A stretch of 62,217 bases of DNA, counting the filler. It is 5 parts of 5 records of this genome, joined end to end, with 100 filler letters (N's around TTAATTAATTAA, not from the genome) between each part and the next. Parts side by side here need not be neighbours in the genome. Positions count along the whole stretch, not along the records: positions 14,097 to 29,468 come from DRR723986_24388; 4 more parts are not named here. One strand, given 5' to 3'. The notes beneath the pieces were generated by a model. The model was not told the origin of the DNA, did no database searches, and saw only the letters and a list, made by a program, of their open reading frames with translations. This document shows, one piece after another, positions 1 to 62,217 of this stretch (position 1 is its first letter; the number at the start of each line of letters is the position of its first letter). The translations under genes and the position numbers were made by a program.

Positions 1-1063
1 CATCAAGCGCGTGATCGCCTATTCGACCTGTTCGCAGCTCGGGTACATGTTCGTTGCACTTGGCGTCGGCGCCTATTCGATCGGTATCTTCCACCTGTTT
101 ACCCACGCCTTCTTCAAGGCGCTGCTGTTCCTATGCGCCGGTTCGGTGATCCACGCCGTTTCCGACGAACAGGACATGCGCAAGATGGGGGGTCTTCGGA
201 AGCATATTCCGATTACCTACTGGACGATGATGATCGGAACACTGGCTCTGACGGGAGTGGGCATTCCATTCACCCATATCGGTTTCGCCGGCTTCATTTC
301 CAAGGATGCGATCATTGAGGCAGCCTTTGCCGGTTCGGTGGGTGAACACGCCAATCCGATGGCCCTCTACGGCTTCTGGATGACTGTTATCGCTGCTGCG
401 CTGACGTCGTTCTATTCCTGGCGCCTGACGTTCATGACCTTCCACGGCAAGCCGCGTGCGCCTGTCGATGTGATGAAACACGTACATGAATCTCCGCTGG
501 TGATGACCGTGCCTCTGTTCATCCTGTCCATCGGCGCTGTGCTGGCGGGCATGGTCTTCTACGGTTCGTTCTACGGCGAAGGTTATGCAGAGTTCTGGAA
601 GGGCGCACTGTTCAACAGTGAAACCAACCACATCCTGCATGCCATGCACGAAGTTCCTGGCTGGGTGAAGGTGTCCCCGTTCGTCATGATGGTGCTCGGC
701 TTCCTGGTTGCGTACCAGTTCTACATCCGCTCTCCGGAAATGCCGAAGCAGCTGGCGGAGCGCCATTCCGGCCTCTATCAGTTCCTGCTCAACAAGTGGT
801 ACTTCGACGAGCTTTATAACTTCATCTTTATCCGTCCTGCCATGTGGCTCGGCCGGGTCCTCTGGAAGAAGGGCGATGGCACCGTGATCGACGGGTTTGG
901 CCCGAACGGTGTTGCTTCCCGTGTTCAGAATGTGACCGCCTGGGTCGTCCGCCTGCAGACCGGATATCTCTATCACTATGCATTTGCGATGCTGATCGGT
1001 GTGGCTGCGCTTATCACCTGGTCGATGTTCACCGGTGCAGGCACCGGCGGGGGTGCACACTAA
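1..1063 (+). CDS. nuoL: NADH-quinone oxidoreductase subunit L, 5'-truncated
   Basis: [27 protein letters not shown] and NKWYFDELY motifs; upstream of nuoM. Confidence 0.97.
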
Positions 1064-2589
1064 TGATTGACTGGCCAATTCTGTCACTCACGACGTTCTT
1101 GCCGCTGCTGGGCGTGCTCTTCATTCTTCTGGTTCCGGGGAATGACGAGGGCAGCAAGAAGAACATCCGGATGGTCGCTCTTGTGACCACCTCGGTGACC
1201 TTCCTTCTGTCGCTGTTCATCTGGGGCAATTTCGACTACGCCAATTCCGGCTTCCAGTTCGTGGAACACCGGGAATGGCTTGGAAGCAACATCAGCTACC
1301 GCATGGGCGTTGACGGTATTTCCGTCCTCTTCGTGATCCTCACGACCTTCCTGATGCCGTTCTGCATCCTGGCCTCCTGGGACAGCGTGCAGAAGCGGGT
1401 AAAGGAATACATGATTGCCTTCCTCGTTCTGGAAACGCTGATGATCGGCGTCTTCTGCGCGCTGGACCTGGTCGTGTTCTACGTGTTCTTCGAAGCTGGC
1501 CTCATTCCGATGTTCCTGATCATCGGTGTGTGGGGCGGTGCGCGCAGGGTCTATGCATCCTACAAGTTCTTCCTGTACACGCTGCTCGGCTCCGTGCTGA
1601 TGCTGATCGCGATCATGGCGATGTACTGGAACGCAGGCACCACCAACATTGAAGCGCTCCTGGCGCATCAGTTCCCGGGCGGGATGCAAACATGGCTGTG
1701 GCTGGCCTTCTTCGCGAGCTTTGCCGTGAAGATGCCAATGTGGCCGGTGCATACCTGGTTGCCGGACGCACACGTGGAAGCACCGACCGCCGGTTCCGTC
1801 ATTCTGGCGGGCGTGCTCCTGAAGCTCGGCGGCTACGGCTTCCTGCGCTTCTCTCTGCCGATGTTCCCGCTTGCATCCGACATGTTCGCACCCTTCGTGT
1901 TCACATTGTCTGTGGTTGCGATCATCTACACGTCGCTGGTGGCGCTTGCTCAGGAAGACATCAAGAAGCTGATCGCCTATTCATCGGTCGCACACATGGG
2001 CTACGTGACCATGGGCATCTTCACGATGACGGAGCAGGGTGTGCAGGGTGGTATCTTCCAGATGCTTTCCCACGGCATTGTTTCCGGTGCGCTTTTCCTT
2101 TGTGTCGGCGTTATCTACGACCGGATGCATACCCGCGAGATCGCTGCCTATGGCGGTCTGGTCAACCGGATGCCGAAGTATGCGGTTGCGTTCCTGATTT
2201 TCACCATGGCCAACGTCGGCCTGCCAGGCACCTCCGGGTTCGTTGGGGAAATCCTGACGCTGATGGGGGCATTCCAGGTCAATTCGTGGGTGGCGTTCTT
2301 TGCTACCACCGGTGTGATCCTGTCAGCTGCCTACGCGCTTTATCTCTATCGCCGTGTCGTCTTCGGCGCGCTGGAGAAGGAAAGCCTCAAGTCGATCCTC
2401 GACCTGAACCTCAGGGAAAAGGTTATCCTGATCCCCATGATCATCCTGACGATCTTCTTCGGCTTCTATCCGATGGCGATCCTGGATGTGACCCAGGGTG
2501 CGGTCGACAATCTCATCAATCAATACACCGCGGCGCTCGACGCGGCTGGCGTTGTCCAGCATGCAGCGTCTGCCGCGGCGGCCCACTAG
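1063..2589 (+). CDS. nuoM: NADH-quinone oxidoreductase subunit M
   Basis: [16 protein letters not shown] and [10 protein letters not shown] motifs; ATG overlaps the nuoL stop (TAATG). Confidence 0.97.
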
Positions 2590-2611
2590 GTTTCGAGGAC
2601 GAGACAGAGCT

Positions 2612-4051
2612 ATGTCTGAATTGACCCTATTGCCAGATCTCAAGCCGGTTCTGCCGGAGATCATCCTGGCCCTCGGAGCCATGGTGCTGCTGATGATCGG
2701 CGCCTTCGGCGGCAAGCGCGTCAGCTACGCCGTCTTCGGTGGAGCAATGGGCCTGCTCGGCGGTACCTTCCTGGTGCTTCTGTTCGTGCCGGCCTTTGGT
2801 GAAACGTTCGGCGGTTCGTTCGTTCTGGACGATTTCGCCTACTTGCTCAAACTGCTGGTGCTGGCAGGTTCGTTCTTTGCCATCGCCATGTCCTGGGCCT
2901 ACGCCAAGAGCCAGTCCTTCGACCATTTCGAGTATCCGATCCTGATCGTTCTTGCGACACTCGGCATGATGCTGATGCTGTCGGCGAATGACATGATCGC
3001 ACTTTATCTCGGCCTGGAACTGCAGAGCCTTTCGCTCTACGTCGTTGCCGCCATCAACCGGGACAGCGTGCGCTCGACCGAAGCCGGCCTGAAATACTTC
3101 GTGCTGGGCGCGCTGTCGTCGGGCATGCTGCTCTATGGCATGTCGCTGGTTTACGGCTTCACCGGGCAGGTGGCCTTCGATGGTATCGCGGAATCGCTTT
3201 CCCACGATGGCGCTTCCATCGGACTGGTGATCGGCCTGACCTTCATTCTTGCCGGTCTTGCCTTCAAGATTTCCGCGGTTCCGTTCCACATGTGGACGCC
3301 AGATGTCTATGAAGGAGCGCCAACCCCGGTTACCGCATTCCTCGCCGCTGCACCGAAAGTTGCCGCTATGGGCATGCTGGTCCGGATCGTGATCGAGGCC
3401 TTCCAGCCGGTTACAAACGACTGGCAGCAGATCATCGTGTTCGTGTCGATCGCATCGATGGCACTCGGAGCCTTCGCGGCTATCGGTCAGCACAACCTGA
3501 AACGACTGATGGCCTATTCGTCCATCGGTCACATGGGCTACGCGCTGGTGGGTCTTGCTGCCGGCACACAGACAGGTGTCGAAGGCGTCATTTTCTACAT
3601 GATCGCCTACATGGGCATGACGCTTGGTGTCTTCGCCTGCATCCTGTCCATGCGCCGCAAGGATGGCATGGTCGAGGAGATCGGCGATCTGGCCGGGCTG
3701 TCCCAGACAAACCTGCCGATGGCAATCCTGCTGGGTCTGCTGATGTTCTCGCTCGCCGGTATTCCGCCGCTGGTCGGTTTCTTCGGCAAGTGGTACGTGT
3801 TCAGCGCGGCCGTCGAGGCCGGTCTCTTCCCGCTGGCCGTGATCGGCGTGGTCGCGTCGGTGGTAGGTGCCTACTACTACTTGCGGATCGTCAAGGTCAT
3901 GTTCTTCGACGAACCTGTTGAAGGTTTCGAGGCCATGCCGATGGAACTGCGCGTGGTTCTGGGCCTGTCGAGTGTTTTCGTGATCTTCTTCTGGCTGGCA
4001 CCGGGACAGATCGTCAGCGCGGCCAGCTCTGCTGCCCAGTCGCTGTTCTGA
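2612..4051 (+). CDS. nuoN: NADH-quinone oxidoreductase subunit N
   Basis: [11 protein letters not shown] and [14 protein letters not shown] motifs; GAGGA upstream of ATG 2612. Confidence 0.97.
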
Positions 4052-4059
4052 TCGACCGC

Positions 4060-4833
4060 ATGACAAGTTATGGACATGAACGTCCGGCGCCAGGTGCGCC
4101 GGACTTTCGCTTTGTGGAGCTGGAAACTGTCGGCTCCACGAATTCGCTGTGTTTCGACAAGGCACGGCAAGGGGACGCCGGTCATCTGTGGATCAGGGCA
4201 GACGAGCAGACCACAGGTCGTGGGCGCCGCGGGCGTGACTGGTCCTCACCGATAGGCAACATGTTCGCCAGCCTGCTTCTGATCGACCCAAAACCGGCTG
4301 AACGGATCGGCGAATTGCCGCTTGCTGCTGCCGTTGCATTGGCGGAAGCCGTTGACAAAGCCGCAGGTACACTGCAACTGGTAAGCCTGAAATGGCCAAA
4401 CGACCTGCTTGTAGAGGGCTCGAAACTGTCCGGCATCCTGCTGGAGGCTGAAACGCTTAACGATGGCCGGCAGGCAGTTGTCCTTGGTTTCGGTGTCAAT
4501 TGTGTTTCCCACCCGCCGTTGTCCTTGTATCAGGCGACGGATCTCAGGAGCCTGGGCTATCAGGTAACAGCTGAACGGTTGTTCGAATGTCTTGCGGAGA
4601 CGTTGGCGGACAACCTGTCTCGCTGGCAGCAACCCGGCGGCTTTGAAGGAATTCGCCGAGCCTGGCTGAAACGGGCGGCACATCTGGGCAAGACCATAAC
4701 GGTTCGGACTGCCCAGGAAGAAATTACCGGCACTTTTGCCGATTTGGACGCGCGCGGCCACCTGGTCCTGAAACAGGATGGTGGCGGTGAGCGAACGATT
4801 TATGCGGGTGATGTGTTTTTGCCTGGCGCTTGA
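4060..4833 (+). CDS. birA: Biotin--[acetyl-CoA-carboxylase] ligase
   Basis: STN, QTTGRGRRGRDWSSP, LKWPND and KLSGIL motifs; usual position after nuoN. Confidence 0.95.
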   Translation: MTSYGHERPAPGAPDFRFVELETVGSTNSLCFDKARQGDAGHLWIRADEQTTGRGRRGRDWSSPIGNMFASLLLIDPKPAERIGELPLAAAVALAEAVDKAAGTLQLVSLKWPNDLLVEGSKLSGILLEAETLNDGRQAVVLGFGVNCVSHPPLSLYQATDLRSLGYQVTAERLFECLAETLADNLSRWQQPGGFEGIRRAWLKRAAHLGKTITVRTAQEEITGTFADLDARGHLVLKQDGGGERTIYAGDVFLPGA

Positions 4834-4875
4834 GCGCCGGGCCGTTGCCCGATCTGACGTTTAAAGGAGCAATCC

Positions 4876-6561
4876 ATGGCTTCGGCCAAGAAAAACAACA
4901 ACAACAACGACATCGTGTTTCTGCCCCTGGGCGGGGTAGGCGAAATCGGCATGAACCTCGGTTTGTACGGCTATGGTCCGGAAGATGACCGGACATGGCT
5001 GATCGTCGACTGTGGTGTGAGTTTCGCCGGACCGGAGCTTCCGGGCATCGATGTAGTCGTTCCGGACATCAAGTTCCTGGAAGATGAAGTCGAGAATATC
5101 GCCGGCATGGTGATTACCCACGCACATGAAGACCATTACGGCGGGATCCTGCATCTGTGGCCCTTCCTGAAGGTACCGGTCTATGCAACGGCCTTCACTG
5201 CCGGTCTGCTCGCAGCCAAGACGGAAAGCGAGCCGGGAGCAGAAGAGGTTCCGGTGACGGTGGTGAAGCAGGGCGAGCGCCACAAGATTGGTCCGTTTGA
5301 TGTCGAATTTGTTGCGATGGCGCACTCCATTCCGGAGCCCTGCGCGCTGGCGATCCGCACGCCTGCCGGCATGGTGCTGCATACCGGCGACTGGAAGATC
5401 GACAGGACGCCTGGCGTCGGCCTTCCCATTGATCTGGACCGCCTTGCCGAGCTCGGCCGGGAAGGGGTGATGGCGCTTGTCTGTGACAGTACCAATGCAA
5501 TTCGTGACGGTGTCAGCCCCAGCGAGGCAGATGTTGCTGTCGAGCTGAAAAAAGTTATGGCAAAGGCCAGCAAGCGAATTGCGGTCACCACCTTTGCATC
5601 CAACGTCGCGCGCATTCGGGCGATTGCGGAAGCAGCCGCCGCGAACGACCGCGACATGGTGATTGTCGGCCGCTCGATGCACCGGGTGATCGAGGTTGCC
5701 GGAGAGCTTGGCTATCTGGATGGACTGAAGCCGTTTCACGATGAAGAGGCCTATGGCTATCTGCCGCGGGAAAAGACCGTGCTTTTGTGCACGGGATCGC
5801 AAGGCGAAGCCCGCGCTGCCCTCGCCAGGATCGCAGCCGGCGACCATCGCAACATCGCGCTGTCAAAGGGCGATATGGTGATCTTTTCTTCGCGCACGAT
5901 CCCCGGCAACGAGAAAGCCGTTGGTGAGGTGCTGAACAACCTTGCCGACAAGGATGTCGACATCATCACCGACCGTGACGCTCTTGTGCATGTGTCCGGT
6001 CACCCGCGCAGGGGTGAGCTGGAGCAGCTTTACAAACTGGTCCAGCCGAAAGTCGTGCTTCCCGTCCACGGGGAACCGTTGCATCTTGCCGCCCACGCTG
6101 CGTTCGCAAAGGACCTCGGGGTGCCTGAAGTGGTGCGCGGCAAGAACGGGGACATCATCCGCCTGAGTGCGGGGCGTGCCGGCATCATCGACGAGGCGCC
6201 GTCAGGCATCTTGGTGAAAGACGGCGATATCCTGGACGATCCGGAAGTCACCGGCGTCAAGGAACGGCGCAAGCTTTCGTTTGCGGGCGCTGCGGTGATC
6301 GCGCTGGTGGTCAACCGATCCGGGGAGCTGCTGGACGACCCCAATGTTGTCCTGTTGGGCTTGCCGGACACGGATGATGAAGGTGATCCGATGGAGGACA
6401 TCGTCATCAAGGCTGTCAGGGGCGCTGTTACCAGCATCCCGAAGAACCGGCGCAAGGACAAGGATCTGGTTGCGGAGGCTGCGCGCCGTGCAGCCCGGTC
6501 CGAGATCCTGAACGTCTGGGGCAAAAAGACGCTCTGCAAGGTGATGGTGACCCAACTATAG
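4876..6561 (+). CDS. rnj: Ribonuclease J
   Basis: LGGVGEIGMN, ITHAHEDH, HTGDWK and HVSGH metallo-beta-lactamase/beta-CASP motifs. Confidence 0.95.
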   Translation: MASAKKNNNNNDIVFLPLGGVGEIGMNLGLYGYGPEDDRTWLIVDCGVSFAGPELPGIDVVVPDIKFLEDEVENIAGMVITHAHEDHYGGILHLWPFLKVPVYATAFTAGLLAAKTESEPGAEEVPVTVVKQGERHKIGPFDVEFVAMAHSIPEPCALAIRTPAGMVLHTGDWKIDRTPGVGLPIDLDRLAELGREGVMALVCDSTNAIRDGVSPSEADVAVELKKVMAKASKRIAVTTFASNVARIRAIAEAAAANDRDMVIVGRSMHRVIEVAGELGYLDGLKPFHDEEAYGYLPREKTVLLCTGSQGEARAALARIAAGDHRNIALSKGDMVIFSSRTIPGNEKAVGEVLNNLADKDVDIITDRDALVHVSGHPRRGELEQLYKLVQPKVVLPVHGEPLHLAAHAAFAKDLGVPEVVRGKNGDIIRLSAGRAGIIDEAPSGILVKDGDILDDPEVTGVKERRKLSFAGAAVIALVVNRSGELLDDPNVVLLGLPDTDDEGDPMEDIVIKAVRGAVTSIPKNRRKDKDLVAEAARRAARSEILNVWGKKTLCKVMVTQL

Positions 6562-6605
6562 TCATCACGGCGGCCTGAGTGGCCGCTGACAGCGGAGGTT
6601 TGCAA

Positions 6606-7010
6606 ATGATCGGTCGGCTCAATCACGTCGCTATTGCGGTTTCGGATATCGAGGCAGCAACGGCAGTCTACCGGGACACTCTCGGTGCAGAGGTTTCAGC
6701 CAGGGAAGAGCAGCCGGATCACGGCGTCAGCACGGTGTTCATCAACTTGCCGAACACCAAGATCGAGCTGCTTGAGCCGCTTGGCGAGAATTCTCCCATT
6801 GCAAAGTTCCTGGAAAAGAACCCCTCAGGTGGCATTCACCACGTTTGCTACGAGGTCGATGACATTATTGCCGCGCGCGACAAGCTGCTGGCAGATGGTG
6901 CCCGGGTACTCGGCGACGGTGAACCGAAGATAGGGGCGCATGGCAAACCTGTGCTGTTCCTGCATCCCAAGGACTTTCTCGGTACCTTGACCGAACTTGA
7001 AGAGGCTTAA
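6606..7010 (+). CDS. mce: Methylmalonyl-CoA epimerase
   Basis: LNHVAIAV, GGIHHVCYEV and GAHGKPVLFLHPKD motifs; GGAGG RBS. Confidence 0.95.
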   Translation: MIGRLNHVAIAVSDIEAATAVYRDTLGAEVSAREEQPDHGVSTVFINLPNTKIELLEPLGENSPIAKFLEKNPSGGIHHVCYEVDDIIAARDKLLADGARVLGDGEPKIGAHGKPVLFLHPKDFLGTLTELEEA

Positions 7011-7013
7011 TTC

Positions 7014-7304
7014 ATGTCCATCGCGTTTGGCATGGCCATCTATTTCATGCTCTGGTGGATCATTCTGTTTGCCATCCTGCCGTTCGGCATGCGCCGGACG
7101 CAGGAGGAAGCAGGCGAGGTTGTACCAGGAACCGAGCCAAGCGCTCCCGAGCAGCCGCGATTCCGTCGGGTAATCATCCTGACCACCATCGTGACCACTG
7201 TGGTTTTTGCCGGATACCTCGGTATGCGCAACTCGGGATTCGGGCTGGACGACATTCCGTTCCTCAACCCGCCAACCGGCAGCTACAGTCACCCGTCCAA
7301 CTGA
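7014..7304 (+). CDS. DUF1467 family membrane protein
   Basis: YFMLWWIILFAILPFG and VVPGTEPSAP pattern; usual neighbour of mce. Confidence 0.85.
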   Translation: MSIAFGMAIYFMLWWIILFAILPFGMRRTQEEAGEVVPGTEPSAPEQPRFRRVIILTTIVTTVVFAGYLGMRNSGFGLDDIPFLNPPTGSYSHPSN

Positions 7305-7387
7305 CGGGTGTGCCTCCCGGGGCATATTTGTTCGGATCTCACGACAAGTGCGCCCGGTTGCAAGAAAACTGACGCTATTCCGCAAAG

Positions 7388-7415
7388 AAAAAAGGCAGAG
7401 CCAAGCTCTGCCTTT
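7388..7415 (-). terminator. Rho-independent terminator
   Basis: AAAGGCAGAGC-caa-GCTCTGCCTTT stem with a U-tract on the minus strand. Confidence 0.8.
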
Positions 7416-7583
7416 GTAAAGTTCCGCGTCTAAATTCGACCCTGTACCCTTACCGTCCGGTATTCCCGTACAGCTGGGCGGCTGCAAACCAAAAGGTGCG
7501 CCTGAGGGTCCTTCCTCCCAAGACTCAGACCGCGATGTCCTTGAGCCTCTTGGCATTTCTGCCAAGGCATCTTTTTGTTATGA
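7388..7583 (-). ncRNA. Probable sRNA at the ar9/Smr9C-type position between DUF1467 and proS
   Basis: Minus-strand GTGACA-N17-TAGTTT promoter-like element (7618-7590), several hairpins and a terminal hairpin with U-tract; ends approximate. Confidence 0.55.
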
Positions 7584-7865
7584 AGATGGAAACTAGCGGA
7601 TTGATTCAGCCTTGTCACCTATTTGTCGTGCACAGGCTATTTTTTTTGCTTGCCTATTTCCTTGGCGGTAATTGGTACTAAGACCTTAGTTCTGAAGCCG
7701 GCAAAAAATTAGGCGGCAAACTTCAGCAAATACCTGCATTTGCGCGCTATTTTGCCGTCATTTCTGTATAAGGCAGGCATGCCTGCGCAAAGGGCTTGTA
7801 TTTGGTGGCTGCTTGCGCTTTGACTGCGCACAAAACAGGCGATGCCCAAGATTGAGAGAACATTC

Positions 7866-9194
7866 ATGCGTCTTTCCCGTTACTTTCTGCCCATTCTGAA
7901 AGAAACACCCAAGGAAGCGGAAATCGTGTCCCACCGGCTGATGCTGCGTGCCGGCATGATTCGTCAGCAGTCCGCCGGAATCTATTCCTGGTTGCCACTT
8001 GGGTTGAAGGTCCTGCGCAAGATCGAACGGATCGTGGAAGAAGAACAGGCCAGGGCAGGCGCGATCCAGTTGCTGATGCCGACCATCCAGTCAGCCGATC
8101 TGTGGCGTGAGAGTGGCCGGTATGATGCCTATGGCAAGGAGATGCTGCGCATCACCGACCGTCATGAGCGGGACATGCTGTTTGGGCCGACAAACGAGGA
8201 GATGATCACCGACATCTTCCGTGGCTACGTGCGATCCTACAAGGACCTGCCGCTGAACCTCTATCACATCCAGTGGAAGTTCCGTGACGAGGTGCGTCCG
8301 CGCTTTGGTGTCATGCGCGGCCGGGAGTTCCTGATGAAGGATGCCTATTCCTTCGATCTGGACAAGGAATCGGCCCGCCACGCCTATAACCGGATGTTTG
8401 TCGCCTACCTGCGCACATTCGCCCGCATGGGGCTGAAGGCGATCCCGATGAAAGCCGACACTGGCCCGATCGGCGGCGACATGAGCCACGAGTTCATCAT
8501 TCTTGCCGACACTGGCGAAAGCGAAGTCTTCTGCGACAAGTCGTTGTTGGAGCTGCCGACGCCTGCGGAAGATACGGACTTCTCCTCCGACCTGACGCCG
8601 ATCGTGACCGAATGGACGACGCCCTACGCGGCAACGGATGAAATGCACGACGAAGCCGCCTTCGGTGCGCTGGCTGAAGACATCCGCGTTTCGGCGCGTG
8701 GTATCGAAGTCGGTCATATCTTCTATTTCGGTACCAAGTACTCCGATGCGATGGGGGCCAAGGTTGCGACTGCAGAAGGCACGGAAGTGCCGGTCCACAT
8801 GGGCTCCTACGGTGTCGGCGTTTCACGCCTTCTTGGCGCCTTGATCGAAGCCAATCATGACGAAAATGGAATCGTCTGGCCGAAATCCGTCGCGCCGTTC
8901 CATGTCGGGCTGGTCAATCTGAAGCCGGGTGACGACCTGACGGATCCGGTGTGTGAAGATCTCTATGCCAAGTTTGAAGCTGCCGGCATCGAGGTTCTTT
9001 ACGACGATACGGACACCCGGGCCGGTGCCAAGTTTGCGACGATGGATCTGATTGGCTTGCCGTTCCAGGTCGTTGCCGGGCCGCGTGGACTGAAAGACGG
9101 CTTGCTGGAAGTCAAGGACCGGGCAACTGGGGAAAAGGAAATGCTTTCTCCGGAAGCCACCTTGAACAAGCTGACGGCGGCATTGACGGACTAA
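7866..9194 (+). CDS. proS: Proline--tRNA ligase (short alphaproteobacterial form)
   Basis: [28 protein letters not shown] and GIEVGHIF motifs. Confidence 0.97.
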
Positions 9195-9318
9195 CCAAGT
9201 CCGGTGATCCTCTGTGTGGGGATTCGGTCGCGGCGTCTGCTGCGGCCAGCCGGCCTGCCGGAAATATTTCGGTAGGTGGGCTGTGCTGAATTTGGGGCTG
9301 TGCTGAACTGGATGGACA

Positions 9319-10623
9319 ATGACAGCGGTAGATACGGCGGACATTGACGACGGTCGCAAACCGGCAGCCCCGACACGCGCCTTTTCCGCATTCGAATGGA
9401 TGATTGCAGGGCGCTACCTGCGATCAAGGCGCCGTGAAACCTTCATATCCGTCATTGCAGGCTTTTCCTTTGCTGGCATCATGCTTGGCGTGGCAACGCT
9501 GATCATCGTGATGGCAGTGATGAACGGGTTCCGGACCGAGCTTCTCGGCAAGATCCTGGGCATCAACGGTCATATGCTGGTTCAGCCGATCGACCAGCCA
9601 CTGACGGACTATGATGCGGTTTCCGCCCGGTTGCAGGGTGTGCCGGATGTGGTCAGTGCGATGCCTTTCGTGGAAGGCCAGGCGCTGGTTTCCGGACCTG
9701 CAGGGAATTTCGGAGCGCTCGTTCGCGGCCTTTACGAAAGCGATCTGCGCCGTGTGCCGCTTATCGCGAACAATGTGCGGGCCGGAACCCTTGACGGGTT
9801 CGACGAGGGCGAGGGGGTTGCCATCGGTTCGCGCATGGCGCAACAGCTCGGCATCACCCTTGGTGACAATGTCACCATTATCTCACCGCGTGGTAGTGTG
9901 ACCCCCATGGGCGTTACCCCGCGGTTGAAGGCTTATCCGGTCACCGCCATTTTCGAAATCGGCATGAGTGAATACGACGCGACCTTCCTGTTCATGCCAC
10001 TGGAAGAGGCGCAGGCCTATTTCAACATGGATACCAAGGCGACCGGTATCGAAGTTTATGTAGCTGACCCCGACAGGGTCGGTATCATGAAGGACACGAT
10101 CGAGGAGGCCGCGGATCGGCCGGCTTTCGTAACCGACTGGCGCCAGCGCAATGTCACCTTCTTTGCAGCCCTTGAGGTGGAGCGGAACGTGATGTTCATC
10201 ATCCTGACGCTGATCGTCCTGGTTGCGGCGCTCAATATCGTTTCCGGCATGATCATGCTGGTAAAGGACAAGGGCAAGGACATCGCGATTTTGAGGACCA
10301 TGGGCGCGACGCGTGGGTCGATTATGCGGATCTTCCTGATCACAGGCGCCAGCATCGGCTTCGTCGGTACATTCGCCGGCTTCTTCCTCGGACTTTTGGT
10401 CTGCCTGAACATCGAGAGCATCCGTCAATTCGTTTCCTGGCTTACCAGGACGGAACTGTTCGATCCGACGCTCTACTTCTTGTCACAGCTGCCCGCGGAG
10501 ATTGACTCCGGAGAGACGATAACAGTGCTTGTCATGGCGCTTGCGTTGTCACTGCTGGCGACGGTCTATCCTGCGTGGCGGGCTGCGCGGCTCGATCCCG
10601 TTGAAGCCCTCAGATATGAATAG
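9319..10623 (+). CDS. lolE: Lipoprotein-releasing ABC transporter permease (LolC/E family)
   Basis: [25 protein letters not shown] and [18 protein letters not shown] motifs. Confidence 0.93.
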
Positions 10624-10634
10624 GGAGACGGGAG

Positions 10635-11351
10635 ATGAACATGGCCGTTGACCCCAACCAGGCACCGGGACTGGCGCTCGCCGCCCTGCAATTGTCTGGC
10701 ATTACCCGCAGTTTCGACGAGGGTAATCGCGAACTTCATATCCTGAACGGCGCCGATCTGCGCATCGAGGCCGGTGAGATGGTTGCCCTGGTGGCGCCTT
10801 CCGGAACCGGCAAATCGACCCTCTTGCATATTGCCGGTTTGCTGGAGCGCCCGGACGAGGGCGATGTCTTCCTCGGACCGGTCAACTGTTCGGATCTGTC
10901 GGATGATGAGCGCACGGCCATCCGGCGTAACGACATCGGGTTCGTCTATCAGTTTCATCACCTGCTGCCGGAGTTTACCGCGCAGGAAAACGTGATGATG
11001 CCGCAGATGATCCGTGGCTTGCCGCGAAAGATGGCAGCGGAGAGAGCAGACGAACTTTTGAAATACATGCGTCTCGGTGAGCGTGGCAGCCATCGCCCTT
11101 CGGAGCTTTCGGGCGGGGAGCAGCAGCGCGTTGCCGTTGCCCGTGCGGTTGCGAATGCGCCTCGTATCCTTCTTCTGGATGAACCGACGGGAAATCTGGA
11201 CCCCAACACTGCAGGCTATGTATTCGACGCCTTGCAGGCATTGGTGCGGGCGTCCGGTGTTGCGACGCTGTTCGCAACTCACAACCTGGAACTGGCGGGC
11301 CGGATGGACAGGGCAATAACGCTGTCCGAAGGCCTGGTCAGGGACCTCTAG
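10635..11351 (+). CDS. lolD: Lipoprotein-releasing ABC transporter ATPase
   Basis: [27 protein letters not shown] and DEPTGNLD motifs. Confidence 0.93.
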
Positions 11352-11510
11352 ATTTTTCCGGTAAGATATTTCAAGCCAGAAAATTGCTTCTAACCCGTGT
11401 GGCCGGGCTCCTCAGAGCCGCGATTTCCCAGAAGAACAAAGCAAAAACCCAAAGTTTTCAGCAAATTTGATTTGCTTGATGACAAGGGGAACAAAAAGGG
11501 CTTGCAATAG

Positions 11511-11525
11511 GAACAAAAATAGAAC
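11511..11525 (+). promoter_or_regulatory. Alphaproteobacterial LexA (SOS) box
   Basis: GAAC-aaaaata-GAAC, a perfect GAAC-N7-GAAC, just after a CTTGCA -35-like hexamer. Confidence 0.85.
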
Positions 11526-11564
11526 ATCATCCAGTTACGCAATTAGCAACGGTTGGAGGATGTG

Positions 11565-11663
11565 ATGATCCATATCGCTCGTGATTTTGCCGCTTTCGGT
11601 GCAATGGTTTGCTTCTGCACGACGCTTGCCGTCTGGGGCGACGTGCTTCTGTCCGTCGGCTGA
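11565..11663 (+). CDS. sidA: 32-aa SOS-induced membrane peptide, SidA-like division inhibitor
   Basis: GGAGGA RBS; MIHIARDFAAFGAMVCFCTTLAVWGDVLLSVG; LexA box upstream; directly before dnaE, as recalled for Caulobacter sidA. Confidence 0.7.
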   Translation: MIHIARDFAAFGAMVCFCTTLAVWGDVLLSVG

Positions 11664-11860
11664 TCAATCTCTGCTGAACGGTCGTTGTTTCGGCAAATGG
11701 TGCCAGTGCGTTTTTTGAGTTCCTCGACTCAGTCCGCTGCGGTGTGATGCGAAGTCAGGATTACAAAGAACAGCGGTAACAACTCCTTCGGCGTCTCGAC
11801 ACGCTATTCCGAACACGCTTCACTTGAGCGCTGATTCTGGAAGATGTTATGAGAGCCGCC

Positions 11861-13996
11861 ATGTCTGCTACAGATCCCAATAATTCTCTGTCTTCCGGTT
11901 CGTCAGAAAATGCCGGCATTGAGGCAAGCGGTCCCGGCTATGTTCACCTCCGGGTCCATTCGGCGTTGTCGCTTCTGGAAGGTGCGTTGCCGATCAAGAA
12001 GCTTCTCGACCTCGCCAAGGCCGATGACCAGCCGGCGCTTGCGATTGCCGATACCAACAATCTGTTTGGCGCGCAGGAATTTGCAACCAAAGCGTGGGGA
12101 TCCGGAATTCAGCCGATTGCGGCGTGTCAGCTTTCCGTCTTTTTCGACGATGGACTTGAAAGCGGGCGGAGAGGGGAACCTGCGCTTTCGGACGTTGTTC
12201 TTCTCGCCATGACAGAAGCCGGTTACGGCAATCTGATGGAGCTGAGTTCTCGGGCCTTCCTCGATACGGAAACCGGTTTGAGGCCACACGTTTCCTCCGG
12301 GTATCTTCTATCAAAGTCCGAAGGCGTTATCATTCTGACCGGTGGTGTCGGCGGGCCGATCGGGGCTGCGCTCCTTGCCGGACGCAAGGACCTTGCAAAA
12401 AGCCGGTTGGAAACATTGGCGGACCGTTTTCCCGGTCGTTGCTACCTGGAAATCCAGCGCCATGGCATGGAAGCCGAGCGCAAGACCGAAGACGCGTTTC
12501 TCGATCTGGCCTACGAATACGGGCTGCCACTGGTCGCCACCAACGAAGCCTTCTTTCCCAAGCGCGAAGACTATGAAGCTCATGACGCCCTGATCTGCAT
12601 TTCCGAGGGCAGGGTGCTGATCGAGGATGACCGCAGACGGCTGACACCGGAGCACTACTTCAAAAGCCGCGCGGAAATGTGCGCACTCTTCGCGGATTTG
12701 CCAGAGGCACTTGTCTCAACGGTAGAGATTGCCCGGCGCTGCAGCTTCCGCCCGTTGAAGCGCGCGCCGATCCTGCCCCGGTTTGCTGGTGCGGATGCGG
12801 ATCCGGAAGAAGCGGAGAAGGCAGAAGCGGAAGAGTTGATCCGCCAGGCACGCGAAGGATTGCAGGCGCGCCTTGATGCGCACGGACTGGCACCGGGTCT
12901 TGAGGAGAAGGACTACTGGGACCGTCTCGACTACGAGACCGGCATCATCGAGCGCATGAAGTTTCCCGGGTACTTCCTGATCGTTGCCGACTTCATCAAA
13001 TGGGCGAAAGGGCAGGATATTCCGGTCGGCCCGGGTCGCGGTTCCGGTGCGGGGTCCCTGGTTGCCTGGTCCCTGACCATTACCGACCTCGATCCCATGC
13101 GGTTTTCGCTACTGTTCGAACGCTTCCTCAATCCTGAACGCGTTTCGATGCCTGACTTCGATATCGACTTCTGCCAGACCCGGCGTGAAGAAGTGATCCG
13201 TTATGTTCAGGAAAAATACGGCCGGCAGCAGGTCGCGCAGATCATCACCTTCGGATCGCTTCAGGCCCGCGCCGTGCTGCGCGATGTCGGCCGCGTGCTG
13301 CAAATGCCTTATGGCCAGGTCGACCGGCTCTGCAAACTTGTTCCTGCCAACCCGGCAAATCCTGTAACGCTTGGTCAGGCGATCGAGGAAGAGCCACGCC
13401 TGCGCGAGGCAGCCAAGGAAGAGGAAATCGTCGAGCGGCTGCTGGGCATGGCTCAGAAGCTCGAAGGCCTTTACCGGCACGCTTCCACGCACGCTGCGGG
13501 CGTTGTTATCGGTGACAGGCCCCTGGAACAGCTGGTGCCGCTCTACCGAGACCCGCGTTCCGACATGCCGGTCGCCCAGTTCAACATGAAGATGGTGGAA
13601 GATGCCGGACTTGTTAAGTTCGACTTCCTCGGCCTGAAGACACTGACGGTTATCGATACGGCGGTGAAGCTGATTGAACGGCGCGGTATCGATGTCGACG
13701 TCGCAGCCCTGCCGATCGACGACGAGAAGACCTACAAGCTGCTGGCGCGCGGCGAAACGTTTGGCGTGTTCCAGCTGGAAAGTCAGGGCATGCGCCGCGC
13801 GATTGCAGGCATGAAACCCGACCGGTTCGAAGACATCATTGCCCTTGTGGCTTTGTATCGCCCCGGACCGATGGAGAACATCCCGGTCTACAACGCGGTG
13901 AAGCACGGCGAACAGGATCCGGACTGCCTGCATCCGCTGCTTGAACCCATCCTGATGGAGACGAACGGCATTATCGTCTACCAGGAACAGGTGATG
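11861..13996 (+). CDS. dnaE: DNA polymerase III alpha subunit, 3'-truncated by the gap
   Basis: PHP domain HLRVHS, GPGRGSGAGS, PDFDIDF and HASTHAAG motifs; start could be 11849. Confidence 0.97.
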
Positions 13997-14096
13997 NNNN
14001 NNNNNNNNNNNNNNNNNNNNNNNNNNNNNNNNNNNNNNNNTTAATTAATTAANNNNNNNNNNNNNNNNNNNNNNNNNNNNNNNNNNNNNNNNNNNN
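13997..14096. other. Artificial contig linker
   Basis: N-run with TTAATTAATTAA; composition changes across it. Confidence 0.98.
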
Positions 14097-14525
14097 CACG
14101 ACGAAAGCTACGATTTCCGGATTATCGTTGAGCCCGCATCCATTCTAAGCCCGGGGTTCAGATTCGACCCGGCCAAGGCAGTAATTCTGCGCAATCGTCA
14201 CGAACAAGTTTTAAGCCAAAAGAAAACACCCAATCTGGGTGAAATCATCCGGCTTGACGAGGATTTCCATGAGTTCATAGCGCAATGTTCGGCCAATCGA
14301 TTCGTGACTCAGGTCGTTGCGCATCAAAACCGCCTACGGCGCTTGATGGAGTATCAATCACTGATTGATACAGGGCGGCTGACAGGATCATGCATGGAGC
14401 ATGTCGAGATACTGAACTTGCTTGGTGCCGGAGACCGCGAGAAGGCAGCGGTAGCCATGAGGGAACATCTCCAAAAAGCCAAGGATTCCGGTCCTGACTT
14501 TAGTCAACGAAAAGCTCAAATGTGA
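14097..14525 (+). CDS. GntR-family regulator, C-terminal FCD domain, 5'-truncated
   Basis: Open from the contig edge: YDFRIIVEP, DEDFHEFIAQCSANRF, EHVEIL and MREHL motifs. Confidence 0.8.
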   Translation, partial: HDESYDFRIIVEPASILSPGFRFDPAKAVILRNRHEQVLSQKKTPNLGEIIRLDEDFHEFIAQCSANRFVTQVVAHQNRLRRLMEYQSLIDTGRLTGSCMEHVEILNLLGAGDREKAAVAMREHLQKAKDSGPDFSQRKAQM

Positions 14526-14674
14526 GCGAATAGCCGATCTTCAATTTAGTAAGACCAAGGACGGCTTGGCCAGTCCCTTCGAATGGCGATGTCAGCATTG
14601 TGCGCTTTGCCGTCACTTATATCCAGCGCAGCATCTGACAATAAGGGCTCAAAACGGGATTTCGCTGCGTTGTC

Positions 14675-14798
14675 CATGAAAGTCTGCTGTCATGGCTATG
14701 CAAGCTTTTATCATAAAGCTTGCATCAATTTAAAAGCTGACATTCCAGCTGGAACAAGTAAGTCGCAAAAGCGCCTTGCATGCTTTCATGTTTACATG
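14675..14798. repeat. 8-bp-phased CATG array with inverted repeat, putative centromere
   Basis: CATG at 14675, 14691, 14779, 14787 and 14795 (all in 8-bp phase); ATGCAAGCTTT-N6-AAAGCTTGCAT at 14698-14725. Confidence 0.5.
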
Positions 14799-15706
14799 AG
14801 GCGAAGTTGCCTTGCTGCGGGCTTGTGCTCGATCACTTTCATGACGGTTCGCTCTTTCTTGAGCCCCTTCGACGTCATTGATTGCCGTTCTCGCACTTCA
14901 CAGATCAAATAGTCATTCTTCCCAAACGAGATTTCATCGTTGGCGATCTTATTAAGGAAATCGACATCTTCGATATCTGCTGTGAAGGGCTCGGCTCCAT
15001 CTGTGAGGCGCCACTTGTTGTCTTCTTTGAAGCTCAGAGAGATGATCTGAAGAGTCATTTTCCGGGTTTCATCTTCGATCTCTTCTTCTTCATTCTCTGG
15101 CACATCGAAAGATGGAATATCGCTCTTTTCTAAGACAAGCTCTTCGCCCCCTGGTTGGCGTGCCGAGATGCTCTCGATTCCCTCTTTTTCAAGGCTCGCG
15201 ACCATCTTTCGCGCATGACTCCGCACATTGGCACTCTCTGCGAGTTTTATCGTTTGTGGATTGGTGATGAAATACGTGTCACCGATGTGAACAATGACAT
15301 CTCCACCTTTTTCTTCAATCCGATCGGGCTTGCGTCCCTTCATCCATTTGAGCAAAGCAAGCAGACCACCACCAGCAACAGTAACACCGCCAACGGCCGC
15401 ACCGCCGATCTTGAAGACGAGATCGGCAAGCCCATTTGCAGCCGCGATTTCGTCTTTGTGGGCTTGTGCGTAGGTGAATATGGATTCGATGATCTCTTGC
15501 CAGAGCGTGAGATCGACCTCAAAACAGGCGACAGCCGTTGCCCGGACTTTTACGGCCACCTTGGCTTTGTCGCCGTTGACGACTTCATTCGCAGATTGCA
15601 GGAGCTCACCGACCGCCAACAACGCAGGCGCAAAATCCTGAACATCTATTTGGCCGTTTTCGACCGCATTGCCCCGAAATATGAGGCTAAAATTTGCTTC
15701 TGACAT
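14792..15706 (-). CDS. Hypothetical protein, 304 aa, third gene of the par cassette
   Basis: Long ORF with protein-like composition, co-oriented and starting 23 nt after the par partner stop. Confidence 0.8.
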   Translation of the reverse strand: MSEANFSLIFRGNAVENGQIDVQDFAPALLAVGELLQSANEVVNGDKAKVAVKVRATAVACFEVDLTLWQEIIESIFTYAQAHKDEIAAANGLADLVFKIGGAAVGGVTVAGGGLLALLKWMKGRKPDRIEEKGGDVIVHIGDTYFITNPQTIKLAESANVRSHARKMVASLEKEGIESISARQPGGEELVLEKSDIPSFDVPENEEEEIEDETRKMTLQIISLSFKEDNKWRLTDGAEPFTADIEDVDFLNKIANDEISFGKNDYLICEVRERQSMTSKGLKKERTVMKVIEHKPAARQLRLM

Positions 15707-15722
15707 GGGAAAAACCTAGTTG

Positions 15723-15742
15723 CATGCAATCATGATTGCATG
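15723..15742. repeat. Perfect 20-bp palindrome of three phased CATG boxes
   Basis: CATGCAATCATGATTGCATG overlapping the stop codon of the par partner gene. Confidence 0.75.
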
Positions 15743-15984
15743 TTTTGCGCTTTGTAGGCTTCCCACATTTTCAGGAAGAGTTTCTTCTTTGCACCATGGC
15801 TGAAGCCATACTCCCTGCCCGCTTGTTCGCTGAATTCTTCGAACACGGTGACAGGCACGCGTACTTGAATCGGCTTCAGAGGCTCCTTCTCGCCGCGTGT
15901 GTCTTCGGTGATTACATCGGGCGCGGTATCGGCCGCAGGCGGCGCGCCCTTGGTGCTTTTGAGCTTTGCAATATTCGTGGCCAT
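15730..15984 (-). CDS. Small ParA partner, ParG-like ribbon-helix-helix centromere-binding protein
   Basis: 84 aa; flexible N-terminus then IQVRVP strand and helices; coupled to parA by TAATG. Confidence 0.7.
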   Translation of the reverse strand: MATNIAKLKSTKGAPPAADTAPDVITEDTRGEKEPLKPIQVRVPVTVFEEFSEQAGREYGFSHGAKKKLFLKMWEAYKAQNMQS

Positions 15985-16637
15985 TACGCGACCTGCCTTT
16001 CTTGAAGTTCTGCCATCTTGTCGATCACGCTTTGCGCCAGCTTGGACGCGCGTTCGTTCAAGGTGCGGAACGAGGTTTCGGTAATGGCCTTGCCTGCGTC
16101 AGAGGCCGACCCGTAGGCCGTAGAGACCCCTACTTCGCCGTCAAGCACTAGATAGCCCGCTTCGGTGAGATACTGCCTTGCGGCGGCATTCTCGCGCTCG
16201 CTACCCGTAGTCTTGAACATGGCAAAGGCGATCTTCTCAGGCGAAACCCCCTTCTTGCGCAATGCATGCGCCAGGACGACGCCAGGATGCAGATCGTCAA
16301 CGGTTTGCCCTGTTGGGATCACGACAAGATCGGCCGCTGCTGCTATCTCAGCGGTTTGATCCGAGGCGTTCGGCTTGCCATCGAGGATCAACGCATCGAA
16401 GCGCGGGGCTTCGGCAAGCGCGGTCTTAACCGTGGCGAAGCTCTGCACCTGAAGTTCAGGCGTGACGCCGCCTTCGGCGCGCCGTCCTGCCCAATGGGTG
16501 CAAGTTTGCTGTTGTGTGTCGAGGTCTGCGATCTTGGTGGTGAGTCCACCGGCCACGAATTCTCGCGCCATCATGCGGGCGAGGGTGGATTTTCCCACGC
16601 CGCCCTTTTGGGACACCATCCCGATAATGTAGGTCAT
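15984..16637 (-). CDS. parA: Type Ib partition ATPase (short ParA/ParF)
   Basis: SQKGGVGKST deviant Walker A, ADLD and ILDG motifs; 217 aa with no N-terminal HTH. Confidence 0.92.
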   Translation of the reverse strand: MTYIIGMVSQKGGVGKSTLARMMAREFVAGGLTTKIADLDTQQQTCTHWAGRRAEGGVTPELQVQSFATVKTALAEAPRFDALILDGKPNASDQTAEIAAAADLVVIPTGQTVDDLHPGVVLAHALRKKGVSPEKIAFAMFKTTGSERENAAARQYLTEAGYLVLDGEVGVSTAYGSASDAGKAITETSFRTLNERASKLAQSVIDKMAELQERQVA

Positions 16638-16674
16638 ATCTGCTGCTCCGATCTGCCAAATCGTTATTTTTTAT

Positions 16675-16753
16675 CATGCTAGCACGCTTGCCCGCATCGC
16701 GCCAAGCATGTTTGGGGCTTTTCCACAAAGGCGCATTGCATGCAAACATGCTT
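16675..16753. promoter_or_regulatory. Putative par operator/centromere upstream of parA
   Basis: CATG/CACG at 16675, 16683, 16707, 16739 and 16747 in 8-bp phase; 11-bp inverted repeat 16704-16714 / 16743-16753. Confidence 0.55.
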
Positions 16754-17801
16754 AGCGCTTGTACGCGCCGCGCTTCTTGCAAAAGGCGAGGAAGTGCTTG
16801 TCGGGGTCTTTGACGGAGATCGCCTTTTCCAGCACCCACGCGCGCCATTCGTCTTCGAGGTGGTGCATGTCCCACCCAGGGGCGAGGCGGCGGGCATCTT
16901 CATGCGTGCCGGGCGCAAGGCGCAAGGACGAGAGCGGCAAGGGCAGGGCGCTCTGGTACGTTTCCTTCTTCGGCCGGACGATCACAACGTCTTCCTCGAT
17001 CAAGAAAGTATAGTCGGGCATGTGATCGTGCTGACCATCATCGTCGATGATCTTTCCGAGCAAGCGGCGAAATTCCTTCACTGTCGAGCTGGAACCGCAT
17101 TTGTCGCGCAGGAGCTCAAGGCCGATCTTCCACACGGGTTGCGCCCCACAGTGTTTGCGCGCGATCTCATAGAGGCGGCGCTCAAGGGGCTTTCGAAGGA
17201 AAAAATACTGCCTGTTCAGGGTCAGAACATTGTTGTTCTCGATCGCATCGAACACCCAATCGGCAAGCGTGATCTCGACATCGAGCATGCGCCCGTCGCG
17301 TGTCTCACGGACGATTTCAAAGGCGCTGATGAGCCCGAAGGCGCTCAAGTGCTCCTTACCCCCTTGGCGGATGCTCGTCTCGATCTCGGTGCCTTTCAGG
17401 CGGCGCAGAGCATCGCGTAGGAGCTCATAGCCGCGCCCCGAGGTTTGACGGTTGGTCGCAACCAGCAAGTCATGCGCTTTGAAGCGCACATGGCGGCTGA
17501 CCTTTCGGCCTTCATTGAGCGCGCCAATGCATTGGCTGATGCAGTAGATCAGAATGTCCCGATCGTGCACGGTTGCGAGCCCCTGGCGGGACGGGGCGAT
17601 CTGAATCCAATTTTCACCACGCTCATAGCGACGGGTGCGCATGTCTGGCTTGGTCGAAAGGGAGAATACAGGATGTTCCATCGAAGCCATGTCAGCCTTT
17701 GGCACCGCGTCCACGATGTCACAGACGAACAGATCGCGCTGCGGATGCCGGTCCGGCAGGAGCGGCGAGCGGGCAGGAAGCGCAGCGCTTTCATTCGTCA
17801 T
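16752..17801 (-). CDS. repA: Plasmid replication initiator, RPA (RepA) family
   Basis: LLPDRHPQ, KADMASMEHPVFSLSTKPD, GLATVHDRDILIYCISQ and ERRLYEIARKHCG motifs; iterons upstream. Confidence 0.9.
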   Translation of the reverse strand: MTNESAALPARSPLLPDRHPQRDLFVCDIVDAVPKADMASMEHPVFSLSTKPDMRTRRYERGENWIQIAPSRQGLATVHDRDILIYCISQCIGALNEGRKVSRHVRFKAHDLLVATNRQTSGRGYELLRDALRRLKGTEIETSIRQGGKEHLSAFGLISAFEIVRETRDGRMLDVEITLADWVFDAIENNNVLTLNRQYFFLRKPLERRLYEIARKHCGAQPVWKIGLELLRDKCGSSSTVKEFRRLLGKIIDDDGQHDHMPDYTFLIEEDVVIVRPKKETYQSALPLPLSSLRLAPGTHEDARRLAPGWDMHHLEDEWRAWVLEKAISVKDPDKHFLAFCKKRGAYKR

Positions 17802-17994
17802 TTCACACACCAGAATTTTGTTAGAGGTTTGTCACTTCACACACCTTGCGTTACTATCGTCATTTCACACACCGATCGTCAAGATTCGTCATTTCACACA
17901 CCGTCTCAGCCTGTGGATAACTTTGCAAGCTCTTCGTCACTTCACACACCTAGATTCGTCATTTCACACACCACCTTTCGTCATTTCACACACC
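17795..17994. repeat. Seven 17-bp iterons (oriV)
   Basis: T(C/T)GTCA(T/C)TTCACACACC at 17795, 17829, 17857, 17886, 17934, 17956 and 17978; the last three at 22-bp spacing. Confidence 0.92.
17912..17920 (-). promoter_or_regulatory. DnaA box within oriV
   Basis: TGTGGATAA, i.e. a perfect TTATCCACA on the minus strand, between iterons 4 and 5. Confidence 0.85.
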
Positions 17995-18058
17995 GATTTC
18001 GGAAAATCAGTCAGATTAAACGTGGTTTTTCAAACGGTTATCGACCGTGCGAAATCCT

Positions 18059-18088
18059 GTAACTCTATATTAACTCTATATAACTCTC
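18059..18088. repeat. AT-rich repeats, probable DNA unwinding element
   Basis: TAACTCT three times, the first two followed by ATAT, next to the iteron array. Confidence 0.6.
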
Positions 18089-19931
18089 AATTCAGCGGAT
18101 TCTGATCAAACCGTCCACGGTAAGTCTTACTCTTGAAATACAGATTCTGCTTTGCCTTGAGCGGGCTGCGGTTGCCCACCAACAGCAGCAGATCATCCGC
18201 CTTCATGCCCGTGATCTGCTCAGCCGTCATGAGCTTCTGTCGCTGCTCCGAGTAGGAAAAGTCCCGGCCCTCGTTCGGGGCCTTGCCCTCTCGAATTTGC
18301 TGAGAATAGACAGTGCTTTCCCCGAGGTGGCGGGCAGCCCATTCGGCAGTTTCGATGTCGTTGAGGTTGAAGACGCGCTTGGTGATACAGGAGCCGAAGA
18401 TCGAGCGGGCATCGTTTGGCCCATAGGCCTTTTCAACCTGACCCGTGTCTTGTGTGACGAACATCGCTTCGACACCGGCCCCTGCAGCGACGTTGGCGAT
18501 GTTCATAATCTGCTCCATGCGGCCCATCCGCACGAATTCGTCGAGAACGAGGAGGATCGGGGCCTTGACCTTGCGCCGCCCGTCCTGACGCACGACGGTG
18601 CCCAGGACCAGGTTGATAAACAGGCGCATGAAGATCGCTTGCTTGTCCACCTGGTCGAGAGGCACCGCGATGAAGAGATCGACCCGATCATCGAGAAGAT
18701 CATCCATGCGGAAGCTGGACCCGGCCAGGAAGTGGCGCATGTTGTCGGACTGCATCCACTCAAAAGCTTTCGAGACCGCTGTCTGAATCGACCCGCGTTC
18801 TCTGTCTCCCGCGCGCAGAATGGTGGCGGCGGTCTGGGCCGGGCGGTGGCCGACAAGGTCGCCATTTTCAGCCCAGGCCTCAAGCGTGCCGTCGAGGTTT
18901 GCAGACAGAAGCAGATCGGCGACGGCGATCAGATTGCGCCGGTTGGGTTCCTCCTGGGTCACGATCACTTCTATCGCCGCCGCGACCAGCTGGCGGGCCA
19001 TTTCCGAAAAATGCGCGCCGTCTCCCTGTTCGGGTTTGACCAGGCCGTCCGCAACCAGGGCCACGTCTCGCGCCAGCTCGTGGGGCCGGATGTAGTCGAG
19101 CGGGTTGAATTGATCCTGTCCATCCTCGACGAGGCCGAAGGGGTTGAGGACTGCCACCTTGCGTCCGAGCTCTTCGCGGTGGCGGCGCGTAACGGCGAAA
19201 TTCTCGCCCTTGATGTCTAGGACGACGACCGGCCCCTGGTGATCGAGGATCGCCGGGATCACGGCGCTGACGCCCTTGCCGCCGCGTGTGCCGGAGACGA
19301 CAAGGTGATGCCCGCCGCGCCAGCCCTTCGCATCGTTCTTGACGTAGCGCAGGAGCTTGCCCTTGTGCAGGGCGAGGGGAAGCCCGGTTTTGTTGCGCAC
19401 AAGCTGGGCAATGTCGCGCGGGTCCATCCATCCCGCTTGCCACGGGCCAGTGCGCGATTTGCGGTTGCGGCCAATGCGTGGATTGAAGATCGCCACCAGC
19501 GGGGTGCTGACGGCGACAGCCACGCCACAGGCCCCGAGCGCAAAGGAGATCGCCATGGCCTGTTTCTGAGGATCAGAATACCGCGCCAGCCCCTTGAGTC
19601 CTTCCCAAATGGCACGGGGGAGGGGCCAGCCAGCGCCCGTCCATGCCTGGACAGTCGCCAGTATGTCGCTGAGCGGCCCTCTAAGGGGCGTCAGGGCTGT
19701 GAGGGTGGCAACACACAGGCAGACCCATGCGAGGATCTTCAAGGGCGTCCTGTGACGCTCTGCGGTGGTCCCGAGGGTGTCGAGGATGGTGGCCACGGCG
19801 ATGATCGGGAAGGCATAGGTGGTCACCGGGTAGATCGCGACCGCTTGCGGGGCGAGGATCAGGGCGGCAGCGGCCAGGATTACAGCGCTGATCATGATCA
19901 CCCAGTGGCGGGCTTCCAAAACAAAACTCAT
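18087..19931 (-). CDS. virD4: Type IV coupling protein (VirD4/TraG family)
   Basis: N-terminal TM helices; GTRGGKG Walker A, LDIKGEN, FNPLD, LVLDEF Walker B and TQD motifs. Confidence 0.9.
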   Translation of the reverse strand: MSFVLEARHWVIMISAVILAAAALILAPQAVAIYPVTTYAFPIIAVATILDTLGTTAERHRTPLKILAWVCLCVATLTALTPLRGPLSDILATVQAWTGAGWPLPRAIWEGLKGLARYSDPQKQAMAISFALGACGVAVAVSTPLVAIFNPRIGRNRKSRTGPWQAGWMDPRDIAQLVRNKTGLPLALHKGKLLRYVKNDAKGWRGGHHLVVSGTRGGKGVSAVIPAILDHQGPVVVLDIKGENFAVTRRHREELGRKVAVLNPFGLVEDGQDQFNPLDYIRPHELARDVALVADGLVKPEQGDGAHFSEMARQLVAAAIEVIVTQEEPNRRNLIAVADLLLSANLDGTLEAWAENGDLVGHRPAQTAATILRAGDRERGSIQTAVSKAFEWMQSDNMRHFLAGSSFRMDDLLDDRVDLFIAVPLDQVDKQAIFMRLFINLVLGTVVRQDGRRKVKAPILLVLDEFVRMGRMEQIMNIANVAAGAGVEAMFVTQDTGQVEKAYGPNDARSIFGSCITKRVFNLNDIETAEWAARHLGESTVYSQQIREGKAPNEGRDFSYSEQRQKLMTAEQITGMKADDLLLLVGNRSPLKAKQNLYFKSKTYRGRFDQNPLN

Positions 19932-20215
19932 GACCGGTCCTCGTCGCTATCGGGAAACAGAACCTGCAAGAGTCCACGGTCGCGATCCCGCTGGGTGAGG
20001 CGGTCTGGCAGGTCGCGCCGCACGATGCTCTGAAGAGCAGGTTCGGCGCTCAAACGGTCGAAGACCAAAGTGCCCAGGAGCCATTTGAGGCGGTCTTCGT
20101 CTTTCTTCTCAGACAGACGCCGCCGGGCATCGAGCGCTGCGATTTGAGCGTCGAGCTGAGCTTTCTTCTCAGCCAGTTCTTTGATCCGGGCGTCGGTCGG
20201 GCGGCTTTGGGACAT
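19928..20215 (-). CDS. Mobilization accessory protein (MobC/TraC-like)
   Basis: 95-aa coiled coil with RLKWLLG; divergent from the relaxase across oriT; ATGA overlap with the coupling protein. Confidence 0.7.
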   Translation of the reverse strand: MSQSRPTDARIKELAEKKAQLDAQIAALDARRRLSEKKDEDRLKWLLGTLVFDRLSAEPALQSIVRRDLPDRLTQRDRDRGLLQVLFPDSDEDRS

Positions 20216-20277
20216 GGGGAAACCTCGGGCATAATCGGGGCGAATGTAGTGGCGGATTGATAGGTTGAAAAGATTTA

Positions 20278-20309
20278 AATGCGCGCTTATACATTGTCTT
20301 CGACAAAGT
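20278..20309 (-). other. Putative MOBQ oriT
   Basis: Minus strand TTGTC-gaa-GACAA hairpin followed by TGTATAAGCGCGCAT, resembling the MOBQ nic core TAAGTGCGCCCT. Confidence 0.65.
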
Positions 20310-20451
20310 GCGCGTCCTCATGGGGGTAAACCCCCGCGCCGGACGGCTTCCCCCCAAGGCGGCGATGCCGCCTGAACGAGGGTTTCACCCTCGCGCTCCC
20401 GACCAGCGCAACCAGGCGCTGGACCCTGTTTTAAAGAGAGGCGCTCGATCC

Positions 20452-21735
20452 GTGGCGATCTATCATCTCAGTGCGAAAGTGATCAGCCGGGCAGGGGGCC
20501 GGTCATCGGTCGCAGCCGCCGCCTACCGGACGGCTGGGCGGCTGCGGGATGACCGGCAGGGGTTGGAGCATGACTACAGCCGCAAGGGCGGAGTTGTGCA
20601 TTCCGAGATCATGGCCCCCGAAAATGCGCCCGACTGGATGCGCGATCGCGACCAGCTCTGGAACGCGGTCGAAGCCGTCGAGAAGCGGCGCGATGCCCAA
20701 CTTGCTCGCGAGATCGAAGTGGCGCTGCCGCGTGAGCTTGATCGGGGCGAGAGGTTGGAGCTGTTGCGCGGATTCGTGCAGCGAGAATTTGTCGATCGCG
20801 GCATGATCGCGGACGTGGCCGTTCACGAGGGCAAGGCCCGTGATGGCCACGGTCAGCCCCATGCACATGTCATGCTGACCATGCGCGAGCTGACCGGCGA
20901 GGGGTTCGGGAAGAAGGATCGCAGCTGGAATGCGCCGGACCTGCTGATGGGCTGGCGCGAAGCCTGGGCGCGGGACGCGAACACGGCCCTTGAGCGGGCA
21001 GGGCGGTCGGAGCGGATCGACCACCGGTCCCTCGATGTTCAGCGCGCCGAAGCCGAGCAACAGGTCGAGCGGGCGCGCGGGGGCGGGCAGGAAGAGCTCG
21101 CGCTTGAGCACGAGAAAAAGGTGGTCGAGCTCAGTCGCGAGCCCGAGCCGAAAATCGGGCCATCGGCCAATGCTCAGGAAAAGCGCGGGATCGTCACGGA
21201 GCGCGGCGAGGCTTTCCGCGCGGCGCAGGCGCGCAATGCACAGCGCCAGGAGCTGGGCTGGCGGCAGTTGGAATTGCGGCTTGAGCTGATGGAGCGGGGG
21301 CGCGCCTTCATTGCCACCGCGCGCGAGCGGCTGGATCAGCTTTGGGGCCGCGCTGAAGCGGCGATGTCACGGATCAAGGAGAGGGTTATGGGCGAGGTCG
21401 AGAGGCCACAGGCAGGTGCTGAGCGGGGCGATATTGATGCGCGCCGGGCGGCGGTGTTGGGGCGCGATGTTGATCGACCCGAGGTGCAAGCGCCGGATGT
21501 CGGGCGGGAGAGGGTTGCGCCCGACGATCCAGACCGGGAGCGTCGGGACGCCATCCTTGGGCGTGTGCGCGATATCGGACAGGAGCGGGATGCAGCGGCG
21601 GTAGAACGGGACATTGCCGCCCGCGACGGCGAGGGCCGTGACCAAGGGCGGCGGGATGACATTCTCGGGCGGGGGCGTGATACTGCGTCCGATCCCGGGA
21701 AGGGCCGCGATCGCGACAGAGATAGAGAACGGTGA
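20452..21735 (+). CDS. mobA: MobA/MobL (MOBQ) relaxase
   Basis: GTG start MAIYHLSAKVISR; AAAAYR, LWNAVE, AREIEVALP, VHE..QPHAH and RIDHRS motifs. Confidence 0.93.
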   Translation: MAIYHLSAKVISRAGGRSSVAAAAYRTAGRLRDDRQGLEHDYSRKGGVVHSEIMAPENAPDWMRDRDQLWNAVEAVEKRRDAQLAREIEVALPRELDRGERLELLRGFVQREFVDRGMIADVAVHEGKARDGHGQPHAHVMLTMRELTGEGFGKKDRSWNAPDLLMGWREAWARDANTALERAGRSERIDHRSLDVQRAEAEQQVERARGGGQEELALEHEKKVVELSREPEPKIGPSANAQEKRGIVTERGEAFRAAQARNAQRQELGWRQLELRLELMERGRAFIATARERLDQLWGRAEAAMSRIKERVMGEVERPQAGAERGDIDARRAAVLGRDVDRPEVQAPDVGRERVAPDDPDRERRDAILGRVRDIGQERDAAAVERDIAARDGEGRDQGRRDDILGRGRDTASDPGKGRDRDRDRER

Positions 21736-21761
21736 AAGACATTAGCAGAGAGGTGGCCAAG

Positions 21762-22154
21762 ATGAAGAAATGGCGCGTTGTTCTCGACGCCGCGAAGGCC
21801 CCGACCTGCGGTGACTGGGTTGCCGTGAGCGGACTTTGCCCGGGCGAGGACGAAACAGCACGGTTCCTCTTTTTGGACGGGACGGAGGCAGATGGGTTCA
21901 CGTTCCTCGATGCCTCACTGGAGCAGGTGGGCAACTCTCCCAGTGGCGAGCAGGTTCCGTGGCTGCACTTTCCAGACTGCATGGAGATCGTCGGAGTGGA
22001 ACGTCAGGAATGGCGACCGCCGAGCTGGCCGCACGACAAGACGTTGTGGCGTCTGACCCTGGTAAGCCTGCCGTCGAATGTCGAATTCGAGAAACGGCTG
22101 TTGGTTGGTCAAGAAAGCAGACGTGGTGTCCTGAGCCGGTTAGGGTTGAGATAG
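21762..22154 (+). CDS. Hypothetical protein downstream of the relaxase
   Basis: GAGGTG RBS before ATG 21762; alternative GTG 21732 overlaps the mobA stop. Confidence 0.6.
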   Translation: MKKWRVVLDAAKAPTCGDWVAVSGLCPGEDETARFLFLDGTEADGFTFLDASLEQVGNSPSGEQVPWLHFPDCMEIVGVERQEWRPPSWPHDKTLWRLTLVSLPSNVEFEKRLLVGQESRRGVLSRLGLR

Positions 22155-22186
22155 GCCAGGCACTTGGGTGTTGCGCACCCCAAGGC

Positions 22187-22474
22187 CTATTTGCAGCGCG
22201 GCAGACTCAGGAGGTTATTCGGTTCGGCTCCATCGGCCTCTGTTTTCAGGTATTTCTTTCCATTCCGCGTAGCGATGATGACCCAGACCGAGTTGCCATT
22301 GACGCTGGTCCAGAAGCGCCAAGTGCCGTCTTCGATACCTTTGATGGCAACATCGAGCTTAATGCACCAAGGACCACCACTCTTGGAACCAGTGGCTCCG
22401 CCGATGCTGTCAATACGCCGGTCAGAGTCCGCACCGTCTGGAATAATACAGGTGATCTGATGATCCTGTGGCAT
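22187..22474 (-). CDS. DUF3892 family protein, paralogue 2, 95 aa
   Basis: N-terminal QITCI and C-terminal KYLKTEADGAEPNNLLSLPRC; AAGGA RBS. Confidence 0.82.
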   Translation of the reverse strand: MPQDHQITCIIPDGADSDRRIDSIGGATGSKSGGPWCIKLDVAIKGIEDGTWRFWTSVNGNSVWVIIATRNGKKYLKTEADGAEPNNLLSLPRCK

Positions 22475-22575
22475 GGGATAAATCCTTCTTTTTATGACAT
22501 TCTAGGATGCCAGGTTGAAACGGACCCGCAGAGGTAGATGCTATCTGCGAGCCCTGATGTTGTAGGGTCATAGCC

Positions 22576-22839
22576 TTAGCAATCAGGGAGATTGTCCAAG
22601 TTGTTGCTCGACGACTTATCGGCGGTCGAGCGGAGGTATTTGCCGGTCGTTCCGTTCACCACGGTGATGTCGACACGGGACGTGCCAGCCTGCTGGACGT
22701 AGTAGGTATGCGTGCCGTTTTCGATATCGCGGATCGCGTCAGCCTTCAGCCGTGGGGACCATGCCTCGCCCGATTTGCAAAGCTTGGTGATGTCGCCGTC
22801 CTTGTCTTTTCCCGACGCGGTAACTTTTCTGTCAGCCAT
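22576..22839 (-). CDS. DUF3892 family protein, paralogue 1, 87 aa
   Basis: AIRDIENG..YYV and C-terminal KYLRSTADKSSSNNLDNLPDC; GGAG RBS. Confidence 0.82.
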   Translation of the reverse strand: MADRKVTASGKDKDGDITKLCKSGEAWSPRLKADAIRDIENGTHTYYVQQAGTSRVDITVVNGTTGKYLRSTADKSSSNNLDNLPDC

Positions 22840-22859
22840 CTTTTCGTTCTCCATTTTGG

Positions 22860-22924
22860 TTTACATAAGTATAGCTAGTACTACACTTGAGATCAGATAT
22901 AGTGATCGCTATACTTCTGTCAAC
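22860..22924. promoter_or_regulatory. Overlapping divergent promoters with two palindromic operators
   Basis: AGTATAG-N6-CTACACT (22868-22887) and GATATAG-N6-CTATACT (22896-22915); plus-strand TTTACA-N16-TACACT; minus-strand GTTGAC-N16-CTATAT. Confidence 0.7.
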
Positions 22925-22946
22925 CCGCGAACAGAGAGAATCTTGC

Positions 22947-23270
22947 ATGTCAGAAAAATTTGGCGAAAAGCTCAGAAAAATCCGAACATCCAAGAACATG
23001 ACGCAGGAGGAGCTGGCGACGGTCCTTGGGTCTTCAAAGGCATATGTCTGGCAACTCGAAAACAAGAAGAATGCCAAGCCGTCCGCTGAGTTGTTGCTAA
23101 AAATCGCAAATCATTTTGGGGCGTCGCCAGAGTTCTTCTTGGATGATACGCAAGACGAGCCTTCTGACCGACAAATCGAGGATGCCTTTTTCAGAAAATT
23201 CCATAAGCTGTCTGAGAATGACAAGCGCACGATTGAGAGGATAGTTTCAGGTTTTGACGACGACGATTAG
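22947..23270 (+). CDS. capH: CapH-like XRE HTH repressor, 107 aa
   Basis: HTH with SSKAYVWQLEN..KPSAE; C-terminal EDAFFRKF with F81-F82-R83, matching the recalled CapP cleavage site of CapH. Confidence 0.8.
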   Translation: MSEKFGEKLRKIRTSKNMTQEELATVLGSSKAYVWQLENKKNAKPSAELLLKIANHFGASPEFFLDDTQDEPSDRQIEDAFFRKFHKLSENDKRTIERIVSGFDDDD

Positions 23271-24048
23271 CCGCCCTCCGATGAAGGAGGCCAACCGCCT
23301 TACAAGGCTCTGGCAGGACCACGGCCCGAACACTTACCCACTGGATATTTCAAAGCTCATTGATGGCGCACTTCAAAACAGCGATTTTGGCGGCGAACTG
23401 AAAACCAAGATAGGCAGCTACGATTCCTTCGAAGGGTGTCTTGTTAAAACAAAGAACACCGACAAGTGGACGATTTTGCTGAACTCGGAAATCGAGAACA
23501 AGCGGCGTCAACGGTTCACATATGCCCATGAGCTGGGACACTTCATGTGCCATCGGGGTTTGCGGGATCGTTTCGAAGACAGCGATGATACCCTGAACGA
23601 TTTCAGGGATAAGATAGAAACCGAGGCCAACGTGTTTGCGTCGTGGCTACTTATGCCTGCCAACCTTCTCAGAGATGAGTTTAGCGGGATTGGCTGGAAT
23701 ACAGATTCCCTGTGCGAGATAGGAAACCGTTTCGAGTGCTCACTCCAGGCGAGCGCTTTGCGATTTGTTGGGCTGTCCAGCAAGCCGGTTGCATTTGTCG
23801 TGTCGCGCGATGGAATGGTCGTCTGGGGCAGCAAAAGTAAATCAGCTCCGTATATGACAGCGTTTTGCTTTGGAGATGAACTACCCAAGGCGTCCCATGC
23901 TCTTACAGCCCACCTCAATGGTGAAACCTGCGCATTGTCGCAGGATTCCGGCTTGGCTTGGAATGAGTTTCGAAGCGCGAAGGAGAGCCAATATTTTGAT
24001 TATTCCGGGCGGGGATATCAGTACACCTGCATTGAATTTGTTGGATAA
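23254..24048 (+). CDS. capP: CapP-like ImmA/IrrE Zn metallopeptidase
   Basis: FEGCL, RFTYAHELGH (HExxH), ETEANVFASWLLMP and RFECSLQA motifs, then a GAF-like tail; overlaps the repressor end (alternative ATG 23281). Confidence 0.82.
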   Translation: MTTTISRPPMKEANRLTRLWQDHGPNTYPLDISKLIDGALQNSDFGGELKTKIGSYDSFEGCLVKTKNTDKWTILLNSEIENKRRQRFTYAHELGHFMCHRGLRDRFEDSDDTLNDFRDKIETEANVFASWLLMPANLLRDEFSGIGWNTDSLCEIGNRFECSLQASALRFVGLSSKPVAFVVSRDGMVVWGSKSKSAPYMTAFCFGDELPKASHALTAHLNGETCALSQDSGLAWNEFRSAKESQYFDYSGRGYQYTCIEFVG

Positions 24049-24476
24049 ATTGACGAATACCACTGATAAATCAGCCATAGAAAATATGTGATCCCGGCGT
24101 GCGCCGGTCTCGCTTTGAGCGATAGTCAGGGCAGGGAATCGACAGGCTGACGCCTGCTCACCCCAACCCTGGCAGCTTCCAAATCCTGTTGATCCGCCTG
24201 CCATCCCGGCAGGTTCGAGAAAACCGGCAAGCGCCGCCCGAGGGCGTCGGTTCCGGTCGAGAATTCCGGTTCCTCCCACGCGCAGGCACGCGGTTCCCTC
24301 CCAAATTCACGCCCTCCACCCGGTTGTCACGGCCCCGCCAGGCCGCAGGACGGGCTTTGCCCTTACCTGCTCTGCCCTTCGGAATGCATGGGCATTCCAA
24401 AGATCAGAACAGGAAGGCCCGCCCATTGGCGGAAAGGGGAAGAGACCCGGACCGCGTCACTCAAGGAGGGTCACAA

Positions 24477-25361
24477 ATGACCGCAGAGAAGTTTGACGTT
24501 TACACCCATGTCACCAATCAGATCATCGCGCAGATCGAGGCCGGAACACCGCCCTGGCGCAAGCCGTGGACCGGCGGCGGGGCATCGGTCAGCTTGCCGG
24601 AACGGTTCAACGGTGAAGCCTATCGGGGAATCAACATCCTGATGCTTTGGGCAACCGCGATGGCCAAGGACTACAGCTCAGCCCGCTGGATGACGTTCAA
24701 TCAGGCCAAGCAGCTTGGGGGCCATGTCCGCAAGGGCGAGAAATCCGCGACCGTTGTGAAATACGGCACCGTCGAGCGCGAGGACGAGAACGGCGAGGAA
24801 CGCCAAATTCCCTATGCCAAGGCCTACCGCGTATTCAATGCTGACCAGATCGACGGCTTGCCCGCTGAATTCTACATCCTGCCCGATCCGCCCCGTGATT
24901 TGGGCACCGAGGCCGATCCCGAGCTGGAGGCATTCTTTGCTGCAACCGGTGCGCAGATCGACAGCACCGAGGAGCCGCGCGCCTATTACAACATCAAGAC
25001 AGACCGGATTCACATGCCGCCGATTGGCACGTTTCACAAGGCCGCAGGATATTACGGCACCTTGGCGCATGAGTTGACCCACTGGACAGGGGCGACAAAG
25101 CGGCTGGACCGTTTGGGTCGGTTCAATGATCGCAAGGCCTACGCCTTCGAGGAGCTGGTCGCGGAGATTGGCAACTGCATGCTCTGCGCACAGATCGGGG
25201 TGGAACCTGAGTTCGACCAGAGCGCCGCCTATGTTGAAGGGTGGCTTGAGGCGATGAAAGAAGACAGCCGCGCGATTTTCCGGGCCGCGTCCGAGGCGCA
25301 GAAAGCCGTGGACTACATCATGGACCGCACCGCGCGGGCCGACCAGATGGCCGCCGAGTAA
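24477..25361 (+). CDS. ardC: ArdC family antirestriction/ssDNA-binding protein
   Basis: PWRKPW, YRGINILMLW, WMTFNQA..GGHVRKGEKS, AHELTHW and YAFEELVAE motifs; AAGGAGG RBS. Confidence 0.92.
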   Translation: MTAEKFDVYTHVTNQIIAQIEAGTPPWRKPWTGGGASVSLPERFNGEAYRGINILMLWATAMAKDYSSARWMTFNQAKQLGGHVRKGEKSATVVKYGTVEREDENGEERQIPYAKAYRVFNADQIDGLPAEFYILPDPPRDLGTEADPELEAFFAATGAQIDSTEEPRAYYNIKTDRIHMPPIGTFHKAAGYYGTLAHELTHWTGATKRLDRLGRFNDRKAYAFEELVAEIGNCMLCAQIGVEPEFDQSAAYVEGWLEAMKEDSRAIFRAASEAQKAVDYIMDRTARADQMAAE

Positions 25362-25385
25362 CTGCCCGCACCGCCGAGAGGATCG

Positions 25386-25415
25386 AGGCCCCCGTCAGCA
25401 GGTGGGGGCCTTTTT
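25386..25415 (+). terminator. Rho-independent terminator after ardC
   Basis: AGGCCCCC-N10-GGGGGCCT followed by TTTT. Confidence 0.8.
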
Positions 25416-25671
25416 GTGTTGTGTGGGTGATCGTGGGTGTAGGCGGTTTTAGGGTGACCTGTCGGCGGGCAACCTGAAGGCTACCCGCCGACAGGTCCGG
25501 CGCTTCGCGCGGACGGGCATGAATGCCCGGAGGCGACGCATCTGGATATCTCAGTTGCCATACCGACAGAGGTCTGTCGCCCGGACGACGCAGGCAGCTT
25601 CTAAGCACGGAATCTGGTGGATAACGGAAGACAGTCTCGATTGTTGTCGTTTGGTGCAGTATTTGCACGGC

Positions 25672-26478
25672 ATGATAGGCAGCAAAACATATGAGAAGCT
25701 GATTCCTCGCCACGAACGCGAGGCACTGGAGCAGGCGCTTGGAATGGATTCGGGATATGTTCTTGATTTCAGCGACCGCACCTTCAATGACTTCTTTTAT
25801 GAAACGATTGCTATTGACCCGGAAGACCAGTCGCGGCTCTTTAACGGTCGTGGAACGTCAAAGGCAAAGAGACTGCGTTCGTTTATTGAACGTGCCCAAC
25901 CGGCGCTTGTGGCGAAGATATTGCGCGAAATGTGGGAATATCGGGAGGCAATAGAGTTTGCGCCATCTGTGCCGAACGAAGAAAAGCTGAAGGAGTCCTA
26001 TTTTTCCATCATTGCCCGGATCGAGGGGCGTGCGGACGCCATTGACACATCTGCAATCGAGACGTTCGAGCCGAATGAAACGCTGGAAGAGCTTGTCGCT
26101 TCAATACGCCGCGATTTGGACGCGAACAAGCCACAGGCCGCTCTGGACCGCCTTCACACATATTGCATGAAGCGTTTTGCGTCTCTTGTCCGCAAACATG
26201 GTGGCGGAGAGTGCGGCAAGGACGATGCGCTTCACGCGCGGGTAGCCAAATACGTAAAGATTCTGCGCGAGCAGCAGAACCTGAATCCGATTTCAGAACG
26301 TATTGTGAAAAGCTCGATCAGTGTGTTTGAAGCTATGAATCCTGTCCGCAACGACCAGTCGTTCGCGCACGACAATCCCGACTTGGTGCAGATGGAAGAA
26401 GCTCGTTTCGTGTTTGACAGCGTGACCGCGTTCCTGCGCTTTTCCAAAGCTATCGACGGAAGGTTCTTCGAGGATTGA
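25672..26478 (+). CDS. AbiJ-like abortive infection protein with Abi_C (HEPN) C-terminus
   Basis: N-terminal MDSGYVLDFSDRTF..SKAKRLR; C-terminal ALDRLHT and RNDQSFAHDN (Rx6H). Confidence 0.75.
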   Translation: MIGSKTYEKLIPRHEREALEQALGMDSGYVLDFSDRTFNDFFYETIAIDPEDQSRLFNGRGTSKAKRLRSFIERAQPALVAKILREMWEYREAIEFAPSVPNEEKLKESYFSIIARIEGRADAIDTSAIETFEPNETLEELVASIRRDLDANKPQAALDRLHTYCMKRFASLVRKHGGGECGKDDALHARVAKYVKILREQQNLNPISERIVKSSISVFEAMNPVRNDQSFAHDNPDLVQMEEARFVFDSVTAFLRFSKAIDGRFFED

Positions 26479-26484
26479 TGCGGA

Positions 26485-26949
26485 TCAGGTGCGGCGTGTC
26501 ATAAGGCGGATCGCGGCTTCTTGCGGTCCCCATCGAAACGAGAACGTGTCTGACACATCAAACCAGCCGTTGCCGTCACCTGCCCCGTGATTTGCGCCCA
26601 TGCACGAACACTGACAGTCATGCCCAACTGCGTTGCGACAGGCCGGTGCGCACTTCTCCATTTCTCGAAATGGCTGAACGACATAGACCCGACCATAGCG
26701 ATCCAACGTACCATCTACGAAGCGGTTGAGCCAGCTCAGGGGGAGTTTCCAGGATTTTTCCATATGTGCAAAACGGATTGTTGGCCTGCGGTTGCCCGTG
26801 GCCAAGCCCGTGAGCCACTGGCGATTGTCAGCGCGATACGGCAGACGGGCCGTCAGCTTGTCGCCTTTCAGGCCCGAGCGAACGATTATCGGTATATCAG
26901 GCTGCGCCCACTGGCGGCGGATTGAGGGAGGAATGTTCGATGTGTCCAA
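26485..26949 (-). CDS. Cys-rich hypothetical protein, 154 aa
   Basis: TTG start after AAGGAAG; CAPAC-x7-CQCSC-x4-HG cluster. Confidence 0.7.
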   Translation of the reverse strand: MDTSNIPPSIRRQWAQPDIPIIVRSGLKGDKLTARLPYRADNRQWLTGLATGNRRPTIRFAHMEKSWKLPLSWLNRFVDGTLDRYGRVYVVQPFREMEKCAPACRNAVGHDCQCSCMGANHGAGDGNGWFDVSDTFSFRWGPQEAAIRLMTRRT

Positions 26950-26991
26950 AGGTGTGTCTTCCTTAAGAAATATTGGTTTGCAAACACATGG

Positions 26992-29468
26992 CTAACCTAC
27001 GCTTTCCAGTAGCGCGATTTCGTCTTCGGTCAGGTCGAACAGGTCATAGACGATGCTGTCGATCTGGGCTTCGGCCTGGGCGATTTCGGCGGTCAGGCGG
27101 GCGATTTCAGCGCGGTCGCGGTTGATCCAATCTTCCCAGTCGGAGCGATCGGTCAGTGGAATGTCGGCCTTGAACACCTTCTTCACTTCGGCGCGGAAGG
27201 CGGCGAAGTCGGGCAGAGTCCACCATTCCTTGAGCTTGTTGGTCAATTTGGGATCGCGTTCAGGTGGGCAGAGATCGGGAATGCGACGTGTGAGAGCCAC
27301 TTGCAGCTTTAAACGTTCCTGAGCGGATTTCTGAGCCATGACGGCTTGCGATGCTAACGCTTGGCGGCTGCTTTCAGGCATTTCGGGAATAGGCAACTGC
27401 CCAACATATTGGGCTTTCATCCTGAAGTATCCACCGCTGGCAAGCGGAGTTAACGAGCGAAACACGAACCACATGGTCGTTGAGTTCAGAAGCCCCGCAA
27501 TAGCATAGTCATCAGAGGGCAAAGCAAACGCAGTTGTTTCAAGGTAACTACCGGATTCATCGAGGTGAAAAGGGTTCTCTGCGGCGATGTCCCTATACGT
27601 GATTTTAGTCTTCTCGAAACCAGGCACGTATGCCTCTTGTGGCTGTTGAAGCTCAAACCACTCTTGTTTGGCCGCTCGATTTTCCAAGCGTTCTTTAAAT
27701 GGCAGTAGCCAGTCTCGGATGGCAGGATAGTCATCAATTTCGATCCGGTTCTTGGGTATGTAGATCAGCCATAGGCCGCGCGGTTCTGCCCGCCAGCGTT
27801 TCAGGTCCTTGCCTTCGAGGAAGGGTTTCAGCAGATCGGCAGACTTTGGGTCCTGTGCGCAGATACGCTCCTTGGTCGCGTTGTCGATCACAAAGGCCGC
27901 GTTCAGGCCGGTCTTGATGCCGTAGAGCGGTGATCCATAGACTTCCTTTAGGGTCTTCCTGCCCTTCTTGATCTTGTCCCGTAGAGCGCGCAGGGCGGGG
28001 TTTTCTAGCTCCCATGATCCGGCCCCCAGAGCAGTTTGCGGATACGGGCCGGCGGCAGCTTCCCAAGTGGCGAGGAAGTTATTGTTTGGCAGGGCATCTA
28101 CTTTCCAGAATCGCAGATCGTGCCCCTTGGGCGCGATCCCGCGTTTCATGGTCAGGATGGCCGGATAGGTGGTCACACCTTCGAAGACTTGCAGGTCGCC
28201 AAAATCGACTACGCTTTCGATGGTCGCCTCTTTCAGAAGGTATTCGCGCAGGGGCTTGCCCGATCCGGTCTTGAAGAAGGTGTTCGAGGAAATGTAGCCC
28301 AAGCGCCCGCCCGGTTTCAGCAAGCGCAGGCCGCGTTCGTAGAAATAGCAGTAGAGATCGGCCCGGTCGGAAACGACCTCATAGCGCTTTTCCAGATAGG
28401 GTTTCAGGAGCTTCAGGAATTCCATCCGCACATAGGGCGGGTTGCCCAGGACCACGTCAAAGCCGCCTTCGGCAAAGACGCCGGGGAAGGCCGTTTCCCA
28501 GGTGAACGCGTGATCGAGATAGGCGAAGTTGCTGTCCTCGATCAGGCTGTCACCGACACGGATGCTGCCCGACAGGCTGTCCAGAACCTTGCCGCGCCGG
28601 GCAGTCTTGATCCAGAGCGACAGCTTGGTGATCTCGATGCTTTCCTCGTTCACGTCCACGCCGAAGAGGTTGTCGGTCAGAATTTCGCTGTCCGGGATAT
28701 AGTCGAGAAGATCGCCAAAATGTTCGGCCTTGGGCAGCAGGTCTTTGATCTTGTCGTTCACGCGGGTCAGTTCGGCCTTCATGAAGTCGAAGGCCATGAT
28801 CAGGAACACACCGGAGCCACAGGCGGGATCAACAATGCGCAAGGATTTCAGGCGATCGCGATAGGCTTGCCAGGCGTCCAGCTCGGCCGACTTTTTCCGC
28901 CAGGGGATATTTTCGTAGTCGGTGACATCCGCGCCCTTCTTGGCGTGAGCGCGCAAGGTGTCGTCGAAGATTTCCCGCAGGTGCGTGCCCAGGGTTTCGG
29001 CGACGATGAAGCGCGCGATGTAATCAGGGGTATAGACCACCCCGTCACGCTTGCGCCGCCCGCTTGTGCCAGTGGTTTTCTCAGGCTCTTCCTCTTCACC
29101 GCGCGCGATCGCTTGCAGGCGTTCCACGTCCGCGATGGACTGTTCGAAGATATGGCCGAGGACCGTGACGGAGACTTCGGAGGCGAAGTCATACCCGCCC
29201 AGAGTCTTGAACCCCTCGCAGATGTCATCGGGTATGGTCAGCCCGTTGATCACCGCATCTTCGCGGAACAGACCCCCGTTGTAGCGCGGGATTTTCAGCT
29301 CGTTGTTACCCTCGTCGATGGCGCGGAACAGACCCTTGAAATTGTCCCAGACGGGGCGAGGGTTGTAAGGGTCGCGCGCGACGAAGGCGTTTTCCAGTGT
29401 GTTGTCTGGTAGCAGGCCGGTGTCTTCAGCAAAGGCAATGAACAACACCCGATCGAGGATCTTCTGCG
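26992..29468 (-). CDS. Type IIG (Eco57I-like) restriction-modification enzyme, 5'-truncated
   Basis: YNGGLF, LGHIFEQSI, GVVYTP, DPACGSG and GNPPY motifs, then a TaqI_C-like TRD; nuclease N-terminus lies beyond the gap. Confidence 0.88.
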
Positions 29469-29568
29469 NNNNNNNNNNNNNNNNNNNNNNNNNNNNNNNN
29501 NNNNNNNNNNNNTTAATTAATTAANNNNNNNNNNNNNNNNNNNNNNNNNNNNNNNNNNNNNNNNNNNN
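29469..29568. other. Artificial contig linker
   Basis: N-run with TTAATTAATTAA. Confidence 0.98.
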
Positions 29569-30164
29569 AGGCAAAGTTTCTTGCAGGTGGTGAATATCCG
29601 GTACCCGTGGCACAGTCGGACAACAGAATTTCGATTGAATTCAAACCTTTCGGCGTCGAACTGTCGTTTATACCGCGCGTGGTCGACAAAGACCTCGTGA
29701 ACCTTGAACTCAAGGCCGCCGTATCCGCGATTGACCCGACGACCAGCTTGCAACTGGGCAACGGCATTGAGATCGCCGCCTTTACCCGGCGCGAAACCTC
29801 CAGCACTGTTGAGCTGCGCGATGGCGAAAGCTTCGCAATCGCTGGCCTGTTGAAGGATGACTTCACCGACAATGCGACACAGCTTCCTTGGTTGGGTGAT
29901 GTACCGGTTTTGGGCGCCCTTTTCCGGTCTGCGGATTATCAGCGCAACCAGACGGAATTGGTGATCATCGTCACTGCGCATCTGGTTACACCGACACGCG
30001 GCGAAGCTTTGGCACTGCCGACAGATCGGATCAGACCGCCAACCGAAAAAGACCTGTTCCTCTATGGCCGCACGGCTGATGGCACGCGCACACCGAAAAA
30101 AGGTGCCGCTGGCGAAGTTGCCAAGCAGGACTTTGGCGGCTCATACGGCTATGTATTGGATTGA
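29569..30164 (+). CDS. cpaC: Tad pilus secretin CpaC/RcpA, 5'-truncated
   Basis: FLAGGEYP, VELRDGESFAIAGLL, LPWLGDVPVLGALFRS and TELVIIVT motifs. Confidence 0.92.
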
Positions 30165-30168
30165 AACG

Positions 30169-30846
30169 ATGAAAAGCGTGATGACCAAACGACTTAAGAC
30201 AACAGGTCTGGCCGTGAGCGCCGCGGCCTTGCTTGGCTGTGCGCCAAGTTCGGATCCGGTCTATACGCAGTTTTATCGTGAGGCTGGTGCGCTGGCCGAC
30301 ACCGGCTCCTTTGGAGATGCAAACCTCAACAACCGCTTGGTTATGACCGGAGAACGGCAATATACCATCGATTTGGCCAACAGATTTGCCGCTGAGGTCA
30401 ATTCCACGGTCAATTTTGCATTCAATTCATCACAACTGGACGCCCAGGCACAGGCCATCCTGCGCCAGCAGGCCAGCTGGATCCGGCAATTCCCAGAAAT
30501 TCGTTTTCGCGTCTATGGACACACTGATGCCGTCGGATCCAATAGCTATAACCGTAGCCTGGGCCTGCGCCGTGCCAATGCGGCCGTGGCCTATTTGACG
30601 TCGCAAGGCATCAGCCGCAGCAGACTCGAAGCAGTGGCATCTTTCGGCGAGACACAGCCACTGATTGTCACACAGGGCCGCGAACGCAAGAACCGGCGCA
30701 CCGTGACAGAGGTCAGCGGCTTTGTGAAACGGCACCCAACGGTGCTGGACGGCAAATATGCTCAGATCATCTACCGAGATTACATCGCCAGTGCGGTGCC
30801 GCCGACCCAACTGACCGAAACCGCCCTTGGGGACGTTGCCGAATAG
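30169..30846 (+). CDS. OmpA-family lipoprotein of the Tad locus
   Basis: Lipobox LLGC; VYGHTD, LGLRRANA and NRRTVT motifs. Confidence 0.88.
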   Translation: MKSVMTKRLKTTGLAVSAAALLGCAPSSDPVYTQFYREAGALADTGSFGDANLNNRLVMTGERQYTIDLANRFAAEVNSTVNFAFNSSQLDAQAQAILRQQASWIRQFPEIRFRVYGHTDAVGSNSYNRSLGLRRANAAVAYLTSQGISRSRLEAVASFGETQPLIVTQGRERKNRRTVTEVSGFVKRHPTVLDGKYAQIIYRDYIASAVPPTQLTETALGDVAE

Positions 30847-30882
30847 CGAATAAAATCAAACAGTTGGATGCAATTCAGCTCG

Positions 30883-30910
30883 AAAAGCCGGCACCTGTGC
30901 CGGTTTTTTT
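30883..30910 (+). terminator. Rho-independent terminator
   Basis: GCCGGCA-cctg-TGCCGGT followed by a T-tract. Confidence 0.8.
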
Positions 30911-31127
30911 GCGTTTGATCAATCACCACTTTGACGGGGGATCGTTTCAACATACCCAACAATGGAGGTTTTTTAGCCCCAATCTCGCCCAACTTGGCTG
31001 CGATACCACTGTGTGAGAACAATTGTGTCTGCGCAAAATGCCAGACATGGGTCAGTGCAAAGACAGGCAAGCCAAATCGGCGCGCATTAACTCTTTGCCC
31101 AGCCCTTGCGAGTAAAGGAATATGGCT

Positions 31128-32366
31128 ATGAGCAGCAGTATGCCGCAACCCGAAACAGCAGCAATCGTCGCCTGCACCGTCAGCCGCGACGTGCAGAACT
31201 TCGATCTGTTGATCGAGGATATGGAAGATGCGCTTGGTGAAAGCTGGGGGGATCTCGGATTTGCCGAGGCCCTTGCCTTCTTTAGCCAACCGGAGGCCGA
31301 AGCGATGGAATTTATCGCACTGGCTTTGGATGAATCAGACGAGGAAAACCTCGTTCTGATGACTGAGATTATTACGCAGGCCAAGGCGCGGGACATCAAG
31401 GTGATCCTGATCGCCGAGGATGTGACCCCCGCCGCCTTGCATTCGCTATTGCGTCAAGGCGCGGATGAATTTGTCCCCTACCCGCTTCCCGAAGGGGAAT
31501 TGACCCAGGCCATATCCCGGGTGCGCGCCGGTGAGACCGCCGAAGCGGAGCCGGAACCAGCTGCACCGCAGCTCAAAGCAGGCGCAAAAAAGGACGGCGC
31601 CCTGCTGGTCGTGCATGGTTTGGCGGGCGGCACGGGTTCCACCACAATGGCAGTGAACCTCGCTTGGGAACTGGCCAACGTTGACAAGAAAAACCCACCT
31701 TCGGTGTGCCTGCTCGATCTTGATCTCCAGTACGGCTCTGTTGCGACCTTCCTCGATCTGCCGCGCCGTGAGGCCGTCTATGAGATGTTGTCCGACACCG
31801 AAAACATGGACGAAGAGATCTTTGGTCAGTCGTTGGTCACATTCGAGGACCGCTTGCAGGTTTTGACAGCCCCGGCTGAAATGCTGCCGCTGGATCTGAT
31901 TACATCCGAAGACGTGGACCGTATTCTTGATATGGCCCGCAACCAGTTTGACTATGTTGTGGTCGATATGCCTTCAACACTGGTGCAATGGTCGGAAACT
32001 GTTCTGTCCAACGCCCATGTCTATTTCACGATGATCGAACTTGATATGCGGTGTGCACAGAACGCGCTGCGGTTCAAACGGGCCCTTCAGGCCGAAGAAC
32101 TGCCAGTTGAAAAGCTGCGCTATGTTCTGAACCGCGCCCCCAAGTTTACCGATCTGAACGCCAAGAGCCGGGTCAAACGGATGGCAGAATCGCTGGATAT
32201 TTCCATTGATTTGCAAATGCCGGACGGAGGCAAGCCGGTCACACAAGCCAATGACCACGGTTTGCCGCTGGCCAATTCCGCACCCAAAAGCCCGCTGCGC
32301 CGCGAAATCGCGAAACTGGCGAACTCTATTCATGACCTCAAGGGAGATCAGGCCGAAGCCGCCTGA
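31128..32366 (+). CDS. cpaE: Pilus assembly protein CpaE/TadZ
   Basis: Receiver-like N-terminus, degenerate Walker A AGGTGSTT and LLDLDLQYG motif. Confidence 0.88.
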   Translation: MSSSMPQPETAAIVACTVSRDVQNFDLLIEDMEDALGESWGDLGFAEALAFFSQPEAEAMEFIALALDESDEENLVLMTEIITQAKARDIKVILIAEDVTPAALHSLLRQGADEFVPYPLPEGELTQAISRVRAGETAEAEPEPAAPQLKAGAKKDGALLVVHGLAGGTGSTTMAVNLAWELANVDKKNPPSVCLLDLDLQYGSVATFLDLPRREAVYEMLSDTENMDEEIFGQSLVTFEDRLQVLTAPAEMLPLDLITSEDVDRILDMARNQFDYVVVDMPSTLVQWSETVLSNAHVYFTMIELDMRCAQNALRFKRALQAEELPVEKLRYVLNRAPKFTDLNAKSRVKRMAESLDISIDLQMPDGGKPVTQANDHGLPLANSAPKSPLRREIAKLANSIHDLKGDQAEAA

Positions 32367-32388
32367 CCCCTGATCGAAAGGCACTCCG

Positions 32389-33834
32389 ATGTTTTCGAAG
32401 TATAAAAAACCATCCGCGGCCTCCGCACCGGAAAAGGCAAAGGCTCCGGCCACCGTCACACCGATCAAGGACGCCGCAAAGGCGCCAGCTCCAATCGCGA
32501 CAGTGACGCGCAAAGCGGCCCAGCCCGCCGCTGCGGCCCCTGTTGATCGGGACGTTAAGCGCAAGCAACGGATGAGTGACATCAAGCTGGAGCTGCACCG
32601 GTCATTGCTGGACAACCTCAATCTCGCCGCTCTTGAACACGCGACCGAGCAAGAGCTTCGCCAGGAAATCAACGCGATTTCCTCCGAGATTCTCGCTGAG
32701 AAAAGCATCGTTCTGAACCGCGAAGACCGAATGACGCTCAATTCGGAGCTCTTTGATGAGGTCACGGGTCTTGGCCCGCTTGAAACCCTGCTCAAGGACG
32801 AAACGGTCAACGATATTCTGGTGAACGGCCCGCAGCAGATCTTTGTCGAACGCGCCGGTAAACTGGAACTGACAGACATCACATTCAAGGACGAACGCCA
32901 CCTGTTGCGGATCATCGACAAAATCGTATCCGCCGTTGGCCGCCGTGTGGACGAAAGCAACCCGTATGTGGATGCGCGTTTGCAGGATGGCTCGCGTTTC
33001 AACGCCATGGTGCCACCTGTGGCTGTGGACGGCAGCCTTGTCTCCATTCGTAAGTTCAAAAAGGACAAGCTGGGCATTGATGATCTGGTGAACTTTGGTG
33101 CCTTTACCGAAGAGATGGCCGCCTATTTGCAGGCCGCCGTGGCAACGCGTCTGAACGTCATCGTGTCTGGCGGTACAGGCTCTGGTAAAACGACAACCCT
33201 GAACGCGCTGTCCTCCTTTATCGACAACGCCGAACGCATCCTGACGATCGAGGATACCGCGGAACTTCAGCTGCAACAGACCCACGTTGGCCGGATGGAA
33301 AGCCGCCCGCCGAACGTTGAGGGCAAAGGCGAGGTATCCCCGCGCGATTGTTTGAAAAACGCCCTGCGTATGCGCCCGGACCGGATCATCGTGGGTGAGA
33401 CCCGCGGCGAAGAGGTTATCGACATGTTGCAGGCCATGAACACTGGCCACGACGGATCGATGACCACGATCCACGCCAACTCCGCCCGTGATGGCGTGTC
33501 CCGATTGGAGAATATGATCGCGATGGCCGGTATCGAAATGCCGCTCAAAGCGGTGCGGAGCCAAATTTCCTCGGCTGTGAACCTGATCGTGCAGGCCTCG
33601 CGCCTGCAAGATGGCTCGCGCCGCATGACCTCCATCACCGAAATTACCGGGATGGAAGGGGACGTGATCTCGATGCAGGAAATCTTCCGCTATCAGCGGG
33701 TTGGCCTGACACCGGACAACAAGATTATCGGCCATTTCACGGCCACCGGCGTGCGCAGCCACTTTGCTGAACGCTTCCGCATGTGGGGTTATGATCTGCC
33801 GTCTTCCATCTACGAACCTGTCGCAGCTCAGTAA
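32389..33834 (+). CDS. cpaF: Tad secretion ATPase CpaF/TadA
   Basis: [30 protein letters not shown] and AMNTGH motifs. Confidence 0.95.
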
Positions 33835-33845
33835 GGATTGATGTC

Positions 33846-34808
33846 ATGAGTGCCGAACCAATTATCTATGGCCTGATCTTCATCGGCGTGCTGGTGCTGG
33901 TCGAAGGCATTTATCTGGTGGCTTTTGGTAAATCCATCAGTCTCAACAGCCGCGTGAACCGCCGGCTTGAGATGCTGGAGAAAGGGTCGCGCCGTGAAGA
34001 GGTGCTGGACCAGCTGCGCAAGGAAATGCAGCAGCACATGGATAGCAAGACCATTCCGCTGTATTCATTGTTGTCGGAAAAGGCGCAAAAGGCCGCGATC
34101 GCCTTTACCCCCAAGCAGCTGATCATGCTGATGGGCGGCGTTGCCGTGCTCGCATTTCTCGGCCTGACGGTCGGCACCGAAACAGAACCGCCTGTGCGTG
34201 CGCTGATCTCTGTCGGCATTGGCATCGGTGCGATCTATTTTTGGGTCTCTTCGAAGGCAGGCAAACGCATGGGGATGATCGAGGAACAGCTGCCGGATGC
34301 CATCGAACTTATGGTGCGATCCCTGCGGGTGGGCCATCCGTTCTCCAACGCAATCTCCATCGTGTCCAAGGAAATCCAGGATCCGCTGGCCTCTGAGTTT
34401 GGCGTGATCGCAGACGAAAGCGCTTATGGCCGCGATGTGGGCGAGGCGCTCAAGGATATGGCCGAACGGCTGGACATGCAGGATTTGCGCTTTCTTGCCG
34501 TCGCCGTGACGATCCAGCAGCAGTCAGGTGGTAACCTTGCCGAGATCCTCGCGGGTCTGGCCAAGGTCATCCGCGCCCGTTTTCGCCTCTTCCGCCGGGT
34601 CAAGGCGATTACGGCTGAGGCAAAGTGGTCTGGCAAGTTCCTGTCGGCCTTCCCGATTGTGGCACTGATCGTGATCAATGTAAGCGACCCGCATTATTAT
34701 GACGATGTGAAGGATCACGCGATGTTCATTCCCGCATGTTTCCTTGTTGGCATCTTCCTTGCGCTCAATCTGTTCGTGATGCGCGTGCTGACCGACATCA
34801 AAGTTTAA
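33846..34808 (+). CDS. tadB: TadB (T2SS F family)
   Basis: QLPDAIELMVRSLRVGHP and QQQSGGNLAEIL motifs. Confidence 0.92.
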   Translation: MSAEPIIYGLIFIGVLVLVEGIYLVAFGKSISLNSRVNRRLEMLEKGSRREEVLDQLRKEMQQHMDSKTIPLYSLLSEKAQKAAIAFTPKQLIMLMGGVAVLAFLGLTVGTETEPPVRALISVGIGIGAIYFWVSSKAGKRMGMIEEQLPDAIELMVRSLRVGHPFSNAISIVSKEIQDPLASEFGVIADESAYGRDVGEALKDMAERLDMQDLRFLAVAVTIQQQSGGNLAEILAGLAKVIRARFRLFRRVKAITAEAKWSGKFLSAFPIVALIVINVSDPHYYDDVKDHAMFIPACFLVGIFLALNLFVMRVLTDIKV

Positions 34809-34819
34809 GGATCCTTGAG

Positions 34820-35794
34820 ATGGAATTTCTTCAAGAGTTAGATGCGCAGCTGGGCGGACTGGGCCTTGTGATCGCCGCCGGTGTGATCGGCGTACTAATG
34901 GTCCTGACCATGGCGGTCATGATCATGGGCCAACCCGAAGACCCGCTGAACAAGCTCAAGCGGGCCTCGGCTGGTCCTGCCAAACAGGACAAAGGCAAAC
35001 GCCTGCGGCAGTCCGAGGGCAATGAGCAATTGCAGAAGTTTGCCAAGTTTCTTGAACCTGAAGATGTGGCTGAACTGAGCGCCAAACAATTGATGCTGCG
35101 TCAGGCCGGCTACCAGGCGCGTGATGCGGTGCGGATGTTCTATTTCGCACAGATGGCGTTGGGTCTCATCGGTCTGGTGGGCGGCGTTGTCTACATCAAC
35201 TTTCTGGGTGGCGGCGAAGGGTTGAGCACGCAAAAGACCATGATGTGGACCATCGGCCCCGGCGCAATCGGATATTATCTGCCCAAATACTGGGTTACCC
35301 GCCGCGTCGAGGCACGCAAAGAGGAAATCACCCGTGGTTTTCCAGATGCGCTTGATATGATGCTTGTCTGTGTTGAGGCCGGTCAATCCTTGGATCAATG
35401 TATCGTTCGTGTGGCCAAGGAACTGCGGGCATCCTATCAGGCCTTGTCAGAAGAATTTGAAGTGGTGGCCTATGAAATGAAGGCCGGTAAGGACAAGATC
35501 ACCGTTCTCAATGACATGGCCGAACGCTGCGGCGTGCAGGACGTTTCATCCTTTGTGACGGTTCTGGTGCAATCTGCCGCTTTTGGTACATCCATCGCAG
35601 ACGCTTTGCGGGTTTATGCAGGCGAGATGCGGGATAAACGGGTGATGCGCGCCGAAGAGGCCGCAAACAAGTTGCCAACCAAGATGACCCTTGCCACAAT
35701 GATGCTGACGGTGCCGCCGTTGCTGATCATCCTGGTTGGTCCTTCGGTCCACGGCATCACTGAGTTGGGTAAGATGAGCGGACCTGGGCAATAA
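34820..35794 (+). CDS. tadC: TadC (T2SS F family)
   Basis: FPDALDMMLVCVEAG, FGTSIADALR and AEEAANKLPTKM motifs. Confidence 0.92.
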   Translation: MEFLQELDAQLGGLGLVIAAGVIGVLMVLTMAVMIMGQPEDPLNKLKRASAGPAKQDKGKRLRQSEGNEQLQKFAKFLEPEDVAELSAKQLMLRQAGYQARDAVRMFYFAQMALGLIGLVGGVVYINFLGGGEGLSTQKTMMWTIGPGAIGYYLPKYWVTRRVEARKEEITRGFPDALDMMLVCVEAGQSLDQCIVRVAKELRASYQALSEEFEVVAYEMKAGKDKITVLNDMAERCGVQDVSSFVTVLVQSAAFGTSIADALRVYAGEMRDKRVMRAEEAANKLPTKMTLATMMLTVPPLLIILVGPSVHGITELGKMSGPGQ

Positions 35795-36372
35795 TGACCA
35801 AAGCATACCGGCGCGGAGTTCTCCACGCCCTGCTTCTCACAGCTTCATTCGGACTGGCCGCCTGTTCTACGGGCGGCTTTTCTGCGCAGGGCGACAGCCC
35901 CTTTGCGCCCGGCGTAAATCAACGCGCTGACGCTGTGGATGGGATCGAAGTGGGCCATCGTTTGATCGCCGCAGGTCAATATGAGCTGGCAATCAAATCG
36001 TTCAATCGCGCAGCTTTGGAACAGGGGGTTGATAGTGAAATCCTGTCCGGCCTTGGCACGGCGAACCTAGGCTTGGGCCGGTTGGGACAGGCCGAACAAC
36101 TGCTGCGCCGCGCGGTCAAACGCACCGATGCCCTGCCAGAAGCATGGAACAATCTCGGCGTTGTGTTGATGGAACGGGGCAAAACCGTCGAGGCGGAACA
36201 GATTTTCCGAAAGGCCTATGCGCTCGACAATGGCGAAAGTGACGCAATCCGCGACAATCTGCGCTTAGCACTCGCAAAATCCGAAAATTCTGGTATATCT
36301 GAGCTTGACGACAATAATTATAAGTTGGTGCGTCGGGGCGGAGGGGACTACTTGATCAGTTCTTCGCTGTGA
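35794..36372 (+). CDS. TPR lipoprotein (TadD-like)
   Basis: Lipobox LAAC; AWNNLGVVL TPR pattern. Confidence 0.8.
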   Translation: MTKAYRRGVLHALLLTASFGLAACSTGGFSAQGDSPFAPGVNQRADAVDGIEVGHRLIAAGQYELAIKSFNRAALEQGVDSEILSGLGTANLGLGRLGQAEQLLRRAVKRTDALPEAWNNLGVVLMERGKTVEAEQIFRKAYALDNGESDAIRDNLRLALAKSENSGISELDDNNYKLVRRGGGDYLISSSL

Positions 36373-36414
36373 CGATGCCAAACGTCTGAATTGAGCAGTA
36401 AAAGGACGCACAAA

Positions 36415-37266
36415 ATGCGCCACCCTATCGTTTTGGCCGCCTGCCTTGCAGGCGTCACCGCTGTTGCAGGCTGCGGTGAAAAAGACGCAAACGCCACCGT
36501 TGAACGGGCCTTCAAGGACGTGAACGTTGTCGATGAAAGCAATCTTTCCGATGTGATGCTGACCGTCGCGGACCCGAATGAGGCCGTGAATTACTTTGCC
36601 CGCTCCATCAAAGAAGACCCCACCCGCATTGATCATCAGCGCGGGCTGGCCTCGTCCTTGATCCGGGCCAAGCGCGTCACCGAAGGCGTGATTGCCTGGG
36701 AAAAAGTCACCAAGATGGAAGGCGCCACCTCTGAGGACAGCGTGAACCTCGCCGATGCTTTGATCCGCGCCGGAAACTGGACCAAAGCGGAAAAGGTGTT
36801 GGACGACGTGCCGCCGACCCATGAGACCTTTAAACGGTACCGGCTTGAGGCCTTGGTCGCAGACAGCCAGAAAGAATGGAAAAAGGCCGACAGTTTTTAT
36901 GAGATTGCTGTGGGTCTGACGACAACCCCCGCGTCCGTCATGAACAACTGGGGCTATTCCAAGCTGACCCGCGGCCAATATGCCGAAGCCGAACGTCTGT
37001 TCTCGGACGCGATCCGTCAGGACGACACGCTGTTCACCGCCAAGAACAACCTCGTGATTGCCCGTGCGGCGCAGCGCGATTACACCCTGCCCGTCATTCC
37101 GATGGACCAGACAGAACGTGCGCAATTGCTGCATACGATGGCCCTTTCGGCGATCAAACGCGGCGATGTCGAGATTGGCAAGAACCTGCTGCGTGAGGCG
37201 ATTGATACACATCCACAGCACTTTGAGGCGGCTGTTCGGTCCCTGCGTGCCCTAGAAAACGGCTAA
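36415..37266 (+). CDS. TPR lipoprotein (TadD-like)
   Basis: Lipobox VAGC; MNNWGYS and AKNNL TPR patterns. Confidence 0.8.
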   Translation: MRHPIVLAACLAGVTAVAGCGEKDANATVERAFKDVNVVDESNLSDVMLTVADPNEAVNYFARSIKEDPTRIDHQRGLASSLIRAKRVTEGVIAWEKVTKMEGATSEDSVNLADALIRAGNWTKAEKVLDDVPPTHETFKRYRLEALVADSQKEWKKADSFYEIAVGLTTTPASVMNNWGYSKLTRGQYAEAERLFSDAIRQDDTLFTAKNNLVIARAAQRDYTLPVIPMDQTERAQLLHTMALSAIKRGDVEIGKNLLREAIDTHPQHFEAAVRSLRALENG

Positions 37267-37270
37267 GCGG

Positions 37271-37765
37271 ATGGCCATCGTCGCCGCTCATGCCTTGTGG
37301 TTTCTACCGTTTGTTCTGCCGATCTGCCTTTATGTGGCATTTACGGATATGGCTGAAATGCGCATCACCAACCCTTCCGTGGTGCTTTTGGCGCTTGTCT
37401 TTGTAGTGCTTGGCTTTTTCCTGATGCCTTTTGACGCCTATCTTTGGCGGCTCGCGGCCTTGGTGATCGTTCTTGTGGTTGGCATTGTGTTGAACGCCGC
37501 AGGTGCCTTGGGGGCTGGTGACGCAAAATTTGCAGCCGCCGCAGCACCTTACATCGGTCTTGGTGATCTCGGCATGTTGACGATGATCTTTATGGCCACA
37601 TTGTTGGCCGCCGCCGTGACCCATCGCGGCGCTATGTATACCCCCCTGCGCCGTCTGGCCCCACATTGGGAAAGCTGGACACAGGGCAAGAAATTCCCAA
37701 TGGGCCTCGCGCTTGGCCCGGCATTGGCCATCTATCTCATTCTCGGGGCCATCTTTGGTGCCTGA
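37271..37765 (+). CDS. cpaA: Prepilin peptidase CpaA/TadV (A24)
   Basis: FTD..MRITN, GAGDAKF and FPMGLAL motifs. Confidence 0.88.
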   Translation: MAIVAAHALWFLPFVLPICLYVAFTDMAEMRITNPSVVLLALVFVVLGFFLMPFDAYLWRLAALVIVLVVGIVLNAAGALGAGDAKFAAAAAPYIGLGDLGMLTMIFMATLLAAAVTHRGAMYTPLRRLAPHWESWTQGKKFPMGLALGPALAIYLILGAIFGA

Positions 37766-37833
37766 TAAACGCCATATTCAGGTCTTAGCCTGCAAGGTGA
37801 AAAAACCGATCTGATCACGCAAGGAACCATGTC

Positions 37834-38221
37834 ATGAACATGCAATCCACCAATGTTATGGCCCCTCCTCCGCCCAAGCGGATTGAGGAAATGTTGCTGC
37901 CCACCACGATGATGCGGGATATCCTGCTGAAAACCATGTTTCGCAAGAGCATTGATATGGTCAGTGCACTTGCAAATGCGATTTGCCTGCCGATCCCGGT
38001 GACGCAGGAACTGATCGACATGGGGCGCGACCAACGCCTGATTGAGGCCACGGGCACATTGAACGCCAACAATGGCAATGAAATGGGTTATCAGCTGACC
38101 GATGCGGGCAAGGCACGGGCGCTGGATGCATTGGCGCAGTCCGAATACTTTGGCCCGATGCCGGTGCCACTTGATGTTTACCGTGAACAGGTCAAACGCC
38201 AATCGGTGCGCAATCTGCAAG
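37834..38221 (+). CDS. Probable AAA ATPase, N-terminal part, truncated
   Basis: YQLTDAGKARA..SEYFGPMPVPL pattern; Walker motifs not in the window. Confidence 0.55.
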
Positions 38222-38321
38222 NNNNNNNNNNNNNNNNNNNNNNNNNNNNNNNNNNNNNNNNNNNNTTAATTAATTAANNNNNNNNNNNNNNNNNNNNNNN
38301 NNNNNNNNNNNNNNNNNNNNN
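38222..38321. other. Artificial contig linker
   Basis: N-run with TTAATTAATTAA; GC drops sharply after it. Confidence 0.98.
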
Positions 38322-38351
38322 ACCGACAACCGACAACCGACAACCGACAAC
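38322..38351. repeat. Heptamer tandem repeat (ACCGACA)n at the contig end
   Basis: Four full copies visible. Confidence 0.9.
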
Positions 38352-40054
38352 TATTTCCTGTACACCACTTTACCTCCGACCACAGTCATAGCGACTTTGG
38401 TATTTAATATATCATCCTCCGGAACTTCCATGATGTTCTTATCGAAAACCGTAAAATCAGCAGCTTTTCCTACTTCAATAGAACCTTTGAAGTCTTCTTC
38501 AAACTCAGCAAAGGCACTATCTAAGGTATAGGATTTCAGAGCTTCGGAACGAGTCATTTTTTGGTCACCTTCGTAACCTCCGTTAGGTAACCCTTGCAAT
38601 GTTTTACGAGTGACAGAAGCATAAAAGGAAGGTATAGGATCCACAGGCTCTACTGGCGCATCCGTCCCGTTTGTGACTACAGCTCCTGATTGCATTAGTT
38701 TCTGCCAAACATAAGCACCGTCGATAATTCGTTTTTCTCCCAATCGATCTATTGCCCATGGACGATCTGAGCTTAAGTGAATAGCCTGCATGGCTGCAAT
38801 CACACCCAATTCGCCAAACCTTGGAATATCGTCAGGATGAATATGTTGGGCATGCTCGATGCGGAACCGCAGTTTTTTGGTGTCTGGATAGTTTGCAAAA
38901 GCAGCTTCATAGCGATCAAGAATTTCCTGATTAGCACGGTCGCCGATGGCATGTGAGCAAACTTGGAAACCTGCAGGAATTGCTTTCTCGGAAACTTCAG
39001 ATACCACCGACATCGGTAAGGTCTCATGACCACGGTGATCAGGTCTATCAGAGTAGTCTTCCAATAACCAAGCACCGCGATTTCCCAACGCACCGTCACA
39101 GTTCAATTTGATAGAACGAACTGTAAGCATATGATCTATGCTATCGATCATTGGTCCTCTCTTATACCATTCATCGAGAAGTGCAGGTTGCGTGCCTGTG
39201 AGCATCACATATTGGCGCACGGTAAGCTTTCCTTCGTTTTTGAATTTTTGGATTAAGTCAATTACATTTTGACCAGACCCAGCATCGTGAAAACTGGTGA
39301 TTCCTTTTTCATTCAATTCTTTTAAAGCCAAAGTCAAAGCCTCTTCTGCTCTTTCCGGGGTCTCAGCAGGTATCAGTCTAGCTACTAGACCAGATGCTCT
39401 TTCGGATAATATTCCAGTAGGATTTCCCAACTCATCGAGGATGATTTCTCCGCCTTCTACTTCTCCTGGTCGCTCACCTTTCAGATTGCTAATTCCTGCC
39501 AACTCAAGCGCTTTACCATTTGCGAAAGCCGCATGGCCACTCGCGTGTCTCAAAAACACCGGATTGTCAGGGGAAACTGCATTCAGTTGATCGTTAGTTT
39601 GGAAGCCTTTCACTATTTTTTCAGGTTTCTCGATCCATTTGTCCTGATGCCAGCCACGACCAGTGATCCAGTCTCCTGGTTTGGCTTTGGCAACTGCTTC
39701 TGCTACTTTCTCCACCAGTTCATCATAGGTTTTGACATACATAAGATCCAGTTCCAGCTTATTATAGCCGATTCCCATCAAGTGCGCATGGGATTCGATG
39801 ATGCCAGGAGTCATTGTTTCACCCTGTAAATCGATCACCTCAGTGTTTTCAGCTTTGTGTTTTTCGATTTCTTCAGTTGTACCTACGGCTAAAATCATCC
39901 CGTCTTTCACAGCGACTGCTTCAGCTGTGGGTTGAGCTTCATTGACTGTGTAAATTATGCCATTTGTAAAAATTAGATCGGCTGGTTCAGCCTTTTCCGA
40001 TGAGCAAGAAATGAGGAAAATCCCCAAGATTGCGAGTAAGTATATATTCTTCAT
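38351..40054 (-). CDS. Amidohydrolase-3 (YtcJ-like) lipoprotein
   Basis: Lipobox LISC; PGIIESHAH, HAIGDRA, RIEHAQ and GTDAPVE motifs. Confidence 0.9.
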   Translation of the reverse strand: MKNIYLLAILGIFLISCSSEKAEPADLIFTNGIIYTVNEAQPTAEAVAVKDGMILAVGTTEEIEKHKAENTEVIDLQGETMTPGIIESHAHLMGIGYNKLELDLMYVKTYDELVEKVAEAVAKAKPGDWITGRGWHQDKWIEKPEKIVKGFQTNDQLNAVSPDNPVFLRHASGHAAFANGKALELAGISNLKGERPGEVEGGEIILDELGNPTGILSERASGLVARLIPAETPERAEEALTLALKELNEKGITSFHDAGSGQNVIDLIQKFKNEGKLTVRQYVMLTGTQPALLDEWYKRGPMIDSIDHMLTVRSIKLNCDGALGNRGAWLLEDYSDRPDHRGHETLPMSVVSEVSEKAIPAGFQVCSHAIGDRANQEILDRYEAAFANYPDTKKLRFRIEHAQHIHPDDIPRFGELGVIAAMQAIHLSSDRPWAIDRLGEKRIIDGAYVWQKLMQSGAVVTNGTDAPVEPVDPIPSFYASVTRKTLQGLPNGGYEGDQKMTRSEALKSYTLDSAFAEFEEDFKGSIEVGKAADFTVFDKNIMEVPEDDILNTKVAMTVVGGKVVYRK

Positions 40055-40114
40055 GGATTTATATTATATCCAAATCTACCCTATTTCACCTAATCCGAAA
40101 AGCCTCTCAAGTAA

Positions 40115-42199
40115 TTAGCGTATCCAGATTTTGCGGGATTCTCTGAATTTACCTTCAGATTCAAAGATCAGAATATACAGCCCAGGAGTTAAAAAGCTTG
40201 CTTGGATTTCCACTTCAGTGTTGGCTGGAATAGAAATGTCACGTAGGAGTTCTTGTCCAAGTGAATTGACTAAAGTACCAGTGGAACTCTTATTCGTTAG
40301 TACTTTGATGGGCCCATCACTTGGGTTTGGGTAAACTATGATTTGATAATCGTCTTCGTTAGGATTGGATTCTGCTGTGGAAGTTAGATAGATCAAACCC
40401 CCAGCCCTAGTCCCCAAAATCAAATCGGTGGTACCCTTGAAAGTATCTGAAACAGTGGTAATCCAAGTATTTCTTCCCAAGCGCGTAGGGAAATATTGAT
40501 CTCCAATTTGGATTAACACTTCCGAAACGGTAGCCGATTGCATGAAGTCCTCAATTTTGCTCATTATCCCATTTTGATCTACAGTATAGAGGTCAGGATT
40601 TGTTTTTTGCACTACGGCAACACTTAGATTTCTATTGGCGGGATTGTCAGTAAATCCTAAGAAATCCGACTCCAAGAGGTTTGCAGTATAATTGGAAAAA
40701 TCAACGGCATACAAATCCAAGCTCCCATTTTGCGAAGCGACAAGCATATGATCTTCATTATCGTAATAGAAGAACTGCAGGTAATCTCCTCGTTGCGGTT
40801 GATATCCATCCAGTGTAATTGGCTGATATTCCAGGTTTTCTATCTCAAAAAGTAGCTGGGTTGGGATGCTCCCTTGTCTTGAGATTCCTGTGATCAGCTG
40901 GTGAACTCTGTTTTCTTTATCCCTGTAATATAATTTTTGGGCATCAATGAGTTTTTGGTTTTCAAGGGACTCATTGAAAATATCAACATAGATAAACTTT
41001 TCGCTTTCCAGAGAAAACATGGATTCTGTGGCAATAACTTCTCCGTTTTTCAGCCTATTTGAAATGATTACTAAGTTGCCGTTTGCACTGGATCCAATGT
41101 GGAAAGGCTTAGTGTTTTCTCCCAAGTCAATCATCTGATTTTGCAAGAACTCAAAGTCAGTATTTCCCTGTGCATCAATTTTCACAATTGAATTGGCAAA
41201 ATCAATCCCGAAATTGGAAGATGCTTCACTTGTATTCAGACTGACGATAAAATCTTCTTCGATTAGCTGACCAATGTGGAAAAGTGGGAAGTCAGGAAAG
41301 TCCCCATAGTTAGGAAGATTGTTTGTGAAACTGGTGAAAATAGGTTCGGAAGAAGTTCCTGAATTTGGAAGAAAATAAAGAATGTTACACTCATCACGTC
41401 CTAAGACTAGATCATCGATTCCGTCTCCATCAAAATCCTGATATAAAATAGAATGCCCCCCGGCATGTAAGATGCGGTCATTCTCATCATTTGCTTTTCT
41501 GGAATTCAGATCTTTTCCTTCACAGGTTTTTCCGAAGGAAATATCTCCGCAACCACAAAATTCAAAGCCTCCCCAATGATTCACTCCAAATGCAAATCCA
41601 TCCATATCGGCTGTACCTTTTCGTTCTACGCTGGTGTTTTTGTAAAACTCCATGTAGTCGCCTCCGGCAAAGTTGAAAATCACCAAATCCAAATCCCCAT
41701 CTCCATCCAAATCCTGGATGAGCGGTGTATCTAGGTTATTGGTTTGGATGTTACCCGAGCCGTCCAGCTTCAGGAAGTTTTGAGCAACATTCCAAGATAT
41801 CTGGCCGCCGTTGGAAGTGTTTTTATAGGCTTTTATTCCGAGAGCAGTGGAGGTAAATAGATCCTTTTTACCATCCCCGTCAAAATCAGCCAACACTAGA
41901 AATCCACTGATATCAGTAGGGAATGCATAAGTTAATTCGGGCAAGTGAATGAATTTTTCACCTTCTTTTCTGAAAACTAACAACTGTCGGGAATTGATGT
42001 CCCAGGTAACCCATTCTTCGATCCCATCTCCAGTTAGATCAATGGTTTCTAGTTGAGCGGAATTGATTCCTCCTGCGAAGGGAGAGGTTAATAAAACATC
42101 ACTGACTTCAACATCAGCCTGCTTATCTATTCGGAAAATTTCTTGTGCATTCAGCTGAAGGCTGCTGATCAGAAAAATGAAAATCCAGAGTTTACGCAT
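40115..42199 (-). CDS. FG-GAP/VCBS repeat protein with T9SS C-terminal sorting domain
   Basis: Signal peptide; repeated DxDGDGxxDL; C-terminal VYPNPS..GLYIL..KI. Confidence 0.85.
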   Translation of the reverse strand: MRKLWIFIFLISSLQLNAQEIFRIDKQADVEVSDVLLTSPFAGGINSAQLETIDLTGDGIEEWVTWDINSRQLLVFRKEGEKFIHLPELTYAFPTDISGFLVLADFDGDGKKDLFTSTALGIKAYKNTSNGGQISWNVAQNFLKLDGSGNIQTNNLDTPLIQDLDGDGDLDLVIFNFAGGDYMEFYKNTSVERKGTADMDGFAFGVNHWGGFEFCGCGDISFGKTCEGKDLNSRKANDENDRILHAGGHSILYQDFDGDGIDDLVLGRDECNILYFLPNSGTSSEPIFTSFTNNLPNYGDFPDFPLFHIGQLIEEDFIVSLNTSEASSNFGIDFANSIVKIDAQGNTDFEFLQNQMIDLGENTKPFHIGSSANGNLVIISNRLKNGEVIATESMFSLESEKFIYVDIFNESLENQKLIDAQKLYYRDKENRVHQLITGISRQGSIPTQLLFEIENLEYQPITLDGYQPQRGDYLQFFYYDNEDHMLVASQNGSLDLYAVDFSNYTANLLESDFLGFTDNPANRNLSVAVVQKTNPDLYTVDQNGIMSKIEDFMQSATVSEVLIQIGDQYFPTRLGRNTWITTVSDTFKGTTDLILGTRAGGLIYLTSTAESNPNEDDYQIIVYPNPSDGPIKVLTNKSSTGTLVNSLGQELLRDISIPANTEVEIQASFLTPGLYILIFESEGKFRESRKIWIR

Positions 42200-42292
42200 G
42201 GAATAGTAATGGCTAAGACAAATTAATACGGTTGTCTCCCTCCAAAGATGTGAATGATTCCTTTATTTTGGGAATTAATTCCTTCGAAAACG

Positions 42293-43588
42293 ATGAATCT
42301 TTCAATTTTATATACTCTCTTCAAAAATAGTACTGGCGTAAGCACTGACACTCGGAAAATCGAAAAAGGCAATATCTTTTTTGCGCTCAAAGGTCCAAAT
42401 TTCGATGCCAATGCTTTCGCGCCAAAAGCATTGGAAATGGGAGCTTCGGTAGTCGTGATTGATGACATTACTCATTTTGTTGAAGACGATGAGCGGTATT
42501 TTTTAGCAGTAGATTGTTTGAAGATGCTTCAGGATTTGGCAAATCATCATCGGAGGCAACTCGCTATTCCTATTATAGGATTGACGGGGTCAAATGGAAA
42601 AACAACCACTAAGGAATTGATGAAGGCGGTTTTAGGCAAGAAGTTCAAAACTGCCGCTACAGTTGGGAATCTGAATAATCATATAGGTGTACCGCTAACT
42701 TTACTCGCGATTGATGAAAAAGATGAGATCGCAATTGTGGAAATGGGAGCGAATAAACAAGGAGATATTGAAGAGCTTTGCTTGATTGCCGAGCCGACTC
42801 ATGGCGTGATCACTAACATTGGTAAAGCGCATCTGGAAGGAATGGGTGGCCCGGAAGGAGTGTTGAAAACGAAGACGGAATTGTTCCAGTTTTTGAGAGT
42901 AAATGACGGGAAGGTTTTTATCAATTCTCAGGATCCAATCTTGTCAAATTTTTCAAAGAGATTTGAAAGTCCAATTCTTTACCCTGCAGAAGGGGATTTC
43001 TGTGAAGTTACTTTTCAAGAAGCAAATCCATTTGTGAAGTTTTCAGTTGAAGGCTCGGAAGAGGTTTACCTTAGTTCGCTAATCGGGGCATATAATTTTG
43101 GAAATATTGCTACAGCGTTGACCATTGGAAAGTTTTTCGGAGTGGAGATGGAAAAAGCTGTAGAAGGAATAGTCGAATACAAGCCATTGAATATGCGTTC
43201 CCAATTGATTGAGAAGCGTAGCAATTTGATCATACTTGATGCCTACAATGCTAATCCATCAAGCATGGAAGTGGCTATTCGCACGTTCGGGGAAATGAGC
43301 GGTAAAAAGCATAAAATGCTAATCCTTGGCGACATGTTTGAATTGGGAGATCATGCCGAATCTGAACATGCTCGGTTGGGTGAAATCATCAGTGAATATG
43401 AAATTGAAAAGGTCTGCTTTACAGGTCAGCTGATAGTTTCAGCGCTGGCTAAATATCCAAAAGCATTGTATTTCCCAGATCCTTTTTCATTTAGAAATTG
43501 GCTTCAGGATAGCAAATTGGAGGATTATCTGATTCTGATTAAAGGAAGTCGCGGGATGAAGCTGGAAGGATTGGTTGATTTTATTTAA
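42293..43588 (+). CDS. murF: UDP-MurNAc-tripeptide--D-Ala-D-Ala ligase
   Basis: TGSNGKTTTKE, NLNNHIGVP, DAYNANP and IKGSRG motifs. Confidence 0.96.
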   Translation: MNLSILYTLFKNSTGVSTDTRKIEKGNIFFALKGPNFDANAFAPKALEMGASVVVIDDITHFVEDDERYFLAVDCLKMLQDLANHHRRQLAIPIIGLTGSNGKTTTKELMKAVLGKKFKTAATVGNLNNHIGVPLTLLAIDEKDEIAIVEMGANKQGDIEELCLIAEPTHGVITNIGKAHLEGMGGPEGVLKTKTELFQFLRVNDGKVFINSQDPILSNFSKRFESPILYPAEGDFCEVTFQEANPFVKFSVEGSEEVYLSSLIGAYNFGNIATALTIGKFFGVEMEKAVEGIVEYKPLNMRSQLIEKRSNLIILDAYNANPSSMEVAIRTFGEMSGKKHKMLILGDMFELGDHAESEHARLGEIISEYEIEKVCFTGQLIVSALAKYPKALYFPDPFSFRNWLQDSKLEDYLILIKGSRGMKLEGLVDFI

Positions 43589-44000
43589 AAAGGGCTAGGA
43601 ATTCTTGCGGAGTAAATACTGGAAGGGTGGATAACTTATAATCTTTTTTATTACGGGTAATGATAGCTTCTATTCTCGAGTTTTGATTGGCTGTTTCAAA
43701 TTGAATAGCATCTTCAAAATCCGTGAATCCATTTCGGAAAGCGTTTCTAATTTCAGCATCTCCAACCGGAAGAATTTTGCAATACTCTAAAATCTGTTGT
43801 ATGGACTTTATAGTTAGCTCTTTCCCAATTTCTTTTCTAGCCACGTAAAAGGAATTAGAAATCATGAGGCTTGAAAAAAAAATTGAAACTTCTCCGTTCG
43901 CTGCCAAGAGAAATATTGCGTTTGATTTTTCCACAAATGGATCTCGCGTTAATAAAGTATCCAAGAAAATATCCGAATCAACAAAAATATTATGAGCCAT
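43581..44000 (-). CDS. PIN-domain toxin
   Basis: IFVDSDIFLD, DFEDAIQ and IITRNKKDY motifs. Confidence 0.88.
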   Translation of the reverse strand: MAHNIFVDSDIFLDTLLTRDPFVEKSNAIFLLAANGEVSIFFSSLMISNSFYVARKEIGKELTIKSIQQILEYCKILPVGDAEIRNAFRNGFTDFEDAIQFETANQNSRIEAIITRNKKDYKLSTLPVFTPQEFLALFK

Positions 44001-44316
44001 ATTTTTTCATTAATTCCTCTGTTAGAATCTTTTTGTCTACTGACAATTCGGAATACTCTAATTCAGGATTGATTTTTGGCTTACGTGCAAAAAAAGTCTC
44101 CAAATTCTTAGGAAATGGCTCAGTCCCATCCAAAATCCTCTTTACAAGTTCAGGGTCTTTAGGGCTTATATTCTCTAAGACTTTTTCCTTAGATTCAGTC
44201 ACATCCGATAAAAGTGTTTCAACCAAAGCAGATAAACTTAGCCCTTGCTCTTCAGCATGCTTTTTTGCTTTTTCAGCAAGTTTTTCGTTGATGTCTAATG
44301 TTACCTTCGTTGTCAT
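43990..44316 (-). CDS. RHH antitoxin (DUF6364-like)
   Basis: MTTKVTLDI..AKKHA..SLSALVE pattern; overlaps the PIN gene start. Confidence 0.8.
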   Translation of the reverse strand: MTTKVTLDINEKLAEKAKKHAEEQGLSLSALVETLLSDVTESKEKVLENISPKDPELVKRILDGTEPFPKNLETFFARKPKINPELEYSELSVDKKILTEELMKKYGS

Positions 44317-44448
44317 GACTTCTGGATTATTCCATATAATTTAAGAAGATTTCTTCCAGTATTGAAATCAATTTTGCCTCAGTAAAGTTTACTTAAGTAT
44401 CCGATATCAGACGATTTTCAGATTTCAATAGTTACAAAAACCAACAAT

Positions 44449-45126
44449 ATGCGCCCATACTTACCTTTTCTAGCAGCCCTCGCCGAACATAACTCCAAAG
44501 AATGGATGGATGCCAATAAAAGTTGGTACCAGGAAACCAGAACTGAATTTTTGGAAGATGTAGCAGTTTTACTGAAAGGAATTGGAGAATGGGAACCTGA
44601 ATTGTTGGTGTTTAAGCCCAAAGATTGTGTCTTCAGACAAAATCGTGATATACGCTTTTCTGCTAACAAGATGCCCTATAAAACCAATTTTGGGGCCTAT
44701 TTTTCTCCCAAAGGAAAGAAGTCAGAAGGTCCAGGATATTACCTTCAGATCCAACCCGACAATTCTTTTATGGCTGGAGGAATATGGATGCCTCAGGCAG
44801 AGACGTTGAAAAAAATCAGAAAGGAAATAGATTACTCAGGAGCAGAACTTACAAAGATTGAAAGCAATAAAGACTTTAAATCACTTTTTGGCCAGATAGA
44901 GGGCGAAAAACTCAAAACCAGCCCACGCGATTACGAGGCTGATCATGAGTTTATAGAATACTTAAGGCTGAAGAGTTTTACGGTTTCTTCCAAAATCTCA
45001 GACCGGGATATTGAGTCTGGAAACTTCATCACTATCGCTTTGGATGGCTTTCAGAAAATGAGACCACTTCAAAATTTCCTTTCCAAAGCAATTGAGAATG
45101 TGGAAGATGGATCGGGAATATTGTAG
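44449..45126 (+). CDS. DUF2461 family protein
   Basis: NSKEW, FRQNRDIRFSANKMPYK and GYYLQI motifs. Confidence 0.88.
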   Translation: MRPYLPFLAALAEHNSKEWMDANKSWYQETRTEFLEDVAVLLKGIGEWEPELLVFKPKDCVFRQNRDIRFSANKMPYKTNFGAYFSPKGKKSEGPGYYLQIQPDNSFMAGGIWMPQAETLKKIRKEIDYSGAELTKIESNKDFKSLFGQIEGEKLKTSPRDYEADHEFIEYLRLKSFTVSSKISDRDIESGNFITIALDGFQKMRPLQNFLSKAIENVEDGSGIL

Positions 45127-45179
45127 ATTTTAAGTAGCAAGTGTCAAGTCGCTAGATTCAAGTCTATAGAACCGAGAGC

Positions 45180-46016
45180 CTAGATTTCAGGCCTAATTTC
45201 AAAATTGAAATCCCGAATTTTTTCTAATACCGCCGCTACACCATCTTCTTTGTTGTGATGCGTAATCTCTTTTGCGACAGCTTTAACCTCCATTCGGGCA
45301 TTTTCTACCGCGACTCCCCAGCCTACAGATTGTAGCAGGTCTATATCATTATAATTATCTCCAAAAGCTACCACGGATTCCATTCCAAAATCAAAGGCAT
45401 GCTGAAGAATTTTTCGAAGTCCGGTGGCTTTTGAAATGGCTTTTGGAGCGATTTCCAAATACGTTTCGCTGGATCTATACAAATGCAAATCAAGGGAATG
45501 TTCTGAGTGCAATTCGCCAAAAAGCCAAGCCATATCATTGGATTCTCCCATGCACATTACTTTATGAGCACCAGAATTATTCTTTGTCCAAAGATCAACC
45601 ACCTCGTGACCTGGAAGCCAATCGCATTGAACTTTCGTGTTTTTTACCTCGCGCTGTGACCAGTAATCGTCTTTTTCCTCATACCACTTTTCTCCCTGAT
45701 ACAAACTCACATGAATGTCAGTTTTTTGAGTGAGATGAAGGATTTTGGCAACCAAATCTACAGGGATGCTGACATCTTCGAGCACTTCTCCATCAGCACT
45801 CAAGACATAGCCACCATTGTAGCAAATCAAAGGTTGTGGAAATCTATTCATATCATGAAGCAAATGCCGCATTGCATCGGGCATGCGGGAACTTGCTAAA
45901 ATCACAGGAAATTCCATGGGTAAGTCGTTCACCACGGCTTTGAGGCGAGGGGATAAATCACGCACCGAATTGAGAAGGGTTCCGTCAATATCAGAGCAAA
46001 AAGCTTTTATTTCCAT
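45180..46016 (-). CDS. Cof-type HAD hydrolase
   Basis: DIDGTLL, ICYNGG, SKATGL and FGDNYND motifs. Confidence 0.92.
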   Translation of the reverse strand: MEIKAFCSDIDGTLLNSVRDLSPRLKAVVNDLPMEFPVILASSRMPDAMRHLLHDMNRFPQPLICYNGGYVLSADGEVLEDVSIPVDLVAKILHLTQKTDIHVSLYQGEKWYEEKDDYWSQREVKNTKVQCDWLPGHEVVDLWTKNNSGAHKVMCMGESNDMAWLFGELHSEHSLDLHLYRSSETYLEIAPKAISKATGLRKILQHAFDFGMESVVAFGDNYNDIDLLQSVGWGVAVENARMEVKAVAKEITHHNKEDGVAAVLEKIRDFNFEIRPEI

Positions 46017-46288
46017 CAATCGAAGTCAGACCAGTTTACATCATCAGCAAAATTGGCAAATACACCAAAACCAATAACAGCTATGAAAATGATTACAAGA
46101 GCGAAAATAATGAGTTTGACTATCAACTCTGCCTTTGCCCAGTTTGCCTTTTCAGGGTCGGTATTTTTGTCTGTTGCCCATACAATAAGCATGATCAAAC
46201 CAATCAAAGGGAGGCGTTTCACCATTACCGCGATTATCCATTCACCAAGTGAAGTAGGTGGTTTTTTGTATTCATTAGGTAATTCCAT
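46016..46288 (-). CDS. Small membrane protein
   Basis: Hydrophobic segments; LIVWA..KANWAKA pattern. Confidence 0.7.
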   Translation of the reverse strand: MELPNEYKKPPTSLGEWIIAVMVKRLPLIGLIMLIVWATDKNTDPEKANWAKAELIVKLIIFALVIIFIAVIGFGVFANFADDVNWSDFD

Positions 46289-46304
46289 CAATAAATAGGT
46301 TTAG

Positions 46305-46727
46305 TTAAAAATCTTTTGTGTCAAACAGGTACTCCTGCATGGCGACATTCTCTGGATTAGTAGGGTCTGTCTGAATAAACTGCACCGTAATTTGTTGATA
46401 ATCTTCAGCTTTTTCAAAATCCCGTAGATAAAGTTCGGCGCATTTTCTGGCCAAAACTTCTGGCTGATTTCCCAAAATCAAGGGATCACCATTTTCCAAT
46501 TTCAGGAAAATCGTAGAAGTAGTGGAATCATTTGCAGTTGATTTGCTGAGGTTGACGTTCATTCCTTGGAACTTTCCGAGCATCCGTATTTCTTCAGAAG
46601 GCATAAACCCTTCACCCATCATCGCTTCCATTCCTTTGAAAGCAAACTTGGCGATATTCTCAGGATTGCAGGAGCAGGAGCTGAGGCTGGCTAGAAAAAG
46701 TGAAAGTATAATAATTCGATTTCGCAT
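46305..46727 (-). CDS. Hypothetical lipoprotein
   Basis: Signal peptide with LSSC lipobox. Confidence 0.7.
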   Translation of the reverse strand: MRNRIIILSLFLASLSSCSCNPENIAKFAFKGMEAMMGEGFMPSEEIRMLGKFQGMNVNLSKSTANDSTTSTIFLKLENGDPLILGNQPEVLARKCAELYLRDFEKAEDYQQITVQFIQTDPTNPENVAMQEYLFDTKDF

Positions 46728-46771
46728 ATTGAATTCCAGCTGGAAGGTGGTTTATGCGAATTTAAACAATC

Positions 46772-47191
46772 TTAAGTAGATCTTTTCGAGATGACTAAAA
46801 TGGCACGCTTGTCTTCAGGTTTATGCGGACTGCTAAGGTCTGGAAATGGGACTGCGTCGATCAATTTTACAGCATATTCTTCGGTCGTAAATTCGTCAGA
46901 AAATCCACTGAACAACTCTTCTGTACTGAGTTTAAGCTGGTAATTCTTGCCCTCAATTGTAAGCATTCCTTCGATCATAATCATTCCTTGCCAAATGCAT
47001 TGTGCTCCAGCCGGGCAACGAGAGTCCTGAATGTCAAAAAGTGTAATGGAAATATTTTTAGGACAGTTTTGGATTGTTTCATCGATTGCTATCTCAAATT
47101 CTTTTCCAAAGTCAAACCCCTCACAATTGTTGTTGTCATCACATGAAAACAAAATTGAGACAGACAGGAATAGAAGTAAAAGGCTGCGCAT
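46772..47191 (-). CDS. Hypothetical lipoprotein
   Basis: Lipobox LFSC; DSRCPAGAQCIWQG motif. Confidence 0.75.
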   Translation of the reverse strand: MRSLLLLFLSVSILFSCDDNNNCEGFDFGKEFEIAIDETIQNCPKNISITLFDIQDSRCPAGAQCIWQGMIMIEGMLTIEGKNYQLKLSTEELFSGFSDEFTTEEYAVKLIDAVPFPDLSSPHKPEDKRAILVISKRST

Positions 47192-47286
47192 AAAGCTTAG
47201 ATATTGAGATATTTTGAAAGTGTAATCTAAACGGAATTGGGTATGGAATCGCTACAAAAAAGCCCTGCGCATAAATTGGAAAAAAC

Positions 47287-47315
47287 AAAAAGCCTCACAT
47301 TTCTGTGAAGCTTTT
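47287..47315 (-). terminator. Terminator downstream of the tRNA
   Basis: Imperfect AAAAGC.TCACA / TGTGA.GCTTTT stem with a U-tract on the minus strand. Confidence 0.6.
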
Positions 47316-47319
47316 GAAG

Positions 47320-47336
47320 TGGAGGATAACGGAGTC
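47320..47336 (-). tRNA. 3' end of a tRNA, probably tRNA-Ala, cut by the contig end
   Basis: Minus strand GACTCCGTTATCCTCCA (part of T arm and acceptor strand); anticodon not visible. Confidence 0.55.
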
Positions 47337-47436
47337 NNNNNNNNNNNNNNNNNNNNNNNNNNNNNNNNNNNNNNNNNNNNTTAATTAATTAANNNNNNNN
47401 NNNNNNNNNNNNNNNNNNNNNNNNNNNNNNNNNNNN
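47337..47436. other. Artificial contig linker
   Basis: N-run with TTAATTAATTAA. Confidence 0.98.
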
Positions 47437-47466
47437 AAACGGACACGGGCAAACGGACACGGGCAA
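47437..47466. repeat. 14-bp tandem repeat at the contig end
   Basis: AAACGGACACGGGC twice. Confidence 0.8.
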
Positions 47467-47622
47467 TTGGTGAATGGGAATCAGGCCGTCTCGGACTTTT
47501 ACTCATACGACGGGGTGCCAGAACACAGTTTTTCTCTACAGTGAAGAAGTGTGCGGCCGATCAGGCCGGGCGAACGGATTTCCACAGCTTTGCAGGCCTT
47601 CACCAGCGGGAGAAAAACAGCG

Positions 47623-48384
47623 ATGACGAAATCACTTGCGATCGTGACCGGAGCCAGTTCGGGGATTGGACGCGAAATTTGTGTGCACTTGGCTCGGGAC
47701 GGCTATCGAATCGGTGTCGATCACTATCGCGATGAAGACGGTGCGCGAGAGACGCTGAAACTGGTTGAGGAAGCGGGGTCCGCGGGCTGGATCTGCGATG
47801 CGGATGTCGGTAGCAAGGAGGAAGTTGACAAGCTGTTCGAGCTGGCCGCCCAAGACGAGGCGGACTTGCAGGTTTTCGTCAACAACGCCGCTATCCAGAC
47901 GTTCGCTTCTTTGGTCGATTTGAAGGAAGAAGAGTTCGATCGCACCATTCGCACCAACTTGAAAGGAACATTTTTATGCTCCCAAGCCGCCGCGAAGCAA
48001 ATGCTAGCACACGGAAATGGTGGCAACATCATCAACATCGGTTCTGGGGCCAACCAAGTTCCGTTTCCAGATCTCGTCGACTACTGCTGCAGCAAGGGTG
48101 GGATTGAAATGCTGACAAAGGTGTCGGCCGTTGAGCTCGGACCTTCGAAGATTCGCGTCAACTGCATCGCGCCTGGAGCGATTGAGAACGAGCGGACTCG
48201 CGCTGAAAGCCCTGGATACGCTGAAACCTGGGGAAACCTCGCACCGCTTCGCCGCTGTGGCACCAAGACTGACATCGCTCAGACGGTAAGCTACCTGGTT
48301 AGCGATGCAGCCAGTTTTGTGACCGGGCAGACACTGTTCATCGACGGTGGCCTATGGACCAAGAACGAGTGGCCCTACGAGTAA
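47623..48384 (+). CDS. SDR family oxidoreductase
   Basis: TGASSGIG, NNAA, YCCSK and VTGQTLFIDGG motifs. Confidence 0.93.
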   Translation: MTKSLAIVTGASSGIGREICVHLARDGYRIGVDHYRDEDGARETLKLVEEAGSAGWICDADVGSKEEVDKLFELAAQDEADLQVFVNNAAIQTFASLVDLKEEEFDRTIRTNLKGTFLCSQAAAKQMLAHGNGGNIINIGSGANQVPFPDLVDYCCSKGGIEMLTKVSAVELGPSKIRVNCIAPGAIENERTRAESPGYAETWGNLAPLRRCGTKTDIAQTVSYLVSDAASFVTGQTLFIDGGLWTKNEWPYE

Positions 48385-48552
48385 TCGCCTCGAAGGGGCA
48401 CGCAAACTGCCTGCATCCGGCGAAGCTCCAGCCGGCTGCAACCAGCAAGCTTCGCAGGTTGACCTGAAGTGTCACGAGGTGTTAAGACAGAGCCAGACTG
48501 GCTATCCCTCTCGGGGAGCTGCAATCGGTCCCTCAGGCGATCGGAGAAACTC

Positions 48553-49827
48553 ATGCGACTTCGGAATGGATTCCCCTACCCAGGCAGCGGCCAATGTATG
48601 TTCGCTGCGGCTCTATGCGTTGTCACCGCGCTGCTTGGAAACTTGCCGCCCGCAGCCATGGGCCAAGCTCCCATTTTGCCTCGACAGACTCCCACGCAGA
48701 CAGCCACCGCGCAAACAACCACCGCTCAGGCACCTGCGTCGCAGTACATAAATCCGCGAGCAATTAACTCCACCGGCACATCGCAGTTTAACAACGCGCC
48801 GGCCTTCTCGACGCCCCAATTACGCGTCGACCAAATGCCATTGGGCTCTTTGCCCGAGGAACGCGTCAACCAGTTTGTCTACGAACAAGCGAATCGCGGA
48901 GTCGTCCACATCGCGACGAAGAGCTCCACTTGGGATTCCTTTCTTGGCGTCTCCGTCCGCGAGGGCTCTGGCAGTGGTAGCGTGATGGATCGCCGTGGTT
49001 ATATCGTCACGAATCAGCACGTTGTCGACGGAGCCGGAGAAATCTCAGTCCGACTGTTCAATGGAAAACTGTACGACGGCAAACTAGTCGGTCAGGACGC
49101 TGAAACGGATATCGCAGTCGTAAAGATCGAAGCCCCGGCTGAGGAGCTCTTTCCGATTCAATGGGGCAATGCACCGGAGACGGAGATTGGGCACCGAATA
49201 TATGCAATCGGGAATCCATTCGGCCTTGAACGTACGATGACGCGTGGCATGGTGTCGAGCACGCGGCGAACGATTGCTTCCAGTGAAGGCCGGAATATGA
49301 GGTCGCTCATTCAGATCGATGCAGCCGTCAATCAAGGTAACTCAGGCGGTCCGCTACTGAACACCAGGGCACAACTAATTGGAATGAACACAGCCATCGC
49401 GACCAACAGTGGCGGCAGCGAAGGCATTGCATTTGCAATTCCCGTCAGCACGCTTCGCCGGGTTGTACCGCAGTTGATCAGCCAAGGCTACGTCACGCGT
49501 GCAACAATTGGCATTTCTCGCGTGTATGAAGTTGATCGCGGACTGCTGGTCGTAACCGTCACCCGAGGTGGTCCCGCCGAGGTTGCGGGGCTGCAGGGAT
49601 TTCGCGTCATCCCAAAAACGCTTGACCGCGGCGGGTACAAAGTCCAGCAGTTGAGTCTGGATCCCAGTCAGGCTGACATGATTGTTAGCGTCGATGGCAA
49701 AGCGGTTCGAACTGCCGATGAATTGCTGTCTGCAATCCACGATAAGCAGCCTGGGGACGTCGCCACGGTCCGCATCATCCGACAAGGGGAAACGCTGGAC
49801 GTTCCAGTCCGGCTTGGTGGGCAGTAG
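48553..49827 (+). CDS. HtrA/trypsin-like serine protease with PDZ domain
   Basis: TNQHVV, DIAV, AIGNPFG and NQGNSGGPL motifs. Confidence 0.92.
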   Translation: MRLRNGFPYPGSGQCMFAAALCVVTALLGNLPPAAMGQAPILPRQTPTQTATAQTTTAQAPASQYINPRAINSTGTSQFNNAPAFSTPQLRVDQMPLGSLPEERVNQFVYEQANRGVVHIATKSSTWDSFLGVSVREGSGSGSVMDRRGYIVTNQHVVDGAGEISVRLFNGKLYDGKLVGQDAETDIAVVKIEAPAEELFPIQWGNAPETEIGHRIYAIGNPFGLERTMTRGMVSSTRRTIASSEGRNMRSLIQIDAAVNQGNSGGPLLNTRAQLIGMNTAIATNSGGSEGIAFAIPVSTLRRVVPQLISQGYVTRATIGISRVYEVDRGLLVVTVTRGGPAEVAGLQGFRVIPKTLDRGGYKVQQLSLDPSQADMIVSVDGKAVRTADELLSAIHDKQPGDVATVRIIRQGETLDVPVRLGGQ

Positions 49828-49946
49828 TCGTTTTCCCAACAGCGGACGGACCAAACGTGCAGAACGTTGTCCGCTGGTATAGTACGACTTCAAAAATCTG
49901 AGTTATCGCCTAGTAGCCGACGCTGCGTCAAGCAGGTCGCAATCTG

Positions 49947-51065
49947 CTAAGCAGCTCGACGCGACTTCTCTGTAGCTGCGGCACCCAACAGCGAACGACG
50001 CTCCAAAACATCTTCATAGAGCCCAGTCAATCGTTCGCTCCATTGCTCGGGACTGAAGAACGAACTAGCTCGCTCCTTGGCAGACCGAGCATACTGTGCT
50101 CGCAGTTCGGGCGAGTGGTACAGTTCTCGGATTGCCTCAGCGAGTTGGATTGGATCTTTGCGTGCGACGACCAAACCGTCTTGCCGCTGGCGGACAGCTT
50201 CCTTCAATCCGCCCGCGTCGCTGACGACCATGCAGCGTTCGCAGTTCATCGCTTCTAACACCGCTCGACAAAGGGCTTCAGCACGGGATGGCATGACGAA
50301 GACTTGCATCAACTGCATCAATTGTCGTGCATCACCACGGAAGCCGGTTGCGTGCACTCGGCCCGCAATCGCCGGATCCCTGAGCAGCCGAGCAACGCGA
50401 CGATCGCGTACTTGTCCGACCAGCAGTAGCCTCAGGTCATCCAGATCGTCGAGGAACTTCATCGCTCGTAGAAGAATATCGATCCCTTTCACCGGTCGTA
50501 CCGAAGCGACGGAGCCGACTATGAATGCTTTTGAGGGAAAGCCAAATTGTTCGGTGTCCGCAGGAGGCGTAGCAGGAATCGCTGGCACGAAGTTGTAAAC
50601 CGTTCGGCACTTCTCGGGCGACACTCCCCCGGCGATCATTGCCTGCCGCACTGCCTCCGATTCACACGCATGTGCATCCACTCGGCGGTGCAAGTAGCTG
50701 ATCCAATTCGCAGGGTCGCCATACGTGGGGCGTGCCGTGATGCCGCGAAATGAAACAATTCGCGGTCGTTCTTTCATTCCGGCTGTTGCCAAAATCAAGT
50801 GCGCGAGCGGACGGCCCAAGAAAGCATGCACAAGATCGGGCTTCTCTGCCCCAATGGCACGCCGCATCTCACGAACCGACTGCAGCGAGACCTTTGCCCG
50901 CGAACCATCGTACTCGTAGGGAGTGCCCAAAGTTTTGCTCGCGTCAGTGTTACTCTGATCCAGCGCGGCAAACTCTGATGGAGGTGCCAACCAAGAAACT
51001 TGGTTACCTCGTTCGATCAGGTGTTGGGCAAGATTTGGGAGGTATTGCGACAGCATGATGCGCAT
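49947..51065 (-). CDS. Glycosyltransferase family 4
   Basis: RPVKG, PSRAEALCRAVLEAM and DAGGLKE motifs; GAGG RBS. Confidence 0.88.
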   Translation of the reverse strand: MRIMLSQYLPNLAQHLIERGNQVSWLAPPSEFAALDQSNTDASKTLGTPYEYDGSRAKVSLQSVREMRRAIGAEKPDLVHAFLGRPLAHLILATAGMKERPRIVSFRGITARPTYGDPANWISYLHRRVDAHACESEAVRQAMIAGGVSPEKCRTVYNFVPAIPATPPADTEQFGFPSKAFIVGSVASVRPVKGIDILLRAMKFLDDLDDLRLLLVGQVRDRRVARLLRDPAIAGRVHATGFRGDARQLMQLMQVFVMPSRAEALCRAVLEAMNCERCMVVSDAGGLKEAVRQRQDGLVVARKDPIQLAEAIRELYHSPELRAQYARSAKERASSFFSPEQWSERLTGLYEDVLERRSLLGAAATEKSRRAA

Positions 51066-51286
51066 CGCGGCATCCTCAGCTTGGGCGTGGTGCGTTGCCG
51101 AGCCGTCAAAGTGAATACGATTCGGCCAAGATTCCGCTCGAAGAGTACGGAAACTGCCACTCGACGACAAGGCGAATGCAAGCGTCAAACGCCATGCTAG
51201 AATCAGAGCCACCCGTCTCGGCCGCGAAGTGGACAACAAAACCGCCGTGCTGTGAATCACTACTTCTTGTATTTCTGAAAAGCCAG

Positions 51287-51994
51287 ATGCTCAAGACAAC
51301 TACCCTGACGATATTGTTGCTTACCATGGCTGCCCAAGTTAGCTATTCGCAAGTTCAGAATTCGAGCGTGCTTGCATTGGGCGATAGCTACACGATTGGC
51401 GAAGGCGTCGAAAAGGGCGAACGATGGCCAATGCAGTTGGTGAGTCTTCTGGCCGCCGAGGACAGTCTTCTGGCTGCCGAAGATACCGCGCTCGCTGAAC
51501 CGGACATCGTCGCGACATCAGGATGGACGACGGAAGAATTGCTGTCTGGTATTTCAGAAGCGGCACCGAAGGGCAACCGTGACATGGTGACGCTCTTGAT
51601 TGGCGTGAACAATCAATACCGCGGACAGAAGATTGATGTCTACCGTTCAGAGTTCGAGCAATTGTTACGGCGGGCGATACGTTTCGCAAACAACAACCCG
51701 CAACGTGTAATTGTGGTTTCAATCCCGGATTATGGCATCACTCCTTTTATCGAAAAGCGGCCAGAGCGTGAGCCGGCGAAGATAGCACGTGAGCTAGACG
51801 AATTTAACGCCGCGGCGAAAGAGATTGCGTCTCGCCACAACACCCATTGGGTCGACATAACGCCCATCAGCCGCCGTGTTGGCAGCAAGTCTGAGATGTT
51901 GGCACCCGACGGTCTCCACCCCAGCGGAAAGATGTACTCGCTATGGGCCAAAGAGATCTTCCCCATCGCCCGCAAAATTCTTGCCAAACGCTAA
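51287..51994 (+). CDS. SGNH/GDSL hydrolase
   Basis: LGDSYT, IGVNN and DGLHP motifs; signal peptide. Confidence 0.9.
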   Translation: MLKTTTLTILLLTMAAQVSYSQVQNSSVLALGDSYTIGEGVEKGERWPMQLVSLLAAEDSLLAAEDTALAEPDIVATSGWTTEELLSGISEAAPKGNRDMVTLLIGVNNQYRGQKIDVYRSEFEQLLRRAIRFANNNPQRVIVVSIPDYGITPFIEKRPEREPAKIARELDEFNAAAKEIASRHNTHWVDITPISRRVGSKSEMLAPDGLHPSGKMYSLWAKEIFPIARKILAKR

Positions 51995-52225
51995 CTCTAC
52001 ATTCTCATCACGGAACTGGTTCCCGAACGGGTCGCTCAAGATGGTGGCTGCGGGGCCACATGGGCTAGGCGAGAGGTTGCGAATCGCGATAATCTCGCCG
52101 AATTGTCAGGGGTTTGCAACGGTGCAGCCTGGCAAAGAGAAATAACGAGACTTTGCCCAATCTGAACGGTCGAATTCGAGGCCTGGCAGGTCCTGGACCC
52201 GGCTTGCTTTCACGAAGGAATTTTC

Positions 52226-53431
52226 ATGGATATGCACGAACTAACCCGCGACCTGCAAGCAAAAAACGACTCGAAAATTGTCATGCTCGTCGGCGATGGC
52301 CTTGGCGGTTTGCCAATGAAGCCAGGCGGAAAGACTGAGCTTGAAACTGCAAAGACACCCAACCTAGATGCACTCGCGACGGCTGGCGTCCAAGGGCTCA
52401 GCATTCCCGTGAAACCTGGAATTGCACCGGGGAGTGGCCCAGGGCACTTGGGGCTGTTCGGCTACGACCCATTGGCATACAAGATTGGACGCGGCGCACT
52501 GGAGGCCACTGGCATTGGTTTTCAGATGCAACCTGGCGATGTTGCGATTCGCTGTAATTTCTGCACGCTGGATGCTGATGGCAACATTTCAGATCGGCGT
52601 GCTGGACGGATCCCGACCGAAGAAAGCGCACCGATTGCGATTTCCCTTCGCGAGATCAAAATCCCTGGGGTCGAGATCTTCGTCGAACCAGTGAAGGAGC
52701 ATCGTTTTGTTGTTGTCTTCCGTGGTGAAGGCCTGGGCGGCAACGTGAAGGACACCGACCCGCAGGCGACTGGAGTGCCGCCGCTGGATCCTGTCGCTGC
52801 TGATGCAGACAGTGAGAAGACGGTAGAGGTTGCAAAAGAGTTCCTGCGACAGGCCCGCGAACTGTTGAAGGATCAGCCCAAGGCAAACTTTCACACGATG
52901 CGCGGTTTTGCGAGTCGACCTGACATGCCAAGCTACGAAGAAGTCTACGGTCTTCGAGCCGCCGCGATCGCGGTTTACCCAATGTACAAAGGTCTAGCCA
53001 GCCTTGTCGGCATGGATATCGTCGGAGAAGCGAGCACGCTCGAAGAACAAATGGAAGTGCTCAAGGAGAATTGGGATAAGTACGATTTCTTCTTCATTCA
53101 CTTCAAGTACACCGATTCCACGGGCGAAGACGGCAACTTTGAGTCCAAGGTCGAGCGAACCGAGCAGCTCGATTCTTGCATTCCCGCGATCCAAGCTCTT
53201 GGGCCAGAAGTCATCATTGTGACGGGCGACCACTCGACGCCTGCCTACTTGAAGAGCCACTCGTGGCATCCAGTGCCAACTCTGCTAGTATCCGACTGCT
53301 GCCGCCCTGATCCTCACACCAGCTTTGGTGAAACAGAAGCGATCACCGGAGGTCTTGGGCAGTTTGAGGCTCAGTACTTGATGCTACTGGCGATGTCCAA
53401 CGCGGGACGTCTGGGCAAATACGGGGCATAG
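52226..53431 (+). CDS. apgM: 2,3-BPG-independent phosphoglycerate mutase (archaeal type)
   Basis: DGLG, TPNLD, PGSGPGHL, GRGALEA and TGDHSTP motifs. Confidence 0.9.
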   Translation: MDMHELTRDLQAKNDSKIVMLVGDGLGGLPMKPGGKTELETAKTPNLDALATAGVQGLSIPVKPGIAPGSGPGHLGLFGYDPLAYKIGRGALEATGIGFQMQPGDVAIRCNFCTLDADGNISDRRAGRIPTEESAPIAISLREIKIPGVEIFVEPVKEHRFVVVFRGEGLGGNVKDTDPQATGVPPLDPVAADADSEKTVEVAKEFLRQARELLKDQPKANFHTMRGFASRPDMPSYEEVYGLRAAAIAVYPMYKGLASLVGMDIVGEASTLEEQMEVLKENWDKYDFFFIHFKYTDSTGEDGNFESKVERTEQLDSCIPAIQALGPEVIIVTGDHSTPAYLKSHSWHPVPTLLVSDCCRPDPHTSFGETEAITGGLGQFEAQYLMLLAMSNAGRLGKYGA

Positions 53432-53446
53432 AGGCAGGCGTTACAC

Positions 53447-53502
53447 GCGGCTTCATGCAAGCGGCTGCAAGCAAGCGGCTTTCATGCAAGCGGCTGCAAG
53501 CG
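53447..53502. repeat. Imperfect tandem duplication between convergent genes
   Basis: GCGGCT(T)TCATGCAAGCGGCTGCAAGC twice. Confidence 0.7.
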
Positions 53503-54165
53503 CTATAATTCTTGAATCGCCTTTTCAAGTCGTCGCACTTGGGCACGTACAGGCTCCAGGTCTGGATAAACCTCAAGTGCGCGACGGAACCAGAACAACG
53601 CTTCTAACAGATCGCCAAGTTCCAGGTGGCAGTGCCCAAGGCCTACCATGGCGGCATAGTGGTAAGAGTTGATTTTGAGAGCTTGGCGGCAATCGTCAAT
53701 GGCCAGCTCAATTGAGTCCAGATGAAAGAATGCTAGCGAGCGTTGGTGGTAGCATTCCGCAATTCGCCCCGATGAATTCATCAGTTCGCTCGACATCTCC
53801 ACGACTCGCTCAAAGTCGCCACACTCGTTTGCACGAATGATCTGCTCAAGCTTCTGGCGATGGGCCGCAGTGCCGCACCGCGAACCGATGGCTCGGATCG
53901 CGTCGTCGACCACAAGGCGTAGTTTGCGATCAGAACTGCATAGCAACGGACCTAACGCATTGATGCAACCTGCATCGCCAAGCAGCCCGATGGCCAGTGC
54001 TGCAGCCCGCCGGGCATTCACGTCACCGCAGGTGAGCAATCGTTCCAAAGTGGCCAGCGAATAACGGCTGGCGACCTGAGAAATGAACCGAGCGGTATCC
54101 GCATCGCTCAAGTACTGCTGGTAGTATCGCAGCAGAATCGAATTTCGCTCAGTCTTCGGGTTCAA
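53503..54165 (-). CDS. HEAT-repeat plus TPR protein
   Basis: ARRAAALAIGLLG HEAT pattern and C-terminal TPRs; start uncertain. Confidence 0.8.
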   Translation of the reverse strand: MNPKTERNSILLRYYQQYLSDADTARFISQVASRYSLATLERLLTCGDVNARRAAALAIGLLGDAGCINALGPLLCSSDRKLRLVVDDAIRAIGSRCGTAAHRQKLEQIIRANECGDFERVVEMSSELMNSSGRIAECYHQRSLAFFHLDSIELAIDDCRQALKINSYHYAAMVGLGHCHLELGDLLEALFWFRRALEVYPDLEPVRAQVRRLEKAIQEL

Positions 54166-54593
54166 CGCAACTACCCCTGTACAAACAATCCAGTCAAAAG
54201 CACGGCCCCGTCGCTGCATATCCACTATGGGACAAGGCATCCGCAAGAAGGATTGCCGCGACGAATCGCAGTATAATCAGAGGGCTCGACTAGGCAATTT
54301 CCCCGGCTCGACGAGGGGCTTCATTCTCAGCAAGATCGATTGAATAGCGGATGCGCCGATTGCGCAGTCTGCCTATTTGATCAATCGAGTTGAGATGTGA
54401 ATTGACTTTCCGGCCTCTGGAGATTAGGCCGGTCTCTCACACAGCGCGGGATGCGAAAGATCGCTGGTTGAACTCGCCGAACCAGCTTCCGAGGATTGAT
54501 AGAATACAGCCACGATACCAGCGTCTGGTTAATTCAAAGATGTGTCCACTTGGCTATTCATTCATCCTCTACATTTGTGCGAAAACTCAACTG

Positions 54594-55862
54594 ATGCACT
54601 TAAACTTTATAGCCCGCTTGGGACACTTCCCTACCTTGTGCGTCAGTCGTGCAACCAAGGCCGTAGGATTGCCTCGCGGAAAGCTGACGCTAGAGAGCTT
54701 CGCGCTATTGAGTATTCAGCTCGGCATCATCCTGTGCTCGACTTCTTCGTATGTCGTAGCCGCGCAAATTGCCGATCAGGGAACTTCGTCGGGGCGGAGC
54801 TCGCAGAGTGCGACTTTCCAGCTTCCGCCTGACAATGTACTGACGCTGCCGTCAAGCATAGCTGCGGAACGACGGCTGAAGCGTCCTGTCAGCTACCGTG
54901 CAACCAATTTGGAATTGCGTGAAGTGCTTGCTAGCTTTGCCCAAGCGCATCGGCTTTCGATCTGGATCGACCGACGCATTGATCCGACAACCAAAGTGAA
55001 CTTGCGGATCCCCAAACCCATTACGCTGGAAGAAATGCTGCAGAAGATTGCAACTGTGTCGCAGTGCGAATTCGGTTTGGTCGAAAACATTTGTTATTTC
55101 GGTCCACGAAAGGAAGTAGCTCGGGTTCAACTTGCTAACTTGCAATTACACCAGCAACTTGAAGCTGCCGTTGGAAAGCAAGCAGCTTCTCGGCCGCGAT
55201 CGGTAAGCTGGCAAGAGTTGTCCCGGCCAGCCGACATCGCCGCGAGTTTTTCCCAGGCCGTTGGTCTAGAGATTAGTGACAAGCTGCCGCACGACCTGTT
55301 GCACGCTGGCGAGTTTGCGTCTGGCTGCACGGCGTCCACAGTACTCACGCTTGTTGCCGGAGGCTTTGGTAAACGATATCGACTCGACGGCAACGTTTTA
55401 CGATTAAGCGAATTGCCACCAGGTGGCACCTGGTCAACGACCTACCCGGCGGGCAACCTTAGTCAGCGCGTCGTTGACCGGATCGCAGCAACTAGCGGAA
55501 ACGTAGCCAAAACAACAAATGGTTGGCAAGTTCAAGGAGTGACGAAACTTCATCGAGAGATACTGCATTCTAATCTGCGAGCCCCAGTGAGACGGCCCGG
55601 ACGCGAAGCTATTTCCACGGCACGCATGAGTGGTGACATTTCTGGAACAGTGGAGAACATTGCGATGCAGCTATGCGAAGCAGCTTCTCTGCAGCTTCGG
55701 TGGGACGGCAGTGTTACAGGACGAAAACGTGGTGCACTGGTCCGGTTTCGCGTTGAAAACAAGACATACCGTGAGATTCTCGCAGCCTTAGCGGAAGAAG
55801 CCGACCTGGAACTCAGCATCGACCCCGACGCGGCCATCGCCCAATTCTCCGCGCCGAACTAG
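54594..55862 (+). CDS. Hypothetical exported protein with STN-like segments
   Basis: Long ORF; LREVLASFAQAHRLSIWIDRRIDP segment; start uncertain. Confidence 0.6.
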   Translation: MHLNFIARLGHFPTLCVSRATKAVGLPRGKLTLESFALLSIQLGIILCSTSSYVVAAQIADQGTSSGRSSQSATFQLPPDNVLTLPSSIAAERRLKRPVSYRATNLELREVLASFAQAHRLSIWIDRRIDPTTKVNLRIPKPITLEEMLQKIATVSQCEFGLVENICYFGPRKEVARVQLANLQLHQQLEAAVGKQAASRPRSVSWQELSRPADIAASFSQAVGLEISDKLPHDLLHAGEFASGCTASTVLTLVAGGFGKRYRLDGNVLRLSELPPGGTWSTTYPAGNLSQRVVDRIAATSGNVAKTTNGWQVQGVTKLHREILHSNLRAPVRRPGREAISTARMSGDISGTVENIAMQLCEAASLQLRWDGSVTGRKRGALVRFRVENKTYREILAALAEEADLELSIDPDAAIAQFSAPN

Positions 55863-56229
55863 TCAACAGTTGGCACTCTCGAATCCGAAACATACGCATG
55901 CATTCCAAGTACCAGCGGATATCCGTAGTGGATGTTTGATTGGAAGACTGCCGAGCGAATTGTCAAAATGAGTGCGCGTCTTCTGCGGTAAATCGCAGGC
56001 GTTTGACGTTTCCTTTTCGTTTGCTGTCGCTTTTATGCCGGGCGTGAAGAAGACGGTTTTCTGCGCAAAAACAAGTTTTGGCGTGGGCTCGCCAAATAGG
56101 GCTGCCAACGTGAATGGTTGCTTGACAACCAGAATCTGGGGGGCAGGGTTGCAGGCCTGCAGCGGTACAGGCGGAGGCCTTTACGAGCATCCAATCCCCG
56201 CGAGATCACGAGAAATAGGAGAATAAACT

Positions 56230-56604
56230 GTGCGAGTCTTGATGGTCGAGGATTGCAAAATTTTACGTCGGCTGATGCTGCGCAACCTGGCATTGATAGG
56301 CGTCACCGAAGTAACTGAGGCAGAGAATGGCCAAGACGGCTGGAAGAAGTTTACCGAGGACAATTTCGATCTCGTGCTCACGGACTGGAATATGCCAGGC
56401 ACGTGCGGGATGAGTCTGCTTGAGTCGATTCGCAACAGCGGTTCAAAGACTCCAGTGGTCATGATAACAACCGAAGACAACAAAAAGAAAGTTCGCGAAG
56501 CGGCCAAAGCAGGCATCTCGGAATACCTTTGCAAGCCATTCAGTCAGGAAGCGTTCTGGGAGACGGTCGATAAGTTTCTTGCGACTGATGGGCATTTCGT
56601 ATAA
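56230..56604 (+). CDS. Single-domain CheY-like response regulator
   Basis: VED, TDWNMP, MITTE and KPF motifs; AGGAG RBS. Confidence 0.9.
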   Translation: MRVLMVEDCKILRRLMLRNLALIGVTEVTEAENGQDGWKKFTEDNFDLVLTDWNMPGTCGMSLLESIRNSGSKTPVVMITTEDNKKKVREAAKAGISEYLCKPFSQEAFWETVDKFLATDGHFV

Positions 56605-56633
56605 CCGTCAGCCGACCGAAACCAACTGGATCT

Positions 56634-57977
56634 TTAGGCGTCCAGCAGCGATTTGACCGCTTCCCCATCACTCCAGCGAAGTGGGCGACCAATGGGCGTT
56701 AGCTGCTCCTCGCTGTAGTCAACACCCAGGGCATCAAGCAGGGTGGCGTGCAGGTCCGGCACAGAGATTTCGTCGGACACGAAGTGCTTACGATCTTCTT
56801 TCCCAGGTTCCTTCAAACGCTCTGGATCGATGCTGGCCGCCGTCTCCCCGTGCACGTGGCCTTTGCGGAATTTCCCGCCAGCGAGCAATGAACTGAATCC
56901 GTGAGGCCAATGGTCGCGCCCGGCGGCCGCGTTGATTCGAGGCGTCCTGCCAAACTCTCCACCGCAGAAGACAACCGTGTCATCCAGCATGCCGCGATCG
57001 GTCAACTCTCGGAGCGTTGCCGCGAGTGCTGTATCAAGTACACCGGCGTTCTCGTACTGGTTGTCATGGTTGTTGACGTGGGAGTCCCAACCGGAAAGCT
57101 CCACTTCCACGCAACGCACGCCAGTCTGGAGGAGCCGAATTGCCGCCAGCAGCCCGCGTCCAAACTCATTGTTTCCGAACGAGTCACGTTTCGACTGCGA
57201 TTCCTTCGAAATGTCGAACGCTTCAAGCTGATCGCTGCTCATCATCCTGGCCGCCTTCTCGGTGGCGGTCTGATGCAACGTTCGCTGGTTATCCATGTCC
57301 TTCAAACGGCCCCGCTGAAATTCTGCTTCGACTGCAGCCAAGAGCGGGCCCATTCGTTGCTGCATCCTTGGCTCATCAACGCGAGCGGTCAGGTTTGGAA
57401 TGGGCTTCTCGGGATCTCCAATTTGAAACGCGTCCAGCTTGGGCCCCAGGTATCCACCTCGGGCAGGCCACTGGCTGGGGCTAATGGAAACATGCCGAGG
57501 AATCTCAATGTTATCCGGGCTCTTGTGAGCAACAATTGCCCCCAGAGCCGGATGCACAAGTGTTGGATCGGGACGCCATCCAGTCTTTAGGTGATAGGTG
57601 GCCCGTTCATGGTCGCCTTCTTTGCTTACTACCGATCGCACCAGAGTGGTTTGATGCATCCACTCGGCCGTGGCGGGCATCGAATCAGCGATGGAAAGGC
57701 CCTTCAGTGACGTCACAATGCTCTTGGCGTCGCCGCCGATCTTTGATCCCGGATGTGGATCGAACGTTTCAAGCTGGCTCGGAGCCCCTTGCAGCCAAAT
57801 CATCAGCAGACTTTTTGGTGACGCTCCTTTGTCACGCTGCTCAGCTCTGGCAAGCTGCTCTGCGAAAGGCGTCAACCAACCGGTAGCAATTGCACCAGCC
57901 CCGCACGACTGCAAGAATCGGCGGCGACGCAATCGGTTGTATCCAGCACAACCAGCTCTTTCCATTTCGATATTCAT
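56634..57977 (-). CDS. DUF1501 family protein with Tat-like signal
   Basis: RRRFL, GAPSQLETFDP, WDSH and GEFGRTP..GRDHWP motifs. Confidence 0.9.
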   Translation of the reverse strand: MNIEMERAGCAGYNRLRRRRFLQSCGAGAIATGWLTPFAEQLARAEQRDKGASPKSLLMIWLQGAPSQLETFDPHPGSKIGGDAKSIVTSLKGLSIADSMPATAEWMHQTTLVRSVVSKEGDHERATYHLKTGWRPDPTLVHPALGAIVAHKSPDNIEIPRHVSISPSQWPARGGYLGPKLDAFQIGDPEKPIPNLTARVDEPRMQQRMGPLLAAVEAEFQRGRLKDMDNQRTLHQTATEKAARMMSSDQLEAFDISKESQSKRDSFGNNEFGRGLLAAIRLLQTGVRCVEVELSGWDSHVNNHDNQYENAGVLDTALAATLRELTDRGMLDDTVVFCGGEFGRTPRINAAAGRDHWPHGFSSLLAGGKFRKGHVHGETAASIDPERLKEPGKEDRKHFVSDEISVPDLHATLLDALGVDYSEEQLTPIGRPLRWSDGEAVKSLLDA

Positions 57978-58000
57978 TCGAAGGGCCTCTGATTGAAAAG

Positions 58001-59689
58001 CTAGTGGTTCCATGAGAACTCGGTTGAATTGATCATCGCCCAAAATATGTCGCTCATCGCTCTTGATCGACCATTGCCTCGTTTTCCGGCAAGGTGTTCG
58101 ACGTAGACGGCTTTCTCGTTCGCACTTGGGGCTCGATTCAGCACGGTTAAAAAGGCCACTTCTACCGCCTGCTCGTCGCCAGAAACCAACGCGGCAATGC
58201 GACTTGCAGCGTTGCTCACCAGATCGTTCTTCGTGCGTTCAGCTACAAGATTCCCATTCATCAGAACGAGTCGCTGGGAGATCGTCACGGCTTCGCTATC
58301 GAACTCGTCCTCGCCGCGATCGCCAAATCGACGCAAGAAGTCCTGTGATTCACCAAACTTGCGAAGCTGGGCGATGATTGAGCTGCCGTCGTCGATGGCG
58401 GTCAACTGACAAGCTTGGGAAATGCTGGCTGAAACTTGATCGGGACGCATCTGTGTGATCGGAAAAACCGCCCAAGCCAGCTCGTGCTCGTCAGTCACGT
58501 CGAACTCGGCTCGGCTATCGCGTTGAAATGCGTCCGACTGGACAATCAATCGAATCAAGCGTTTGATGTCGAATTGGTTCGCTGAAAAGTCTTTTGCCAG
58601 CGTATCCAAGGCTGCCGGCACTGGCTCATAGAGCGGGATATTGTCAACCGGATCAACCAGTGGCCGCGCGAGAATGAGCGCCCAAACACGGTTGACTGTC
58701 GCTCGCGCAAAAGCCAAGTTGTCTTCGTGCGTGACCCACTTTGCAAGACGCTCACGCGGTTTTCCAGATGCAGTAAAAAGTTCACGAGCAAACGGCACTT
58801 CGGCTTCGACGGTAACTTCTTCGTCAGCTCCCAAGAATTGAAACTGGTAGGGTTGTTCGTCTTCGATCAAGCCGCGAAAAATTGCTTCAGGTAGGGCGGT
58901 GCCGGAAAAGAAAGCGGCCAGGGAGTGGAAGTGCTCCTGGGAACCCGGCTCGATATCAGCTTCTTCCCCAAGTTCGAGTGTCCCGAGAAAATCGTCATGA
59001 CACTGAACACAATCAATCCGCTGAGCCAAGAACGCACGGGAGACACGGCCCGCAAGCCGAATTGGGTCAGCCCGACCATCATTCGCCTCATCCATTGTTG
59101 CCGTGATGAAGTTCACCTGCGGAGTGTCCGTCCAGAGCCCTTCGGCGCTGAGCATATCGGATACGATTTCGTCATAAGGTCGCGAAGCAGCAAATTGTTC
59201 ACTAAGCCAAGCGTTAAACTTTCGTCGCCGGAAAAGTAGAAATGGTCCGTCGTTGGTCCCAACGTAAGCCCGCGCAAAACGTTCGGCGAAGTAGTCTGCC
59301 CACCGCTGCTCGTTCAAGAGATATTCGGTCATCCATCGCAACTGTCGCTCTTGCCGGACGTTGGAAAGAGCACGAACCTCCTCGAGCGAAAGGCCGCTGC
59401 CGACCAAAGCCAACGAGACGCGCCGAGCTAGAGTCAGCGTGTCGGCTGGCGGAGCCGTATCGAGTCCCGCGTCGTCAGCCATCGACTGCAAATCTCGGTT
59501 GAGCTGTGCCAATGTCTGCTCAAAACCGGCATCTTGGTAGCCCGAAACGACTCCCTGCGGTGGTTCAACAGCCGGCCGCCTGCGTAGCGTTCCGGCAATG
59601 ACACTGGCTGCCGCGATGATTACCGCTCCACAGACAAACGTCTTACCGGCCAGACGCCACCCACGGTTTTGTTGATTCGGACTAACCAT
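58001..59689 (-). CDS. DUF1549/DUF1553 (PSD) domain protein
   Basis: RRVSLALVG, CVQCHD, FARATVNRVW and C-terminal WAMINSTEFSWNH motifs. Confidence 0.88.
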   Translation of the reverse strand: MVSPNQQNRGWRLAGKTFVCGAVIIAAASVIAGTLRRRPAVEPPQGVVSGYQDAGFEQTLAQLNRDLQSMADDAGLDTAPPADTLTLARRVSLALVGSGLSLEEVRALSNVRQERQLRWMTEYLLNEQRWADYFAERFARAYVGTNDGPFLLFRRRKFNAWLSEQFAASRPYDEIVSDMLSAEGLWTDTPQVNFITATMDEANDGRADPIRLAGRVSRAFLAQRIDCVQCHDDFLGTLELGEEADIEPGSQEHFHSLAAFFSGTALPEAIFRGLIEDEQPYQFQFLGADEEVTVEAEVPFARELFTASGKPRERLAKWVTHEDNLAFARATVNRVWALILARPLVDPVDNIPLYEPVPAALDTLAKDFSANQFDIKRLIRLIVQSDAFQRDSRAEFDVTDEHELAWAVFPITQMRPDQVSASISQACQLTAIDDGSSIIAQLRKFGESQDFLRRFGDRGEDEFDSEAVTISQRLVLMNGNLVAERTKNDLVSNAASRIAALVSGDEQAVEVAFLTVLNRAPSANEKAVYVEHLAGKRGNGRSRAMSDIFWAMINSTEFSWNH

Positions 59690-59920
59690 TGGGCAAATCA
59701 AATGAGAGGAAAATAGTTACCAAGGCATGCACGGCTGGTGGCAATTCTGATTCCCTGCCAAGTCATCATGTAACGTTTCGCTGCTTTCGCCAGTATATTG
59801 GACAAGAAAGCTTGTCGGTCGCACGAATACAGTGAAAAGCCGCTTTCAAGGATTTCTACGTGCGTGCTGTGGCGATCGTTACAAACTAGAGTCTCAAATT
59901 CTCACCAGCCGGAGTTGCCT

Positions 59921-61672
59921 GTGAACGCCAAAGAGCCACCTCGCGTTGCGTCACCAATGGCCAAGCATGGCTCCGGATCAAAGCAGACGAATATTCCGCC
60001 TAAGCTCAATCGCGAGCATACGAGCAAGGCAGACATTCAAGCCGCCGAACACAACGAGGCCGATCGCCAGAATCCAGACCCGCCAAAATTACAAGCGGAT
60101 CCACCGAGGATTGGCAAAGCGAATGCTGCTCCAACCATTACGCCCGATCAATCGATCAACGACGAGCGAGAATCGGAAACGGCGATAAGGGCCGCCCACA
60201 GTGTTGCCGAGCGAACAACTACTGATTCAGTTACCGAGCAGATCACTGCTGATTCTGAACTCAAGGAAGACAACTCCAAAGACCTACAGGCAGCCGCTAC
60301 CCAGGCAGAAGATATTGTTAAGCCCGGCTGGCTGGGCTGGCTGTTGCGTTGCCCGATTGCGGCAGCGGGCGTCGCTTGGCGGTTTGGCAGCATCGTGGTG
60401 CTCCTTGCTGTCGTGGCGGCCGTACCAATTGTACAGTTTGCAAGTCTAGGATACATCCTATTCAGTTCAGCTCGACTTGCCGAAGGACGCCCTTGGCGCG
60501 AGTGCTTGCCTGGTTCCACACTTGCGGGACGATTGGCGCAGTTTGCTTTGTGCGCGTTCGTTTTATGGTTGCCAGTGTGGCTCGTAACGGACCTCTCCTA
60601 CTCGGCACAATTGGTTGAACCCGGATCTGCAACTGCCGCGCGGTGGCGGACCGGAGCATTCTTGATCGCCGGACTCTGGATTACGCTTGTTAGCTGGGCC
60701 GCGGTGCGTGGCGGTAGGATCCGCCATTTTCTCTGGCCTGCACCGATACGATTTCTCACTCAAGCATGGCGGCCTAATACCTGGGCCGAAGCTAGCGATC
60801 GACTGTATCACGTGGCCGAATCGACAAACTTCGTCAAGCTTTGGCTTCTTGGAGTAAAGGCTGCCGTCGGTGCAATCCTTTGGACGGCGGTTCCCGTTTC
60901 ACTGATGGTCATTGGCTTGCGAAGTGATGGAGGTGCGACCGGTCTGGTGGGCTTGATAGGTGCGTTGCTGATGATGGTCGTCATGCTGTACCTACCGTTC
61001 CTTCAGATTCAGATGGCAGCCAGCGGTCGGTTTGTGGATCTTTTCGACGTCAGGAAAGTTCGGCGACGTTTTCGTTTCAGTCCACTCGCGCACGCATTCG
61101 CCCTTTTGGCTCTTTGCCTGGCATGCCTACCACTGTACTTGCTGCGCATCGAAGCAACTCCGGCGGCTCTCTTGTGGGCTCCGAGCCTCGTTTTTGTGCT
61201 CTTTATGATGCCCGTAAAGTGGCTTCTTGGTGCAGCGATGGGTTACGGGCGAACGAGGCAAATCGCTGGCCGAGTTCCGGCATTGCTGGACAGCGACCAA
61301 CTCGCCAAAAATGGTACCGTTGCATTCGGGCAATCTGTTGACGAACCAAAGATCGTCTCACCCCCAGCCGAATCCGTCCAAGCAGCACCAGTTCGTGAGT
61401 CCAATACGCCTGGCTCCGGGAACCAGGCGTTCGCTCCTCAGGCAACCACTTCCGAGGTCACCGCAATATCGCAGAAGCGGCGCGAGCGAAAGAAACGTGA
61501 ACCAGGCATCCGGCATTGGTCACTGCGTTGGCCCGCGCGAATCATCGCTTTTGCAAGCGTTGCGGTCTACGTTGGCTCTCTCTATGTCGCTCAATTGGTC
61601 GCTGGCCAAGGAATCTTGGTCATGTATTTTCAACACGCGTTCCTCGTGCCAGCACCGTTAATCAGTAGCTAG
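59921..61672 (+). CDS. Hypothetical multi-pass membrane protein
   Basis: Low-complexity N-terminus, several TM segments, C-terminal HAFLVPAP; start uncertain. Confidence 0.7.
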   Translation: MNAKEPPRVASPMAKHGSGSKQTNIPPKLNREHTSKADIQAAEHNEADRQNPDPPKLQADPPRIGKANAAPTITPDQSINDERESETAIRAAHSVAERTTTDSVTEQITADSELKEDNSKDLQAAATQAEDIVKPGWLGWLLRCPIAAAGVAWRFGSIVVLLAVVAAVPIVQFASLGYILFSSARLAEGRPWRECLPGSTLAGRLAQFALCAFVLWLPVWLVTDLSYSAQLVEPGSATAARWRTGAFLIAGLWITLVSWAAVRGGRIRHFLWPAPIRFLTQAWRPNTWAEASDRLYHVAESTNFVKLWLLGVKAAVGAILWTAVPVSLMVIGLRSDGGATGLVGLIGALLMMVVMLYLPFLQIQMAASGRFVDLFDVRKVRRRFRFSPLAHAFALLALCLACLPLYLLRIEATPAALLWAPSLVFVLFMMPVKWLLGAAMGYGRTRQIAGRVPALLDSDQLAKNGTVAFGQSVDEPKIVSPPAESVQAAPVRESNTPGSGNQAFAPQATTSEVTAISQKRRERKKREPGIRHWSLRWPARIIAFASVAVYVGSLYVAQLVAGQGILVMYFQHAFLVPAPLISS

Positions 61673-61748
61673 TTCGACAGATCTGTAGCTCGTCTGGCGG
61701 CGGGCTCGCGGTTGCTGAGTAGATGAAGCGGGCAAAGCGACTAGCAAC

Positions 61749-61787
61749 AAAAAAACGCCGAAGCCCAACAGTTGTCGGACTTCGGCG
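61749..61787 (-). terminator. Terminator downstream of tRNA-Ser
   Basis: CGCCGAAG / CTTCGGCG stem with an A7 tract on the plus strand. Confidence 0.75.
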
Positions 61788-61821
61788 CTGTGTGTCAAAG
61801 CATGTCAAATGCTCGACAGAG

Positions 61822-61903
61822 CGGAGGGCACGGGACTCGAACCCGCAACCCCTTACGGGGCACTTCATTTCCAATGAAGCCGCTAGCCATTCGCTTACCC
61901 TCC
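61822..61903 (-). tRNA. tRNA-Ser(GGA), CCA not encoded
   Basis: Acceptor GGAGGGT/GCCCTCC, anticodon arm CTTCA-TTGGAAA-TGAAG, long variable arm, TTCGAGT T-loop. Confidence 0.88.
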
Positions 61904-62217
61904 AGTTCAGAAGCTGTCTTCCCGGGGAGCTGAAGCTCCCAAGGCAGACTACTTCGTGCGAATAGTCATGGCGGAATATCGAGAAATAGTATCTCCAGTT
62001 GGCAATTTCGCAAGCCGAAATGCTCGCCGGCAGTTGTTCGCCATATTCGAAGAACGTCCTGACCACGTTGCGGCGACCTCAACAGGTGCAGCAAGGGGCT
62101 TGTTGACAAGGGAAAACCGATGAAGGGAAAACGATAACAAGCCGCTGAGAGCTGCGTTGTTGCCCTTCGCTGGCCTGCCGCAACACCCTAGAGCGGTTCA
62201 AGGCACGGTGTAGCGTC

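Follow-up and report, generated by a model that had tools for sequence, protein, structure and literature searches.

A mobile CapH/CapP cassette with two DUF3892 genes on its regulated side: a further copy of an already listed system

A divergent gene order has been described for all CapH/CapP operons, at least in the accessible text of the preprint that surveys them (Lau et al. 2022, bioRxiv 10.1101/2022.04.27.489752). The legend to its Figure 6F lists a 'DUF3892 system' of Sulfitobacter sp. CW3 that is composed of CapP, CapH and two DUF3892 proteins, and the same accessible text treats it as an unstudied association, with no function, operator or survey attached. The activator of CapP in E. 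coli is ssDNA, CapH is anchored on CapP by Trp35 and the switch cysteine is missing from some CapP homologues, according to the available portion of a more recent report (Calloji et al. 2026, 10.64898/2026.05.16.725639). The DdrO/IrrE (PprI) pair of Deinococcus and the ImmR/ImmA pairs of ICEBs1 and phi105 work alike, with an M78 peptidase that is activated by damage and then cuts a repressor of the HTH type, but what they govern is a chromosomal repair regulon or the excision of an element. DUF3892 itself is found fused to Min-Wnt effectors and is proposed to act as a sensor of viral RNA or altered ribosomes, as set out in the accessible part of the Lipocone preprint (Burroughs, Aravind and co-workers, bioRxiv 10.1101/2025.01.14.632903).

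The window, that is the whole stretch of 62,217 nucleotides analysed here, contains the same four genes as the CW3 locus (L010) in the same arrangement (Table 1) and shows essentially no difference from it: dufA is 100%, CapH 99.1% and CapP 96.9% identical, and the DNA is 94% identical over 6.5 kb of backbone. WP_037275356.1, an accession listed by Lau et al., is annotated on a plasmid whose cassette is 97.2% identical to that of the window. The preliminary description had proposed an undescribed system, which cannot be upheld since the legend of Lau et al. lists the same architecture; the window holds another copy of an already listed system, one that is real and not a new kind. What is new here are the ends and contexts of the cassette, the swap of its regulators, the 18-bp palindromes, the greater frequency of a form with a lone DUF3892 gene, the defence-gene neighbours and the purifying selection. 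We consider it probable that the locus is a mobile four-gene cassette in which a CapH/CapP damage-sensing switch regulates only two ancient DUF3892 paralogues, and that the DUF3892 proteins are the payload and act as a binding dimer.

Table 1. Genes, candidate regulatory sites and extent of the cassette (positions along the window)
Feature	Position	Strand	Description	Basis
dufA	22187-22474	(-)	95 aa, distal DUF3892 gene, 'A-type' subfamily	Pfam PF13031
dufB	22576-22839	(-)	87 aa, promoter-proximal DUF3892 gene, 'B-type' subfamily	Pfam PF13031
capH	22947-23270	(+)	107 aa, XRE-type repressor	PADLOC capH, Pfam HTH_3
capP	23281-24048	(+)	255 aa, M78 zinc metallopeptidase	PADLOC capP, Pfam Peptidase_M78
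Candidate CapH operator O1	22869-22886	n/a	18-bp palindrome	
Candidate CapH operator O2	22897-22914	n/a	second 18-bp palindrome copy	
capH-capP promoter-like site	22887-22915	(+)	TTGAGA, 17 nt, TATACT	
dufB-dufA promoter-like site	22896-22923	(-)	TTGACA 22923-22918, 16 nt, TATATC 22901-22896	
Whole mobile cassette	22183-24066	n/a	~1.9 kb	homology breakpoints vs other loci

The block has a GC content of 0.47-0.55 (500-nt windows, 22000-24249), as against 0.60-0.68 in the left flank and 0.59-0.63 in the right (500-nt windows), in agreement with the lower GC noted earlier relative to the mobA and ardC flanks. Both flanking genes are as first named, one encoding a MobA/MobL relaxase (4.8e-67) and the other ArdC (ArdcN 7.5e-42 and MPTase-PolyVal 1.4e-47). 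The capH-capP pair is oriented divergently from the DUF3892 pair, as in CapH/CapP-associated operons, and the regulated side indeed holds only the DUF3892 genes before a convergent 140-aa ORF that ends at 22154, beyond dufA. This ORF has no match among the PADLOC models. The arrangement differs from the type III CBASS of E. coli MS115-1, in which CapH and CapP are likewise encoded in this order and divergently from the regulated genes: with only dufB and dufA before the convergent ORF there is no cyclase (CD-NTase), no nuclease and no nucleotide-activated effector of the kind that defines CBASS.

CapH is matched by the PADLOC capH model (E = 2.4e-28, profile positions 3-102/103) and by Pfam HTH_3 (E = 9.3e-13). 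Its best solved relative is 7t5u (E 2.3e-14), taken as the HTH domain of E. coli CapH from its residue numbering, and profile and structure together support the assignment to the CapH family. The XRE ORF (22887-23270) opens at a TTG, which would give 127 aa, and the ATG at 22947, the annotated capH start in plasmid copies, yields the 107-aa repressor with F81-F82-R83 that had been reported for this locus. Counted on this 107-aa sequence, CapH carries W35 and F81-F82-R83-K84, with W35 and F82-R83 bearing the same numbers as in E. coli CapH; the F-R pair is also present in type-2 CapH and in L061. The solved C-terminal domain of CapH, 7T5W, with the dimerisation helices in which the cleavage site lies, is absent from the sequence-search matches, and the F82-R83 site is aligned by position only. 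The DNA-contact residues S32, R40 and R44 of E. coli CapH correspond to A32, K40 and K44 in the window.

CapP is assigned to its family with similar support: PADLOC capP is matched with E = 6.7e-47, Pfam Peptidase_M78 with E = 6.2e-19, and the best solved relative is 7t5t, the 'CapP toxin' (E 6.3e-23), followed by IrrE chains as second and third solved matches (2.6e-09, 8.2e-08). Both proteins of the window score far better against CapH/CapP profiles and structures than against those of the DdrO/IrrE and ImmR/ImmA type. An HExxH peptidase gene overlapping that of the repressor had been claimed, of which the HExxH (HELGH 83-87) is present, whereas the overlap depends on the start chosen. Read from a TTG, the ORF (23254-24048, 264 aa) shares 17 nt with the XRE gene, but read from the ATG that is the annotated start in plasmid copies it begins 10 nt past the XRE stop. 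The zinc site comprises H83-E84-L-G-H87 (numbered on the 255-aa form) and an ETEAN stretch (E113/E115), thus HExxH plus Glu. In the alignment to the CapP of Thauera, Asp100 stands in the column of the switch cysteine, which E. coli MS115-1 CapP possesses, and the subsequent acidic residues are kept. Since some CapP homologues are without this cysteine its loss does not exclude membership of the family, although the mechanism that maintains the inactive state may differ. R76 and W182 align with R90 and W196, the residues of the ssDNA-contact groove, as read from the 7t5t alignment, so that Arg and Trp are found at the same columns as in E. coli MS115-1. This alignment reaches residue 222/291 of the chain and the PADLOC alignment position 215/242 of the profile; the last ~50 residues are unaligned, the central HTH and C-terminal GAF domains of the groove are judged from a partial alignment, and the window protein is ~30 residues shorter at the C-terminus than E. 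coli MS115-1 CapP.

The region between capH and dufB contains two candidate operators that follow the pattern RTRTAG-N6-CTAYAC, which occurs in these two places only in the 62-kb window, with a chance expectation of 0.02. The half-sites of O1 and O2 are kept in a cassette of 72% identity (L024) and in L013/L014 with variation of the central 6 nt, and in L024 the stretch between O1 and O2 has diverged while the half-sites stay conserved. O2 lies within a 33-nt imperfect inverted repeat (22858-22925) and overlaps the -10 elements of both divergent promoter-like sites. The capH-capP site is a consensus match only, with 10/12 matches in a consensus scan, and the putative dufB-dufA promoter was read by eye, is unlisted by the consensus scan because its -10 element is without the final T. 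We infer from pattern, conservation and position that O1 and O2 are bound by CapH, which would make the operator of this system a pair of 18-bp palindromes, as compared with a reported element of 22 bp in E. coli. CapH sitting on both palindromes over the back-to-back promoters would hold down dufB-dufA as well as its own operon. By analogy with E. coli, ssDNA that arises when DNA is damaged, when phages replicate or perhaps in other DNA transactions would activate CapP, which may then cut CapH between F82 and R83 and so raise DUF3892 expression.

The ends of the cassette are sharp. On the left, homology to loci with other flanks (L003, L013, L014, L018, L019, L022) breaks off at 22183-22186, so that the cassette ends 1-4 nt past the dufA stop in all six; on the right, homology to the backbone restarts at 24066 in L012 and L017, where the regulators are swapped. 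At least 11 loci have the cassette between a MobQ relaxase with the 140-aa ORF and ardC (L002, L004, L005, L006, L009, L010, L011, L015 and L016, also L109 and L116), and in six settings it lies away from the relaxase and ardC (L001, L013, L014, L018, L019 and L022), the cassette in L001 adjoining a restriction-modification pair. These breakpoints support a self-contained mobile four-gene unit that occurs in several contexts. They also bear on the suggestion of a remnant, namely that a larger operon of CBASS or another defence system was deprived of cyclase and effector and left the block behind. That CapH/CapP was first found with CBASS (Lau et al. 2022, bioRxiv 10.1101/2022.04.27.489752, as given in its accessible text) speaks for such an origin, but in all 32 tandem loci where capP is divergent (18 from genomes, 14 from metagenomes) dufA is followed directly by a gene of different orientation. 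The fixed ends, the strong purifying selection on both DUF3892 genes (see below) and the separate entry as a system that Lau et al. give to the four-gene form argue likewise, and we reject the remnant as close to refuted. The compact four-gene module proposed at the outset is thus borne out, its ends recurring in other flanks and its genes having dN/dS values of 0.00-0.12.

The regulators can be exchanged while the DUF3892 genes stay. DNA of the DUF3892 pair is 90-97% identical to the window in L012, L017, L018, L019 and L022 and 76% identical in L023, and in these loci another lineage, with proteins ~28-31% identical, takes the place of capH, capP and the intergenic region. PADLOC also assigns the replacement lineage to capH/capP (1.9e-26 and 1.1e-62), and it has a 24-nt inverted repeat of its own. 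Two CapH/CapP lineages, ~30% identical and each with its own predicted operator, thus appear to drive the same DUF3892 pair. The swap weighs against an interpretation of the XRE/M78 pair as the element's own immunity switch of the ImmR/ImmA type, set over transfer or replication genes and with the DUF3892 genes as mere neighbours. The same two-protein logic operates in ICEBs1 and phage phi105, as the available text of Lau et al. (2022, bioRxiv 10.1101/2022.04.27.489752) has it, and a DUF3892 gene lies at the position expected of a first early gene on two viral contigs, L099 and L100. The four genes nevertheless move as a block (22183 to ~24066) independently of relaxase and replication genes, with a GC content below that of the backbone, and dufB-dufA are the sole genes that share the operator region. 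As the operator pattern is found in the window only between capH and dufB and the cassette moves apart from the backbone, nothing indicates control of the excision, transfer or lytic genes of the element, and we hold this interpretation to be very improbable.

The divergent arrangement recurs. A divergent capP is present in 24 of 80 species-level A-type loci, 18 with tandem and 6 with single DUF3892 genes. From metagenomes 80 B-type loci were taken, of which 63 are assessable, with 1500 nt or more of sequence upstream, and 40 of these 63 have a divergent capP, 14 tandem and 26 single. The tandem form accordingly amounts to 18/80 species-level and 14/80 metagenome loci, and the commoner arrangement opposite capH/capP is a lone DUF3892 gene of the proximal type, seen in 26 of those 40 metagenome loci. 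L165 and L084 are examples of this natural three-gene form with capP, capH and a dufB-type gene. Both subfamilies are also found singly behind capH/capP, and the CapPs that face DUF3892 genes belong to many lineages. No capP is nearby in 53/80 A-type and 22/63 assessable B-type loci; DUF3892 does not need the CapH/CapP switch.

Both DUF3892 assignments are well above the Pfam gathering score of 22.3 bits, with 56.3 bits for dufA (E = 4.4e-15) and 42.0 bits for dufB (E = 1.4e-10), and the proteins are paralogues with 42% identity over 67 aa (E 1e-11). The two divergent ORFs of ~90 aa that had been described are both present and have the C-terminal motif YL(K/R)..AD....NNL..LP.C in common. Each type also has two invariant cysteines, C9 and C94 in A and C21 and the C-terminal C87 in B, which might conceivably make up a metal or redox site. 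The longest ORF for dufB (22576-22854, 92 aa) starts from an in-frame upstream ATG at 22854, and the 87-aa start is the ATG annotated by RefSeq in plasmids of 97% identity. The dufA protein is 100% identical in 9 species-level loci, Sulfitobacter sp. CW3 included, and dufB has 506 relatives, with 64-99% identity among the 120 listed. All four cassette genes are kept by purifying selection, and this selection is strong for both DUF3892 genes, with dN/dS of 0.00-0.06 for dufA and 0.05-0.08 for dufB. The AlphaFold2 model of dufA has a pLDDT of 81, and the model of dufB one of 87. The dufA model has no fold match in the PDB by Foldseek (best E 0.035, ribosomal protein L25, TM 0.3) or among 48,161 chains by VIA-align (best Z 3.0), and the dufB model matches no solved or viral fold (VIA-align best Z 2.8, BFVD best E 0.013). 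A Pyrobaculum virus ORF (2x5c) is a weak top row for both models, followed by the N-domains of tRNA-splicing endonucleases, and both were discarded as far below a meaningful level. At the level of sequence neither protein matches a solved structure below E 0.5 or any PADLOC family, and an ESM Atlas feature search returned DUF3892 clusters only.

DUF3892 falls into ~2,500 representative clusters when clustered at 50% identity. A word-based search gave only 2 longer relatives of dufA, and the best 150 matches of an exhaustive profile search include a few more. Among DUF3892 relatives, single chains with two DUF3892 domains occur (P0243 and P0244, with two Pfam stretches each; P0278 and P0376, with two profile stretches), and the domain stands at the C-terminus of the long proteins P0322 (841 aa) and P0349 (788 aa). 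The single occurrence of each subfamily and the fused double-domain chains suggest a dimer as the working unit, which would be a homodimer where the gene is single and an A/B heterodimer in the window. With ~90 aa, a non-enzymatic look and the company of defence genes, the dimer probably binds a target in a conflict with phages or other invading DNA and does not act by catalysis, a reading as binding protein that is drawn from size and context.

The company of DUF3892 genes is varied. Close relatives of dufA adjoin genes for pAgo (1.5e-118), ThsB (8.2e-125), an Aga nuclease, CHAT with PDC-S54 and HsdS/HsdM. Among relatives of 77-81% nucleotide identity, those in L020 and L026 are separated by 14-18 nt from genes for a pPIWI-associated nuclease and a CHAT protein, respectively, another precedes ThsB in L021 and one is located two genes after pAgo in L025. 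B-type genes are found upstream of type IIG restriction-modification genes, DUF4011 helicases, DUF4917 and ABC-3C parts, and at 12 loci on predicted viral contigs, mostly within same-strand arrays of small ORFs. The defence link taken from such island neighbours is one of guilt by association; a defence link of DUF3892 is attributed in print to Burroughs and Aravind 2020. These neighbours would also suit an accessory role, in which DUF3892 is a sensor, adaptor or regulator for nearby or other defence systems and not an effector, and the cassette boosts its supply after DNA damage. The dufA relatives beside the pPIWI-associated nuclease, CHAT, ThsB and pAgo, the B-type genes ahead of type IIG restriction-modification genes and DUF4011 helicases and the C-terminal domains of P0322 and P0349 are consistent with this, as are the Min-Wnt fusions and the sensor proposal of the Lipocone preprint (bioRxiv 10.1101/2025.01.14.632903, from its accessible part), which concern the same Pfam family in the same proposed setting of antiviral conflict. 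In contrast to these fusions, the DUF3892 domain of the window stands alone, in two copies and without a fused effector. Against an accessory role, DUF3892 is in many loci the sole gene of a divergent unit that is followed by a convergent gene (e.g. L131, L153, L163, L165, L172 and L179), as the DUF3892 pair is in the window, and no partner family recurs across the genome and metagenome neighbourhoods surveyed. An accessory role therefore seems unlikely, if worth keeping in mind.

It has also to be considered that the pair serves the plasmid in establishment, anti-defence or modulation of the damage response, much as ardC, and is switched on by conjugative ssDNA. The loci with the cassette between relaxase and ardC, the activation of E. 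coli CapP by ssDNA as cited above and the 12 B-type loci on predicted viral contigs would accord with such a service. The cassette nonetheless occurs with neither relaxase nor ardC on either side (L001, L018, L019, L022), lone relatives are chromosomal and stand beside defence genes, and neither dufA nor dufB resembles a known anti-restriction or anti-SOS family in Pfam, PADLOC or the sequences of solved structures. This makes a plasmid-serving role distinctly improbable.

Keeping DUF3892 as the payload, we tentatively extend the proposal to a complete minimal stress or immune module, in which a homodimer or A/B heterodimer of ~90-residue proteins, as the entire output of a DNA-damage sensor, might clamp a nucleic-acid or ribosome-associated target and thereby stall the cell or the invader. 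Were this the case, the module would have one of the smallest defence payloads known, and the presence of the same small gene ahead of pAgo, Thoeris, restriction-modification and other systems would be explained. If DUF3892 alone protects or arrests cells, one could understand why so small a gene is carried by plasmids, phages and defence islands in many phyla. The survey offers handles on this question: a three- or four-gene unit that can be cloned whole, two natural regulator alleles on one payload and the candidate operators.

RNA structure was sought in the dufB-dufA spacer and none was found (z -0.83). Both DUF3892 genes are covered by contigs from RNA libraries of three studies. In libraries X1, X3 and X5 the stretch 22872-22925 is uncovered among the contigs listed, a gap to which no meaning is given, and the capH-capP contigs start at 22926, 22934 and 22953. 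In library X8, one contig (22373-23910) spans the dufB-capH intergenic region unbroken.

The cassette of the window comprises two small genes, dufA and dufB, that face the divergent capH and capP genes. All elements of the four-gene block set out in the preliminary description, that is its genes, family matches, motifs and dip in GC content (0.47-0.55 against 0.60-0.68 and 0.59-0.63 in the flanks), were found. The XRE protein matches the PADLOC capH profile almost end to end (2.4e-28) and the peptidase matches capP (6.7e-47); the closest solved structures are 7t5u for CapH (2.3e-14; judged by residue numbering, the HTH domain of E. coli CapH) and 7t5t, a CapP, for CapP (6.3e-23), which bears out the proposed identity of the regulators. 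Residues W35 and F81-F82-R83-K84 of CapH and the zinc motif H83-E-L-G-H87 of CapP are present. The overlap of capH with capP that had also been described depends on the start codon, being found with the TTG start and lost with the downstream one; in three plasmids whose copies of the block are 97.2-97.8% identical, the annotation uses the shorter starts.

Coordinates of the cassette genes, candidate control sites and dufA relatives beside known defence genes (L numbers are surveyed loci, each with its own numbering)
Feature	Position	Strand	Description
dufA	22187-22474	minus	95 aa
dufB	22576-22839	minus	87 aa; 92 aa if the upstream ATG is used
capH	22947-23270	plus	107 aa
capP	23281-24048	plus	255 aa; 264 aa from the TTG at 23254, then overlapping capH
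Candidate operators, RTRTAG-N6-CTAYAC	22869-22886 and 22897-22914		inside the 33-nt imperfect palindrome
capH promoter-like site	22887-22915	plus	TTGAGA, 17 nt, TATACT; 10/12 consensus matches
dufB promoter-like mirror site	22923-22896	minus	TTGACA, 16 nt, TATATC; read by eye
dufA relative, L020	~6000		18 nt after pPIWI-associated nuclease
dufA relative, L025	1717-2001		two genes after short pAgo (1.5e-118)
dufA relative, L026	~6000		between CHAT protein and PDC-S54-like gene
dufA relative, L021	~6000		between capH/capP and ThsB (8.2e-125)

DufA and DufB both match the Pfam family DUF3892 (PF13031; 4.4e-15 and 1.4e-10) and are paralogues (E 1e-11, 42% identity across 67 aa). Their predicted models are confident (pLDDT 81 and pTM 0.68 for DufA, pLDDT 87 and pTM 0.75 for DufB) and show for each a small domain rich in beta structure, with a single helix in the centre and a short one at the C-terminus; compared with solved and viral structures they gave no match at a meaningful level. 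A preprint (bioRxiv 10.1101/2025.01.14.632903) describes DUF3892 as a three-stranded meander with a helix, reports its fusion to Min-Wnt effectors and proposes sensing of viral RNA or altered ribosomes; the name PF13031 retrieved only unrelated Plasmodium gene names from the full text of the literature. The dufA-like (A-type) and dufB-like (B-type) subfamilies are each very conserved, with 16 and 24 invariant columns in the respective alignments, and both show the KYL(K/R)-T/S...NNL..LP.C tail, one cysteine near the N-terminus and another at or beside the C-terminus. An exhaustive profile search returned 2,538 representative clusters at E ≤0.001 (1,075 at ≤1e-10), and most of the best 150 matches are 88-130 aa long. 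Four of the proteins retrieved (P0243 of 197 aa, P0244 of 212 aa, P0278 and P0376) contain two DUF3892 domains in tandem in a single chain, and in two of these the C-terminus is extended by additional helices; such fused chains suggest that the working unit of DUF3892 may be a dimer. A few long proteins carry DUF3892 at the C-terminus and have no second Pfam match.

The architecture of CapP, CapH and two DUF3892 proteins has been in print, as an association, since 2022. Lau et al. (2022; bioRxiv 10.1101/2022.04.27.489752) name a 'DUF3892 system from Sulfitobacter sp. CW3' made up of a CapP-like, a CapH-like and two DUF3892 proteins, and credit Burroughs and Aravind (2020) with tying DUF3892 to defence and to paired genes for an HTH protein and a metallopeptidase. 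The module had been put forward as undescribed, which it is not, and the window holds one more copy: the CW3 locus (L010) is identical in DufA (100%), nearly so in CapH (99.1%) and CapP (96.9%), and its DNA is 94% identical across 6.5 kb. WP_037275356.1, an accession in Lau et al. (2022), is annotated on a Pseudosulfitobacter plasmid that bears the cassette at 97.2% identity. New here are the ends of the cassette, the regulator swap, the candidate operators, the finding that the lone dufB-like form is the commoner one and the defence-gene neighbourhoods.

The block is a real, well-defined mobile cassette, whose limits were taken as the points where blastn homology between the window and related loci begins and ends. 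Homology begins at 22183-22186, 1-4 nt past the dufA stop codon, in six loci with other left flanks (L003, L013, L014, L018, L019 and L022), and in L001, which adjoins a BsuBI/PstI-type restriction-modification pair, it is limited to 22104-24150. At least 11 loci share the window's arrangement, with a MobQ relaxase plus a 140-aa ORF on one side of the cassette and ardC on the other. The block is hence not what is left of a larger unit, and that it derives from a CBASS operon in this way is scarcely credible. Strong purifying selection acts on each of the four genes (pairwise dN/dS 0.00-0.12). A role in the service of the plasmid, in establishment or anti-defence and with conjugative ssDNA as the trigger, is rather improbable. 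The 140-aa ORF (21732-22154) has no family match and moves with the relaxase, independently of the cassette: loci of the mobQ context have it, those with other left flanks lack it, and L001 retains just its last ~80 nt.

The best comparative evidence that the switch would exist for the DUF3892 pair is a regulator swap. The segment 22183-22840, which holds dufA and dufB, shares 90-97% identity with the window in L012, L017, L018, L019 and L022 (76% in L023), and in the regulator-swapped loci blastn homology stops exactly at the dufB start, to return in L012 and L017 at 24066, in the ardC leader. The replacement pair (type 2, that of the window being type 1) consists of an HTH protein of 113 aa and a peptidase of 294 aa that are just 28-31% identical to those of the window and are also capH and capP by PADLOC (1.9e-26 and 1.1e-62), and its intergenic region of 410 nt has a 24-nt inverted repeat of its own (88% complementary). 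Two CapH/CapP lineages, each with a candidate operator of its own, would thus control a shared payload on a shared backbone. By reading of the sequence, the type-2 spacer (L012:2922-3334; also L017, L018, L019 and L022) has an extra ORF of ~45 aa on the dufB strand with its own ribosome-binding site, and a GC-rich hairpin lies between this ORF and dufB.

In the window the dufB-capH spacer measures 107 nt and contains a 33-nt imperfect palindrome. The candidate operator motif occurs there twice and nowhere else in the 62-kb window (chance expectation 0.02). Its half-sites are conserved in L024, whose cassette is 72% identical, and in L013/L014; the six bases at the centre of each site and the sequence that separates the sites are altered in these loci. 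The second palindrome overlaps the -10 elements of both promoter-like sites and the first is a short distance downstream of the likely start of dufB, and CapH may repress both divergent units via these candidate sites. The switch logic would be that of E. coli, from which it is borrowed by analogy, and it is probable that CapH and CapP act as they do there, with a DUF3892 dimer as the sole, binding-type payload against phages or other incoming DNA. However, three differences weaken the borrowed mechanism: the window CapP has Asp where the switch cysteine stands, its C-terminal domain is shorter and alignable in part only, and the DNA-contact residues of CapH differ from those of E. coli CapH. 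An ImmR/ImmA-type switch serving element immunity is very unlikely.

Thirteen of the 23 listed runs are on record as RNA, and four RNA-library runs from three studies were compared with the window. Their contigs cover both DUF3892 genes and capH-capP, those of two runs bridge the dufB-dufA spacer, which is compatible with co-transcription, and the type-2 junction at 22840 is also found in one; being assembled contigs, these data are without strand, ends or level.

The A-type survey, with one genome per species, matched 327 stretches, of which 194 encode relatives. Among the best 80 of the 194, a tandem pair with divergent capP occurs at 18 loci, a tandem pair whose 1.5-kb contig runs out before that point at one, a single gene with divergent capP at six (Pseudorhodobacter L021, Caldisericales, Anaerolineae, Parvibaculum, Verrucomicrobiota and Parcubacteria), a single gene with capP nearby in another arrangement at two and a single gene with no capP within 4 kb at 53. 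The B-type survey of metagenome contigs matched at least 594 stretches, at least 325 of them encoding relatives. Here the lone dufB-like gene facing capH/capP is the commoner form (26 loci against 14 with a tandem pair, among the best 80 of at least 325); a further 22 are single without capP where the upstream region is visible, one is a tandem pair without capP, 16 have too little upstream sequence (14 single, two tandem) and in one the ORF finder called no DUF3892 ORF. Divergent capP is thereby present in 40 of 63 assessable loci among these 80; the loci include close copies of the window's cassette (L109-L126) and so are not independent. The 40 CapPs belong to many lineages: eight lie within 60% of type 1, eight within 60% of type 2 and 24 farther from both. 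A convergent gene directly follows DUF3892 in several single-gene loci, so that capP, capH and DUF3892 form a free-standing unit of three genes there. In the class, 11 of 401 genomes match the B-type profile, two of them strongly, and one of these two again has capP-capH-DUF3892; B-type genes also occur on 12 predicted viral contigs, two with a divergent capP-like gene. In a tree of 61 aligned sequences the A/B split has 100/100 support and long branches, the groups being predefined by retrieval, and the A/B pair is an old combination and not a recent duplication.

Lone DUF3892 genes keep defence-island company, which is an association and not proof. Those closest to dufA (77-81% nucleotide identity) adjoin known defence genes in tight same-strand arrays in L020, L021, L025 and L026; within a single bacterial family group, the same small gene thus seems to have entered four different defence loci. 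In five Verrucomicrobiota loci (L040, L052, L057, L061 and L063) a lone DUF3892 gene lies directly upstream of a type I restriction-modification operon, in the order short HsdS-like gene, then HsdM. Other more distant A-type relatives have as neighbours TIR-like, Mrr-like, DUF5677, DUF4325, toxin-antitoxin, integrase and transposase genes, and B-type genes lie upstream of type IIG restriction-modification genes, DUF4011 helicases, DUF4917 and ABC-3C parts. That DUF3892 assists other defence systems as an accessory sensor or adaptor is unlikely, though the least so of the alternatives. In L036:258-1589 an A-type gene follows a WYL-WCX (CapW/BrxR-like) regulator, and L038:829-3325, with the order capP-capH-DUF3892-(109-aa ORF)-DUF2188, unites two uncharacterised families that Lau et al. 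list separately.

Downstream of ardC, 25519-29448 holds further defence-type cargo: an Abi_C-domain protein of 319 aa (2.8e-08), an ORF of 154 aa that belongs to no family and, cut at its N-terminus, a type IIG restriction-modification enzyme (PADLOC 7.7e-120) whose profile match starts from position 236 of 1066. The window (1-62217) has the appearance of a mosaic or of joined contigs, with breaks near 14.0-14.8, 29.5, 38.3 and 47.3 kb. Chromosomal-type genes occupy 1-14.0 kb, where a DNA polymerase III alpha ORF ends at 14044 after 731 aa, and 14.8-29.5 kb is plasmid-like, with ParA, RepA, a coupling protein, MobQ, the cassette, ArdC, the Abi_C protein and the type IIG ORF. Tad-pilus genes follow after 29.5 kb, third-position GC is ~0.38 at 38.3-47.2 kb against 0.55-0.77 elsewhere, and DUF1501/PSD1 genes lie at the window end.
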